A DNA stretch of 64,000 bases, from assembly GCA_011109175.1 (NCBI GenBank), contig RDEW01000007.1, positions 371,712-435,711 on the forward strand, in the 5' to 3' direction. The translations under genes were made by a program, and so were the position numbers. Below, piece by piece: positions 1 to 64,000 of the stretch (the first letter of the stretch is position 1; each line of letters opens with the position of its first letter). This DNA comes from Dicyema japonicum. Lineage: Eukaryota > Animalia > Dicyemida. The notes beneath the pieces are model-generated. The model was not told where the DNA came from, did no database searches, and was given only the letters and a program-made list of their open reading frames with translations.

Positions 1-1960
1 GATAATTCACAAATGTATTTGGCCGCTCGTTTACTACGCCACACAAACCGGAAAAAACGAATAATCATCAAAGACAAAAATGGCAAGACATTACTAATAC
101 TGAAGATCAAGCGGAGGTAATTGCAACACATTTTGAGAACTGTTTGATGTGACTACAGCAATCTCCCATTCAAAGGAAAGCCTAGACCCATAAAAGAACC
201 AATTACAATTTTGGAAGTAAAAACAGCATGTCAAAAACTAAAAAATAACAGAAGCCCTGACCAGATACGATAAACCTAGAATTACTGAAATACGGCCCTG
301 ACCCCCTTTTTGAAAAAATCGCTACACTACTAAATGAAATGTTTTCAACTAACTCAACTTTGCCCTGGAAACGGATTACTAATACCTATACATAACACAA
401 TAAACCCAAAGCAATATTAAAACTTACGACCTATTTATTATCAAATTCTCTACGGAAAGTCTTAGCTAACATTGTATTGGAACGAATAAAAGGACCCGTC
501 TATGAATACCTACCCGAAAGTCAAAGTGGGTTCAGAGAAGGAAGATCAACAGCTGATGCAGTCTGGAGTCACAGATGGATATGTGCAACACATCAAAGAT
601 ATTGCAATGCCACTCACATTCTAGGAATAGATCTATCAAAAGCCTTGACTCGGTTAACAGGAAAAATTGATGACAGTGCTGGGAGGGTTTATTGACGAAT
701 CGAGTCTAAGAATGATTCATATCCTTCTATCTAACACAGAGCTCCTTGTGAGAGTTGGAAAAACCTACAAAGAGAAAATTTGAAACAAACACAGGCACTC
801 CTCAAGGAGACTCCCTTTCTCCGCTACTATTCACAATATACTTGGAGGACGCTATGAGGGAACTGAGACCATTATACCAAGGAAAAATAGAAGAAGTGAT
901 TTATTCTGATGATGTCGACCTAATTTCTAAAGACAAAGAACTCCTGGAGCATGTGCTAGAAAAAGCACCAGATATACTTGGGAAATGGTTTCTCACCGTG
1001 AACAGGGAAAAAAGAGAACGGACAGATATAAGACGAATGAATAACTCACTCGAGAGAAATGGAGACACATAAAGAAACTTGGCTCTTTACAAGGAGATAG
1101 CGAAGAAATCATTCGAAGAAAAAAATTGGCAAATGCGGCATTACACAGGCTGAAAAATCTTTGGCTAAAACGAAAGGGTATAACATAAAACAAAGGATTA
1201 TGTTATACGACACCTTCTTCAAACAATCCTACTATACAACTCTGGGACCTGGGCCACCTCTAAAAAGGAATTGGAGAGGCTAGACTCATTTCACTGGAAT
1301 CAACTATGAAACATAAATGGAATGTCCTGGCCATCCAATATCTCGCGGAATGGACTGTACAATAAGTGTGACTGTATACCATTAAGCCACGAGATCATTA
1401 GCTCTCGTTGGAGACTTTTTGGACATGTCCTGAGTTCGGACCCGATATCCCATCCGAATATCGCAATGGAAATTACTACTCCTCCAATGTATAAAGCTTT
1501 CGTGGAAGACCGAGAACTACCCTCCCGTCGTTCTACAAAACGATCTGAAAGCCGTGAAGAAAACATTAGCATCTGGTGACGGACTCACTGAGGGACCTAG
1601 CAAAAAAGTGCAATAAGGATAATTCCTCCTCATTGAAACTTTCCGCAATCGAGGAGAGTGCAATAAGGATAATTGGACCAGAACACAAAATCCAGCCCAT
1701 TGAAAATTTCTTAATCGAATTACAACGGAAACTCTTAAAGGAGGCTAGTTTACCGAGCTGCCCTCTATTCCATACACTATCGAAATATCTACAATCATCA
1801 GAAATTTTGAGCCGATGCCTTGTCCAATGAGAAGAGCTGTTCAAGATTCTCGACCCCGCCGGACTCGTTCTCTCTTTTGTCAGTCTGGGATCACTTAGTT
1901 AGATGAGAACTTTTAATTCTTTCTTTTTGACCCAGTGATCCTGGGGTAATAATAATAATA
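1..1960 (+). mobile_element. Composite non-LTR retroelement: RTE-clade RT (frameshifted) joined near 1605 to the 3' end of an I/Jockey-like LINE; (TAA)n tail; runs off the window's left edge
   Basis: RT motifs GFREGRST, GTPQGDSLSPLLF, YSDD and RWRLFGHVL across frames; 3' segment KLSAIEESAIRIIG...PSCPLF; stem-loop CCCAG-TGATC-CTGGG (1931-1945) then TAATAATAATAATA; near-identical inverted copy at 10611-12570. Confidence 0.9.
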
Positions 1961-1984
1961 TGCTTGAGCTCTTCTTTGAGGTGA

Positions 1985-2200
1985 TTTGAGTGACGCCGTC
2001 AACAGTGGATACTCACTGCGGAACTGGATTGACTAGAAAGGGCCACACACAAGAAAAAGAAAATAGAAGTGAAGATCGTTCCTTGGTTTTACGATTAGTT
2101 AAAATTAACTGTTCTTTACTTAAATAAAGTGTGTGTCCTGCCTATGCGGAGCTATAAATATTATGGCTCTTGTGAAAAAACCGTTATTATTATTATTATT
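1985..2200 (+). mobile_element. LINE 3'-terminal fragment with (TTA)n tail
   Basis: Motif ACTGTTCTTTACTTAAA...GTGTCCTG shared with ~52828-52862 and partly ~58385-58410; ends in TTATTATTATTATTATT. Confidence 0.5.
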
Positions 2201-2209
2201 TATATTAAT

Positions 2210-2976
2210 GTTTTCACATATAATAATCACTCCACTTTAGCATCAATAATTTCCTCGTCGACATTATAATCTTCACAAAGATGCTGTAAAAAAATGTATC
2301 CTGTAACATTTTAATTCATCACTATGTTGACTAATGAAAACATTAAAAAATTCTGTTGTCATTCAACCCCTTTTATTTACATAGTACAATATTTTTCAAA
2401 GTGAAAATCTTTTAAAAATCTTGGAACTTTATCTTCCTTTAAATCTGTGCAGTCTTTACTAACTTCAAAATCATTGATTCCAAGCTTTTCATCAAATACT
2501 TTAGCTTATGCAAATGATCAGTAATAAAACCATTAATTTCATCCATTCAACTAGTGAATTATCAAGTTGATGACGTTTACCACTTGGCTCTTGACTTGTT
2601 TATCTTATTTTCACAGTTTTCCAACTTTCATGGTTTTTAAGAATTTCTGAAAGTGTAGAAATTCCTAAAATAAGAGTTCATTTTTATTTCACAGATATGG
2701 ATAATTCTCTGAGAGTCATATTTGATGTATTTTTATTTCACAAATATTATTTTTTTCCAACAAATTACTGCTAGATTTTAAATTTAAATGTAAATTCATC
2801 TGAATGTAAAATAAAACAAAATAAATTAATCCGAAATTTTTAATAAATGTCTATCGGATTACGGATTATGAAGTTTCGGTTTATTGAAACCTGTTTGTAA
2901 GGAAACTTTGTAAAATTTTGCTAACTCATCAAAAAATTCGGATAATTGAAGTTCGAATTAATGAGGGTTCACTGTA
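2210..2976 (-). mobile_element. pogo/Tigger-like transposon remnant (left end and HTH region)
   Basis: Minus strand begins TA-CAGTGAACCCTCATTAATTCGAAC (Tigger-type terminus); decayed translation MTLRELS...ISTLSEILKN...LDNSLVEWMK resembles psq-HTH plus CENP-B HTH. Confidence 0.65.
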
Positions 2977-3071
2977 ATTTCTTTTACTTAAAAATATAAA
3001 AATATATTTATTGTTTAAAGTCAAATTTTTTTTAAATTAACTTAATTATAAATTCTAGATTTTGTTAGAAA

Positions 3072-5110
3072 ATGGAAATACCCTCATTATATGCGCATTG
3101 CCTTGATCATATTCAAACAGACTTTGATGAGAAAAAATATAAAAAATTAAATGAAAAAACTAAGAAAATGATTTTTAAAAGTTTATTTAAGGGAATGCTA
3201 TATCCAAAGATCCATATCTAAATGATGAGATAAATCACACAAATTCAAAGTTACACAAGATTTCTGATTTTGTTCAGAAAAATGTTTTCTGTGTTGAACT
3301 TACTCCTGACATTGACGTTAATGATGTTGTAAAGATGATTCAAGTTTATCCGAATTTATCGAACATTAAATTATCCAACATGACTTCATCAGAAAAGAAT
3401 CCTTTATTACCATTCTCACCCAATAACGTCAAATCATTTACACTTGAGCTATATAATGACCCAGATTTACTACATTCCCTATTTATGACTGGATTTAACA
3501 AAATAACATCTCTTGAACTTGGCTATATGTGTTATAGTGAAAAAATTTTTAAAAATAGCACAATTAAAATAATGGATAAAGTGGAACACATCTACTTTAT
3601 GAACATTGTAATTATAGATTTTGAAGAATTTGCTGCTAACTTAAACTGTCCAGAGGCGCTGTGGTTTAATTTATATAAAATTCAGTTATTTTACGCAAAT
3701 GAATAATCGTCATTTTAATGAAACAGATGATACTTTTAAAGTTAATTGTATTCCTCTTCTCGAAAAAACCAACAATCTTAAATTTCTCGACTTATCGGGA
3801 TGTATTGTAGACATGGAGAAATTAACGAAGTTATCGATTATAATAATCATAGCTACTTGCAAAAAAGGATTTAAGAAAAATCATTTTGACAAATTTATAA
3901 ATTTCAATGTGAATATATATGAATCAGTAATTTTGACGATATAATATAGAATGAAAAAGAATTACTTATAACTAGCTTAATCAGGTCTCTCTTCATGTTC
4001 AGAAATGTAGATGATTTGTATGAAATCTTAAATTGGATTTTCAGTTCGAATTACAAATTCCGATATAAATTATTAAGTCGGTTTTTGAAAGTATTTTGAA
4101 AACATTAGTTTAGTTTTTGTGTCTTAAATCTAATTTTGAGTATAGAGATCCATATGAATTCTTGTAAGTGAATTATTTTACTCCAGCTTTATCTTAGCCA
4201 GGATTATTGAAAACTATCAAATATCGCATTTTAACCGTCGGTATGTGTTGATTTTATATTTAGTGTGATTTATTATGGGATTTGTAAATTTTTCGAGTAT
4301 TACCGAAGTATTCGTTACGAAATGGTAAATTAATTTAAAATTTAAGGATTTTTGTGATTGTTTAAAGTTATTTCATTTTTTAAAACCATGGGAATCATCA
4401 ATTTTCGTTTGCAAACTTTTCATTTTAGTTGCCTTCGTTTTCATTCATCCTTAAAGGAATTTCTTGTTGGGATGAAGACTATAGTCACGATTACGATACA
4501 TATCGTTCTATTTTAAAAGATTTGAGCATAGAATATCTGACTTTTCTTGGATTTTCCGGACTTGTGAAAGTTTAAAATTAATGACAGGATTATTTTAGTA
4601 TTGCTTTGATTCTTGTGAAACATGCTACAACATGGGTTTTTGCATATTTAATTTTTTGAGATATCTTCTAGGTATTTGAAATATATTTTTTTAGATGAAA
4701 ATGAAAAAAATGTGGATTTGTTTGTTGATTTGGATGGAATTGCTCGAATTCACAATATTTTTGAACGATTTTCATTAGAAGCGGATCGAAACCTTAATAT
4801 CATATTTATGAGTATAGAGATCATAATTCCAATTATTAAAGTTGTAGAAACTCTAGCTAAATTTCCAAACGTAAGAGGTTTACTTGTTTCGTGTGGAATA
4901 ATAGAAGATTTATTGTAAAGTCGGTGTTTCATTAAAAGGAATCCTGATTACGATCAACTTAATTTTAATGCGCACTATTTTATCTGGAGTTGCATGTGTC
5001 TAATACTAGGAGATCCAAATATTATTCTTCCAACATTTTTAAAATTGAATATCGGTGATTTGAGTCCAAAAGATTTCATTCTAAATAGGATTTGTCAATT
5101 TATCAAAGAA
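3072..5110 (+). pseudogene. Frameshifted gene for a BC-box + LRR + possible ARM-repeat protein (ZYG-11/ZER1-like architecture, tentative)
   Basis: ATG at 3072 gives MEIPSLYAHCLDHI (S-L-xxx-C-xxx-I, BC-box pattern); continues via ORFs 3335-3706 and 3699-3944 (LRR-like NLKFLDLSGC) and 4676-4918; several stops and frameshifts. Confidence 0.35.
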
Positions 5111-5789
5111 AATCCATATGAAGCAGACTGTGACATCCATAGTAGGTAGTTTAATTTTCTATGTCGTAGGTCTATGATACCAACAATAAAATTATTAAAT
5201 ATGAATACAGACGAGCGAATTTGGCTTTGGGTTGTGTGGGAATTTGCTAATTTAACCACTAAATCTCGTTATTCTTTACTTTAATATTAGCAAATCTTTT
5301 CATGGACATGTTGATTCCCCATAATATAATTCAGAAAATTGAGAATATATGTAGTCAATCCAACATGGAAGAGATCCATTCCTACGCTGAGATTTTTAGA
5401 ACAAACTACAATGTTGTTATTTTAATTATTTTAGGATTATGTTAATCATCATTAATTAAGTATTCTAGTCAACTAATCTCTTTATTAATAACTTATTAAC
5501 AATATTCATTTCTTATTCGATGTTACCTCGGCTTGCAACTTATTTACTTCTTAACTGATTTTTTTCTTAAATTCAAAATATGTTCTTAACAATAATTAAA
5601 TGTTAACCTACACACAATATTGATTTATAAAAACTCATTTTGCTATTTATTTAAAAATAAAAATTTAGAATTTTTCTATCTCGGGGACCTAAATCGTTCT
5701 TTATACCTGAATCGGTTATTTACTCTTAAACATTTTTTGACTACGTTTCTCAAATTTTTCTTAATTATTTATAATTTTTCTCATCGGTT

Positions 5790-6200
5790 GAGTTTGTGAT
5801 GACGTCTCTATTATTATGTCTTAATCTTTTCTCTGAGAATGTTTAATTGAAGAGGACTTAAACAACCTTACAAGAAACACCAACTGACATGCGATCTAAC
5901 AAAATAAACATCTCTCTCTGCTGTCTACAAGAGACAAAAACGACCGTAGAATGTACAGAACTGTATGGCAAATTCCACCCTTTTACCCCTTCATCAGCCT
6001 GCCAAAATTATCAGATTTGCAGTCCATCAGTACCTGATCCACTGTGATACAAGAGTGTGGCAGCATCTGATCGTGCCGCTGTGCTCCAAATCGGAAATAA
6101 AATCTACTCAGTCATTTCCATTATAATTTACATACCCTAATCGGGCAAAGTCTTAACAAAAATCGAAAAGCTGGACGCATTTTCTCATTTTCACGGATGT
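5790..6200 (+). mobile_element. RTE-clade AP-endonuclease 5' fragment (decayed)
   Basis: Homologous to 44720-45150; CCLQETK motif. Confidence 0.7.
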
Positions 6201-7034
6201 TAATGAAAAATTCTCTTAGAGTAAAATGGTACTCATAACCAAATTAATGTACATGACTTCACTGACTTATGTGATGGCTGAGGACATCTCTAAAACTTTC
6301 ACTTTCCTATTACTACTTTTATTTTCATTTGTTTCAAAGAACTTATTTTAATAGTTTACTAACCACGTGTTTGTGTGGAACTACTTCTGCCGCATTTCAT
6401 TGAAGAACTTCTCCAGGCGATTCGACCGTTTTTGCCTCCGACAGCGGAACAAAGTAGTTTGTGGTGTAATCCGTCTAGTTGCTCGGAGAGTGATTCCTCT
6501 TCACGTGATGACGGCCACTACGCGATTGCTACTGGGAGATACAAATACGCTTACCGTACTGTTTCACCTCAAATTGGTAGTGGATTTGATCGAGGTTCTG
6601 CGTCAGTTGCCGAAATGCCCACTAAGGTTCAGGAATCTTTCGACTTGAGACCTGCTGCTGCCTTTATTTTGACAAGGATGCGAGGGAAGATCAGGGGAGT
6701 TCTCTTTTATCAAATATTTTTATTATTATTTATTGTCACCGTCCGTACGTAGAACTCCGTCGTACGTGGAACTCTATTGATTTTTTTTGCATTTCTATAG
6801 CATTTATCATGACTCTAATTATTTTATTTAGTTAAAAATACAATTTTTTCAAATCCATTGTATGTATGCATTAATTATTCATTCAAAATATAATATTAGA
6901 ACAACCAGAAACAATTGAATACAAATAATGTAAAAAATGTTATTAGACATTTAAATAAAAAACTAGGCGAAAATTAACTTTTAATATTAAAAAATTATTC
7001 TTTTCTTTGCTATTTCCCTTACTAACTTAAATTA

Positions 7035-7503
7035 GTTCCATGCAAGCCGCAAAACAAAAGGAAAATTATTATGACAACCAGTGACCTGTCTCGGATGTTA
7101 TCATCCATTCCTTCCATCCCCAATGACAGAAGTCGTCTGAAACAGATACACGATTTTGTTTCTACGAGAAGCTTCCGAAGACTCAGAGACAATAAAATAT
7201 TACAGCGACCCCTCCTCTAATAGACCAATCAGAATCCTCTCTTTCAAGGGACGTGCGAGTAAACCTGGCTCGTCTACGATGTGGGCACCATCCATATCTA
7301 CCAGCTTATGATGTACTCTGCCCCTTTTGCAACCTCCACGTGCTGACAACAAATCACCTATTTCAATGTCATGAATTGGCACAACATTTTCCACAATGCC
7401 TGAACTTACCGATCTATGGGAGCGACCAACATCTGCTGCGTACTATTTAATAGCCGCTGGCCTCCTACAAGTTAGTGAGGCTGGGGTTACTTAACTAACT
7501 AAG
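7035..7503 (+). mobile_element. 5'-truncated I/Jockey-like LINE 3' end with CCHC knuckle; (CTAA)n tail
   Basis: NKILQRPPP..DVRVNLARLRCGHHP...CPFC...TTNHLFQC..DLWERP; tail AACTAACTAAG. Confidence 0.8.
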
Positions 7504-7537
7504 TTCTATACCGTTAAAACTCCTACTCAAACAAAAA

Positions 7538-7680
7538 ACCTAAACCCTAACCCTAGTCTTTAATCCAAACACTAATCCCTAACCCTAATCTATAACCCAT
7601 AACCATAAATATAAACCCTAACTTTAAATCGTAATTTTTATCCTTAAACCTAAAAATATCATAAAACCTATCCCCTAGCC
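7538..7680 (+). repeat. Degenerate interstitial telomere-like (CCCTAA)-type repeats
   Basis: CCTAAACCCTAACCCTAG, ATCCCTAACCCTAATC, AAACCCTAAC, AAACCTAAAA and variants. Confidence 0.6.
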
Positions 7681-7789
7681 ATGTCTAATTTTAACCATAA
7701 CTTTGACAAATTCAAATCCATCTCCGAAAAGATTAAAAATATTTCTTGAATGGAAAGTCATTTAAAATAAACTTCTAACTATGCTTTGG

Positions 7790-8130
7790 TGGACTATCAT
7801 TATTACCGAGTTGCCACCATCTATGTGGACCATAGTTCCTTGTATATCCACTACTAGATAAACTGTAGTGTCCAAGTGCTCATATAATTGACCTTTTTCG
7901 TTGTTTGATTGAAGTCACAGTCCATTCGTAGAATGACTCTGTCTCCTACATTCAACGATTCCTCATCATTTTTCCATCTTCTTTTCTTTCGCATTTTTTC
8001 TGCAGCTACCAAAGTATGCATTCGTGCAGAATCCCGTAACAATGATAGGTCTTCATCTTCATATTGTAATAATCTATTTAAGCGTTCATCAGATATTTCT
8101 GGCGGATAATCCAATTCATTAAAAATCTTG
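7790..8130 (-). mobile_element. Ginger/gypsy-type integrase C-terminal fragment
   Basis: ORF 7854-8114 LNVGDRVILRMDCDFNQTTKK resembles the C-terminal part of the integrase element at 56.3-57.8 kb. Confidence 0.5.
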
Positions 8131-8380
8131 AAAGGAGCATGTTTGGTGGTCTCGTGATCTCCCAGACTGGATTGATATTTTCCCAGAGTTCCATCAGTAG
8201 AAAAAACGGATAATAACCATTTTTAAGAAATTGATTTAACCTTTAAATTATCATATAAATTATACCTCTCTACCTGGCCTTAAACCCATGTGCTCTTGGT
8301 CGTCCAAAAATATGTTTAACATTTAGCCTGTTACAAATTTCTCTAAGAAAAGAGTTTCTGAACTCTATCGTCCTCTAAAA

Positions 8381-8459
8381 ACTATCAATGAGGCTAGTCT
8401 CCAAATGCCCCGTTTACTTTTTACTATCAATGAGGCAAGTCTCCAAATGCCCCGTTTAC
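8381..8459. repeat. 42-bp tandem duplication (2 copies)
   Basis: ACTATCAATGAGGC(T/A)AGTCTCCAAATGCCCCGTTTAC at 8381 and 8423. Confidence 0.9.
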
Positions 8460-8559
8460 CCTGATATTCAGAAATTAATTAAAATGCATGAAAACCAAGG
8501 CTCTCATTAAATAGTTAAAAAAAGATTTTAAGTCCCTAAATTTAATTAAAAAAATTAAA

Positions 8560-8626
8560 TAAGTCTTTGTTTCTTTGGTACACTGACTTTTTTTTGGTAC
8601 ACCAAAAAAAAGGTTGAGAATCACTG
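8560..8626 (+). mobile_element. hAT (Charlie-type) right terminus
   Basis: AAAAAGGTTGAGAATCACTG matches typical Charlie-type 3' ends. Confidence 0.5.
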
Positions 8627-8691
8627 CTATAAATCATCTATAAAATCTAGGACAGAATGGATTTTTTGCTTTAACTAATTTAATCAAACAT

Positions 8692-9640
8692 TCAGTTAAT
8701 CGATACTCCTTTACAAATTTGGAACCAATCGGTATCTCCATACACTGTTCTAACAATAGCTTCTTGATTTTTATAAAGAGATTTGATAAGCAATATCAGA
8801 TGGGTATCAAATCCAAATTCTTTTAAAGCGGACCACAGCTTGTCATGTATAACGGAATCAAAAGCTTTCCGATATTCAATGAAGCACATGTATACATTCT
8901 TTTGAATTCATGAGCTTTCTCCATAATTCACAGGACATTTACTATATGGTCACATGTGCTTCGTCTTTTCCTGAATCCTGCTTGGACATCCAGTAGAATC
9001 ATTTCGGCTTTTGCCATTAGACGATGTTGTATTATCTTTAGAAGATGTGGGGAATTAAGGTGGGGAATTAAGGCTATTGTACGATAGTTTGAACAGTCCT
9101 TGCTATCCTCTTTTTTCGGTATTGAAATAAATATAGATCTTTTCCACTCGCGTGGCCAAATACCAGTTTCCCAAATTTTTTGACATAGACTGGTGATAGC
9201 TGTCACCGGTAATAGCCTTCAACTATTCGCTTAAGATGTTGTCAATCCCCGGTGCCTTGCTCCCCGTTAATTGCCGTGTAGCCCACACGGATTTTATGCT
9301 CCTCACCTAACGTTGCTTCATCACACAGTTTCTAAATATAGCCGTTCCGTATATTATCTCCAACGATTTCGGATGTTCTGTTGGCTTAGCAATTCTACAC
9401 CATTATTGTCCTTGATTTTGCCAATCATTTTCGTAAAGGGGGTTCGTAATCTTTTAGTTTAAATACGCATTCTAGTGTGACCTCTCTTATAGTCGTCTTC
9501 CATTTTTTGCAGCGTAACCTCCAGTAGTCTTCTTTATTTTTCCTGGCTGCCTTTTTGAATTCAGACTTAAGTAACGTTGCTTCCAATTAGATCGTAGGAG
9601 AGTTTGCTCATAAGATTTTTTGGCATTTAAATACAGGGTA
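8692..9640 (-). mobile_element. RTE (BovB-like) RT fragment
   Basis: WPREWKRSIFISIPKK..NYRTIALI..QAGFRKRRST; FIEYRKAFDSVIHDKLW. Confidence 0.85.
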
Positions 9641-9644
9641 GTTT

Positions 9645-10612
9645 GCCAGGTCTTTCCCCATCAAAAACTCTTATATTGGGATAAGTTTCAGAGAATGTAT
9701 AAACACCACTTATACGATATCATAATTGCCTCTTACCATCTCGACCTAACTGTTGCTTCTATGGTCCAGCAAGATAATATTGACGAAATTTCATTTTGGA
9801 TGGACCAAATATCTCCTCACCCATTCTAATGAAAAGTCATCAATGATGCTTTCACTACAGACTGTCGTAAATTCAACTTGGAACCAATGTTATTAATGAA
9901 CAATGCTCTCTTCTCTGTGGTTAAAAACCCTAAAATACTTGATGTGATAATACTTTCTTGTCATTTTCAAAACATGTCTTTTCTGTATGTGAGAAATCTC
10001 ACAAGAAGCTCAATGTAATCCGGGCCGTGGCGGGTACGTCATTTGGCCAAAACAAAGATAGCTTGACCACTATCAGAACAACGATGAACTATGCTATTCC
10101 TGCCTGGGGTCTATGTTTATCAGTAACAAACATAGAAACAATACTAACGACTAAAAAACTCTGCTCCAGCTCAATGCATTTGGGTCTCCACAAAGTAAAG
10201 GAGAATTATTCCTACTTTTGGTGATCAAATTCGGATTCTAAAAACCATCCCAGAGACCGAGTCCTCTCAATCACGAAAGCGAACAATCCATCCATGATTC
10301 TATCTATTGTTTAAGTAGCTTACACCATCTATTGTTAAGTGAGAGTATTCCATCTATTGTTTAGGGAGCGAAGCTCCCATACCGTGGGAAGTTCGCATCT
10401 AATTGGCGCGCATTTGAATTTACACTCGTATCTGTACAGGATTATACAATGTCCTCTCCACTATGCCCATCATGCTTTCATTGGATCTACCTTACTGAGG
10501 AGACGCCCAATGCCTGGCCGGCATCAAGAGGATCCACTATTCTTCCCCGGGGACAATCTCGTTGCCTAGAGACAAGTTCTGAAATGCTGGAACGAATCAG
10601 AATCAAGGAGTT
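9645..10612 (+). mobile_element. 5'-truncated I/Jockey-like LINE (late RT region plus CCHC 3' end)
   Basis: VVKNPKIL..SFSKHV..KKLNVIRAVAGTSFGQNKDSL..MNYAIPAW; 3' end homologous to 30637-30780, 33071-33220 and 62230-62330. Confidence 0.75.
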
Positions 10613-12665
10613 ATTACTATTATTACCCCCAGGATCACTGGGTCAAAGAGAAAGAAATCAAAATTCTCATCTAACTAAGTGATCCCAGACCGACAAAGGT
10701 GAGGACGAGTCCGGCGGGGTCGAGAATTTTGAACAATTCGTCTCATTGGACTGTATGATTGTGGATATTTCGATAGTGTATGGAATAGAGGGCAGCTCGG
10801 TAAACTAGCCTCCTTTAAGAGTTTCCGTTGTAATTCGATTAAGAAATTTTCAATGGGCTGGATTTTGTGTTCTGGTCCAATTATCCTTATTGCACTCTCC
10901 TCGATTGCGGAAAGTTTCAATGAGGAGGAATTATCCTTATTGCACTGTTTTTTGCTAGGTCCCTCAGTGAGTCCGTCACCAGATGCTAATGTTTTCTTCA
11001 CGGCTTTCAGATCGTTTTGTAGAACGACCGGGAGGGTAGTTCTCGGTCTTCCACGAAAGCTTTATACATTGGAGGAGTAGTAATTTTCCATTGCGATATT
11101 CGGATGGGATATCGGGTCCGAACTCAGGGCATGTCCAAAAAGTCTCCAACGAGAGCTAATGATCTCGTGGCTTAATGGTATACAGTCACACTTATTGTAC
11201 AGTCCATTCCGCGAGATATTGGATGGCCAGGACATTCCATTTATGTTTCATAGTTGATTCCAGTGAAATGAGTCTAGCCTCTCCAATTCCTTTTTAGAGG
11301 TGGCCCAGGTCCCAGAGTTGTATAGTAGGATTGTTTTGAAGAAGGTGTCGTATAACATAATCCTTTGTTTTATGTTATACCCTTTCCGTTTTAGCCAAAG
11401 ATTTTTCAGCCTGTGTAATGCCGCATTTGCCAATTTTTTTCTTCGAATGATTTCTTCGCTATCTCCTTGTAAAGAGCCAAGTTTCTTTATGTGTCTCCAT
11501 TTCTCTTCGAGTGAGTTATTCATTCGTCTTATATCTGTCCGTTCTCTTTTTTCCCTGTTCACGGTGAGAAACCATTTCCCAAGTATATCTGGTGCTTTTT
11601 CTAGCACATGCTCCAGGAGTTCTTTGTCTTTATAAATTAGGTCGACATCATCAAAATAAATCACTTCTTCTATTTTTCCTTGGTATAATGGTCTCAGTTC
11701 CCTCATAGCGTCCTCCAAGTATATTGTGAATAGTAGCGGAGAAAGGGAGTCTCCTTGAGGAGTGCCTGTGTTTGTTTCAAATTTTCTCTTTGTAGGTTTT
11801 TCCAACTCTCACAAGGAGCTCTGTGTTAGATAGAAGGATATGAATCATTCTTAGACTCTATTCGTCAATAAACCCTCCCAGCACTGTCATCAATTTTTTC
11901 CTGTTAACCGAGTCAGAGGCTTTTGATAGATCTATTCCTAGAATGTGAGTGGCATTGCAATATCTTTGATGTGTTGCACATATCCATCTGTGACTCCAGA
12001 CTGCATTAGCTGTTGATCTTCCTTCTCTGAACCCACTTTGACTTTCGGGTAGGTATTCATAGACGGGTCCTTTTATTCGTTCCAATACAATGATAGCTAA
12101 GACTTTCCGTAGAGAATTTGATAATAAATAGGTCGTAAGTTTTAAATATGTGCTTTGGGTTTATTGTGTTTTTGTATAGGTATTAGTAATCCCGTTTCCA
12201 AGGGCAAAGTTGAGTTAGTTGAAAACATTTCATTTAGTAGTGTAGCGATTTTTTCAAAAAGGGGGTCAGGGCCGTATTTCAGTAATTCTAGGTTTATCGT
12301 ATCTGGTTCAGGGCTTCTGTTATTTTTTAGTTTTTGACATGCTGTTTTTACTTCCAAAATTGTAATTGGTTCTTTTAAGGGTCTAGGCTTTCCTTTGAAT
12401 GGGGGGATTGCTGTAGTCACATTAAAAAGTTTCTCAAAATGCGTTGCAATTACCTCCGCTTAATCTTCAGTATTCAGTAATGTCTTGCCATTTTTGTCTT
12501 TGATGATTATTCGTTTTTTCCGGTTTGTGTGGCGTAGTAAACGAGCGGCCAAATACATTTGTGAATTATCTTTTAGTTTGGATACTTAATTGATTTTGCG
12601 AAGTAGTTCTTTTTGGTGGAGTGTCTTGTTCAGTCTCCTGATTTTTCTACGGATTTGATCCCTCT
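10611..12665 (-). mobile_element. Second copy of the composite RTE / I-like-3'-end retroelement
   Basis: Reverse complement of 1-1960 with few substitutions and small indels; YFDD at the RT active-site loop; homology ends at the (TAA)n tail. Confidence 0.9.
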
Positions 12666-12865
12666 GGTAAATTTCTTAAGAAGAAATTGTCGATCCCGTC
12701 ACAACCTGGGGACTTACAATTCGGAAAATATTGAATCGTTTGTTCAAACACATTTTTAACACCGTCATTCTATTTCCGATATTAAAACTTTCGGAATTTA
12801 GACTCCTTTTTTCCATAATCCTTCCCATAAATAAGCGCATTTTTCATTATCAAATGAGGAATTAT
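12665..12865 (-). mobile_element. Short R4/Dong-like (RLE-type) non-LTR fragment wedged between the I-like and RTE parts
   Basis: Minus translation ..YLWEGLWKK.. FEQTIQYFPNCKSPGCDGIDNFFLRNL matches FEAVVRHLPDWKTTGVDKVYNFFIKR of the element at 16.4-18.1 kb. Confidence 0.65.
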
Positions 12866-12867
12866 TT

Positions 12868-15215
12868 TTATTCTGTCCTAAATTCAAGTTCCTGTAAAAG
12901 GTCCTTAATAGAGATAGTTTCGTTCTTCATAAAGACTTTTGGTTCGATACAGAGCTGTCTCTTGTAGGTGGTAAACAGTGTGACAAAAGACTTTGCTGCT
13001 GATTTGTCAGGTCTCCGCTTCGAGAGCCATAGTTCCAAGTTATCGAGCATTTGTTGAGCCAACTGAGTCGCTGATTGAATGTTTCTGTCCTTGGAGGCAA
13101 GAATGATATCGTCGGCATATGAGAGGATTAGACAGTTTTCATTACAGGTTTGTGGCATGTCGTTTATGTAGAGATTGAAGAGTAGGGGTGATAGTGGTGA
13201 GCCTTGAGGGACTCCATTTGGGAAATAGCGAGATCTTGATTTGATGTTGTTGCAGAGCACTTGTACTCGTCTTCCATTTAGGAAGTTTCCAAGCCAAAGT
13301 TTCAGAATGGATGTTGGTTTCATATATTTTCTTTGTTAGAAGTTTCCTAGGGACTGAGTCGAACGCTTTTGTGATGTCCACGGATATAAGTACTGTCCTC
13401 TGATGGGGTTTGGGGAGTTAAATCCTTCCGCAATGAATTGTGTGAGGGTTGTAAGGTGTGTTGTCGTCGAATGGTTGTCCCGGAATCCGTGCTGGGTCGG
13501 AGGTATTGAGATTGAGTCTTGTATTTTTTCCAAAACAAGCCTTTCAAGGATCCTTGAGACCGGACTTAGAATAGATATTGGGCGATAGGAAGATGGTTCA
13601 TCTATTGGTTTGTTGCGTTTTCGGATAGGTCTGATTAGAGACTTCTTCCATATTTCAGGGATTGTGTTTGTGTTAATGGAGAGGTTGAATATATAGGCTA
13701 ATAGTTCCAGGGCTCGATGGCCTAGGTGCTTCAGTTCACATGTGGTTATGTTGTCTGGTCCTTTGGCCTCTGAGTTGTTGGCCTTAGATATGGCTCTGCG
13801 AACATCCTGACTAGTAAATAGGATCCAGTTATCGGAGCGTTTCGGTTCAATCTTTTTCAGGAATACTTGGTGTTCTTTTGAAAACTTCCTGTAGGATATA
13901 GATGTGTAATATTTTATCAGAGTGTCTGGTTTTATGTAGACTTCGACTTTTCTCTCTGGGGAGGTCTTTTGATGTTTTTGATCCACTTCCACACTCTTAG
14001 CATTGGGGGGTTTTTGTAGAGAGCTTTCGATAGTCTCGTCCATCTATTTGCATTTTCTGTCTTTATGTTGTTGTCGATCTCTCTGTTCAATTCTCGTATT
14101 TTCCTGATGTTCTCTTCTGTTGGCGATTTTACCATCTTTAGATTGTTTCGTTCTCCGATCAGATGTTTCGTCGTTGTGTTAAAACGTTTTGATGACGTTG
14201 GTTGTCTCCCCATAGGAATGTACTTCTTTTTCGCATCGTTTATTATGGAGTTGAACCATTTCACTAATTGTTCGACGGAGGGAAAAGTGGGGAAATTTAA
14301 TAGTCCAATACAATTATCGACGTATTCCTTGAATCCTTTCCAATTTGCAAGGCTGTAGTTAGTTATTGTTGGGCATTGTCCTTTTATCCGTGACCTTGTT
14401 TTGACCTCCAAAAATATTGGGTTGTGGTCACTACTGGTGTCATACTTCACTGACCAGTCAATAAGTGGGGCCAAGGACGGTGATGACAATGAGATGTCGA
14501 TAGAAGAAGGTTTATCATTACGTCGAGTAGGTGTTCTTGTATGAGATGCAGGATCGTTGAGTATACATAGGCTGTGGAGGTCCTCAATTATCATCTTCCC
14601 TCTTTTGTCGTAGGTTTGTCCTGTCAGCCACAGTGGGTGCTTCGCATTGAAGTCACCACAGATAATCACATCCTTTAGTGACGCGAGAGGAGTGAGTCTG
14701 GGGGCACTGGACGAGCAGGAACTCAGTGGTGGGAGATATGCGTTGACAATTGTTATTGATAGTCTTGGGAATCGTATTTTGGTAACCAAAAGTTCGAGAT
14801 TTCCATATCCTTTAAGCATAGTGTAAGCACTGTTGGTTATGTCCTCAAACGGAATGCCGTTGCGAATAACTGTGAGAAGACCCCCACCAAGTTTGCCAAT
14901 TCTGTCACGGCGAATTACTGTGAATCCCGGAAATACTGGTGTTGAATTCTTTGGAGAAACTTTAGATTCTTGAATTAGCAACAGATCAATGTGATTTTCT
15001 TTCACAAATGTCCGAAGTTCGAGTATTTTGTTCTTGATTCCATTTATGTTCAGTTGGACTATTCTGGCTGGTCCAGGGTTTGCCTCAACGTCTCCGCAGC
15101 GGCGCAGGCCTTCCTTATTGGTCCACCCGTGAAGATAGGGGAAAGTGTGGTTCTTTTTTTTCAAATTCCACCACGTCGTCGGCGAGCCACATGACATTTC
15201 GCACAATATATAATG
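12868..15215 (-). mobile_element. I/Ingi-like LINE: 2A peptide + AP endonuclease + RT (frameshifted, 3' part replaced)
   Basis: ORF 13932-15206 with QLNINGI, LIQESK, GGGLL, GDFNAKH, SSIDISL, SDHNPI; ORFs 13336-14043 and 12868-13323 with YRPISILS, HGFR, GVPQGSPLSP, YADD. Confidence 0.92.
15069..15095 (-). other. 2A-like StopGo ribosomal-skipping motif GDVEANPGP
   Basis: In-frame GLRRCGDVEANPG-P immediately before the endonuclease domain; fits D(V/I)ExNPGP. Confidence 0.85.
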
Positions 15216-15559
15216 TGCTTTATAATAATAATAATAAACAGTTCAGAAAATATAACAACTAAATTAAAATTAATTTAAAAATATTAATTAAAATTTAAAA
15301 ATAAATTTTAAAAATAAATAAATCTTAGTTTATTAAATTTTACAAGCTGACTGAGTGGATACCATGTTGGAACTGACTCAATGATTGAGAAATTTCCTGT
15401 GTGGGAGGGTGGTTACAACTAACTAATTCTTTTCTGATAAAATTAATTTTTCTTTAAATCCAAGTATGTTCAACAATATCAGATCACAACCTACATGCTG
15501 GTCTATTTATCCTTTAAATATCATCAGAATAACAAGGCCGTTTGTTGTGGTTACCTTTG

Positions 15560-15770
15560 ATGGGGTCTCAATTTGATCTGAAAAAAACATAAGAGAAATG
15601 TCAGGACGATAACTCATCTTCTAAGAGGTGAAGAAAAGAAGTTCCTTAAGCAGACCTTAAAACATCCGATATACGATGTCTCTAGACCCGCCACAGAGAA
15701 CGGTTTAAGGTGGCCTTCCCTGCCAATTTCGATATCTTCCTTGTCAGTATGGGATCACTTAGTTAGCTGG
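15560..15770 (+). mobile_element. I-like LINE 3' end fragment
   Basis: TTGTCAGTATGGGATCACTTAGTTAG, the same 3' motif as at 1877-1902. Confidence 0.6.
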
Positions 15771-16409
15771 GATATTCTGCTTCCATTTAACTCACTAATT
15801 TATTTATGACATTACTGAAACTTTTGGCTTTCCCACTTATTTAAATTTATTCCGGTTTCATCCTTTATCATCGGTAAAAATAATCCGCAGATTCATAAGG
15901 ATTTGCCGCATTTTTTGGACTTGGGCAATGAAAAAGTCCATAAAGTCTTTTTGGGAGATACACTTATAACTAGGAGTGATAAAGTTAATAAAGTTAAATA
16001 AAACATAACAAATTCTGTTTTTCATTATCTTTAAACGTTTTCCCTTTATATTTTAAAAAATTATAAAGTTAAAATCGAATGTCATCGGCATCCTCGTTTA
16101 GAGGTTGATCTGGAAGACATTGTCATTAATTACAGTAGTACAATTCATCCATCAGCAAAAAAGTATTTTTCTATATTTTTATGTGTGGAGGGTAATGGAG
16201 AATACGGAGCTGAACAACCAAAGAATATCGAGGCGAGAAACTAATAATAGCGAGAAACACAGCATTCGAAAACCTGGTGATTGCAGCTGAGATGATTTTT
16301 GGAAATTTGACGTCTCGTCATGATGACAAAGATAGTGATTTAAGATTGCGTAAAAATACTAATTTTTAGACAAGAAAATGGTTTATTATTAATACAGCGT
16401 AGTTTAGAG

Positions 16410-18110
16410 AGATGACAGTACGACAGCATCCGGCATGTTGAAAACAGAGTAAGAGTAGCGAGAGTAGCGGAGAGTCGCCCTGAAGGATCCCTCTCTTGAG
16501 TTTTACCTCGCCTATCCGGTGCCTATTATAGTTCAGATGAATACTCCACCTATTCATCACAGCCACTACAAAGCTGATGAACCACAAAGGCATACACAGA
16601 CTGTGTAGGCACTCGACAAGGTAAGAATGATCAACTGAATCGTAAGCCTTCTTCACATCCACCCACATGGACAAAAGTGAGTTTCCGTGAGACACAGAAA
16701 AGCACTTGTTGATCAAAGCCTGCTCTTTTGCCCCCTGACAATTTCGCACAGTACCCAACTGATTCTCGGAGAGAATCCCATTTGCTTCTACAAAGCTCCT
16801 GACCTCATTAGCCACCAATTTGGTCATCAGTTTATACAGGGTTGGCATGCAGGTTATCGGTCGATGATCTGCAGCAGACTGAGGGTTGTCCAGCTTTGGG
16901 ATCAAATAAGTTGTCCCGGTGCAGGTTCAATCAGGAATCGCTTCCAGGTTAGTGATGCTTTTCTGTAATACACGACACATAGACTCGTGCAATGAAGTGC
17001 ATCTTTTGATAAAGAAATTATAAACTTTATCGACCCCGGTCGTTTTCCAATCAGGGAGATGTCTCACTACCGCCTCAAATTTCTTGCGAAAATCGAAAAT
17101 TCCGCCAAGAAAGGTGCGGCGCTGTACGGGATATTCCACGCATTTCCTCTTCGTGGTTTAGCCTCCCACATACTACCCCATGTGGAAAGCATTTCCGCGT
17201 CCTGCTGGGAACATACACTATGGCCATTTTCGTGTAGGCGACGGTAAAACAATCTGCGATTAAACTCAAACAGATTATTTTCTCTCCTTCTCTTACACCG
17301 ACTTTCATGTGTATAGAGTTTCCTCTTATACACCATTATTGTCCCCTCTAACTCCACCTTTGCCCTCCTCAACTCTTTGAGGTCCCATTTGGGAACACGG
17401 AGTTTACTAATTAGCCCCTTACTATAGCCGGTGCTTTTCCTCTAACCCCTCTCGCTACACTACTTATGTGCCCCTCCAGTGCTTCCAGCTCAGTCTGTAT
17501 CCAAGCAATCTTGGCACAGATCTGCTCCCTCTATTTACTGGGTGGTCTGGGCTTGTCCGTCAATTCCTCATAGGTAATCTGTGATGCATACAGCACTAGG
17601 GAGATGTCACCCAATGACCCTACTGGCTTAGCCTCCACCGCATAAGCCACAGCCTTATTGATGCAGGTTAACACTACATCGTTAACCTTACAATGAGGAA
17701 TCTTGCGGGTAAATCTACGGTCCTCAAGTAAAACATCTTCCGCTGCAGCGAGATTCCGCGCGAAGACCTCATAAACATGCTTGAGCTGCAACGTATCACA
17801 GCTCTGGTGCTCGTGCTCTCTTTGACAGTTGTGGTCATCAGGTCCCCGCCCCTTTAGACCAGTACCCTCTTTGCCTACAGCCATCTTCTTGAGTTCACTC
17901 ACAGATATAGCAGTGCTGAATCTGCCACTGCAGAGCACCGCCAAGTATGGCCAACCATTCCAGGGCATTCGAGATAGCCTGCTACGTACCTGCAGGACTA
18001 CCTGCCTCGCCCATTCTTTTGGGTCATCTGCCACAACGCTCTCGGATATGGCAAGAATCACATTCATACCATCAGGTAACGCAAGTGACCCTTCTCCTTT
18101 TTTCCTTTCA
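16410..18110 (-). mobile_element. R4/Dong-like non-LTR retrotransposon (N-terminal region plus RT, truncated at QGDS)
   Basis: KRRRENNLFEFNRRLFY; HRPITCMPTLYKLMT; ENQLG; DVKKAYDSV; RGILQGDS. Confidence 0.8.
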
Positions 18111-18254
18111 ACATTTTTGCCAACTCGAGAGTTTTAACGCCACCGAATCGAAAGCACGTTGCATGTTTTTTAAATTGACTATTATTAGGAATGATAAAAT
18201 TAATAAAGTTTTAAACGTTCTCCCTTATATTTAAATAAATTATTAAAATTATTA

Positions 18255-18975
18255 TTATATTCCTCATCTCGTTCAGGTCGTCCCCACTTCTTAGACGTTT
18301 GTTCACGAGCTTTAGATCTCCGTCATGTGTGTCAGGTAGTGTAATATGTCAGCGTCCACGAAAACACGGTCCCTGTCTCGTGAAGTAATCCTCTATTGCT
18401 ATTTTTGCTGGAGCGCCCAAGTCTATACGCAAGATACGTCCAAATAGTCTCCAGCGCATATCAGCAATTTCGAGACTCAGTTGATTTGTGCAACATCTCT
18501 TGTACAGCGATTCCTTGTTTATTCTTGTGGCCAGTTCAGTCCTAGTAGGGATCTGGGTTGTCTTCGATGGAAAGAGTCTAGTCCAAGTTGTTTGGTTTTG
18601 GATGTTCCCCAGGTCGATGAATTGTACATTAGGATCGGCTTGACAAAGGCTTTATACAGTCTCAAACGATGTGATGTGCAGGATCGTCGTTTGCCAATCC
18701 ACTCTTTCTTCAACTTGTTCATCGTTCATTCTGGCAATATCTTGACTGTTTCCAAGTAAAGAGTCAAGTTTGTTTATTTTTCGCCATGTTTCATTTGATC
18801 TGCTTTCAATCTTCTGATTTCCACAATGTCAGTTTTTGAGGTGTTCATTTTAAGGAACCATCGGTTCAGCTCAGCAAGCGCCACCTCGAGGAATTGAAGT
18901 AGGTCCGATTTGTCTTCTGACAAAAAGTCGACGTCGTCCGCATAGGCAATTTCGACGATGTTGCCATCATAGAAC
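18255..18975 (-). mobile_element. RTE-clade 3' fragment
   Basis: IAYADDVDFL; RLRLYKAFVKPILMYNSSTW; DSFHRRQ. Confidence 0.8.
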
Positions 18976-19129
18976 TTCGAATAATTAAAAAATTATAAAG
19001 TTAAAAAAATAAATCGTATGGTTTAAATTTTTTTAACTTTACTTTTTTTAATAATTTCAACAAATTATTATTTTACTATTAAATAAATATTAAACAGCAT
19101 TTAATTTACACGTTTGTTAGTATGCCACA

Positions 19130-19520
19130 TAAGTCTTCTCTGACTAAAGCAACATTAATTGTTAACGAATTTTCAAGAGAAGTTCAAGTACATAATTAAC
19201 CATGAGTTATTTTGTAAACTATGCTTAACGACAGTTTGCTACCCTTCACAGGTCGTCCAAGAAACATTAAATTTCAACGGAAATTTAATGTTTCACGGAA
19301 TTGAGTTATTACAATCGCTCCCTCAAAGTGCCAATTTGAATCCAATTGAGCACGTGTGGACCTTCATGAAAACAAAAAATAAGGGGAACCGAATTAAAAA
19401 AAAAAGACCTATTCAAAGAATTGAAAAAGATTTGGAACAATCTCTCGGAAAAATATGCGAAATCGCTTGTTGGAGTTTTAGAAGTAATAAATGCTCAAGG
19501 GGGTCATTCTAAATTTTGAA
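19130..19520 (+). mobile_element. Tc1-like transposase fragment
   Basis: LPQSANLNPIEHVW resembles WPPQSPDLNPIEHLW. Confidence 0.7.
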
Positions 19521-19739
19521 CTATTTTTGTTCTCTTATTTTGTTTGAAAAAATTGGGTTTAAATACTTATAAAACCTTTGACGTTTAGATTTTCGTAAAA
19601 GACAAAAGTTAAGCTTATATTTTAAAATTCAAATTTTTATTAAAAAATTAATCATTATTTAGAAAAAAAGTGAGAAATTGGTTGTTCGTTTTTTATTTGT
19701 ATCGCTTTAATTTGAAAGTAACGAGTGTATATAAAGTAC

Positions 19740-20190
19740 GTTTAGTGCAATAGATTCGGGAAAGATGAGACAGGTCAAACAATATTTAAAGAAAAGAATT
19801 TTGGATAGCGACCTAACTAAAATTATTAATATGGAATGGAAAAATGTCTCTCCTGAAGATTATTCATTCCTTCTAAATTGTCAGCCATCTTCGGCATCTG
19901 TCGAAAGATGTTTTTCGCATTTCAAAAGTTTTTTTAGGACAAACAAAAACTTTTGTACATGATATCTTAAAACTACGTAATGTCTATTTTCAATAAATAG
20001 TCTTTAAAACAACATTTGTCTTTTATTGTTTCGTATCTATATTTTACTGTTTAAATTGAGAATAAATAGTTTTTTTTAATTTTAAGGTTAAAAAGTTTGG
20101 TTTAATGATGTCTAATGATGTCTGCAAGATCTTAATGATGTCTGCATTATTTGGCTAAACAAAAATCATATTGTCTACGTTTGCACTGCA
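19740..20190 (+). mobile_element. hAT transposon 3' fragment (dimerisation region and terminus)
   Basis: CQPSSASVERCFSHFK; subterminal TAATGATGTCT x3; ends GTTTGCACTG. Confidence 0.55.
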
Positions 20191-22519
20191 AGGTGGTTCG
20201 TTATCTCCCCCTCAATGATCAATAAAATTAATTTTGTTTTTCGGGAAGGTTTTCTATTCGAAATACATTTCCTCCCTTCTGTTAATGCGGATTCCTTCTG
20301 CATAAAGCAGAACAACAGTCAACAGCAAACAAAACAGAAAATGGCAGTAAAAAGTCAACTATCGACTAATAAGATGATCAATCTCAGTTTATTAGTTGAT
20401 CCCTGAATTGTAGTTTGTGACCACATGTCTGAACCAATTTCTATATCACTCCTGAAGAATAGATGAGATAAATTTTGACCACAATCAACAGACTACTTTC
20501 TAAACTTCTTGAAATGCCTTATTTGAAGTTAAATTTTTAATCTATTCAGGCTGAGTATTCCATGCATGCCTACTGGCTTGACAGGTGATGCCGTCATCAA
20601 TGGTACCTCACTGGATTGTCCACAAGAACTCGCACAAAACCAAAAAAGAAAATAGGTTAATAACGATCCTGATGCCTTGGCTCCTTCCTACGATCGATGA
20701 ACATTACTTTTCTTTCTCTATTAGAGTGCGTGTACTACAATTGTGGGATTTTAGTGGTGGAAACATTACACTCCGGTAGAAATTGTAGGCGTCTCCATCG
20801 GCCCCTGTTGTTTGCATCTGTTCGTAGGTCTTCTATGTTGACCCACATATAGGTTTTCTATCAATCCCATTAAGATCCTTATTTAGAGCCACAAAAAGTG
20901 ACTCTTATTTTTGAAAATAACCTTGATGTTTGAATTTAATTTTTTGTTAAATTGATTTATTACAATAAAAGAATTTAATTTAATTGACTACAATTATAAC
21001 CAAAAAATTTATTAAACAATAACTTAAGTGCCCATTAAAATGAAAAAACAATGAGTTATATCACTAGATAATGACTATTTTTTATTATTTCCTTGTGGAA
21101 ATTCTGAATCGATTTAAATGACTAAATCTATAATACCCACAGAGACCAACAACTGGCAATGATTGTCGCTTTCTCTGTTGGTGGTGAATTTAAAATTGAC
21201 AGTCACGGGCTAGATATTAGTGTAAAAATTTTCCTAATTCAGTGTCGGGAAATCCATACACCCAAGGCGGAGAACGAGTTAAATCCAAAAGGAAAGTCGA
21301 AAAGGAATAATTAGACTAATCGTTAGACACGTGCAATTGATCTAATTACTGCTCCGAGAGAATTTATAGTCAGGGATTTTCACTAAACCTTTGATAAAGT
21401 CCCAGCATGGGAGTCTAATTTTATTTTTGAGATGGTGAAATGTATATGGCTTTATGTAATGCCGTATTATTGAGAACCACGAGGTCTCCGATAGAAAAAA
21501 AACAAAAAAGTCATGTGATCTCAGTTCTCAATTAGCAGCGCCAATTTGCGTCTGTGGTCCTTCATCATCCCCACAGGTGCACGGAACGGTTCCTTTTCAG
21601 CTTGCATAGTAAATCAATTTGTGAACAGAACTTTATGGTTGACTGGCTTTTTTTGGTTAAGCGGTTTGATTAGGAAATCGACAGAGATAGGCTAAACGGC
21701 TTTATGTATTCCATTGGGTAATAAGGAAATTGCTAGATTATATTAGACACAAAATAATAAAATCAAATAAAATTGATTCATTTTTTAAAATTATTTTATT
21801 TATTTACTTCCAGTCCCTTTAAGTGAGGGAAACATGTAGCTAATATAACGTAACTACCGATGACGGACGTTCCCAAGTTTAATGTGGGTCACCTGTTCGT
21901 GGAGAAAACTGCATTGTAGCCAACAAGCCTACACTCCCTCGTTTACATAGCAACTATTTATTAGTTAGCTTGGTAACGGCTACGAGTGCCGAGTTTACGT
22001 CCCCAGTTCCTTTATAAAATCATTTCTGTGAAGGGAAATAGATGCTCTACTTTGTGAAATTTATTAATTGGATTAATCGATAATAAAATTCAATAAATAA
22101 TGTTTGGTAACATTTTTTGGTTGATAATGACAGGATAAATAAAATGTGTTTAAACTTGTTTTTATTACTTAAATTTATTAAACTTTAATGATTTAAAATT
22201 TAATATTTAATTATTAAATGGTCGACCAAATTGGTGGGAAAAAAATAAAATAAAATACCAATTAAGAATATTGCCGCTCAGGCTATTTTGGCCTAATTAT
22301 TTCTGTATGTTACCTCATAAATATAGAGCTGCGACTTATTTACAGACTATGTAGCTATAGTATCGGGTAAACTGATTGACATTCGGACTTTAATTAAACT
22401 TATTACATTTAATTGCGTTACCAAGCATTTATAAAAGTTTGTCTGAATTGATCGAACTTAAATATTAAAACCGCAAATTCGCTATCGTTTATATTTTATT
22501 GAATTAGATTTCCCGCTAA

Positions 22520-24243
22520 ATGATTGAAACCCAGACATTTTCTAAGGATGGATTCATAGCTAGCATAAAAAATCAGTTCGATGACCTCATTGCGGATTAT
22601 GAAACTGCATGTGACAATTACAAGACAGAAAGAAAAAGCTGGGAGGACCAACTCACCCAGGCGAATCGAGAAAAGAAGCAAATGCAGTATTTATACTTTT
22701 TTATTAACAAATGAATGTTCATTTAGTCTGTATAGGGAGTTAATCAACGAATTGGAGGTCAAATGCGCTAATAATGAGAATAATCAGGATCTCCTAAACA
22801 ACAAGGAGATTGAACTTGCCAACTGTCAAAAGATGGTGGAAGGACAACTTGATTTCATCAATAAAGTCACTGAATTACAAATGGTGACTATTTTGGCCAT
22901 ATTTGTAGGCAGAGTCCGATAACTACGTAGCTAAAGTCAACAAGGAGGAAATCACATTTTTGAGGGATCAGAATGATATTTTGAGACAGGAGGAGGCCAG
23001 AATGAAGAATCAGATCAGGGTTCAGTCGAAAACTGCGGAAGACTGTTATATCAAAGTAAGATTGAGCTAATAATTTCCAGAATGTTAAGTGCAATCAAAA
23101 AATCCACGAAATGGATGCTACTAACGTGGAATACAGGAGACAGAATAAGATCATGGAGTCGACAGTCCAAGTCATTATTAATGAGATTTTGCTAGAAATA
23201 CAGCTCTGCCATTGAGGAACTGCAAAAATCTAAAATTGTCATTTACAAATTATTTCTATCGCTGTATGACAATGTGCCTGACCGTTCTTTCGAAGACATC
23301 GAGGGATACAAAAATCTCACAAAGGAGGACTGATTAACATGATTCTCAGTCTGCAGGCTGAGAACCAACTATTGAAAAAAAGGCAAAATAGTGAACAAAG
23401 CGCCAAAAATAGTTCAAACTTTTATTATATTTAGACGAAAGTGTTAAAGACTTCAACAAAGAGGCCAATTCATTTGAAAAAGACATAAGGATCATCGTGA
23501 ATGACCAAGAACCTGAGGATGACTTCTCAGCAAGGGCATACATGTGTGAAATAGAGTCCCTCAAAGTATTGTGTCTAGAAATAATTTAGACTGAGCTCAC
23601 GAGGAGTCAGGAAAACGTGGAAGGTATTTTTGATAAGACATAATTAGACTGCGAACGGGACATTTTGTATTTCACTCAACAAGTGACCGACCTGCAAGTA
23701 AGAGTCGGGTGAAACGATATAGAACGAAAAATACGAATTGGAGGCAAGATTGGCTGACTTTGAGGACTTTGAGGTATTGATGGAGGAGAATAAAAATTTG
23801 AAATCAAATTTAAATGGAAAAAGTCAGTTAAACGAGAACCTCAGGGCAGAGATCTTATCTAATCGCCAAAGCGTAGATAAGCTGATAATTCTTAGATATC
23901 ACAACTGGAAAGTAAATTAAAAACCCTCAAATCAGAAAAGGAGGAGGTTTTACAGAATTTTAACGATTTGGAAGTCAAGTACTTGTTCTGCCTGAAGGAA
24001 ATGGAACAATCACAAAATTCGACGAGTGAGTTAGAGAAGCAAAACCGCATACTTGAAGTTAAGAGTTTTTTAACTGTGTAGGCTGAAAGAAAGATGCTTT
24101 TAGAGCAATCGAATAGTTCCAAGGGTCGAGATGATGAATATGTACTTTGATTACTCATTCAAGACATATTCGTTGGAATCTGGTATCTCTGAATGGAAGC
24201 AAGAGTTCGAAGAGAAATGTTGCTTTAATAATTATGACTAGAA
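22520..24243 (+). CDS. Long coiled-coil protein of unknown family, about 12 tiny introns (start and end uncertain)
   Basis: Removing GT-AG introns (40 nt at 22687-22726, then 25,25,25,23,24,24,25,23,24,22,23 nt) joins heptad-rich exons such as LYRELINELEVK, KYELEARLADFEDFEVLMEENKNLK and ISQLESKLKTLKSEKEE; one apparent 1-nt deletion near 23330. Confidence 0.8.
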
Positions 24244-24249
24244 AATTAC

Positions 24250-24377
24250 GCTATTAGTCAGGAAAGTAACGTTATTGAACGGAAAAGTGACGTTAATGGT
24301 TGGGAAAGTGACGCTATTGAACGGAAAAATGACGTTAATGTCAGGAAAGTGACGCTATTAGTCGGGAAACCCTATAA
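24250..24377 (+). repeat. 21-nt tandem repeat (about 6 copies) reading as 7-aa units AISQESN/VIERKSD/VNGWESD
   Basis: G(C/T)TA(T/A)T.....GAAAGTGAC periodicity directly after the coiled-coil gene. Confidence 0.75.
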
Positions 24378-24476
24378 TAGTTGGGAATACTATGGGGTCA
24401 AGCATTTCTTGTTTGACCCAGATGTTTCCCTGACAATATCATCTGCAACGGAAACCATTTTCATGCTATCGCATGG

Positions 24477-24762
24477 TAACCAGAAAATTCATCTAATTAA
24501 CAATAATATCAATTTGTCTAATTAACAATTCGTCTAAATCGTCATGTCTGTCTAATAACAATTAAATCATTTTATTTAAGATATTTAAAAAAAATATTGT
24601 GAGCTATTCTTCTAAGATATTCATTTATATTGTCGAATCTAATATTTTCAACAATTCTTTTTATGCGTGAAGCACTTTCGCGAAAACACTTTTTTGACGA
24701 TTCAAAAAATTGTTAATTAGACGAATTGTTTTAGATGAATTGTTTTAGACGAATTAGCCGTT
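24477..24762. mobile_element. MITE-like element with inverted arrays of subterminal repeats
   Basis: Left AATTC(A/G)TCTAA repeats; right TTAGA(C/T)GAATT x3 in inverted orientation. Confidence 0.55.
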
Positions 24763-25069
24763 TTTGTCGGGTTGTGGCGTATTTGTCAGATATTTACATG
24801 AGTTATCACTCGGACAACCTCAATGAGAGTTATTTCTCAGTTCAGAGATAATCTTGAATAGTTTTGAACTTTGGGTTGTAAAAAATCTATTTTTGATTCG
24901 TTAATGTTGAATTGAAGGGGTATACTTTTATGAAGTGGCAGATGCACTGCAAAAAGCATGCACTTTAAATTAGATGACGTTGATAGCAGTTTATTATTAT
25001 ACGCAATGCGTGATAAAGCACGTAACAAGAGAAATCACCTAATCCCTAATCAAATTGTGTGCGACTGAA

Positions 25070-25310
25070 GTTCTTGTAAATTCCAGTTAAAAAATTGGAG
25101 ACCGCTACCGTTTTGTACCGGTAGCAATCGAGACGTCTAGTGCGGCCGGAAGTATTACAGCCTCTTTCCTAAAGGAAATCGGGGGAAAATGCCACTGCAA
25201 GAAAGACGTGCGGGAAGCGGTCTGGCTGAGGCAAAGAATTGGTATCGCAGTTGTTCGCGGAAAAGCTTACTCCGTGAATTAGCAGACATTAGGGCCGCGA
25301 CATCAATTGG
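25070..25310 (+). mobile_element. CRE-like non-LTR 3' fragment (restriction-like endonuclease C-terminus)
   Basis: DRYRFVPVAIETS..FLKEIG..WLRQRIGIAVVRGKA. Confidence 0.75.
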
Positions 25311-25479
25311 CAAATTTTAATAAAAATTGGAAAATAAAAATTTTATTAACACATGTCTTCGAATGCTTTTTGTGGACGCTATACTCGCATTATTCAAAAA
25401 ACTCAAATTGTAAAGTAAAAAAATGTTGCTATTTCGTGCCAGTAGTTAGCTGATGGATTCTTGCATTTGTATCGAAAGA

Positions 25480-25880
25480 CGATATCGAGAAAAACAATAA
25501 ATAATCTTTTACTAAAAAAGACATTATTTTGAAGATTCAAAAAATATCAACTGTAATTAAAGCTGCACATAAACCAAAGTTTTCAACGCTTGAAGAGAAG
25601 TTGGTAGAATGGATGGAAGTAGTAGAGTCTAAAGGTATTTTTCGATAAAATCAATTTTTAGGTGGTTAACTAAGGCCACATTTTTCGGAATGAGTTTCAC
25701 TCGTAATTTCAAAAATTCTAATTGATTTTTGGTTAAATTAAAAGACAGGGATTTACAATACTCAAGTTACATGGAAAAATGCGGAACATCCATAAACATT
25801 GACTCCTTTTTTGAAGACATAAATTGGCAGGAAGAACCTGAGTCTAAGCAAAACGCTACCACCTTACCATACCCATGTAT
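25480..25880 (+). mobile_element. pogo/Tigger CENP-B-type HTH fragment interrupted by the RTE insertion
   Basis: KAAHKPKFSTLEEKLVEWMEVVESKG. Confidence 0.6.
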
Positions 25881-25882
25881 AT

Positions 25883-27952
25883 ATGACTGAGAAGCTCTGG
25901 TCTCAGCCGCTGCTGGTGACAAACTACCAAAAACATATAGAGAACCACCTATATACATTACCAGCTAATATGACTATACAAGACCTATGGGATCAGACCA
26001 AAAGCATTATTTGCCTTGCCGCAAACACCCACCTTGGAGTGAGACGGCAGACAACCGGAAATATGTCACTTGGCCATCCAGACTCCTTATTACTGGCAAA
26101 ACAACAACGAGAAATATGGATACAGAGTCTAAACACGACGGATATACATATCAAAAACAAACTACGAACTGAACGAAATATTATCAAGAGAAGAATCATG
26201 AAGCTTAATAATGAACACTCGAAGGATGTCTTCCTATCACATCTTAGAGAGCTGGAGCAACTAAAGGACAATGCACAAATGTTCGCTGCAGTCCGACTAA
26301 TGCGAGGAAAGAAAAAAGCGACAGTACATGTTATGGATGGGAAGGGGAAACTTATCTTAAAACCAGACGAACAGATCGAATTGATTGCTGCCCATTTTGA
26401 AAAACTGTTCAATGCGAACGGCCAAGAACTGGCCCCTTTCATCGGAGAACCGCGGATGCTGGAAACAATTATCACATCTAAGGAAGTTCAGAGTGCGTGC
26501 AGTAAGCTAAAGAATCACAGGAGCGCTGGACCAGACAACATCCCTCCCGAACTGCTGAAATATGGACCTATGCGTCTATTCGAAACCATTGCGACATTGT
26601 TAAATGGAATGTTTACATCCAACTCTGTCCTACCACTGGGGAAAGGGACATTGATACCTATACAAAAGCCTAACAAACCAAAGGGACCACTAGAAAGCCT
26701 ACGCCCAGTCATATTGTTAAACACATTACGAAAAGTTCTTGCATCTGTTGCTTTGGACCGCTTAAAACATCCTGCAGGAAATTACCTATCAGCATGCCAT
26801 AGTGGATTTCGTGAAGGAAGGTCGACAGCGGACATTCTGTGGAGCCACAGGTGGCGGTGTGCAACGGCTCAAAGATACAAAAATGCCACGACCATCCTGG
26901 GGATCGATATGTCAAGAGCTTTCGACACCATTAGCCGACACAAGCTAATGGTTGTCCTTCATCAATTTGTGGACCAATCATTGCTACGGATAATCAGAGT
27001 ACTTCTCTCAAGTACTGAACTGTCAGTCCGAATTGGGAGAACTCTATCCCGACCATTCAAAACTACAATCGGCACTCCTCAGGGAGACTCCCTCTCCCCC
27101 TTACTATTTGTGATATATCTCGAAGCTGCACTAAAGGATCTAAGAACTTGCTATGAAGGAAAAATAAACGAAGTCGTATACGCGGATGATGTGGATTTTA
27201 TATCCGAGGATACAGAAGCTCTCACACATCTGCTGGAAAATGCACCGGACAAACTGGGGGAATGGTTCCTCATCGTTAACCGGGCCAAAACGGAAATCAC
27301 GGAAATCAAAAGAATGGACAACATCCTTAATGAACGTTGGCGACATGTTAATAAGCTTGGATCCCTACTGGGGGACACAGAAGACATCATCAAAAGGAAA
27401 ACACTTGCAGGAGTAGCAATGCGAAAACTCAAAAAGGGATGGCTGAAAGGACTAGATGTCAATCTGCGGATACGCATGTACAATGCATTTGTGAAACCGA
27501 TACTGACATACAATGCTGGTACTTGGGCCTGTACAGGTGCGGAATCAATGGCTCTCGATGGGTTCCACAGAAAACAGCTTAGAGTATTATTTGGCATGCA
27601 GTGGCCAGCCAGAATCTCGAATACCGGTATTTACAAAAAATGCAAGAGTAGGCCTCTAAGCCTGGAAATCACTGACGCCCGGTGGAGACTGTTTGGTCAC
27701 GTACTACGCATGGATCTTGCTGCCCCGGCTAATGTGGCGATGGAGGACCATTTCATGTTCGAGGGCAAATGCTTCCGTGGCAGACCAAGGATGACCCTAC
27801 CTATCATGCTGCACAAAGACCTCCAAAGGATGAAGAAATGCCTAAAGACGGGAGACGATCTGGACATGCTGAGATCGACTGCGTGTAACCGTGGAGGATG
27901 GAAGAGGCTAACTAATAACATTGTTTCTTGTATTGCACATGCTTTGCTATAA
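25883..27952 (+). CDS. Uninterrupted 689-aa RTE-clade reverse transcriptase ORF lacking the endonuclease (5'-truncated LINE; (TAA)n tail to ~27990)
   Basis: LRPVILLN, SGFREGRST, DMSRAFDT, GTPQGDSLSP, YADD, RWRLFGHVLR; in-frame stop at 25820 upstream; TAATAATAATAA at ~27979. Confidence 0.95.
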   Translation: MTEKLWSQPLLVTNYQKHIENHLYTLPANMTIQDLWDQTKSIICLAANTHLGVRRQTTGNMSLGHPDSLLLAKQQREIWIQSLNTTDIHIKNKLRTERNIIKRRIMKLNNEHSKDVFLSHLRELEQLKDNAQMFAAVRLMRGKKKATVHVMDGKGKLILKPDEQIELIAAHFEKLFNANGQELAPFIGEPRMLETIITSKEVQSACSKLKNHRSAGPDNIPPELLKYGPMRLFETIATLLNGMFTSNSVLPLGKGTLIPIQKPNKPKGPLESLRPVILLNTLRKVLASVALDRLKHPAGNYLSACHSGFREGRSTADILWSHRWRCATAQRYKNATTILGIDMSRAFDTISRHKLMVVLHQFVDQSLLRIIRVLLSSTELSVRIGRTLSRPFKTTIGTPQGDSLSPLLFVIYLEAALKDLRTCYEGKINEVVYADDVDFISEDTEALTHLLENAPDKLGEWFLIVNRAKTEITEIKRMDNILNERWRHVNKLGSLLGDTEDIIKRKTLAGVAMRKLKKGWLKGLDVNLRIRMYNAFVKPILTYNAGTWACTGAESMALDGFHRKQLRVLFGMQWPARISNTGIYKKCKSRPLSLEITDARWRLFGHVLRMDLAAPANVAMEDHFMFEGKCFRGRPRMTLPIMLHKDLQRMKKCLKTGDDLDMLRSTACNRGGWKRLTNNIVSCIAHALL

Positions 27953-28004
27953 CTATTATGGCAAGGCGATAAGTGCTGTAATAATAATAAGAACACCAAT
28001 AGTA

Positions 28005-28700
28005 ATTACTAAATTAATTAAGTGATCTCGAAGGCCTCAATTAGAATTCTCATTTTTTTCTCGTGCGCCTTCTGGGATCCAACACAACTTCTCTGTGGGC
28101 GGGGTGGTTTCGGGAATAGGAATTGGAGAGGAGTGATGTATACCTTTCTCATAAGACACGTCGTGGCTGTGTATTGTTGAGAGTTGCACTGCTTGCACAG
28201 GGAAGCAAATCCTTTTCTATTTTGTCGGATAAGGTCTTCAAGTGATGAAAGTATTAGTTTTTCTAGTTTCCAGAGATTCTAATAATAGTGGTTGTTATGG
28301 CCTGAATGTCCCGGATTCTTTGTTTGTTCGTCCAGGACAGATTGATTCCCCATGACGTGCAGGCATAGATGACAGAAGGCTCAATGAATTGTTTGTACAA
28401 CAATTTCAAAGCTGGAAAAGAGGTTTTAATGCCACCGAAAATAGTTTTGAATATCCCTAGCTTTCTTGAGCAGCTTCCAGAGACAGCGTCGACGTGAGGT
28501 GAAAAAAACATGTGTGTGTCGAAAGTGATCCCGAAGATTTTCAGTTTCTTCGAAAAGGTATTTTTGTATGGTTGATAAATATATCCACTGTCATTTGTCC
28601 AAGTCATTTGTCTGAAGTAATTAAAGACGAAGAAGATTTTTCAGTAGACATATCAAGCCGGTTTATAATTTAGCCAAATTTGAATCTTTGAAGGTATTCT
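28005..28700 (-). mobile_element. I-like LINE 3' part
   Basis: KIFGITFDTHMFFSPHV..LYKQFIEPSVIYACTSW; ends GAGATCACTTAATTAA. Confidence 0.75.
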
Positions 28701-28740
28701 TGTAGTCTTTCTGATGCCTTCTTAAATAATTGGAGCTATN

Positions 28741-29400
28741 GGAAGCCTGCTGCGTGGATTGCGAACGAGTTCCCTCGGAGTATGGCCATTCCAATCTTTT
28801 GTCTTAGTCAAACCCTTCTTGTTGATTCCTTTTGTTTTTGGCAAGCATTCCTCCTAGTTCTCGCAAGAACTCAACCGTCATTGGACCAACGGCTCTCGAT
28901 GATTCGGTCGCAACTAGAGTAAATCGGTAGCGATCACCGAGGCAAGAATATTTCTTGATTTTTAGGTTCTCCGCATTCGAAGCAGCTGCTCCAGGTTTCT
29001 GAACCGATTTGTAAATATTCGTGCTTGTAAACGTGTCTACACAAGTTGCGTCCCAGACCAAAGATCTTCCAGACGTTGAAGGGAAAAGGGTCATCCCAAT
29101 TCTCTTTCCATCTCCTGGATCAAGACTCACTGGTTCAAGCTGTACTGGGATGTCTGTAGCCTTCAGAGCTCTGACGATCACATCGTTCAGAGCAGCATGA
29201 CGTGGTCCTCTTCCGGCGCTTATTCTGCAGGACTGCGGGTGCAATCCCTTCGTATCGACTGTTTTCCGCATCGGCATCGGTGTTTCTGGCAAACGTTTAG
29301 TCCCAGCCTTTGTCGATTCCAATCATCGAAGAATAGTCGTCCAAAAAGTTCCCGAGGTTTGAGAAGGTATTGCACCAAGCCATGCTCCACTTCCTCCACT
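28741..29400 (-). mobile_element. CRE-like non-LTR RLE domain fragment
   Basis: RHAALNDVIVRAL..LEP..DGKR..LVWDATCVDT..AENLKIKKY..IGMAILRGNS. Confidence 0.85.
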
Positions 29401-30299
29401 TGAAGCTGACACTAAACAAGTCAGACAATGTTGATTTGTATCTTTTTTAAGGTCCTCCATAATTTTGGAGCAGACAATTATGGATTAAATTCTGAAATTT
29501 CCCAATTCCCAAATTTGCCGAAAAAAATGCTGGTACCAAAAATGGCAAATTTGGGTAGTTTACTGTATTTATTATTGTATTTAACAAATAAAAATAAAAT
29601 CAACTCTTAATTTTTAGGTCAACTTGTAATACATATTAGATAAACCTTTTATACTTTTAGGTAAACAAAAGCCAAATCCTATCACAAAAACGCTTACCCT
29701 GATGACAAGAGCCCCGCCGTTAGACCAATAATCCTAACTCTAACTTTTATCCGAAAATAGTTTTAATTAACCAATTTTTGTTAAACTCTACAAATAAGCT
29801 CTATTCTCGAGCAGTTGTAAAAGAGATTATGTATCCTATACTTTTACTGAAATAAAGTTTAATGATGAGGATCGTAATTACCTGAAAAAATTAGTCTCAG
29901 TCGTGTTATTTAAATATCCACCTGATAGTGAATAATGTTCGAACGCTTGATTGAATTTAATCAGAATAAATTTGTTACTCTTGAAAATAAAATTTCGACT
30001 TCTTTGAACATGCCGGGCGTCTATTGAGTAAGGTTGATCAAATGACGTAACCAGAAGTAAGGAAAATAAATCGTTAATCGAGTATCAACATTGCACCACT
30101 TGTTTTCTCGTCATCCATTTAAAAATAATTTTCAAAACTCAATTTTTAGACTCGTTGTTATAGAGAAAACTAGAGGGATAAACATAAAGTCACTGTCTTT
30201 TGTCAGCAGACTTTCAAAAGAGGGATACCTCAGAACGCATTGAAACTCAATGGTTTTTTAAGATTACCCGATTCCTATTATGATAGGCAAATCAGTTAT

Positions 30300-30627
30300 T
30301 ACTACACTCCAGGATAACTGTGTCAAATAGAAAAAATTGTCCACTAGGTCAGTGATCCCAGTCCGAGAAGGAAGATGACGAGTCCGGTGGGGTCGAGAAT
30401 CTTGTGCTGTTTTTCTCATCGGGGATGGTATCTGTGTGATTGTAGATCTTTTGAGATAATTTGATAAGACTTCTGTGTGATTGTAGATATTTAGATAGTG
30501 TCTGAAACAGAGGGCAGCTCGGTTGACTAGGTGTCTTTAAGTGTTTCTGTTTAAATTCGAATTCTGTTGTAATTCGTGCTTTGTGTCTACCTTGTTGTAA
30601 ATTAACGTTCCTTCCCACAAGGTTCAT
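30300..30627 (-). mobile_element. I-like LINE 3' end, same family as the tail of the composite elements
   Basis: PSCPLFQTLSKYLQS; CTCGACCCCACCGGACTCGT..CTGGGATCACT. Confidence 0.75.
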
Positions 30628-30636
30628 TGGATTGCA

Positions 30637-30842
30637 TCCACCTTACTAAGGAGACTCCCAATTTCTCGCAGGCATCAAAAGGATCAAACTATTCTTTGCA
30701 CTAGGAGATAATTTCGTTACCTGCAGACATTTTTGGGAATCGCTGAAACCGTAAGGATCAAGGAGTTAGTTAGTTTGGTTTTACCCTGGATCTAACGAAT
30801 AATTTCATTTTTATAATTTATTAAAAAGATTTCAATGGGCTT
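30637..30842 (+). repeat. 206-bp block (LINE 3' end with TTAG tail) duplicated at 33071-33277; both copies abut single Ns
   Basis: Identical sequence ATCCACCTTACTAAGG...AATGGGCTT at both sites. Confidence 0.9.
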
Positions 30843-31058
30843 NTTTGATAATTTGTTATAAGACAAAGATTCTTTTCGATGCCATCGAAGATAAAAAAAA
30901 ACGTTTTTATTACGTGAAGTGAGATTAGAGAGAGGAGGAAATTGAATTGAAATATAAGCAAATATTTTTTGATGTGTATGGAGTTTAATCGAAATGACAA
31001 TAAATAAGGTTAAAACCTTTGATGAATATTTATAGTCGAATTCAGACTGAAATCTTGA

Positions 31059-32518
31059 ATGATGTTAGTCAGTCTTTTGTTATTTCTCAATATATTTTCC
31101 AGTAAATTGTAAAATTTGATTAATAGAGATTGGATTAAGAAATCTTGGAGAAGGTAATATAATTTTTAATAAATAGGCGAGTTAGAAGATACCACTTCAT
31201 TAATTAAAAGTATAACTAGTCATTCCTATAGCTTCTACTACTCTGTCGACTACAGCAGGTTTAATGATTAGTCATTCCTATAGCTTCTACTACTCCGTCG
31301 ACGACAGCAGGTTTAATGATTAGTCATTCCTATAGCTTCTACTACTACGACTTCAAAGATAGAGTGTCTGTGATGTTATGCACAAATATGTCTGGAAATC
31401 ATAAATTAAGCTTTTATTGATTGGAAAATCAATAATGCCAAAGTGTTTTAAAAAATATGAATATCGTTGTTCTGTTTCGTATCANATTGTAAAATTTGAT
31501 TAATAGAGATTGGATTAAGAAATCTTGGAGAAAGTAATATAATTTTTAATAAATAGGCGAGTTAGAAGATACCACTTCATTAATTAAAAGTATAACTAGT
31601 CATTCCTATAGCTTCTACTACTCTGTCGACTACAGCAGGTTTAATGATTAGTCATTCCTATAGCTTCTACTACTACGACTTCAAAAATAGAGTGTCTGTG
31701 ATGTTATGCAAAAATATGTCTGGAAATCATAAATTAAGCTTTTATTGATTGGAAAATNGTCAGATTCTACCACTCGATTAACTAAAGGTATAATGACTAG
31801 TCATTTCCCTAGCTTCTTTCACTTTATGATATCTATTTCCTGAAGGTATAATGAATAATCATTTCCGTAGTTTTTGGTAATCTATTGATGAGAGAAGGTT
31901 TAATGACTAGTCATTCCTATAGCTTCTACTACTCCGTCGACGACTGCAGGTTTGATGACTAGTTATTCTTATAGAATCTAATAATCCGTCGACGACTACA
32001 GGTTTAATGACTGTTCATTATCGTCAGATTCTACCACTTCATTGACAGAAGGTATAATGACTACTTATTTCCCTAGCATCTTTCACTTCATGGAATCTAT
32101 TTCCTGAAGGTATAATGAATAATCATTTCCCTAGTTTTTGGTAATCTATTGATGAGAGCAGGTTTAATGACTAGTCATTCCTCTAGCTTCTACTACTCCG
32201 TCGACGACTGCAGGTTTAATGATTAGTCATTCCTATAGCTTCTACTACTCCGTCGACGACAGCAGGTATTATGACTGTTCATTAACTTTTGCTTCTACCA
32301 CTCCATTGACTGAAGGTAAAATGACTGGTCATCGCTCTAGCATCAACCAATCCATCAGCAAAAAATCTGACAGCAATTATTCTATTATTGACTAATACAA
32401 CCTACGAAAGAAGGTAAAATGACTGGTCATCGCTCTAGCATCAACCAATCCATCAGCAAAAAATCTGACAGCAATTATTCTATTATTGACTAATACAACC
32501 TACGAAAAAATTAATTAG
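31059..32518 (+). CDS. Micro-exon/micro-intron gene for a secreted mucin-like Ser/Thr-rich protein (interrupted by Ns and a Tigger fragment)
   Basis: Exon 1 MMLVSLLLFLNIFS (31059-31101); phase-1 GT-AG introns of 22-26 nt; internal exons all multiples of 3 (24/27/33 nt): IGLRNLGE, ELEDTTSLIK, ASTTPSTTA, ESNNPSTTT, DSTTSLTE, ASFTSWNLFPE, VFGNLLMRE; terminal exon ..NLTAIILLLTNTTYEKIN*. Confidence 0.85.
31210..32340 (+). repeat. ~52-bp tandem repeat (25-nt intron + 27-nt exon) with a ~264-bp five-unit higher-order repeat
   Basis: Period 52 (e.g. 31271/31323, 31910/31962); higher-order starts at 31759 and 32023; intron core AATGACTAGTCATT is palindromic. Confidence 0.9.
31352..31484 (+). mobile_element. 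Tigger DDE fragment fused into a micro-exon (repeated at ~31680-31757)
   Basis: RVSVML..NMSGNHKL..LIGKS matches ORF 55382-55684. Confidence 0.75.
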
Positions 32519-32649
32519 TTTGATTCATTTGTTTTTTGTTGAGTAATAATCTGTATTCTTTATTTATATCATACAATTAATGTGTATTTTCTAGACATCT
32601 ATTCTTTTTTTCTTATTTTTTCTTTTTTAATGTAATCAAACTCTTATTT

Positions 32650-33069
32650 ACCTTTTTAATCAAAAATCTTTAAACAACTAATTTAGTTAGTTTATCGTAA
32701 ATTTGCCGGAATACTATCTGAGCACACGAAAAAGGTGCGAGGACTGCTAAGATAAGCGTAAATGATCACATTAGTACTAGGATTCCTGGGAGCTGGAAAA
32801 TATCTCATTAATATATTAAATAGCTGAGGACTCAAGACTGATCCTTGTGGCAGTCCCCTCTTCATAACAATCTTTTCAGATATAAATCCTCCACATCTCA
32901 TAAATGATCTTCTCCCTGTCAGGAGATTTCTTTACCAATCAAGTAAAACTTTGAGATTCCAGCTGCGACAAGCAGATAATACAGTGTGTCATGCCAGACA
33001 CTATCGAAGGCCTTCGATATATCTAGACAGACGACACTCAGCTGATATTTGAAATTCCTGGCCTTCTCA
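32650..33069 (-). mobile_element. I-like LINE RT fragment
   Basis: RGLPQGSVLSPQLFNI. Confidence 0.7.
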
Positions 33070-34059
33070 NATCCACCTTACTAAGGAGACTCCCAATTTC
33101 TCGCAGGCATCAAAAGGATCAAACTATTCTTTGCACTAGGAGATAATTTCGTTACCTGCAGACATTTTTGGGAATCGCTGAAACCGTAAGGATCAAGGAG
33201 TTAGTTAGTTTGGTTTTACCCTGGATCTAACGAATAATTTCATTTTTATAATTTATTAAAAAGATTTCAATGGGCTTTCCGCATATAAAAAAGTTATAGA
33301 GTGCAATGAAAAATTGCAGAAGCATTTAGACAACTTGATATAGACCGTAGTGTCTACAGCGCTGGAAAACTGACAAAAATTTGTCAAATTTATCAGAACT
33401 AATGTTTTTTTCCAGATGACATGCATTTCAATTAAAAATAGCATTTATGTCAATAATTAATAGTTTTGAATGCAGTGGAATTGAATCAAAAAGCAATGAA
33501 GTTCCTATTATTTTATCATTAAAGGCTACAGTGAATTTTAGCAGAAAACAATATGAAAATGTCAATATCGCATGTGTTGAAATAGATATTGAATATGACT
33601 GTATTTCTAATAATTGGAAAAATTATTCTATAATAATGAAAATTTTGATGTATATTCAAATCGTTTTTGTATTCATTACTTTTTTGGCATTTCGGAATGC
33701 TTGCACAATTATGAAATTTATAATAAGATATTAGTATTATGAACAATCCATTGTTGAAGAATACATTATGAACACTATTCTGCCGAAGAATAATTGGTAT
33801 TTAGTTTTTAGTCAATTTATTCAAAAAAATCTTGGTTTTAATTTTTATTTTTTGATCCTAATATTTGTAATAATAAATTGTAGCGTGGCGTTGTGTGGTC
33901 CACCAATTTAAAAAATTCAATAAGATTTGGCAACTCCCTGAGGGCTTCTAATACCCTCCCGAAATGGACAATTAGACCCCTTCGCCCCGGGGTCATTATC
34001 GTCCCCCCGGCGATGTGTTTCAAGAAAGTATAAACATTCCCGGCGAAAACCTTCAGCCA

Positions 34060-35860
34060 ACTGTAGAGAAAAGAAATTTACCAATAAAACATCAACAGAA
34101 TTAAAGGAAAAGTCAGGGAACTCCGTTCACTCCTGGCAAATAAAAAAGATCGACGTGGCCATGATTCAAGAAACTAAACTCCGCATGCATGATTCCACTC
34201 CTTCATTCCCTGGATACGAGGTAATCAGGATGGACCGTAAAAAGAGAAGAGGTGGTGGACTACTTACTCTATTCAAAAAGAACATGAAATGCAGAGACAT
34301 TACTTCGGAAGTGAAAAACTTGTTAGAAATGACGAGGTTACTGAGGCAATAGGAATCTTGCTTGGGACAACGAAAGGAAGTATGTGCCTCGTGAATATCT
34401 ACTTGCCTCCTTCCGGCTCCTGCCCAAAGGACTATGTTATTCCAAACCTATCAAGATTGGCTATCTACGATGAGATCATCATATGTGGAGATTTAAACGC
34501 AAAGCACCCATTATGGTTGTCAACCCAACTGACCGACACGAGAGGGAAGCTATTGTTATTGAAATCGGACTCCCTAACGATACTGAACAATCATGCGAAA
34601 AATACAAAAACCCCATTCAGAGAGACGAATCAGCTTACCTTTCCTGATATAACACTCTGCTCATCGTCGCTTTCATCAAAAATTGATTGGTCAGTCCTCT
34701 ACGAAACAAGAATCAACCATAATCCAATTCTGATGAAGGTCATGAGAGAAGTCAGAGTGAGGAGAACACCTGCTAGTTAAAACTACAAAACTACTTATTG
34801 GGAATTGTATCGCGCAATCTCTGATGATAGATGAAGGATTGTTACTTTGTCAGCTTCAAATCGCTAGAAAGTGATCAAATACTTTACTTGCACAATTCTA
34901 GAAGCAAGATCATTGGCAATTCCCAAGCATCGTCTAAACTCCTTTAATGGTGGAGGGAAGTCGACATTGATCAAAGAAAGAAATCACCTCAAAAAATCTA
35001 ATTGGATCACATTAAAAACGAAACTCCGGATCAGAGCTCTGAACAACGAAATAAAGGTGAGAGGGATCAAGGTCATGAAATTGAAGTGGAATAGGATTCT
35101 TACAAAAGTAAATCGCAACCGTAGTACTGGAGAAGTGTGGAAAGCCATCTGAAATGTTGCAAAGGGAGAAGAAACTTCTCTCGAGGATGACTATACTCAA
35201 CAAGACATTAACAACTCTGGAGTAGTCTGAAGTAAACTTCAAAAGTAAAACGTTCGGTGTTTCGGTGCAGGTGACTTCTCAAACAAGAGGTTTACCGGCT
35301 ATAAAAGGAAAGATTGTCATCCTATTTGGTCGTTTCCTGTCCCGCATGCAAAGACCGAATAGTTCGAGCATTGACGAGCGTCCAAAGATCTTTTAACGAC
35401 TTCTTTTAAAGCCATATGTCTGGAAAATCTGATGGACTTACTGCAAGAGAGAGACTGTAATCCAAAACAGTCGATCTAGTTTCACGGACTTTAATCCCAG
35501 TCGTAATGACATTCATTTTCCAGGAAAGTACCTAAAACTCTAGTAGGAACTGCGTTGAGCGAGGCACCGCTCACGGAAGACGCCCCGACCAAAGACAGGC
35601 AGGGCTGTTTCGGCTAGATGACACTTGCAAATCTTCAAAAGAATTCAAGCAGATCGTCCAGACGTTCTGGGAGAACGGGAAATACATGGAAAGCTGATAT
35701 GCACGGCTCCAGGCCTCAAGATCATGGCCGGCGTCCTTGTCGATAGAGAATTCAGGTAGAGAGTTTAGAATATTCTTGACAAGGAGTTACAGGCAATTAG
35801 CGAAAATAGATATGCAGGGATAATAAGGTCTAGTAAGTTTCGAATTCCAACTCCTCCGAG
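34060..35860 (+). mobile_element. Decayed I-like LINE (endonuclease plus start of RT)
   Basis: IQETKL, RRGGGLL, NIYLPP, GDLNAKHPLW, PDITL, NHNPI. Confidence 0.8.
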
Positions 35861-35931
35861 TCTCATTTTACAAAATTAATAAAATTAATATTAATTAATT
35901 TTTTAATTCATTATTAGGTCACTTTCTGATA

Positions 35932-36769
35932 ATGCTCCTATTACTAGGTTTATTAAATAAATTAATAATAGTCATATTTGCGTGTTTAGTAAGCAATAGA
36001 AATGTGTCGCAGAATATTGATACTTTTGAAAAATTGTCTATTAATGTCCCTGTGTGGAGTGGATTCGATAATAACCGCGTTGTATCGTTGTTTAGTGGGA
36101 TAATTGAAGTTGAATATAAAATTAATAATACTGTAATCAGGTTATATTTATAAAGATAAAATATGAAAATTTAATTGACGCAATTTTTTACTTTAAATTA
36201 CCACGAAATTTTTCACCTTATGAGCTAAAATGGAAGAAAAATGATGTAGAATTCAAAATTTTAGCTTCCCATGTATCAAAAAAAATATATTTTTTCTGGG
36301 AATTAACATTTATTTCCATTCATAGACATATGTTTACTCCAAGTATTAATATTTGGACGACTGGTTATTACAACTGCTCTGAGTAGTCGTAAATATTTCT
36401 GAATCTGCAACTATAAAAATAAGAGATATGAAAATGCAACTATCGAAATCAGATAATAACAAAATATTTACTGGAAAAAGTAGTTATAATAACTGATAGT
36501 TAGCACATGGATGTGATTTTGAAAGAAATCTCCAATTCGAATCAACATCCCATATGAGTAAAAAAATAAAAACAACTACTTCGCAACGTTATATAAAAAA
36601 TACAATGCACTCTCATACAATAAGTAATATTAAGTTAAATTTAGAAATCAAATCTCCAGTACTAGTTTGTTTATTTGGTGGGATAGTTGTGATCTTTGCC
36701 GTCGTTTATCTAATAATATATAAAAGAAGACGTTTTTATCCATTACAGAATGGCATATTTAATTACTAA
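35932..36769 (+). pseudogene. Type-I single-pass membrane protein with possible Ig-like segment; several stops and frameshifts
   Basis: Signal-like MLLLL|VIFACLVS after a 24-nt intron; ELKWKKN and TTGYYNC; 21-nt intron before TM VLVCLFGGIVVIFAVVYLII followed by YKRRR. Confidence 0.55.
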
Positions 36770-36981
36770 TATTATTTTCTTTTAGATTTTAAAAATGACA
36801 ATTATTTCATATAATGCTTAATAGTTTGTTTATTTGGTGGGATAGTTGTGATCTTTGCCGTCATTTATCTAATAAAATATAAAAGAAGACGTTTTTATCC
36901 ATTACAGATTGGCATATTTAATTACTAATATTATTTTCTTTTAGATTTTAAAAATGACAATTATTTCATATAATGCTTAAT
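36663..36981. repeat. 159-bp tandem duplication of the TM/cytoplasmic exon and 3' flank
   Basis: TAGTTTGTTTATTTGGTGGGATAG at 36663 and 36822. Confidence 0.9.
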
Positions 36982-37589
36982 ATTTTTGAAGTTGTTAGTT
37001 GGTCTGAGATTGATGTTGTGACGTATCTCTAACGAATGAAACTTCAAGAAAAGTAAAATCTATGTTCAATTTATTATCGTGTCCATCAACGTAGTGATTA
37101 CTTTTTCATTTATGATTATATATAAATAATTCATTGATATTAAACGACCAAAATAACATGGGGGATGTAGAGAAGTGGCTTAGACTGTTTTTGTATTTTA
37201 TAAAGATAGACATTGTATAAGGTGGAGTGATTGTAAAAGTAAGATATCACCGTTGTATGAAAAGTGGTGGATATCTATAGTATTTTTTATTAAGGAGTAA
37301 ATAAAATTTATAATCACAAATTTTACTCGAAAAATATTTCAGAAATTGTGGAATAAATTGGTAGTAAATTTTCCCTTTGATCATAAATTAAAATGGAATA
37401 GCAGACAACATTCTGTGAAGTGGAAAACTCATTTTCGATTCTTTAAAATTTTTAACATAGATAAAAATTTCCAACCCGAAAATATTATTTATTTTTGTGT
37501 TTGACAATAAAATAAAACAATTTAGAAAAATAATCAGTTAATTTATCCCCAGTAAATCATATTTAAAACTGCCATCCATCCAAAGTAAA

Positions 37590-37711
37590 CCCCTACGACA
37601 TTGTCGACGTTGCGTTGCCTCTCACGATTGCAACAGAGATCAACTGGAGTAGCCACCGGGTCTCACGTGCGTCGTGGCTTTTTAGTGTAGCTAAGCGTCC
37701 AAGTTTCTTTA
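37590..37711 (-). mobile_element. CRE-like 3' end
   Basis: RETRWLLQLISVAIVRGNA. Confidence 0.7.
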
Positions 37712-38324
37712 NNNNNNNNNNNNNNNNNNNNNNNNNNNNNNNNNNNNNNNNNNNNNNNNNNNNNNNNNNNNNNNNNNNNNNNNNNNNNNNNNNNNNNNNN
37801 NNNNNNNNNNNNNNNNNNNNNNNNNNNNNNNNNNNNNNNNNNNNNNNNNNNNNNNNNNNNNNNNNNNNNNNNNNNNNNNNNNNNNNNNNNNNNNNNNNNN
37901 NNNNNNNNNNNNNNNNNNNNNNNNNNNNNNNNNNNNNNNNNNNNNNNNNNNNNNNNNNNNNNNNNNNNNNNNNNNNNNNNNNNNNNNNNNNNNNNNNNNN
38001 NNNNNNNNNNNNNNNNNNNNNNNNNNNNNNNNNNNNNNNNNNNNNNNNNNNNNNNNNNNNNNNNNNNNNNNNNNNNNNNNNNNNNNNNNNNNNNNNNNNN
38101 NNNNNNNNNNNNNNNNNNNNNNNNNNNNNNNNNNNNNNNNNNNNNNNNNNNNNNNNNNNNNNNNNNNNNNNNNNNNNNNNNNNNNNNNNNNNNNNNNNNN
38201 NNNNNNNNNNNNNNNNNNNNNNNNNNNNNNNNNNNNNNNNNNNNNNNNNNNNNNNNNNNNNNNNNNNNNNNNNNNNNNNNNNNNNNNNNNNNNNNNNNNN
38301 NNNNNNNNNNNNNNNNNNNNNNNN
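37712..38324. other. Assembly gap (613 N)
   Basis: Run of N. Confidence 1.
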
Positions 38325-38799
38325 GTGTTTGTCAGGAAAAATTGTGTACGCAATTTTGTGAACAAATATAATTTTGAAATTAATTAAATTTTGATAATTT
38401 GTTATTAGACAAAGATTCTTTTCGATGCCATCGAAGATAAAAAAAAAACGTTTTTATTAAGTGAAGTGAGATTAGAGAGAGGAGGAAATTGAATTGAAAT
38501 ATAAGCAAATATTTTGTGATGTGTATGGAGTTTAATCGAAATGACAATAAATAAGGTTAAAACCTTTGATGAATATTTATAGTCGAATTCAGACTGATAT
38601 CTTGAATGATGTTAGTCAGTCTTTTGTTATTTCTTAGTAAAATCACTTAGAAATGCGACCACACAATATCCTCAACCATCTCCCAATCCTTCCACTTTTT
38701 AATCTAATATCCCATTTGACCTTAAATTAACTATGTATTAACCACTGCGCTTGATCACTCTCAGCGCTCGCGACATATTAATTAACCAACCTTCGAAAA

Positions 38800-40530
38800 T
38801 CAAACCTTTACCTCAGGAAAAAATGACAGACTTTTCTCTGAAATTGATGCTTAATTTGGAGGTAATTTTTCGAATGTTCATTTACACACACCAGGGTAGC
38901 AAAAGTGTCTATTATTCATTCAGGAAACTAAGTATCCGACGAACTTATGATGACTATGAAAAACACAGATTTCTGTTTCTGGGCCCGGACTTTAGGGACT
39001 GTGGAATGTCTTGTGTGAACAATAGAAATCATTTGAAAATCAATGAAAGGATTTTCATAATCAAAATATTGATTATTAATAAATTAGAAACTCGAAAATG
39101 CACACGCCTACATGTCTTTGAGAATTGGCTTCTCAAGAAGAGCGTGGAGGAATCGGACACGGAAGATGGTTCACGGTGTTGCAGAAGCGTCGAGGAGATA
39201 ACTTGTTTAGTTGAGATTTNTTAAAGACTGACCGAGGGCGAATGATGAAAATTCTATATGATTTTTTGACTTTCTGCAAGTCCCTCACTGATTCATTAAC
39301 AAATATAGAAGCTGCATCTAAATTGGGCCAGTGTCCAGCCGAGTCATCTTCCCCAATTGAAGAAATCATCTATGCCTTCGAAACATTGATAAGACTACGA
39401 AAAAGCTTGCTTCCAGTTGGCCAAGTACTACGGTCTATTGTCTTGTGAGGAAGATATTGAAGATTTTAAATTGTTGCCTTATAATTTATGGACACTGTCA
39501 CGAGGCAATTATAATGTTTGCTACTTCCTTGCGGTATGGAAGTAAATGAATCTATGCAGGCAATGATCTTCTTTTTTTTCTGAAAATTCTTGATCTTCCC
39601 AATAAGATGAAATGAGAACTAATGTACAGAAACTGGAATTCTTTTTAATTTATCTTCCACATATTAATTCATGGTTGTGCTTTCTTAGTTCACCAAAAAA
39701 ATTTGTCATACCAATAACAAAATCTTTAAATTTTGTATATATGGTTGTTACTCAAATAGAATATTCTGGTCAAACTGCTGCATTCCTACCCATAACAGAA
39801 TCTGGGGGATGGTCACCATTTCAGAGGTAGTCTTTATTGTCATTCAGTCCTCTGTTCCAATGAGAGTTGAAACATGTCGACAAATATTCAGTCTTGTCAG
39901 GTAGACAATTCAATAATTCTTATGGGGGATAAAAGTCTGAGGAAACTACTGTTCAGGTTATTTTCTTTTCCAACCTCAGACTCTACCAGTCTTCTTCACC
40001 AAGGAAAACTTTTGGTCCTTCTCAGTCTTTTCGACAAATATTTACCCACGTGGGTTACAAATAGTCGTTATATGTGCCAAATTATGCTCCCATTCCAATT
40101 GCAAATGACTTCTAATATTCCTGAGGTTCCTTTACATGTTCGATATACCTCTTAACAAATACATATAAAAGGGTTCAATGATAACATTGAGGTACTACCC
40201 TCTTAGCAGAAACCAAAAAAGCTATGTTTGTTGTACAGTGATAAGATAACACGTTTTAAATGTACAAACCAAAAGTATGGATTTGATTATTATTATTGAG
40301 GACGATTTCTGGAAGGATAGCAGAATGATCATTTTTTTACGTTTGTTAACTTCTTTCTTAGAAACAACCTGAAGAGCAAACAACGGAATCTTTCATAGAA
40401 CAAAAGTTACACCTTTTTTTGACTTCAAGTTGTGATCCCCCTCAATGAGGAGTGTGGGCTTATTGAATGGGTTTATAATACTCATAGTTTCTGAATCACT
40501 TTGTCTGATATTTACAAAGATCGTGGAATG
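38800..40530 (+). pseudogene. ATR: ATR kinase fragment (FAT region plus N-lobe of the PIKK domain) retaining tiny introns; premature stops; truncated
   Basis: FQLAKYY; FATSLRYGSK*IY; IMLPFQ; GFNDNIEVLPS*QKPKK; KPK|DDFWKDSRM (intron 40275-40300); |VIPLNEECGLIEWV (intron 40406-40429). The 5' boundary is approximate. Confidence 0.85.
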
Positions 40531-40545
40531 TTCGTTTCTCTTTAG

Positions 40546-41160
40546 ATTCTGAGGAAAGTTGCCCCGTCGATTACTGTTTCAATGGAGGACGGTATTGTGG
40601 ACTATTCGAATTATTTCCGTCTTTATATTACCACTAACATGCGTAATCCCCCTATTTACCTGAAACGTCTGTAAAAGTGACTTCTAAACTGTATGATGAC
40701 GTCTGAAGGGGTGGAGGATCAACTCCTGGAAACATACTGCTCTGATCATCCAAACAGCTGTAAATAAGCAGTAGAATGCTAACTAATTGGTAGACAATAT
40801 AATACTGGAAATTTTATTTTCTTACAAAAGAAATATTTTGGAACAAGAATCCTCAACCTTTTTGCTGTCGCGTACGGGGGTAGATTTCCAGCCGTTGTTG
40901 AGGATCACAACAAGGGTCACAAGAAAATTTTAAATTTTAAGATCATAGGAGAACTGACAGTCAAGTAAAATTAATGCGTAATTTTGCATAGACTTCACAT
41001 TTGGAAAAATTTCAAGACGAATGAAAGGATCTTTCACTATTAAGAAGGGCTATGGTCGGTCCTTAGATGCATCAGACCTGACAAGATGTCGGCGGCCATT
41101 CATGCTTTTGTTGCATCGAACATTGGTTGTTTTAAATATGTTGAGTCTTCACCACTTGAT
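40546..41160 (+). pseudogene. Axonemal dynein heavy chain fragments (AAA5 region and pre-AAA6), internally deleted
   Basis: VDYSNYFRLYITTNMRNP.YLPETSVKVT..MMTSEG.EDQLL; LIIQTAVNKQ; LRCIRPDKM..FV..KYVE..PLDL. Confidence 0.8.
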
Positions 41161-42571
41161 TTGCACGTGACACTCGCAGTACTTTCCAAAGACTTTAATC
41201 TCCAAAATATTAATTAGAATTTCGCCTTTTGCTTACAAGCTACCTGAGCAAGGCTTTCCCCGATTCAGTGTTACAGAATGGAGTGAAAATGACTAATGGA
41301 TTTCCTTCAGAACTTCGATGCAACCTTCAAATATCATACCAATTTGATTCCATCAATGATATGGATTTTTTCGACGATGCCAAGTAATCTGTAATTGTCT
41401 AGTAATTTGACATAAATATTGGAGGAAATTGTTGTTTTTATGTGCTTCTTTAATGCACTGATTAAGGAACGAAGAATATTTGGACCTTTGGGATGGAATA
41501 TTCCATACGAATTAATAAGACTGATTTGAGAATCAGCGTGAGACAGCGTACAATGTATCTTAATGGACATACAAATAAGTCCCTGAGATACATATCAGGT
41601 GAATGTAATTATTAGGGCTATTTTGATAGCAGTTATAATCTAAAATATAGCACTAAAACAATTTAGCATTTATAAACAATTAATTATAAATATATTTTAT
41701 TTTTTTTACAGCATTTGTGAGTCATGCGACATGGTTCACCTACTCTGGTGGCGCCAGATATAATTTTAAATTATATTCAAAAAGGACCATTAGTAAACAA
41801 CCATCTAGAGGAGTTCCCCCTGGACGGCACTTCCTTCATGTCCAAGCATGCGAAGACTGCTGATGGTGGCCGAGATCACTTGATTTTTTCCTTCTGGTTC
41901 AATAAATTTAAAAATAAGAATGAGGTATATCTGAGTTACCCCTGATATCTCACACAAATGCTGACATAAACAAAGATCAACCAAAAATCACTTCACTTTG
42001 ATGATATTCTTAAGACATAGGTTAATTTAGAAATTTATCTCAGAAAATATATGACTCATCTTCATGGACGGTACCGACGTGATCAGACATTCCTACCACG
42101 TGTTCACTTGTCCCTAATTTAAAGCACTGTTCAGTACATTGATCCTCAAAGGGTGAAATGTTCTTTGATATTAACACATGGTGAGTTTATTAAAGCACTG
42201 TATTGGGTACATGAACATTAAACTGGCCCAGGTATCTTATGGTTATTTAGACGGGGATTGGGATTATCACAGAAAGGATATTTCAAAGTTCGCGGATGCC
42301 ACATATCAGAGATTTGATAAGGACAGATTCGTATTCGGAATTTTCACTGTTGAATGTGATTTCGCATATTGATTTTTTTGCATTGCACAAGAAAATGATG
42401 CTCTGTCCCCATTTGAAGGGAGTGACTTTTATCAATTAAATGAAGGAGGCCCATTTTATAGATTCTAACTTATTTCCAAGTATGGATGTCCCAAGAGGCT
42501 ATTGGGTTGTTATATGAGGCAGCTAATGTCGTAGAGTAAAGTACAGTCTTCAGAGTAAAAACATTCTAGAG

Positions 42572-43890
42572 CAGAGGTTCCCAACCTGGGTTCCGCGAAG
42601 TTCAAAAATTTTTTTAAATTCAAAAGAATAATTTTCAAAACGAATTGATTTAATTTGCCCGTGTCTAAATGAAGTCTTGTGACTGTGCATATTTTAAAGT
42701 TCGATCTTATCGAGAAAGTTATATTGCTTTGGTTTCACATGGACTGGAAACATGGATTGTCCTCTACCACTGTTGTGCGGCGAAAAATTTGCGATAGTTC
42801 TATGGCTCCAACGAAGCTCAGACGTTATTTCTCAACCAAATACCCAGAACTTTCAAAGAAAAAAATATTTTATGCGGAAATTGGACCACAATAAAGTTCA
42901 AGCATCCCGCTTTCACAAAAAATTAAAAATAAACGAAAAAGTACTGCATGCTAGTTATGATGTTACTGAGATTACCGCTAGAAATATGAAATCCCATACT
43001 CTCGCCGAAACTGTTATTTTGTCTGCATGCAAAGAAGTAGTGAAGACAATGTTCGGAGAAATTGCTGCCGCTGAGCTCGACTTAATTCCTATTTCTAATA
43101 ATTCTGTGAGCAGACGCATCAAGGATATGTCTGATGACATTGAAACACTTTGGTTTGGCGAATAAAAAAATCTAAATTTTTTTGTGCTTCAAATGGATGA
43201 AAGCTCATATATTACAAAAATGAAACTCCTTGATTTCGTTCGATACTTGAACGATGAATCCATTGCTGAAGATTTTCTTTGCTGCAAAGAGTTTTTCGGA
43301 ACAACAAAGGGATATGGCATTCTCAGTCTTATAAATTCATATTTTGAGGATATAGAGTTATTGGAATGCATGTGTGGGTTTCTGCACTGATGGTGATCCA
43401 GCAACGACTGGGCAATTTATAGGCTTTGCTTCTTTAAGAAAAAAGAATCCGAACATTATTCACGTATTTTCACCCAATCAGTTGAACTCAATGATTGGCT
43501 GAGGAATTTTTTTGCTGAGTACGAAATAACTGGAAACGAGCGATCATTAAAAGAGGAAGTACTTGCGTTTGTTTCAAGACAGAACGTTAAATGGAATATT
43601 TACAGATATTGATTCGTTTTGGCTGATTGTCAAAAAAGAATAACCTACTCTGGTAAACATAACTTTAAGAGTTTTGGTTCACTTATCTCTGTGAAAGTGA
43701 ATTTTCTGCATTAACAAATATAAAGCATAAACAACGAGCGAACCTACTGTATGTGGAAGATCTGCGTTTATCTCATAATTACAGAGCTATGCAAGAGACA
43801 TCATCCTCAACCATCTCACTATTGAAGTAGCATTTTATTTTTTATATTAGTAAAATATAATTGTTAAAACTGTACTATAAGGGTTCCGTA
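42572..43890 (+). mobile_element. hAT Charlie/ZBED5-like transposon, decayed
   Basis: Terminus CAGAGGTTCCCAACC; CGEK..SSMAPTKLRR; SHTLAETVILSACKEVV; ISNNSVSRRIKDMSDDIE; LQMDES. Confidence 0.85.
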
Positions 43891-43894
43891 TAAA

Positions 43895-44345
43895 ATGCAG
43901 ACTGGTTAATGCAATCGTGTTCTTGGTTTTTCTATACGGCGCAGAATCATGGATACTGAAAAAGCCGGATAGACGAAAAATTGATGCTCTTGAGCTGTGG
44001 TGCTGGAGGTTACTAAAAATCCTTTGGACTTAAAAAAAATAACAAACATCGATGTACTCAAACGGGTAGAGACGGACATTTCGCTAGAAGGAAGAATCGT
44101 AAAACACAGATTGGCGTTCTTTGGGCATGTTGTCCACTCTGATTCACTGAAAGAACCATTATGCTGAGCAATATTACTGGGAAGAGAAGACCTGGCCGAC
44201 TGAGGACTCGGTGGCTATTCACGGTGGAAGACGTCACGGGAATGCCTATATCAAGGCTACTCCAAATTGCAACGGATCGGGGAGAGTGGAGGAAACTCGT
44301 TCATGAGATCTCCAAGGATCGGACTTAATTGGATAACATAACATT
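43895..44345 (+). mobile_element. RTE (BovB-like) 3' end
   Basis: YGAESWILKK.DRRKIDALELWCWR; GKRRPGR; DRGEWR; ATAACATAAC tail. Confidence 0.85.
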
Positions 44346-44700
44346 TTTCAAGTTCTTCAAAATGATTTATCGCGTCTGCATACCTAATTTCCTTGTTATC
44401 TCCATCTTCTTCACAGCTTTCAAAACTTGACTCTTGGATTTTTTTCCAAAAATTCTTCATCAAACAAATTTTCATCATTTGTAGAAAAGTCATTGAAATC
44501 ATATTTTTGGAGCTGAAATTATCAAGGGTTTTATTCGATGCATTCAAATTTGTTTCATTTTTTTTCTCGGTTTTTTCTTCCTCTGTAATTTTCCAATTTT
44601 TAAACGCCTTTTCAAAACAATTTTTATTGTATCTGACGAAACATCCATGAAGCTTTCAAAATATGAATATTCAATTTGTTAGCAATTTTAAGCGCCATTT
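44345..44700 (-). mobile_element. Tigger-like C-terminal fragment
   Basis: Acidic ESCEEDGDNKEIRYADAINHFEEL. Confidence 0.45.
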
Positions 44701-44719
44701 CCTGAAGGATTCTGGTTGA

Positions 44720-45150
44720 GGTGGTGACGACATCTCTATTGCAGTCTTATTCGTATTCCTTACCAACTTCTCCGTTCACTCTGGTAACTTTTAATTGCAG
44801 AGGACTTAAACAACCTCACAAAAAACACCAACAAAATACAACATCTCTGTATGCTGTCTACAAGAGACAAAAACGACCGTACAATGTAGAGAACTGTCTG
44901 GCAAAATCCACCTTTTTACCCTCTCATCGGCCTGCCGACATTATGGTCTCGGATTTGCAGTCTACCAGGACCTGATTTACTGTGCTACAAAAACGTGGGC
45001 AGCATTTGACCATGTCGCAGTGCTGCAAATCAAATGCGGAAACAAAATCAACTCAGTCATTTCCATTATAAATGTATGTGCCCCAACCGGAGCGCGAGTC
45101 TTAACAAATATCAAAGAGCTGGACTCTTTTTACTCTACTCTCCCTAGAAT
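44720..45150 (+). mobile_element. RTE-clade endonuclease 5' fragment
   Basis: TFNCRGL, CCLQETK, YGLGF, INVCAPT, DSFYSTL. Confidence 0.8.
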
Positions 45151-47035
45151 ATGCAAACCTTTTGTCATCCGGTACTAACCTATAACTCTGAGACTCGAGG
45201 AATCTCTAACATAACTTACCTAAAAAGCAGAGATAAAAAATAATAGTCGATTCTTTCTCATGAGAAGAAGGAAGAGAGAGGTTTTTATTCACCATGAACC
45301 AAGTATGCATTTCAAGCATAGAGGTACGTAACCATATCAATCTTTAGGATCGTTGTCTACTTGAAAATCGTCACTTCAAATTGTTTAAATAAAAGCGCCT
45401 CGAGATATTTGAGATTAAAGAATATTTATCCCAGGAACACAATGAGGGGATACAACTTATCGTATAATTAATCGATCCAGGTGTCTAATCCTTGCTTCTT
45501 ATTTTGTCTTGGAATCTTCTCATACCTTGGGAAGAATTCCGGGATGATCTAACTTCCTAGGAAAATTCTCTAGAGGTTTGCTAACTTAAGGAAATCTCCC
45601 TACCATTCTGTCAGAAGATTATCATTATCATCCCACACAGACAAAGGTTTACCGTCTCGAGGGTCCAATAGCACTCTGAAGTTGCGGTTACGTATTATTT
45701 CCAAATGCAAATTAAAATACTCAAATAATCAAATAAATTATAATAATAAAAAAAAAAAAAAATAAAAAAAACCGAAAAGATAATTATAATTAATAATGCT
45801 CTGTTTTAGATTTTTCAAGGATAAACTCCGCTTTGTCTTTAATTTTTTGGCTGAGGTCTTCCAGAATATCCCTTTTATGAGCATTTTCCTTTTCCATAAA
45901 CTTAATAAATTTGGAAGTGTCTTCAAATATCATATTAGCATTTCTTGGACATCCGTCCTCTCTCGTGGCAGTAGTTTATTCAAATCTTCAATAACATTAT
46001 TTAACTGGGGACTATTCCAATCATCATCATTCCACCAGGACATTTTTAGACTTTACGTTGCTTCTCTATATATAATGTTTACTCTTGGGTAATCAATTAA
46101 TTACAATAGCTACTTCCCCCGTTGATTTGTTGCATCAGAAATTGCATAATATTATTCACATGGGAGTCAACACTTAACCTCTTCAATTAGCTTGAGCTTA
46201 CGATGTCAGTCTGATGCACCATGGCATAGCTTTAAGTATACTTGATCTTCTCACCGTTGAATGTTCTCCCCCTTTTTATTGGACTTGAAGAAATCGGAAA
46301 TCCAAAGTTCTAAAATAAGAAAGCATCGAATACACCAATGTTTGTGTTTAATTCCGTCTGCTACACATTGGGGGATTTGGAACTAGCATTCTATACTTTT
46401 TAGACAGATAATGCCCCAGAGTTTTTGCCAAAAGGGATCGAACATGGATCCCACGTATATCATACTTTATTTTGTTCAGAACCTCATGATTTATGATGTC
46501 TTGAGTCAATCAAATCGTACATGCTCAAAAGAAAAAATGCAGAGGCTTTCATCCATCAAGAAGCTAAATAGATATTCCTGTGAAATAGAGGTACGTCTCC
46601 ACCTCATCCTTTCGACCTATCAACAAGTTGGTTAGCTAGTCAATTCTAGAATGTTCTTAATAGTACATTAGAATATCCTGATGAGTTTAAAGGCAAACCA
46701 CATGAGATTATCGCTAATTTATTAGAATGCAGTATTGAGAAGCTGAATTATCTTTCCACGATTTATCTCAGTTGATGTGAGATTTTTAAGATTCGTGCAC
46801 GTGAATTGAACTTAATCCTCTGGGGATGAACCCAAATATAAAAAATCGCCTATAGAATTGTCGCTATGAGCCCTGCTAGTATTTTAGTGGAGTGGATTAT
46901 CTTAAAGTCGAGGTTCAGTGAGTTTGATGATATTGGTTAGTTTATCGAGGATATTGAAGCAATAATTATTATTCCGGTTCTTTCAAGTGGAGAAATCGAT
47001 GACCAAAGTTGTTGCTTTTAGAGGTCATTCTATTT

Positions 47036-47249
47036 AATCCGATGGAGCAAAGAGGTCGAAGGTGTGGCTGGGCTATGGGAAAGATTACTTTTTTGTATTA
47101 GTTGAAAAGGAAGGAAAGCTCTGGAGCTATTGGGAGAGTGAATAATCCGATGGAGCAAAGAGGTCGAAGGTGTGGCTAGACTATGGGAAAGATTACTTTT
47201 TGTATTAGTTGAAGAGGAAGGAAAGCTCAGGAGCTATTGGAGAGTGAGT
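47036..47249. repeat. 108-bp tandem duplication (2 copies)
   Basis: AATCCGATGGAGCAAAGAGGTCGAAGG at 47036 and 47144. Confidence 0.9.
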
Positions 47250-47369
47250 AAAGAAATCTTAACGAAATCGGAAGTGCGATTGATTCACAACTCATGGTTT
47301 TTACAGCGCCTAAAAATGGCCATTATCCGCTGCAAAACCATCTGACTTTCACTTTTAGTGTATTCATTG

Positions 47370-47680
47370 ATTATTATTATTGGCAGTTAACCTATGTTAT
47401 AGGACGTGACAGAGCACGTGCAACAAAGAAAATCAAATTACTAGTTAGCTCCTTCCATTTCTAACTACTCTTTGCCATGTTGCATAACCAGTCAAGGTCC
47501 TCCCCGTCCAAAAGGCATCTCCCGATTTTTTTTAGGTCTTTAACAAGGACGGTCGGTAGGGCTGTTCTCGGTCGACAACGGAAACTAAAACAAAGTAGTC
47601 ATTCATGAGGGTCCCCAGTTCCAAACGAAGTAAATGTCCAAACAACTTCCATCCTGCCTCATATATGTCCATGTCTAGTT
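47370..47680 (-). mobile_element. RTE-clade 3' end
   Basis: FRCRPRTALPTVLVKDL..DGEDLDWL. Confidence 0.7.
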
Positions 47681-49213
47681 AAGCACATGATTTATAAGTT
47701 CATTTATAATGAACCCTGACTAAGATTTTCAAAAGCGACAATTTAAAATGTTTTTATAATAATTAAAATATTAGAATTGATTATTTTTTAATTTCCCACA
47801 TAAAATATTATTAATTTTAAACTCGCTAAAACTTATTTACATACAACGTGCTTTCTATAATTTCTATGGCTCTCGTGAAGTGCTTAGATAATAATAATAA
47901 CGTGCATTCTATCCATGAAGGAAATTGCTGCCCCGCATGGAGGACGACTTGAGCGAAAACGAAAAGAAGATCCAAGATTTGTGGTATTTTGAAAATCTGC
48001 TGCCTCAAATGGGTGTCGGACTGTATAAAGTTAACACATCCCCACTATTGAGTAATATTGAAAGAAAATTTGTGCCTTACAAAAAGTTCTCATTGGACAA
48101 TAAATTGTATCATGGTAGACTCCCAAATTAGAATCAATAAGGTTTCTAATTTCGTCAAGGGATCTGTATACATTGTGACTTTGGTACTGATCCTTTCATG
48201 AAAGATGAGAAGTTTTTCAATCCGATGACTTGAACTCGGATCCTATGGTCATCATTTTTCTCCATTGTTTCGCGATGGTTTGAAAGCGGCATAACAGAGG
48301 ACACGATACTATTTTATTCAAAAACTCTAAAAATTAAAAAATAAAAAGTCAATAAAAATTTGGACTTTGTTGACTTAAAAATTAAATTTTGATTTTTGTT
48401 ATTATCCAAAATTTTGAATTTTTGACTTTATAACTTTTGATTAATAATCACATTTTTATAAGTTTTAGACAATTTTATGATCTGATCATTCGAATCATTG
48501 CTTTTAATCCAAAAACGTTGTCTATTTAAGCTTAGTAGCAACATAGAATGATATTAATCATCCCACACGTGTTGCTTCTGACAAATGATCCCTCGACTTT
48601 TTTCAATTTCTGTTGAATGAGAATCGAACATTGATTTTAATGGACACGACAGTTATCAAAACTTAGGGTTTACTATGTCGTCGACTTTGCCACCTCATCC
48701 ATTTTACTGCGAACATCTCCATTTGAAGACGATGATGAGAACTAGTCGGTAATTAACTCTTCTAAGAAAACATCGAGGATCTCAGGATGTGGAGTTACCC
48801 CCAGACCAACTAAAGTAGTAAGGAAATTAAGTTAATCCAGTTATCACCGTCGACATGACCAATTAATTATCTCGGAACCCTCCAAGGACTGCTCTGAAGG
48901 ATTAGGAAGACAAAATGACTAAGCGTTTGCCATAAAGCTAATTTATTCAGAAATATAAAATAAGTCTGTAAATTTGTTAATTTGGGATCGCAGTTGTCCG
49001 TGAAAACGCAGAAAAGCTTACTCCGTAATGTCAGCAGCCACTCTCCCCATAGTTAATAAATAATATTTTATTGTTAAATAAATTTTTACAATTTGTTAAT
49101 TGACAATTTTTGTGCTAATTAAGTGTTTCTGCTTTAACAACATATGTATATTCTTAATTAACACTTGATGTTTCAAAATTACACTTAAATAGATTTTATT
49201 CACAATTAGCAAA

Positions 49214-50912
49214 ATGTCTCTTCTTTTCATTTTATCTGTAATTCAAAATTAACACTATTTTTAGATTTCGCTCATCGACTCAGCCCAAAATGGTGAATTC
49301 CTTTGATAAATTTAGATAAAATCTTAACTTGCTATTACACGAACTGGGCAGTTTACAGAAATGGGAATGCCAAGTACGACGCCAAGTACATGTACCCTTA
49401 CCTTTGCACACATATAATGTACGCGTTCGTGAATATCGACTACCAAACTCTGACTATAGTACCGACTGATCCCTGGTCTGACATGCCAGGTTTTAGTCTA
49501 TGACTTAATTTAGATGGACTTGTAACTTTGGAAAAGTCACATCGCTAAAGAAAATCAATCCTGACTTAAAGTCCTTGTGTCTATTGGAGGATGGGCGAGA
49601 CAGATAAAGGAATTCAAACATGCCTCGGGAGTGAAAAAAACAGAAAATTATTTGCACGAAATGCAAAAAAATTTCTTAAAAAATTCAACTTTGATGGATT
49701 AGACGTTGATTGGGAGTATCCTAGTGACAAGAACAAATTCTCTCTTTTGATCAAAGTCCTAAAATAAAAGTAATCCTAAGGCACTTCATGAGGAATTGAA
49801 AATGGACACTTCAGGACTCATATTTGCTGACGGCCGCAGTTTCCGCAGGAGAATGGACGGCTTCAGTTTCCTATGACATTCCATCGATTTCCAAGTAAAG
49901 GTGTTCTGGGATTCTACTAGATATCTTGATCAAATCTACGTCATGACTTATGACTTCTATGGCCAATTTTCAAGCGTGGTTGGGCATCACAGCGGGTTGT
50001 ACTGCTCGATAATAACGACCAATTCTGCACAGTATCTAGAATATTCAGTTTAGGATTTTGCCGTGAAATATTGGAACAAACATGGAGCTCCACTATCAAA
50101 GATTTCGATTGGCGTCCCTACATATGCTCAGGGATTCAAGACTAATACAAAAAAACCACGTCCTGGAGATGAAAAAATTGGTGGAACTCCAAAAGGAAGT
50201 ATATTGTACAATAGCGGGATCCTGGCTTATCTTGAAGTCCCTGTCTTTGATAAATTTAGTACTGTAATGAAGGATATAGAAATGTCTGGGACGACACCCA
50301 AAAAGTGGCTCACGGAGAAAAAGATCACTATTGGCTCGGATATGAGACCATCGAAAGCATTCGTGAAAAAGTTACAAATTCAAATATCTTAGGCAAATTA
50401 TGTCAAAGAGAAAGGATTGGCTGGAATGTTTGTGTGGACTCTAGATTTCGACGACTTTACGGGAAAAGAATGCAACAACGGAAAGAGTCCTTTGATTGGG
50501 GAGATCCACAAGGAACTCAACATTTATCCAGGAATTGTGATTAATTTCTCTAAATCAAGGACTGGGAATCACGATTCGAGACAAAATATATTTCCAGTAT
50601 TTCAACAACGATCAATCGAGACTCCAATCCAAGTAGAAAGAGGACGACTCAAAATAAGACCCCGATTACTCAAGAACCACCAACTGAAAGTTCTGACGTC
50701 AATAATATTGATTTAAGTTTTTATTATAATATATTTTAGACCGGGTTTGCACCAAAGTCGGAGTGTTTGCTCTCCATGGATGTAAAACATTTATTAACTG
50801 CTGCGGACTTGTTGGTCAGACTCCCCGCGTTTTTAAATGCCCGGAAAATTTACTTTTCGATGAAAATTTGAAGACTTGTAATTATCCACATTTGGTTGAT
50901 TGCAATGTCTAA
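49214..50912 (+). CDS. GH18 chitinase with signal peptide, S/T/P linker and CBM14 (ChtBD2) chitin-binding domain; 10 introns of 22-27 nt; apparent 1-nt assembly deletions
   Basis: CYYTNW, LCTHIMYAF, SIGGW, FDGLDVDWEYP (DxDxE intact), MTYDF, GMFVWTLDFDDF; six-Cys CBM14 ending CPENLLFDENLKTCNYPHLVDC; introns 49238-49264, 49293-49315, 49490-49513, 49756-49780, 49895-49920, 50032-50053, 50237-50259, 50371-50392, 50537-50559, 50717-50739. Confidence 0.95.
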
Positions 50913-52329
50913 CTTTAATCTCACTAATTCTTAGTTAATTTCTGACGTTTGGGGGTTTAATTTAAAAGAATGTTACTTTAAAAATATTTTATGAACTTTG
51001 ACCAGTCGATTTGTTGGTTATCAGGGAACTCTCTAAACTTATCTGGATTCCTTCGCATAACAACCGTTTCCTTAAATTTTTGTGCTGTTTTTCGCCAAAG
51101 AGACAATCTTGGCCATTGTTTACAGTAGAATTCACTAAAAAGAGACTAGCAGATGCTCTTTTATGTAATTTAACATGTGGGGGTTTTAATTAAAAGAATG
51201 TTACTTTGAAAATATTTTATAAACTTTGACCACTCGATTTGTTGGTTAATCGTTCGGAAGTTGGTTGTGGACTTACCCTTGGTGCACTACAGCAGTGTTT
51301 CTTAAACTTTTGTATCGTCCCTGTAAAAAATTTATCTGCCCGCAAATAACTTTAATTTTTAATTGTAGATATCAGAACTTAAAAAAATTGTTAGATAAAA
51401 TAAAGTTGTTATGATAGGTCTCCATTATGTCCTGCAGGCATTGAGCGCGCAATGGGAGTTTCCTTCATAATCGGGAGTCTAATGTCCTGGAAAATCAAAA
51501 CTTTAATTATTATTAAAAAAATTGTTAATATGTCCACTGACCTAGGTGAAGGTTTACCATTCTGTATTTTTAATAATTTTTGTAAGATCTACTCTGATAT
51601 CCCCTTCTTCACGATATTCAAATCATTACGCCTCTTACTCATCATATGGTTAAGCAGACTAAATCGGAAGGATAACAACGTTGAAGAAGATTTTCCCATA
51701 ATTTCGGTAATCGTAGTTTTGGTGTTTTGGTGTCCAGGCATTTGACCGATAGATATTAGGCCGACAGGACATAGTTTATATGGTGAACCTTCGAATTACG
51801 ATTTACTTTGCTGACAATTGGTGGTCACTGCCAACGTGGATGAATGGACTGTCATCGTCTTTTATACTCGTACAACTGAATACATTGATTGTGGGGTTTG
51901 CCTAAAATCTATAAGTTGTCATGACTACACTATATAATGGATTTGTATTAACAATAATAAATGTCAACTAATAGTTGCACGTGTATAATCATTGTAGGAT
52001 TGCACAGAACCAGTCAAATCAAAAATAAACACGAGGAATTGATGTATCTGCAAACACAACACTTCATTGAACGAGAAAAAAAGAAACGACTCAGTCAAAT
52101 TGACAGAAGTATCGCAACGATTAGAAAATCCTTTACTTTTGAAAAACAGTCATATTTCCGTGGTAAAGTTAAAGTTTCTCAGGAAACTTCAGATGTAAAA
52201 GAAGTCGGGGACTAATTTAACATGTATTATGTATAAATAATATGAATTGTTGCATTTTTTGTTTTCCAGTGTTTAACTCAGTTACCCTAAGGGTTAATGA
52301 AAAAAGCTTGTATTAAGAAAAAAACCAAG

Positions 52330-52600
52330 CCGAGCACCAACTGCCAAGGCCTGGGCATTGCTGCGAACGATGATAATTCAAAGTCGTCTGTGGAACCAGT
52401 TCCACTCCCGAAAACCTCGGAGAACATCTCTGGTGATATGTCGGGCCACACCCGAAGTCTCGATCGCAGAAACGGTCTCCAAGCACAGAATATTTATCCA
52501 GCTTGATCCGTTTGTCAGTATCAGCAGCAGAACTGTTGAGGTTGTACTGGGAACCATATTTGTCATGGAAATAAGATCTGAGGGTTTATTTGTCGGAAGG
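52330..52600 (-). mobile_element. CRE-like 3' fragment
   Basis: KLDKYSVLGDRF..AIETSG..IIIVRSNA. Confidence 0.65.
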
Positions 52601-53329
52601 TTGAGGTGGTGACAATACCCAAAAGTTTTTTAAAATAAAAAAGCAACAAACAACTCGCTGGTACATTCCGGTTGGAGGTCCCAGACATCTACGATGTTTT
52701 GACTTGACAAGTGACGACGTCATGAGTGAATATATCACCGCGGAACTGGATTGTTTATAAAGGACATACACACAACAAAAAAAAGTTAAGAGCATTCCTT
52801 GGTTCTCCCTCTACGATTAGTCATCATAACTGTTCTTTACTTAAAGAACGTGAGTGTCCTGAGCGGAGGTATTGCTAATATGTCTCTGCGTAAAAAAGTG
52901 CAGTATCATTAAAGATAACTAAATACTGAGGTGCTGAGATCATCACTTCAGAATTGCTACTCCGAGGGCTGCAATAGTCACGAATCTTAGACATATGATG
53001 TGGACACAGTCTATCTCTGAATGGAAAGAAGTTTTAATCCTGGACTGGACGTGGAAGATCTCTGAGAGATCTTAACTTGACGGAACTCTTCCTAATGGTC
53101 AGCAGTTTTACTACTCCCCTATGAAGGACACTTAAATATTTAGCTTTATATGATCTTAAAACGAGGTTAAATAATTTTTTGTACAAATCTTAATTAAAAA
53201 CCAATGAGGGATTGGTCCCCAGGTTAGAAGAGGCCAAAAAGTCATTTCCTAAAATGAGATAAAAATGATATTTTGAAAAATTAAACGCATGAAACGCGCA
53301 CAGAGCCTGCAGATACCCTTCCATACCGG

Positions 53330-53580
53330 ATTCCACTGGCCTTGACAGGGGAGACAAAAAGCAACCGGACGGAGTGACATTTTTTCCGTTCGAGGAGAGC
53401 AAACCGTTATTTTTGGATGCAACATTAGTCGACTTTCAGTCCCTCACCAACATCATCGGGAGCACGAAAGACACTAGCCCCAGATAAGAAATCAGAGAAA
53501 GCTAAATAAAAGAAATACAGAGGACTCCTCGATCGATATACCTTCCGCGCGATTGCTGTAGAGACAAGAAACTCAAGTAA
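53330..53580 (+). mobile_element. CRE-like RLE fragment
   Basis: GLDRGDKKQPDGVTFFPF..LFLDATLVD. Confidence 0.7.
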
Positions 53581-54162
53581 CTCTAAAAACGAAACCTCTT
53601 CGTTTTATCATAAATAAATGATGTTATTTCTTCTTCATCCACTGCATTTTTTCAGAAGAATTTATAGACATAAATTCTTCGATTTCTATCGGATCGTGAA
53701 TATCCGTGTTGATAATATTTCTCATGTTCACATTTACTAATGGTGTACTAATACCCGATTTTTTAGAATTTAAAAACAATTGTTGATTGTTTTAGTCATA
53801 CATCTTCCCAGGTCATTTTATAAATAGAACAATGTCTTTAGGTTCAAAATTTTATATCATTCATGAACTGACATTTTTTCTTTTTCCAATAATCCAGTAA
53901 GATACTCCAATTTGTGTCTATTGGACTTAGTTAATCATATAACAATAAAAAACAGTTTTAGTTTAACCCCAAAATAGCAAAATAGTATTTTTTTCAATCC
54001 AAAGGATTTCAGGACGATATGAAGAGTAATGTTTTGCTGAATTCAACCAAGTATCCCATTCTGTGACAACTATGTCCGAATACTCAAATTTTTGAAAAAA
54101 AAATATTTTCTTTTTTTGTTTTTACACATGATTACTTTACTTGCTATTTGTCGACATCGCCA

Positions 54163-54746
54163 TAATGTGAACTGATCATGTGAAATAAATAGAAAAAATG
54201 ACAGAATCTACAGCTAAAACTATTAACTAAAAATTATCATTGACAGGTGTTGATCACAAGTCCTACTACCTTTGGCTTAGACAAGGGGTTGATAATCTGG
54301 TATAATCCGGCTGTAATATGAAATTTGCCAGCCTTAATAAATGTAATGAATAATTTATTGTGTAACGAAACAATCAAAATAATCCAGCCAGATAGTTGAG
54401 TGGCTGTTTTTGTGACAACTGCCACAAAAATCTTTTGGAGCACCCTCGGTTTCCCGAAGTTCGTTGCTTGCTTTATTTTTCATGGACCCTAGTGATCTTA
54501 GAAAAGAGACTTTCATGGGCCCGCTCGTCTCGATGATTACGGGCTGAATGTAGAATCTTGTTGAGATGGCTGTCATATTTTCTTATTTTGAACATCTCGA
54601 AAGTTCGAGTATCCTTTCCAGCTTTCAACGTGGAGCTTGAAAGTCTCGATTGGGAAAAGGTATAGGTGTAGTCCTCATCCCAATACATTTTTGAGAACAT
54701 CAAGTACCTTGTCATCTGTGAAACTCTCGACTTGGTCAGCGTAATT
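54163..54746 (-). mobile_element. ~580-bp CRE-derived non-autonomous element, copy 1
   Basis: Near-identical reverse complement of 61492-62074 with the same ends; KIRKY..PVIIETSG..FLRSLG. Confidence 0.8.
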
Positions 54747-55379
54747 CTCTAATTTGGACTTTATGTATTTTATATGACTAATCTGCCAATTGAGGAAGTT
54801 GAAGAGGTTTTTTATTGAATCGAAATCGGTTCGGTCTGAGTAGATGTCCATGTTGGCGAGGTTATATGAGAGAGACTGATGTCTGGAGAGGTAAGAGAGT
54901 CTTTACGCAGTTCGGGCTTCTGGTGTGACTTTTTGGGTTATTGAGGATTTATAGGTAATCCAGATTTCCATTTATTCGAACTATAATCCACATAAAAAGA
55001 AAATTTGGTTCCTTGAAAGACAGTGATATCCACATTGTTCGAATTCATAAAGGCTGTGATTTCATTTAATTTGTTTCATAGGACGGTTAGCTTTCAACGT
55101 GGAGCTTGAAAGTCGTGGAGCTTGAAAGTCATTTAATTTGTTTCATAGGACGGTTAGCTTTCAACGTGGACAATGCACCTTAAAATTCAAAAAATGACGA
55201 TGGGTCAGAATTTTCTTAATATCGACAGATTCGATGAGAGAAATTGGGAAAGTTAAAAGTAGTCAACTCTGGTAGATTATCATTGGATGAAGATGAAAGG
55301 TGTGATCTTTAGTTAAATGTCTAAACGGCACAACTTGGAGGTGAACCACATGACATTTATAATTTATTTACAACTTTAT

Positions 55380-56140
55380 ACTTAATACGAAGCAGAACAC
55401 GGATAATCATATTTTTTGAAACACCTTGGCATTTTTGATTTTCCAACAAATAAAGGCTTTAATTTATGATTTCCTGATATATTTGCAAATAACATCACCG
55501 ATACTCTATTTTTGAAGTTCTTGTATCCTTCGAACGGAGTCTTGTAGATACTTCTGGATGGAACAAGCTTGTAAAAAATTCCAGTTTCATCCAGGTTATA
55601 AATCTGCTCGCAGGTATATGATTTTGAAACCTTTTGAAATTCTTTGAGAAACCACTCAATATCGACGCTTTTCTCAGTGCACATTTGTCATGTAATTTTC
55701 TCAGCCGAAATCCACGCCTTTTCTTAAATTTGGATAAAAATCCATAGAGTTTTTAAAATAGTGGAGAAAAAGCTGCTTAACAAAGAATTCTGTTTTACTG
55801 GATATTAATGCATCGTTCAACAATGCACCTTAAAATTCAAAACCATTAAGAATGCCTTTTGAGTCCATCGAATCCATCCACTCAACAAGCTTTTCATCAA
55901 GTTGCGGGAACTAACTTTTTGACTGTTTTTGTTAAGGAATTTTTAGTTTTGAATTGTTCCAAAATCGACTCACGACTTTTTAAGATAGCGTTAAATGTTC
56001 ACTTTAAACAAAAAGGAAAATTTGTCGGCAATTCTTTGGTATGATAATAAGTTGATATCGTTTTTATAACGCAATATTTGCACTTTTTGTTCGTTAGTGA
56101 GTCTTTTATATCGACCACTAGAAACACAACGGGCATGCTA
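55380..56140 (-). mobile_element. pogo/Tigger transposase (HTH plus start of DDE)
   Basis: IYNLDETGIFYK; KNRVSVMLFANISGNHKLKPLFVGKSKMPRCF. Confidence 0.85.
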
Positions 56141-56299
56141 CTCGAATAAAGTTTTATTGTTTTAATTTTCAGTAATTTTTTTAAACTTTAAAAAAAATTA
56201 TGGCAAATTTCGGAATTAGCAAATTTAAGAGAATTTACAGTATATATAATTTGATACATATAAAAACAATTCTAAACGCTTCTGCCAAAGTTTTAACGT

Positions 56300-57830
56300 T
56301 AAGCCCAAACTAAAAAACTCGAGATTAATCTGGCCGATTTTGGAATGAAGTTTATTGGGTATTTCCCAGAGCTGCAAACGCTTCTTAACAAAGATATTGG
56401 AAAAAAAGTTTTTTTTATTAATTTAAAAATAAGATCATGTAAAAATTATTCATCTTTAATTATTTTTTTGCTGCGTTTCATATGTGTTTTTTATTTCCAT
56501 CAGACATCTGTATTTCGACAATGTTGTGTGAAAATATATTGGTAATTGTTACACTTTCACCATATGGAGACTCAAATTTTTTAACGGCAAAAGGTGGATT
56601 ATAATCTTTCATAACTCTGACCTTTTTAAAAATATTAATAAATTAGAATTACCTTATCACCAGATTTAAATAAATATTTGCATTGATGTACACCCATTTT
56701 TATTTATTTTCTTAAATATGCTGAATCCATTTTTGGTGGATTGAATTCAAATTGAAACGACGTTTCTTCTAAATCAATATTATCTAAAAGAAAACCTTTT
56801 TGCCCTTCTTGATTGGAAGCATGACTGTCATCGCAATTTTCATCATTTAGTGATCTTTCACAATTTGAAAAATTATATCAATCTCATTGAAGGAACCTAT
56901 ATCTGTATTAATCTCATCGACTACTGTGTTTTCACATAATATGCTGTTGAATCCACTAATTCCTCGATATTTGTAAAATGGAGTATTGCCTCAAAAATAA
57001 TTTAATTAAAAGTTACCTGTTGATGTATGGGGAGGCAGATTATACAAATAAACTTCTTCCTTTATGTTTTTTAGTCCGACACTTGTCTTCGGACATCATC
57101 TTAGATAGTGATCTTGTGATTGTTTGATTGAAGCGTTCGATGATCCTTTGACTCCTTGGATTGTTGGGCCTACTATGAATTTTTTGGAAGTTGAAGCGGT
57201 CACATAATGCTCTTACATGGGAATTTTTAAATTCTGTCCCATTATCCGATTTTGAGAATCGGCATGGTCCACAATCCAAAAAGATTTCTTTTAGGTTTTC
57301 GGCCTCTTCATATTCACTCTTATTTTTCATATTTCTTGTGAAGGCATATTTAGAATAAATATCAATTACAGGAAGAAGCCATTTGAAAGATTCATTGCTT
57401 TTATTAAACCTTGAATTTATTTAATAGCAAAGTCTTACCTTTTAGATCAACCAGGTCTATTTGAAATCTTTCATTCGACTGAGAAGCTATAATGTGATTT
57501 TCAGGATCCATTTGCTTCAGTGGAGTCGAAAAACGACAAATGTCACATTCTGACATTACTTTCCGAATAATTTCTCTTTTCACGAAAAATATCTTTCATT
57601 GCAATATTGTTCCAATGTGTTGTGTCCACAATGCGAGGCAATTGATTTAATCTCTTCATGATTATCAGAGAAGATGACAATTTTGTGGGTTTCATTAGTG
57701 TCTTTAAGGTATAACCTCTCATTAATAGATAAAAAATTCTTTGACTTTTGAGTTAATCGGTATTTTTTGTCTTATATCATGATATTCCTGGATTGTTTTA
57801 ACGAAACACCGAGCCATCAGCTTAACTTAA
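56300..57830 (-). mobile_element. Ginger/KRBA2-like integrase element, decayed
   Basis: HHCC zinc-binding region (SHCGHNTL..), VIDIYSKYAF, SDNGTEFKN, SRPNNPRSQRIIERFNQT. Confidence 0.8.
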
Positions 57831-59389
57831 TAAAGCATGCTTGTATTATGTTATTTAAAATTTAAAAACAGTTTTTTTCAAAAATATTTAAATTATAATT
57901 GTTTAATTTTAAAAATAATAAATAAGAAAAACATGTGTAAAGTTTTATAAAAAATGCTTGAAATTGTAAATTCGAGCATTATGTAACGCGTAGCGCCTGT
58001 GACATACTATATCCGTCGTTTATCTCCCTGTTTTGAATCCACTATGACTTGATGCGTGATAGTCGTCCACTCGATCTTTGATGCTGTTCAATTAATTCTT
58101 TCAAGTGCTAGAAACAACTTTATCAGCCCGGACCTGATTCTTTACGCGGACGTGATTCTATACGACAAATAAGCCCAAGATTATGTTAAGGATATATTTC
58201 TCTTCTTGTCGACAGATGGAAAAATGCTGAATGATAACCTCCCGATCAGCCCTCGATCCCCATTGAAATGTGGAAGACTGAGAATGCTAGTTCTACCTGT
58301 ATCTAATACTGGGCTCCTAACGAAGCAGTATTTTTCATTGGATTCATCCGAAGAACACATTAATTAACGTAACAGGTCTCTCCTTAAAAATAAGATTGTG
58401 TCCTGCCTAAGTGGAAGTTTAAGTAGTGGAAACATTGCTATTCCACTACGGAAGGGATGTTATTATTCCACTAGGAAAAATGGATTCCTAACCAGTTTTT
58501 GGTTTCTTGTGAGTCCACATTGACAAAACCATTTTGCAGTGAGGTATAACTGCTGATAGCTTCACTCGTCAAATAGCATTGTAGATGTATGGAAGCTTTG
58601 AAGTGATGTCCGTGAGAGTAAGACGTGTGATGAAAATGGAAGATGGAAAACCTACTTCTCTACCTCTCTTTGTAAGCGGAAGCCTGTAATGGACTATTGG
58701 AGGATGTATTTGGTTGGTACAAGAAGACGTTCTCCCTTGGGTTTTTTCTATGGATTAATTAGTTGTGACTGTTTGTGCTGGGCTTACACCAAAGATTGTA
58801 AACCTGAGGTTAATAAATAATTATAAAATTTATTTATTTTGAAATAAAGTTGCTTTTTAGGATTACCGTTGAATCAATGAGAATATGGTATTTTTCCACT
58901 CCTCTCAAACCAATCCTCAACAAATGCAACATATCTTCATTATTTGCAGTATTCCTTTCACATCACTCAAGCGGTCTCTCCAAGAGGTTATTCCGCCAGC
59001 TGGGAATTTTTATTTATGTAAACATAGACTGCTCCTGTAGTTGACAAAAAGATGACTTAGCAAACATTGGAGATACAATGCTTCGGAACAAGGAATTGTT
59101 AAGTACGCTATCTCTCGAATTCATCTTCACAAATATCCAGAAAGTTGAATCTCTGATATAAAAGTTATTTTCGCTTGAATATAAAGATAACGATTTTTTA
59201 GAAATATTTATATCGGTTTGAATAGTCGTCTTATTTTTATAAATGTTTTTGGATATTATCCACCATATCGTTGAAAAGAGTGGTAGTGGTGAAAGAAGCA
59301 TGTTTTAGCTTAATCTACATATTATTGCGTCTATTCACCACCCCCATGGTGCCCTAACTAATAAAATACCTATGGAAGATAAATGAAAT

Positions 59390-59650
59390 AATTACAGGAA
59401 TTTGGATATTCGTCTGGACCTGGGAACCCCGCGAACGTGGCCATGGAAGACTATATTGTTCTGGACGCTCCGCGATCTGTGGCTAATCGATGGCAGCCCT
59501 ACCGAGTATCCTTGAAGAAAAACTTAAGGAAATCAGGAGACGCTTCGAGGACGCGAAAGACAAAGAGTCTTCGAGAAGTCCAGTCCACCAAACAAAATAA
59601 TCCACGAGTCTAGTCACGAATGAAGAAGCATATGTGTTTGCTTCGTTACG
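59390..59650 (+). mobile_element. RTE-clade 3' fragment
   Basis: PANVAMEDY, matching PANVAMEDH in ORF 25883-27952. Confidence 0.6.
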
Positions 59651-60270
59651 AAAGCTGAGGTAGAGAATATTAAATGAAACAAAGAGCTCTAGAGAGGGGA
59701 GCCATCGACCCTCAACGATTGTGGATCAACATTGTTAACCTTTAAAGCTGATTTTGTAGCGAGAACGGGAACGTTGATTTTCTTCCACAACAAGTTGCCT
59801 AATTACCTCGTCATATGATTTTTCCGAAAAAAACTTCAAGATCTCAGCATTTTTGCTAACTATGATGACCATTCGACAGAATTTTGATTGTAGGGAAAAC
59901 CCACGCAATTAGGGTTGTTACCCTATAATTTTGTGTATTTTGTTAAATAAAACGTATTTCAAAATTAATATAAAATGTATTTATCTTTTAGAATCGCCGT
60001 CCTCCGCGCACTGCTCAACGTCTTATGGGAGATAGAGCCTGATTGTTTATGTCATTTAATAAAGTGTTGAGGGAATACTCAAGGAGAGTTCCGGAGTTAT
60101 TGGAGGCTGAGACCATCTTATTACGGGTTTACCTTTCTCTTGGTCTTGGATTTCTGTGATTTTCAATAAATAATCTGTCAGATTTCGAAAAACGGAAAAC
60201 ACTAAAATCAAAAATACTGAGAAAAAGGAACTAAAAGTCGAATTTACAATTTAGGAAATTTTTAAAATAA

Positions 60271-61051
60271 ATGAATAGTCGCTACTTCCTGTCGCAATGT
60301 TGGTCACGACAGAAGGATTCTGAAAATTTTAAACATTTTTCTCTTTTTGTATTAATTTACATTAAGCCTAGATAATAAGCATTTCTCTGACAATCTGTTT
60401 TTTTCTTTCTATTTCGAAAAAGGATAACATGAATGATGGAATATCCCACGTCCTTTTGATTGTGGTCGTCTTCTTCACGGTGAATGCCATAATTTTTGGA
60501 ATTCTCTCATTTTTTCCAACAATGTGACCTATAAATTCATAGTTTCATTCCATACTAATGTTTAGCTGATTGTGACAGAAATATTCATTTTCCTGATGTG
60601 CCTCGCATCTTGGCGGTCTACACTCTAGAAAATCAGCAGGTTTCACTAATTTACGCATTTAAGGTCACCGACAAAATACGTGAGATTCTTTTAAGGTCAT
60701 ACTATAATGAGGACTTCAAAATCACCAAACTCGTGGGCAACCTCGAAAAGATTGTAGAATCCTATGATAACTCGTTTTAGTACAATTGCTGCGGTTTTCT
60801 GGGTCCTGGAGACTACGAGGGAGAAATTCCAGAGAGATGCTGCCATTTCCCCCCTTGTAACGAAAAAACGTGTTTAAAACTGTATTTACTGATTATTTAC
60901 TAAATAGGGGTGTGGATGGATTCTCCAATCAAATTTTCTAAGATACTTCAAATATGTGGTCACCTTTACCATTTTCCTAATCTTCAACTCCCTGTTCAGC
61001 GTTTTGCATCACATTTATATTGTATATCTCCAGAAATATAAACAGGACTGA
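60271..61051 (+). CDS. Tetraspanin; 5 introns of 23-27 nt; apparent 1-nt assembly deletions
   Basis: Four hydrophobic segments (ILKILNIFLF-IISISLTICFF; HVLLIVVVFFTVNAIIFGIL; LIVTEIFIFLMCL; YVVTFTIFLIFN..) and EC2 YNCCGFLGPGDY..IPERCC..C..C..GC. Confidence 0.85.
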
Positions 61052-61491
61052 ATTAATTTTATACTGCTTAATGTCCGTTTTTATTGTCTTTCAATAATAG
61101 GAAATCTTGTAGGGTCAAGATTTAAGTTGATTTAAGTTTAAATTGGGAGTTTTCTCATTGATTCCTTAATTTTTAAGGTTCTAAGTTTTAATAGTCGAGA
61201 ATGATAGAGCTTGCAAGGCGAATCTCTCAGCGTCTGCGTTTTGTGGATTTATTTTTTTATAGATTTATTCATTTGGTTTTTCATAAAGTGTGAAATGGTT
61301 AAAGAAATATCTGGTATTGGATGGGTTCAGATCAAGGGGAGCCAAGGATGATCCATTTTGGTTAAAAAGTAAACTCTCATAAATTTGCTAAATTAAATTC
61401 TTTATTGGTTGGAAAATCAAAAATGCCAAGGTGTTTCAAAAAAATATGATTATGGTGTTCTGTTTCGTATTAAGTATAAAGTTAATAAATA

Positions 61492-62074
61492 AATTACGCT
61501 GACCAAGTCGAGAGTTTCACAAATGACAAGGTACTTGATGTTCTCAACAATGTATTGGGATGAGGACTACACCTATACATTTCCCAGTCGAGACTTTCAA
61601 GCTCCACGTTGAAAGCTGGAAAGGATACTCGAACTTTCGAGATGTTCAAAATAAGAAAATACGACAGCCATATCAACAACATTCTACATTCAGCCCGTAA
61701 TCATCGAGACAAGCGGGCCCATGAAAGTCTCTTTTCTAAGATCACTAGGGTCCATGAAAAATAAAGCAAGCAACGAACTTCGGGAAACCGAGGGTGCTCC
61801 AAAAGATTTTTGTGGCAGTTGTCACAAAAACAGCCACTCAACTATCTGGCTGGATTATTTTGATTGTTTCGTTACATAATAAATTATTCATTACATTTAT
61901 TAAGGCTGGCAAATTTCATATTACAGCCGGTTTATACCAAAAAATCAACCCCTTGTCTAAGCCAAAGGTAGTAGGACTTGTGATCAACACTTGTCAATGA
62001 TAATTTTTAGTTAATAGTTTTAGCTGTAGATTCTGTCATCTTTTCTATTTATTTCACATGATCAGTTCACATTA
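61492..62074 (+). mobile_element. ~580-bp CRE-derived non-autonomous element, copy 2
   Basis: See 54163-54746; ORF 61794-62000 differs from ORF 54237-54443 by one residue. Confidence 0.8.
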
Positions 62075-62689
62075 AACTAAAAAATGTATCCATTTGCAAA
62101 TAAGTGATCTCACTATGGAAACGCTTACCACAACAAATTAAGATAATTGATTTTTTATTTGTTATATGATTAACTAAAGGATCTGCCACGTGGTGCCATG
62201 TCGCTACTTGATTGAAGATTTCTCACTTTAATCAGAAGACGCCCAATGCTTGGCCGGCATTCGAAAGGATACATCTATTTATTCCACTGGGAGTCAATTT
62301 CTCTACCTGGCGACGAGTTCTGGATACGACCTCAGCTTCCCGGACAACGTTTTCTGGATCTCTGTCAATTGCTCCTTATTCTTGTGTCGATTGATTTTTA
62401 TATTTTGAAAATGAGAGGTCAAATTTAGAAGTCAGTATTTTGGAAAAAGAGAAAATACTTCCTTATACAAGAAAACGAAAATTTTGACATAAATATCTGT
62501 GTTGACCATGTGAATTCATTCCTAAATATTCCTTGGTTGCTATTAAAGTAAAATGAGGACCTTTACTTTCCTTGACATTCATGGTTCTGTGCAATTGCAA
62601 CTAACCATTGGAATATGTGCAAAACCATTCGACTAATAAGTTTCTAAATGTTGCTTTGATGTGGTCACTGCTGTAGTAAATTTCAATTA

Positions 62690-62829
62690 TTAATATTTAT
62701 TTCATTATGACTACAAAGTCTGTTCTTAATATAATTGTGTTAATATTAATATTTATTTCATTATGACTACAAAGTCTGTTCTTAATATAATTGTGACTGT
62801 TAATTAATTGTGTTAATTAACAGTCACAA
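62690..62829. repeat. 56-bp tandem duplication ending in a perfect 17-bp hairpin
   Basis: Copies at 62690 and 62746; TTGTGACTGTTAATTAA-TTGTG-TTAATTAACAGTCACAA at 62791-62829. Confidence 0.9.
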
Positions 62830-63039
62830 GAATTTTCCGCTAAATATATATTCACGAATCTCAGTACAGAGCCACTCTACGAAAAGCGACAGGATATCTT
62901 CTTGATGTGGTCAGGCTCTTACTAAAAGTCAAGTATTCTTAATAAACATGAACATTGCCACCACCTATGCATGGGTAACTGGTTACATTTTTATGGTTTT
63001 CTATAACAGTTTTATTAAATTAACTATTTTTTAAGTCTT

Positions 63040-63330
63040 TCACAGTCCATGTTTCCCTTTGGAATCGTAAATCTATTAATTTCTAACAATTCTTAGAATT
63101 TTCCATTTGTTCCGGATTCAAACAGAAATAAAGATCTTAAGTTCTCACAAACTTCATTTGCAGACTTAGTATAGAGTGGGCTGACAATTGCAAATCTATT
63201 AAAATTGTTTAAAAACCACCTACTATGTATATCAATGACTAGTAACAATTCGTAGGGGGACAGGGACGTCTGACTACACTTAAATGACGTCGGTGAGACC
63301 CAAAACATCCTCCAGTTTATCTTCGTTGCT
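63040..63330 (-). mobile_element. Ginger-like integrase fragment
   Basis: LLLVIDIHSR..VSPLYTKSANEVCENL. Confidence 0.6.
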
Positions 63331-63469
63331 AACGTCTAAGCCAATTATGTCGATGGGAGTCGATAGTTAGAATTATATTGACTAAAAAGTATTTACACGA
63401 TTGAAATATGACTAATATTCATTTTACTATTTTCAGAATATATGATGGCTAATACAGCTATCATGTATT

Positions 63470-63660
63470 ACCAAAATATAATTAAAATTCACGAGTGGAG
63501 TCTTTGGCCCCAAGACGGTCTCTTTCCTTAGAGCACTTGGGTGTCTATTGACCAAAGCCTCGAGGGAGCGTCGGGAAACCGAGTGGCTTTTCCAAAGGAT
63601 ATCCCTGTCAATAGTCAGAGGTAACAGTCACTCGATCATATCCGCTAGACTCAGTAATTA
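63470..63660 (+). mobile_element. CRE-like 3' end
   Basis: SFLRALG..RETEWLFQRISLSIVRGNS. Confidence 0.75.
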
Positions 63661-64000
63661 ACTACTCATTTTTCCTAATAATAAATTTTGATTTTTTCAA
63701 AAAAAAAATTAAAATTCATATAATTTATTGCATTGAGGTAATAACAGTCCAAGAGCATCGGGCCAAAATAAGTTCTCCTGCTTAGTGTTATTGTGGTTTT
63801 GAATTTTTTAGTTCGGTGTTATTGTGAATTTCATTTCATTCAATAATTTTCTAATGGCAGCTTTAAAAAGTTTTATTAACGCACTTTCATGATGTTGCTG
63901 TCATGACCAAGCATGTCCAACGCTGGAAACTAAAATAATGTCAGTCTCTTTTATTAGTTTCTGTCCGTTGCTAGTTGTGTAGTTCATTCACATCATCTCA

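Follow-up and report, generated by a model that had tools for sequence, protein, structure and literature searches.

The locus at 31059-32518 raises the question of whether a 52-bp tandem repeat with the look of a satellite can be a spliced protein-coding gene. It lies in a 64,000-nt stretch of the Dicyema japonicum assembly, which was analysed at its full length and is referred to below as the window. The initial annotation had read the satellite as a spliced gene for a mucin-like secreted protein in which both exons and introns are minimal, and had suggested that variant proteins are made from it. Judging from the DNA, we consider it reasonably probable that the locus is one copy of a multi-copy, lineage-specific family of micro-exon/micro-intron genes for small secreted Ser/Thr-rich proteins. 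The copy itself is probably a member of that family, and possibly a decayed one.

Exon 1 (31059-31101, 43 nt) begins with an ATG right behind an in-frame TGA, ends in phase 1 and occurs once in the window. Its product, MMLVSLLLFLNIFS, consists of 14 hydrophobic residues and reads as signal-peptide-like. A motif-defined scan recovered 16 units of 22-26 nt that start with GT and hold a fixed position in each repeat. Eleven were exactly 25 nt long, and in these G1, T2, A6-T7-G8-A9, T11, T14, A16-T17 and T23-A24-G25 were invariant. The intron-like units began with GT[A/T], were without a polypyrimidine tract, and ended in AG in 15 of 16 cases, the exception ending in TG. The internal pieces (n = 15) measured 24, 27 or 33 nt, and each one was a multiple of three and in phase 1. 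In the main array they followed one another as 24, 33, 27, 27 and 27 nt, twice over, and then 24 nt, so laid out as 2.2 copies of a 264-bp higher-order repeat. Parsing the locus thus reproduced the signal-peptide exon, unit and exon lengths, shared phase and single TG acceptor of the initial annotation, and the peptides quoted there (ASTTPSTTA, ESNNPSTTT, DSTTSLTE, VFGNLLMRE, ASFTSWNLFPE) were correct. The palindrome core of the intron-like units, AATGACTAGTCATT, was found 16 times in the window when up to 2 mismatches were allowed, always at this locus, against an expectation of 0.49. TRF reported the 52-bp repeat at 31217-31346 and 31896-32304, the 264-bp repeat at 31759-32344 and a perfect 98-bp doublet at 32312-32507. 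The GT..AG parse was strand-specific, with none on the reverse strand. Unspliced, the locus held no long ORF, and the gene would be invisible to an ORF finder, as had been claimed. The coordinates are collected in Table 1.

Table 1. Features of the locus and its immediate surroundings, in window coordinates.
Feature	Position	Strand	Remarks
207-bp perfect duplicate	30636-30842	.	Same as 33071-33277; the copies adjoin the outer Ns (30843, 33070) exactly
Contig piece 1	30844-31484	+	Upstream DNA, exons 1-5, transposase fragment; summed depth many-fold above that of the 3' end
Introns 1-5 and exons 2-5	31102-31335	+	Introns 25, 23, 22, 25, 25 nt; exons 27, 33, 27, 27 nt; predicted spliced product open throughout
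Pogo-like DDE_1 transposase fragment	31350-31484	+	PF03184, E=0.01, below the curated cut-off
Contig piece 2	31486-31757	+	Redundant near-copy of 31106-31428, minus one 52-bp unit
Main array	31759-32315	+	First 5 nt are an intron end; 11 micro-exons and introns
In-frame TGA	31827-31829	+	In exon 31813-31845; the sister exon has TGG
GT..TG unit, 26 nt	32266-32291	+	T at 32290 present in reads
First copy of perfect 98-bp duplicate	32312-32409	+	Duplicate not supported by read contigs
Last intron, 25 nt	32316-32340	+	Equals 32414-32438 if the 98-bp unit is single
Terminal exon	32439-32518	+	26 residues; TAG at 32516-32518
LINE reverse-transcriptase fragment	32692-32901	-	RVT_1, E=2e-6; 170 nt past the stop; a neighbour outside the gene

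The window had a G+C content of 33-44% and contained many LINE reverse-transcriptase and endonuclease fragments; the published D. japonicum assembly has a G+C content of 36.7%, 49% repeats and gapped scaffolds (PMC6736024). An interstitial telomere-like repeat of CCCTAA variants (2.3 copies of a 32-nt unit) was seen at 7536-7609, and a gap of 613 Ns at 37712-38324, which is crossed by meaningless ORFs on both strands (37615-38365). About 4 kb downstream of the locus, a 159-bp unit is present twice with 97% identity (36663-36986). In one frame, its TRF consensus has the appearance of a transmembrane helix with a short basic tail and a stop behind it, and the repeat could be the duplicated last exon of a membrane protein.

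A GH18 chitinase gene at 49214-50912 on the forward strand, with a DGLDVDWEYP motif and a Cys-rich C-terminal exon, served for comparison of introns. Its ten introns were 22-27 nt long, started with GT and ended with TAG or AAG, and the units of the array fit them in size and ends. The frame of the chitinase gene after splicing jumps at least twice mid-gene (around 49520-49600 and 49780-50030), from which it would be either a pseudogene or a gene with indel errors or misplaced intron borders. According to published work, the shortest animal introns are those of myxobolid myxozoans and D. japonicum only (PMC13644364; PMC6736024). Introns of 22-27 nt being the norm in this genome, the description of both exons and introns as minimal held for the micro-exons but did not mark out the introns; only the micro-exons and the array with one exon per repeat are unusual.

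The coding signal was assessed on 13 distinct exons, with the introns defined by the repeat motif alone. The phase frame had 1 stop in 107 codons, and the other two frames had 10 and 9. When each exon was shuffled, at most one stop was obtained with P=0.007, and about six exon classes were all multiples of 3, for which the chance is roughly (1/3)^6; the exons are paralogous, so these frame statistics and P values overstate independence. Related exon classes differed by indels of 3, 9 and 9 nt. The length changes of the introns were +1, -2 and -3 nt, mostly not multiples of three, and the two 1-nt deletions seen in array contigs were both within introns. A free dynamic-programming search for spliced ORFs gave 332 coding nt, which is not above the shuffles (mean 254, sd 69) and no better than other parts of the window, and it was dropped as evidence of coding. 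It is therefore the regularity of the parse, not the mere fact that one exists, that carries the signal.

Divergence was compared between the two copies of the 264-bp repeat (31764-32027 and 32028-32291). Differences were found at 16 of 138 exon sites (11.6%) and 14 of 126 intron sites (11.1%), and synonymous and non-synonymous rates were about the same (dN/dS about 1). Variant letters in read contigs were likewise split evenly, with 18 in exons and 17 in introns. The residues accordingly bear no mark of purifying selection; the frame alone does.

Taken with the match to local introns, the symmetric exons, the near stop-free frame and the signal-peptide-like N-terminus make a spliced gene for a secreted Ser/Thr-rich protein the best fit. 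The layout, the frame statistics, the agreement with local introns and the faults of the assembly are demonstrated by the data, whereas splicing and, for the product, secretion and glycosylation are what we infer. Each repeat of 8-11 residues would have a phase-1 symmetric micro-exon to itself (24, 27 or 33 nt), with an intron of about 25 nt behind it. Unequal crossing-over or slippage would have multiplied exon and intron together in the DNA, and so produced the 52-bp 'satellite' and its 264-bp higher-order repeat. Retention of an intron shifts the frame and brings in stops. A protein would be possible only with every intron removed, because the introns contain stops and the 52-nt period is not divisible by three; the introns would be removed one by one, each tiny intron being recognised as a unit.

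Without the redundant contig and the extra 98 bp, the predicted spliced protein comes to about 177 residues, of which the 5' contig supplies 52 and the array 125. Like mucins and other PTS-repeat proteins, it would carry tandem Ser/Thr-rich repeats behind a signal-peptide-like N-terminus, and it has no Cys. Unlike them, it contains 35-38% Ser+Thr and 2-6% Pro, its repeats are interrupted by the non-mucin hydrophobic cassettes VFGNLLMRE and ASFTSWNLFPE, and its repeats are spread over micro-exons, whereas classical mucin repeats sit in one large exon. On composition, 'mucin-like' is only a moderately apt name. The terminal exon contributes a short hydrophobic stretch and two N-x-S/T sites near the polar C-terminus. 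Reading of the sequence led us to reject both a GPI anchor and a transmembrane tail, since the chain has a hydrophobic stretch of about 7 residues and a polar C-terminus; we read the predicted product as secreted and not membrane-anchored.

Four read runs (2019, one sample, one study), recovered alike with a 3.5-kb query and with a 310-nt query from the 3' end, were aligned to 30900-32700. All four behaved as DNA: the contigs were unspliced, depth was flat over the terminal exon and the DNA behind it, and one read contig covered 31052-31294 with no differences and four introns kept. Three of the runs had a single-copy depth of about 50-95 and the remaining one of about 1,100, which fits a rough estimate from the read-pair counts of the mate-pair and paired-end DNA libraries (PMC6736024). 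On the 1.8 kb, 118-650 contigs were obtained per run, one in three with an identity of 90-95%. The summed depth of exon 1 and of the array was 10-30 times that of 32303-32700, a ratio not to be taken as a formal copy number. At loose ends and joints we saw relatives with a different continuation of exon 2, with missing units (58-nt skips) and with reordered units. The excess of contigs, the depth and the loose ends together indicate that the locus belongs to a multi-copy family, or that the array is longer than assembled, or both. A read contig at about 0.6 of the depth also carried a variant of the 3' end (32217-32487), either an allele or a paralogue. It differs by 11 substitutions, reads AA where the TG acceptor stands, and in the terminal exon has Met instead of Leu-Leu-Leu through a net 6-nt change that keeps the frame.

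The reads and the layout of the assembly also exposed faults in this copy. Single Ns stand at 30843, 31485, 31758 and 33070, and those at 31485 and 31758 split the locus into three contigs. SSPACE puts a single n where overlapping contigs are joined. The scaffolder of the D. japonicum genome project was SSPACE (PMC6736024). With a perfect 207-bp copy at the Ns on both sides, the flanks would be two overlapping contigs between which scaffolding dropped the locus. The duplicate is thus a probable scaffolding artefact, and about 2.2 kb (30844-33069) may be misplaced. Scaffolding is the sole basis for the linkage of exon 1 to the array and for the genomic place of the locus.

As assembled, reading from the ATG stops at a TGA (31371-31373) past exon 5, inside the transposase fragment. 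This fragment, whose PF03184 match resembles the start of the pogo/Tigger DDE_1 transposase domain, is joined to a truncated repeat exon in both near-copies (31350-31484 and 31678-31757). Its read depth was 20-80 times that of the 3' end, and the loose read ends before 31350 are the element's own continuation. The pogo/Tigger-like DNA-transposon family is abundant, though the window is otherwise dominated by LINEs.

Within the array, the in-frame TGA was not uniform among the reads, as a variant contig with G at 31829 accounted for about half of the depth in three of the four runs. At position 32290, related copies account for most of the depth and carry A, so that the unit ends in AG, while one variant contig reads AA. 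The 98-bp duplicate is probably an assembly artefact; one unbranched contig links 32311 to 32410 at about single-copy depth in all four runs. With two 98-bp copies as assembled, the final exons are 73 and 80 nt and the frame is shifted, and with one copy there is a single terminal exon that ends at the TAG of Table 1. The assembled copy is therefore not intact: it comprises three contigs, a transposon junction, an in-frame stop, a non-AG acceptor and a spurious duplicate. The claim that the satellite is a spliced gene stands as the best fit to the repeat, as a prediction, and is weakened by the state of the assembled copy. In view of its composite, damaged state, the copy may represent either one paralogue in decay or several paralogues wrongly assembled into one, and because the assembly is unreliable the locus is a weak exemplar.

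The main rival explanation is a dead derivative of a micro-exon gene, with this copy or the whole local array now an untranslated pseudogene or satellite that drifts neutrally. The equal divergence of exons and introns at a dN/dS of about 1 is what such drift would leave, and the in-frame TGA, the loss of AG at 32290-32291 in both the assembled copy and a variant contig, the fusion of a truncated exon with the transposase fragment and its stop, and the LINE fragments on all sides point the same way. Yet the exon length changes are all multiples of three, one variant contig included, the phase frame is still almost stop-free, and about half of the depth has TGG instead of TGA. The damage may reflect mixing of paralogues in a short-read assembly, and weak purifying selection would be expected anyway for a low-complexity Ser/Thr protein. 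We hold a dead array to be a possibility, if on balance an unlikely one.

The initial annotation had proposed a generator of variants, in which symmetric micro-exons are skipped in combinations to give many secreted isoforms, as in the micro-exon genes (MEGs) of schistosomes. All internal exons are symmetric and in phase 1, so any skip keeps the frame, and non-mucin cassettes occur among the Ser/Thr ones. If the TG acceptor is dead, moreover, the next acceptor would force a splice of 75 nt and one 24-nt exon would be skipped in frame. But only symmetric units can amplify in frame, and the build-up of the array therefore explains the symmetry equally well without exon skipping. Systems with very short introns recognise introns, not exons, and mostly show intron retention, which would give stops here. 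Skipping one exon would need an intron of 75-80 nt, against 22-27 nt for ordinary introns; exon skipping is thus disfavoured, as it demands introns about three times the normal length in a genome that we infer to be intron-recognising. Such a generator seems to us very unlikely. Least probable of all is a plain non-coding satellite with GT..AG spacing and an open frame by coincidence, since, although TRF calls an ordinary 52-bp/264-bp tandem repeat, the free spliced-ORF search is unexceptional and the substitutions look neutral, the expected lack of frame constraint was not what the head-to-tail array displayed: its exon parts are 3n in length, openness is confined to one frame that the signal-peptide-like ATG exon and the terminal exon share, and its intron-like parts agree with the local introns in both size and termini.

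The favoured reading, a spliced micro-exon gene with tiny introns, has partial counterparts among known systems. The titin PEVK exons, the 54-bp collagen exons and the spider Flag silk gene are one-exon-per-repeat genes that arose by tandem duplication of exon and intron. Their exons are symmetric, their arrays have no likeness to a minisatellite, and their introns measure from hundreds to thousands of bases; in Flag silk the introns are more alike than the exons. The locus likewise has a repeat unit made of an exon and an intron, with symmetric exons, and as in Flag silk the introns are more alike than the exons (mean pairwise identity over all units 77% and 66%, respectively). Compared with titin PEVK or Flag silk, the scale is ten to a hundred times smaller, with an entire unit of about 52 bp.

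As far as two accounts of Schistosoma MEGs describe them (PMC10526429, PMC4350168), the CDS is made up mostly of symmetric exons of <81 nt with 3n lengths, there is a signal-peptide exon, and the products are small, secreted, lineage-specific parasite proteins; the introns are given in one of these accounts as long, from hundreds of bases up to 5 kb (PMC10526429). The locus shares the symmetric micro-exon CDS, with 15 internal exons, the N-terminal signal-peptide-like exon and, as predicted, a small secreted product. It differs in its introns of 22-26 nt and in its tandem satellite layout, which the exons of MEGs do not have. For MEGs, isoforms with skipped exons have been documented; at the locus they would be a prediction. 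The array introns are like the ultra-short introns of D. japonicum and myxobolids in length (22-26 nt), in their GT[A/T] start and mostly AG end, and in being without a polypyrimidine tract (PMC13644364). They are unlike them in sharing a family-specific consensus with a 14-nt palindrome, which is absent from ordinary introns, and the array exons of 24-33 nt contrast with a D. japonicum mean of 198 nt (PMC6736024). The palindrome was also considered as a stable RNA hairpin, and this was rejected (-1 kcal/mol, z about 0).

Two predicted spliced peptides (52 and 80 residues) had no match in a protein homologue search, nor had the terminal exon against 1.84 billion representatives, and no sequence kinship to MEGs was found with these three queries. 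A control exon from the chitinase gene of the window was also blank, which makes the protein results uninformative, on expression as well; the collections searched apparently hold no proteins of this organism, at least at those query lengths. The exon-exon junction pattern and the intron consensus each gave 0 matches in metagenome contigs, and no Rfam family was matched. In the literature no link between dicyemids and micro-exons was found, and papers that mention both dicyemids and mucin looked irrelevant, judging by title.

A wider proposal, which we advance as speculative and think rather improbable, is that dicyemids hold a whole class of 'spliced satellites'. Units of about 50 bp would each combine a symmetric micro-exon with a near-minimal intron, and array length, unit loss and perhaps splice choice would rapidly vary a secreted or surface Ser/Thr-rich coat at the host interface. 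The locus would then belong to a family of about 10-30 copies, kept out of the annotation by repeat-masking and short-read assembly.

If the locus is spliced, DNA with the look of a non-coding minisatellite can encode tandem-repeat proteins. Alternating exons of 24-33 nt and introns of about 25 nt would put to an extreme test how near to one another spliceosomes can act, and also how introns are recognised when almost all of their bases may serve as signal. A class of secreted or surface proteins would, moreover, be missing from the 5,012 genes published for D. japonicum (PMC6736024), with repeat masking ahead of the mapping of transcript evidence as one possible cause (PMC6736024), and that class would likely act at the host-parasite interface.
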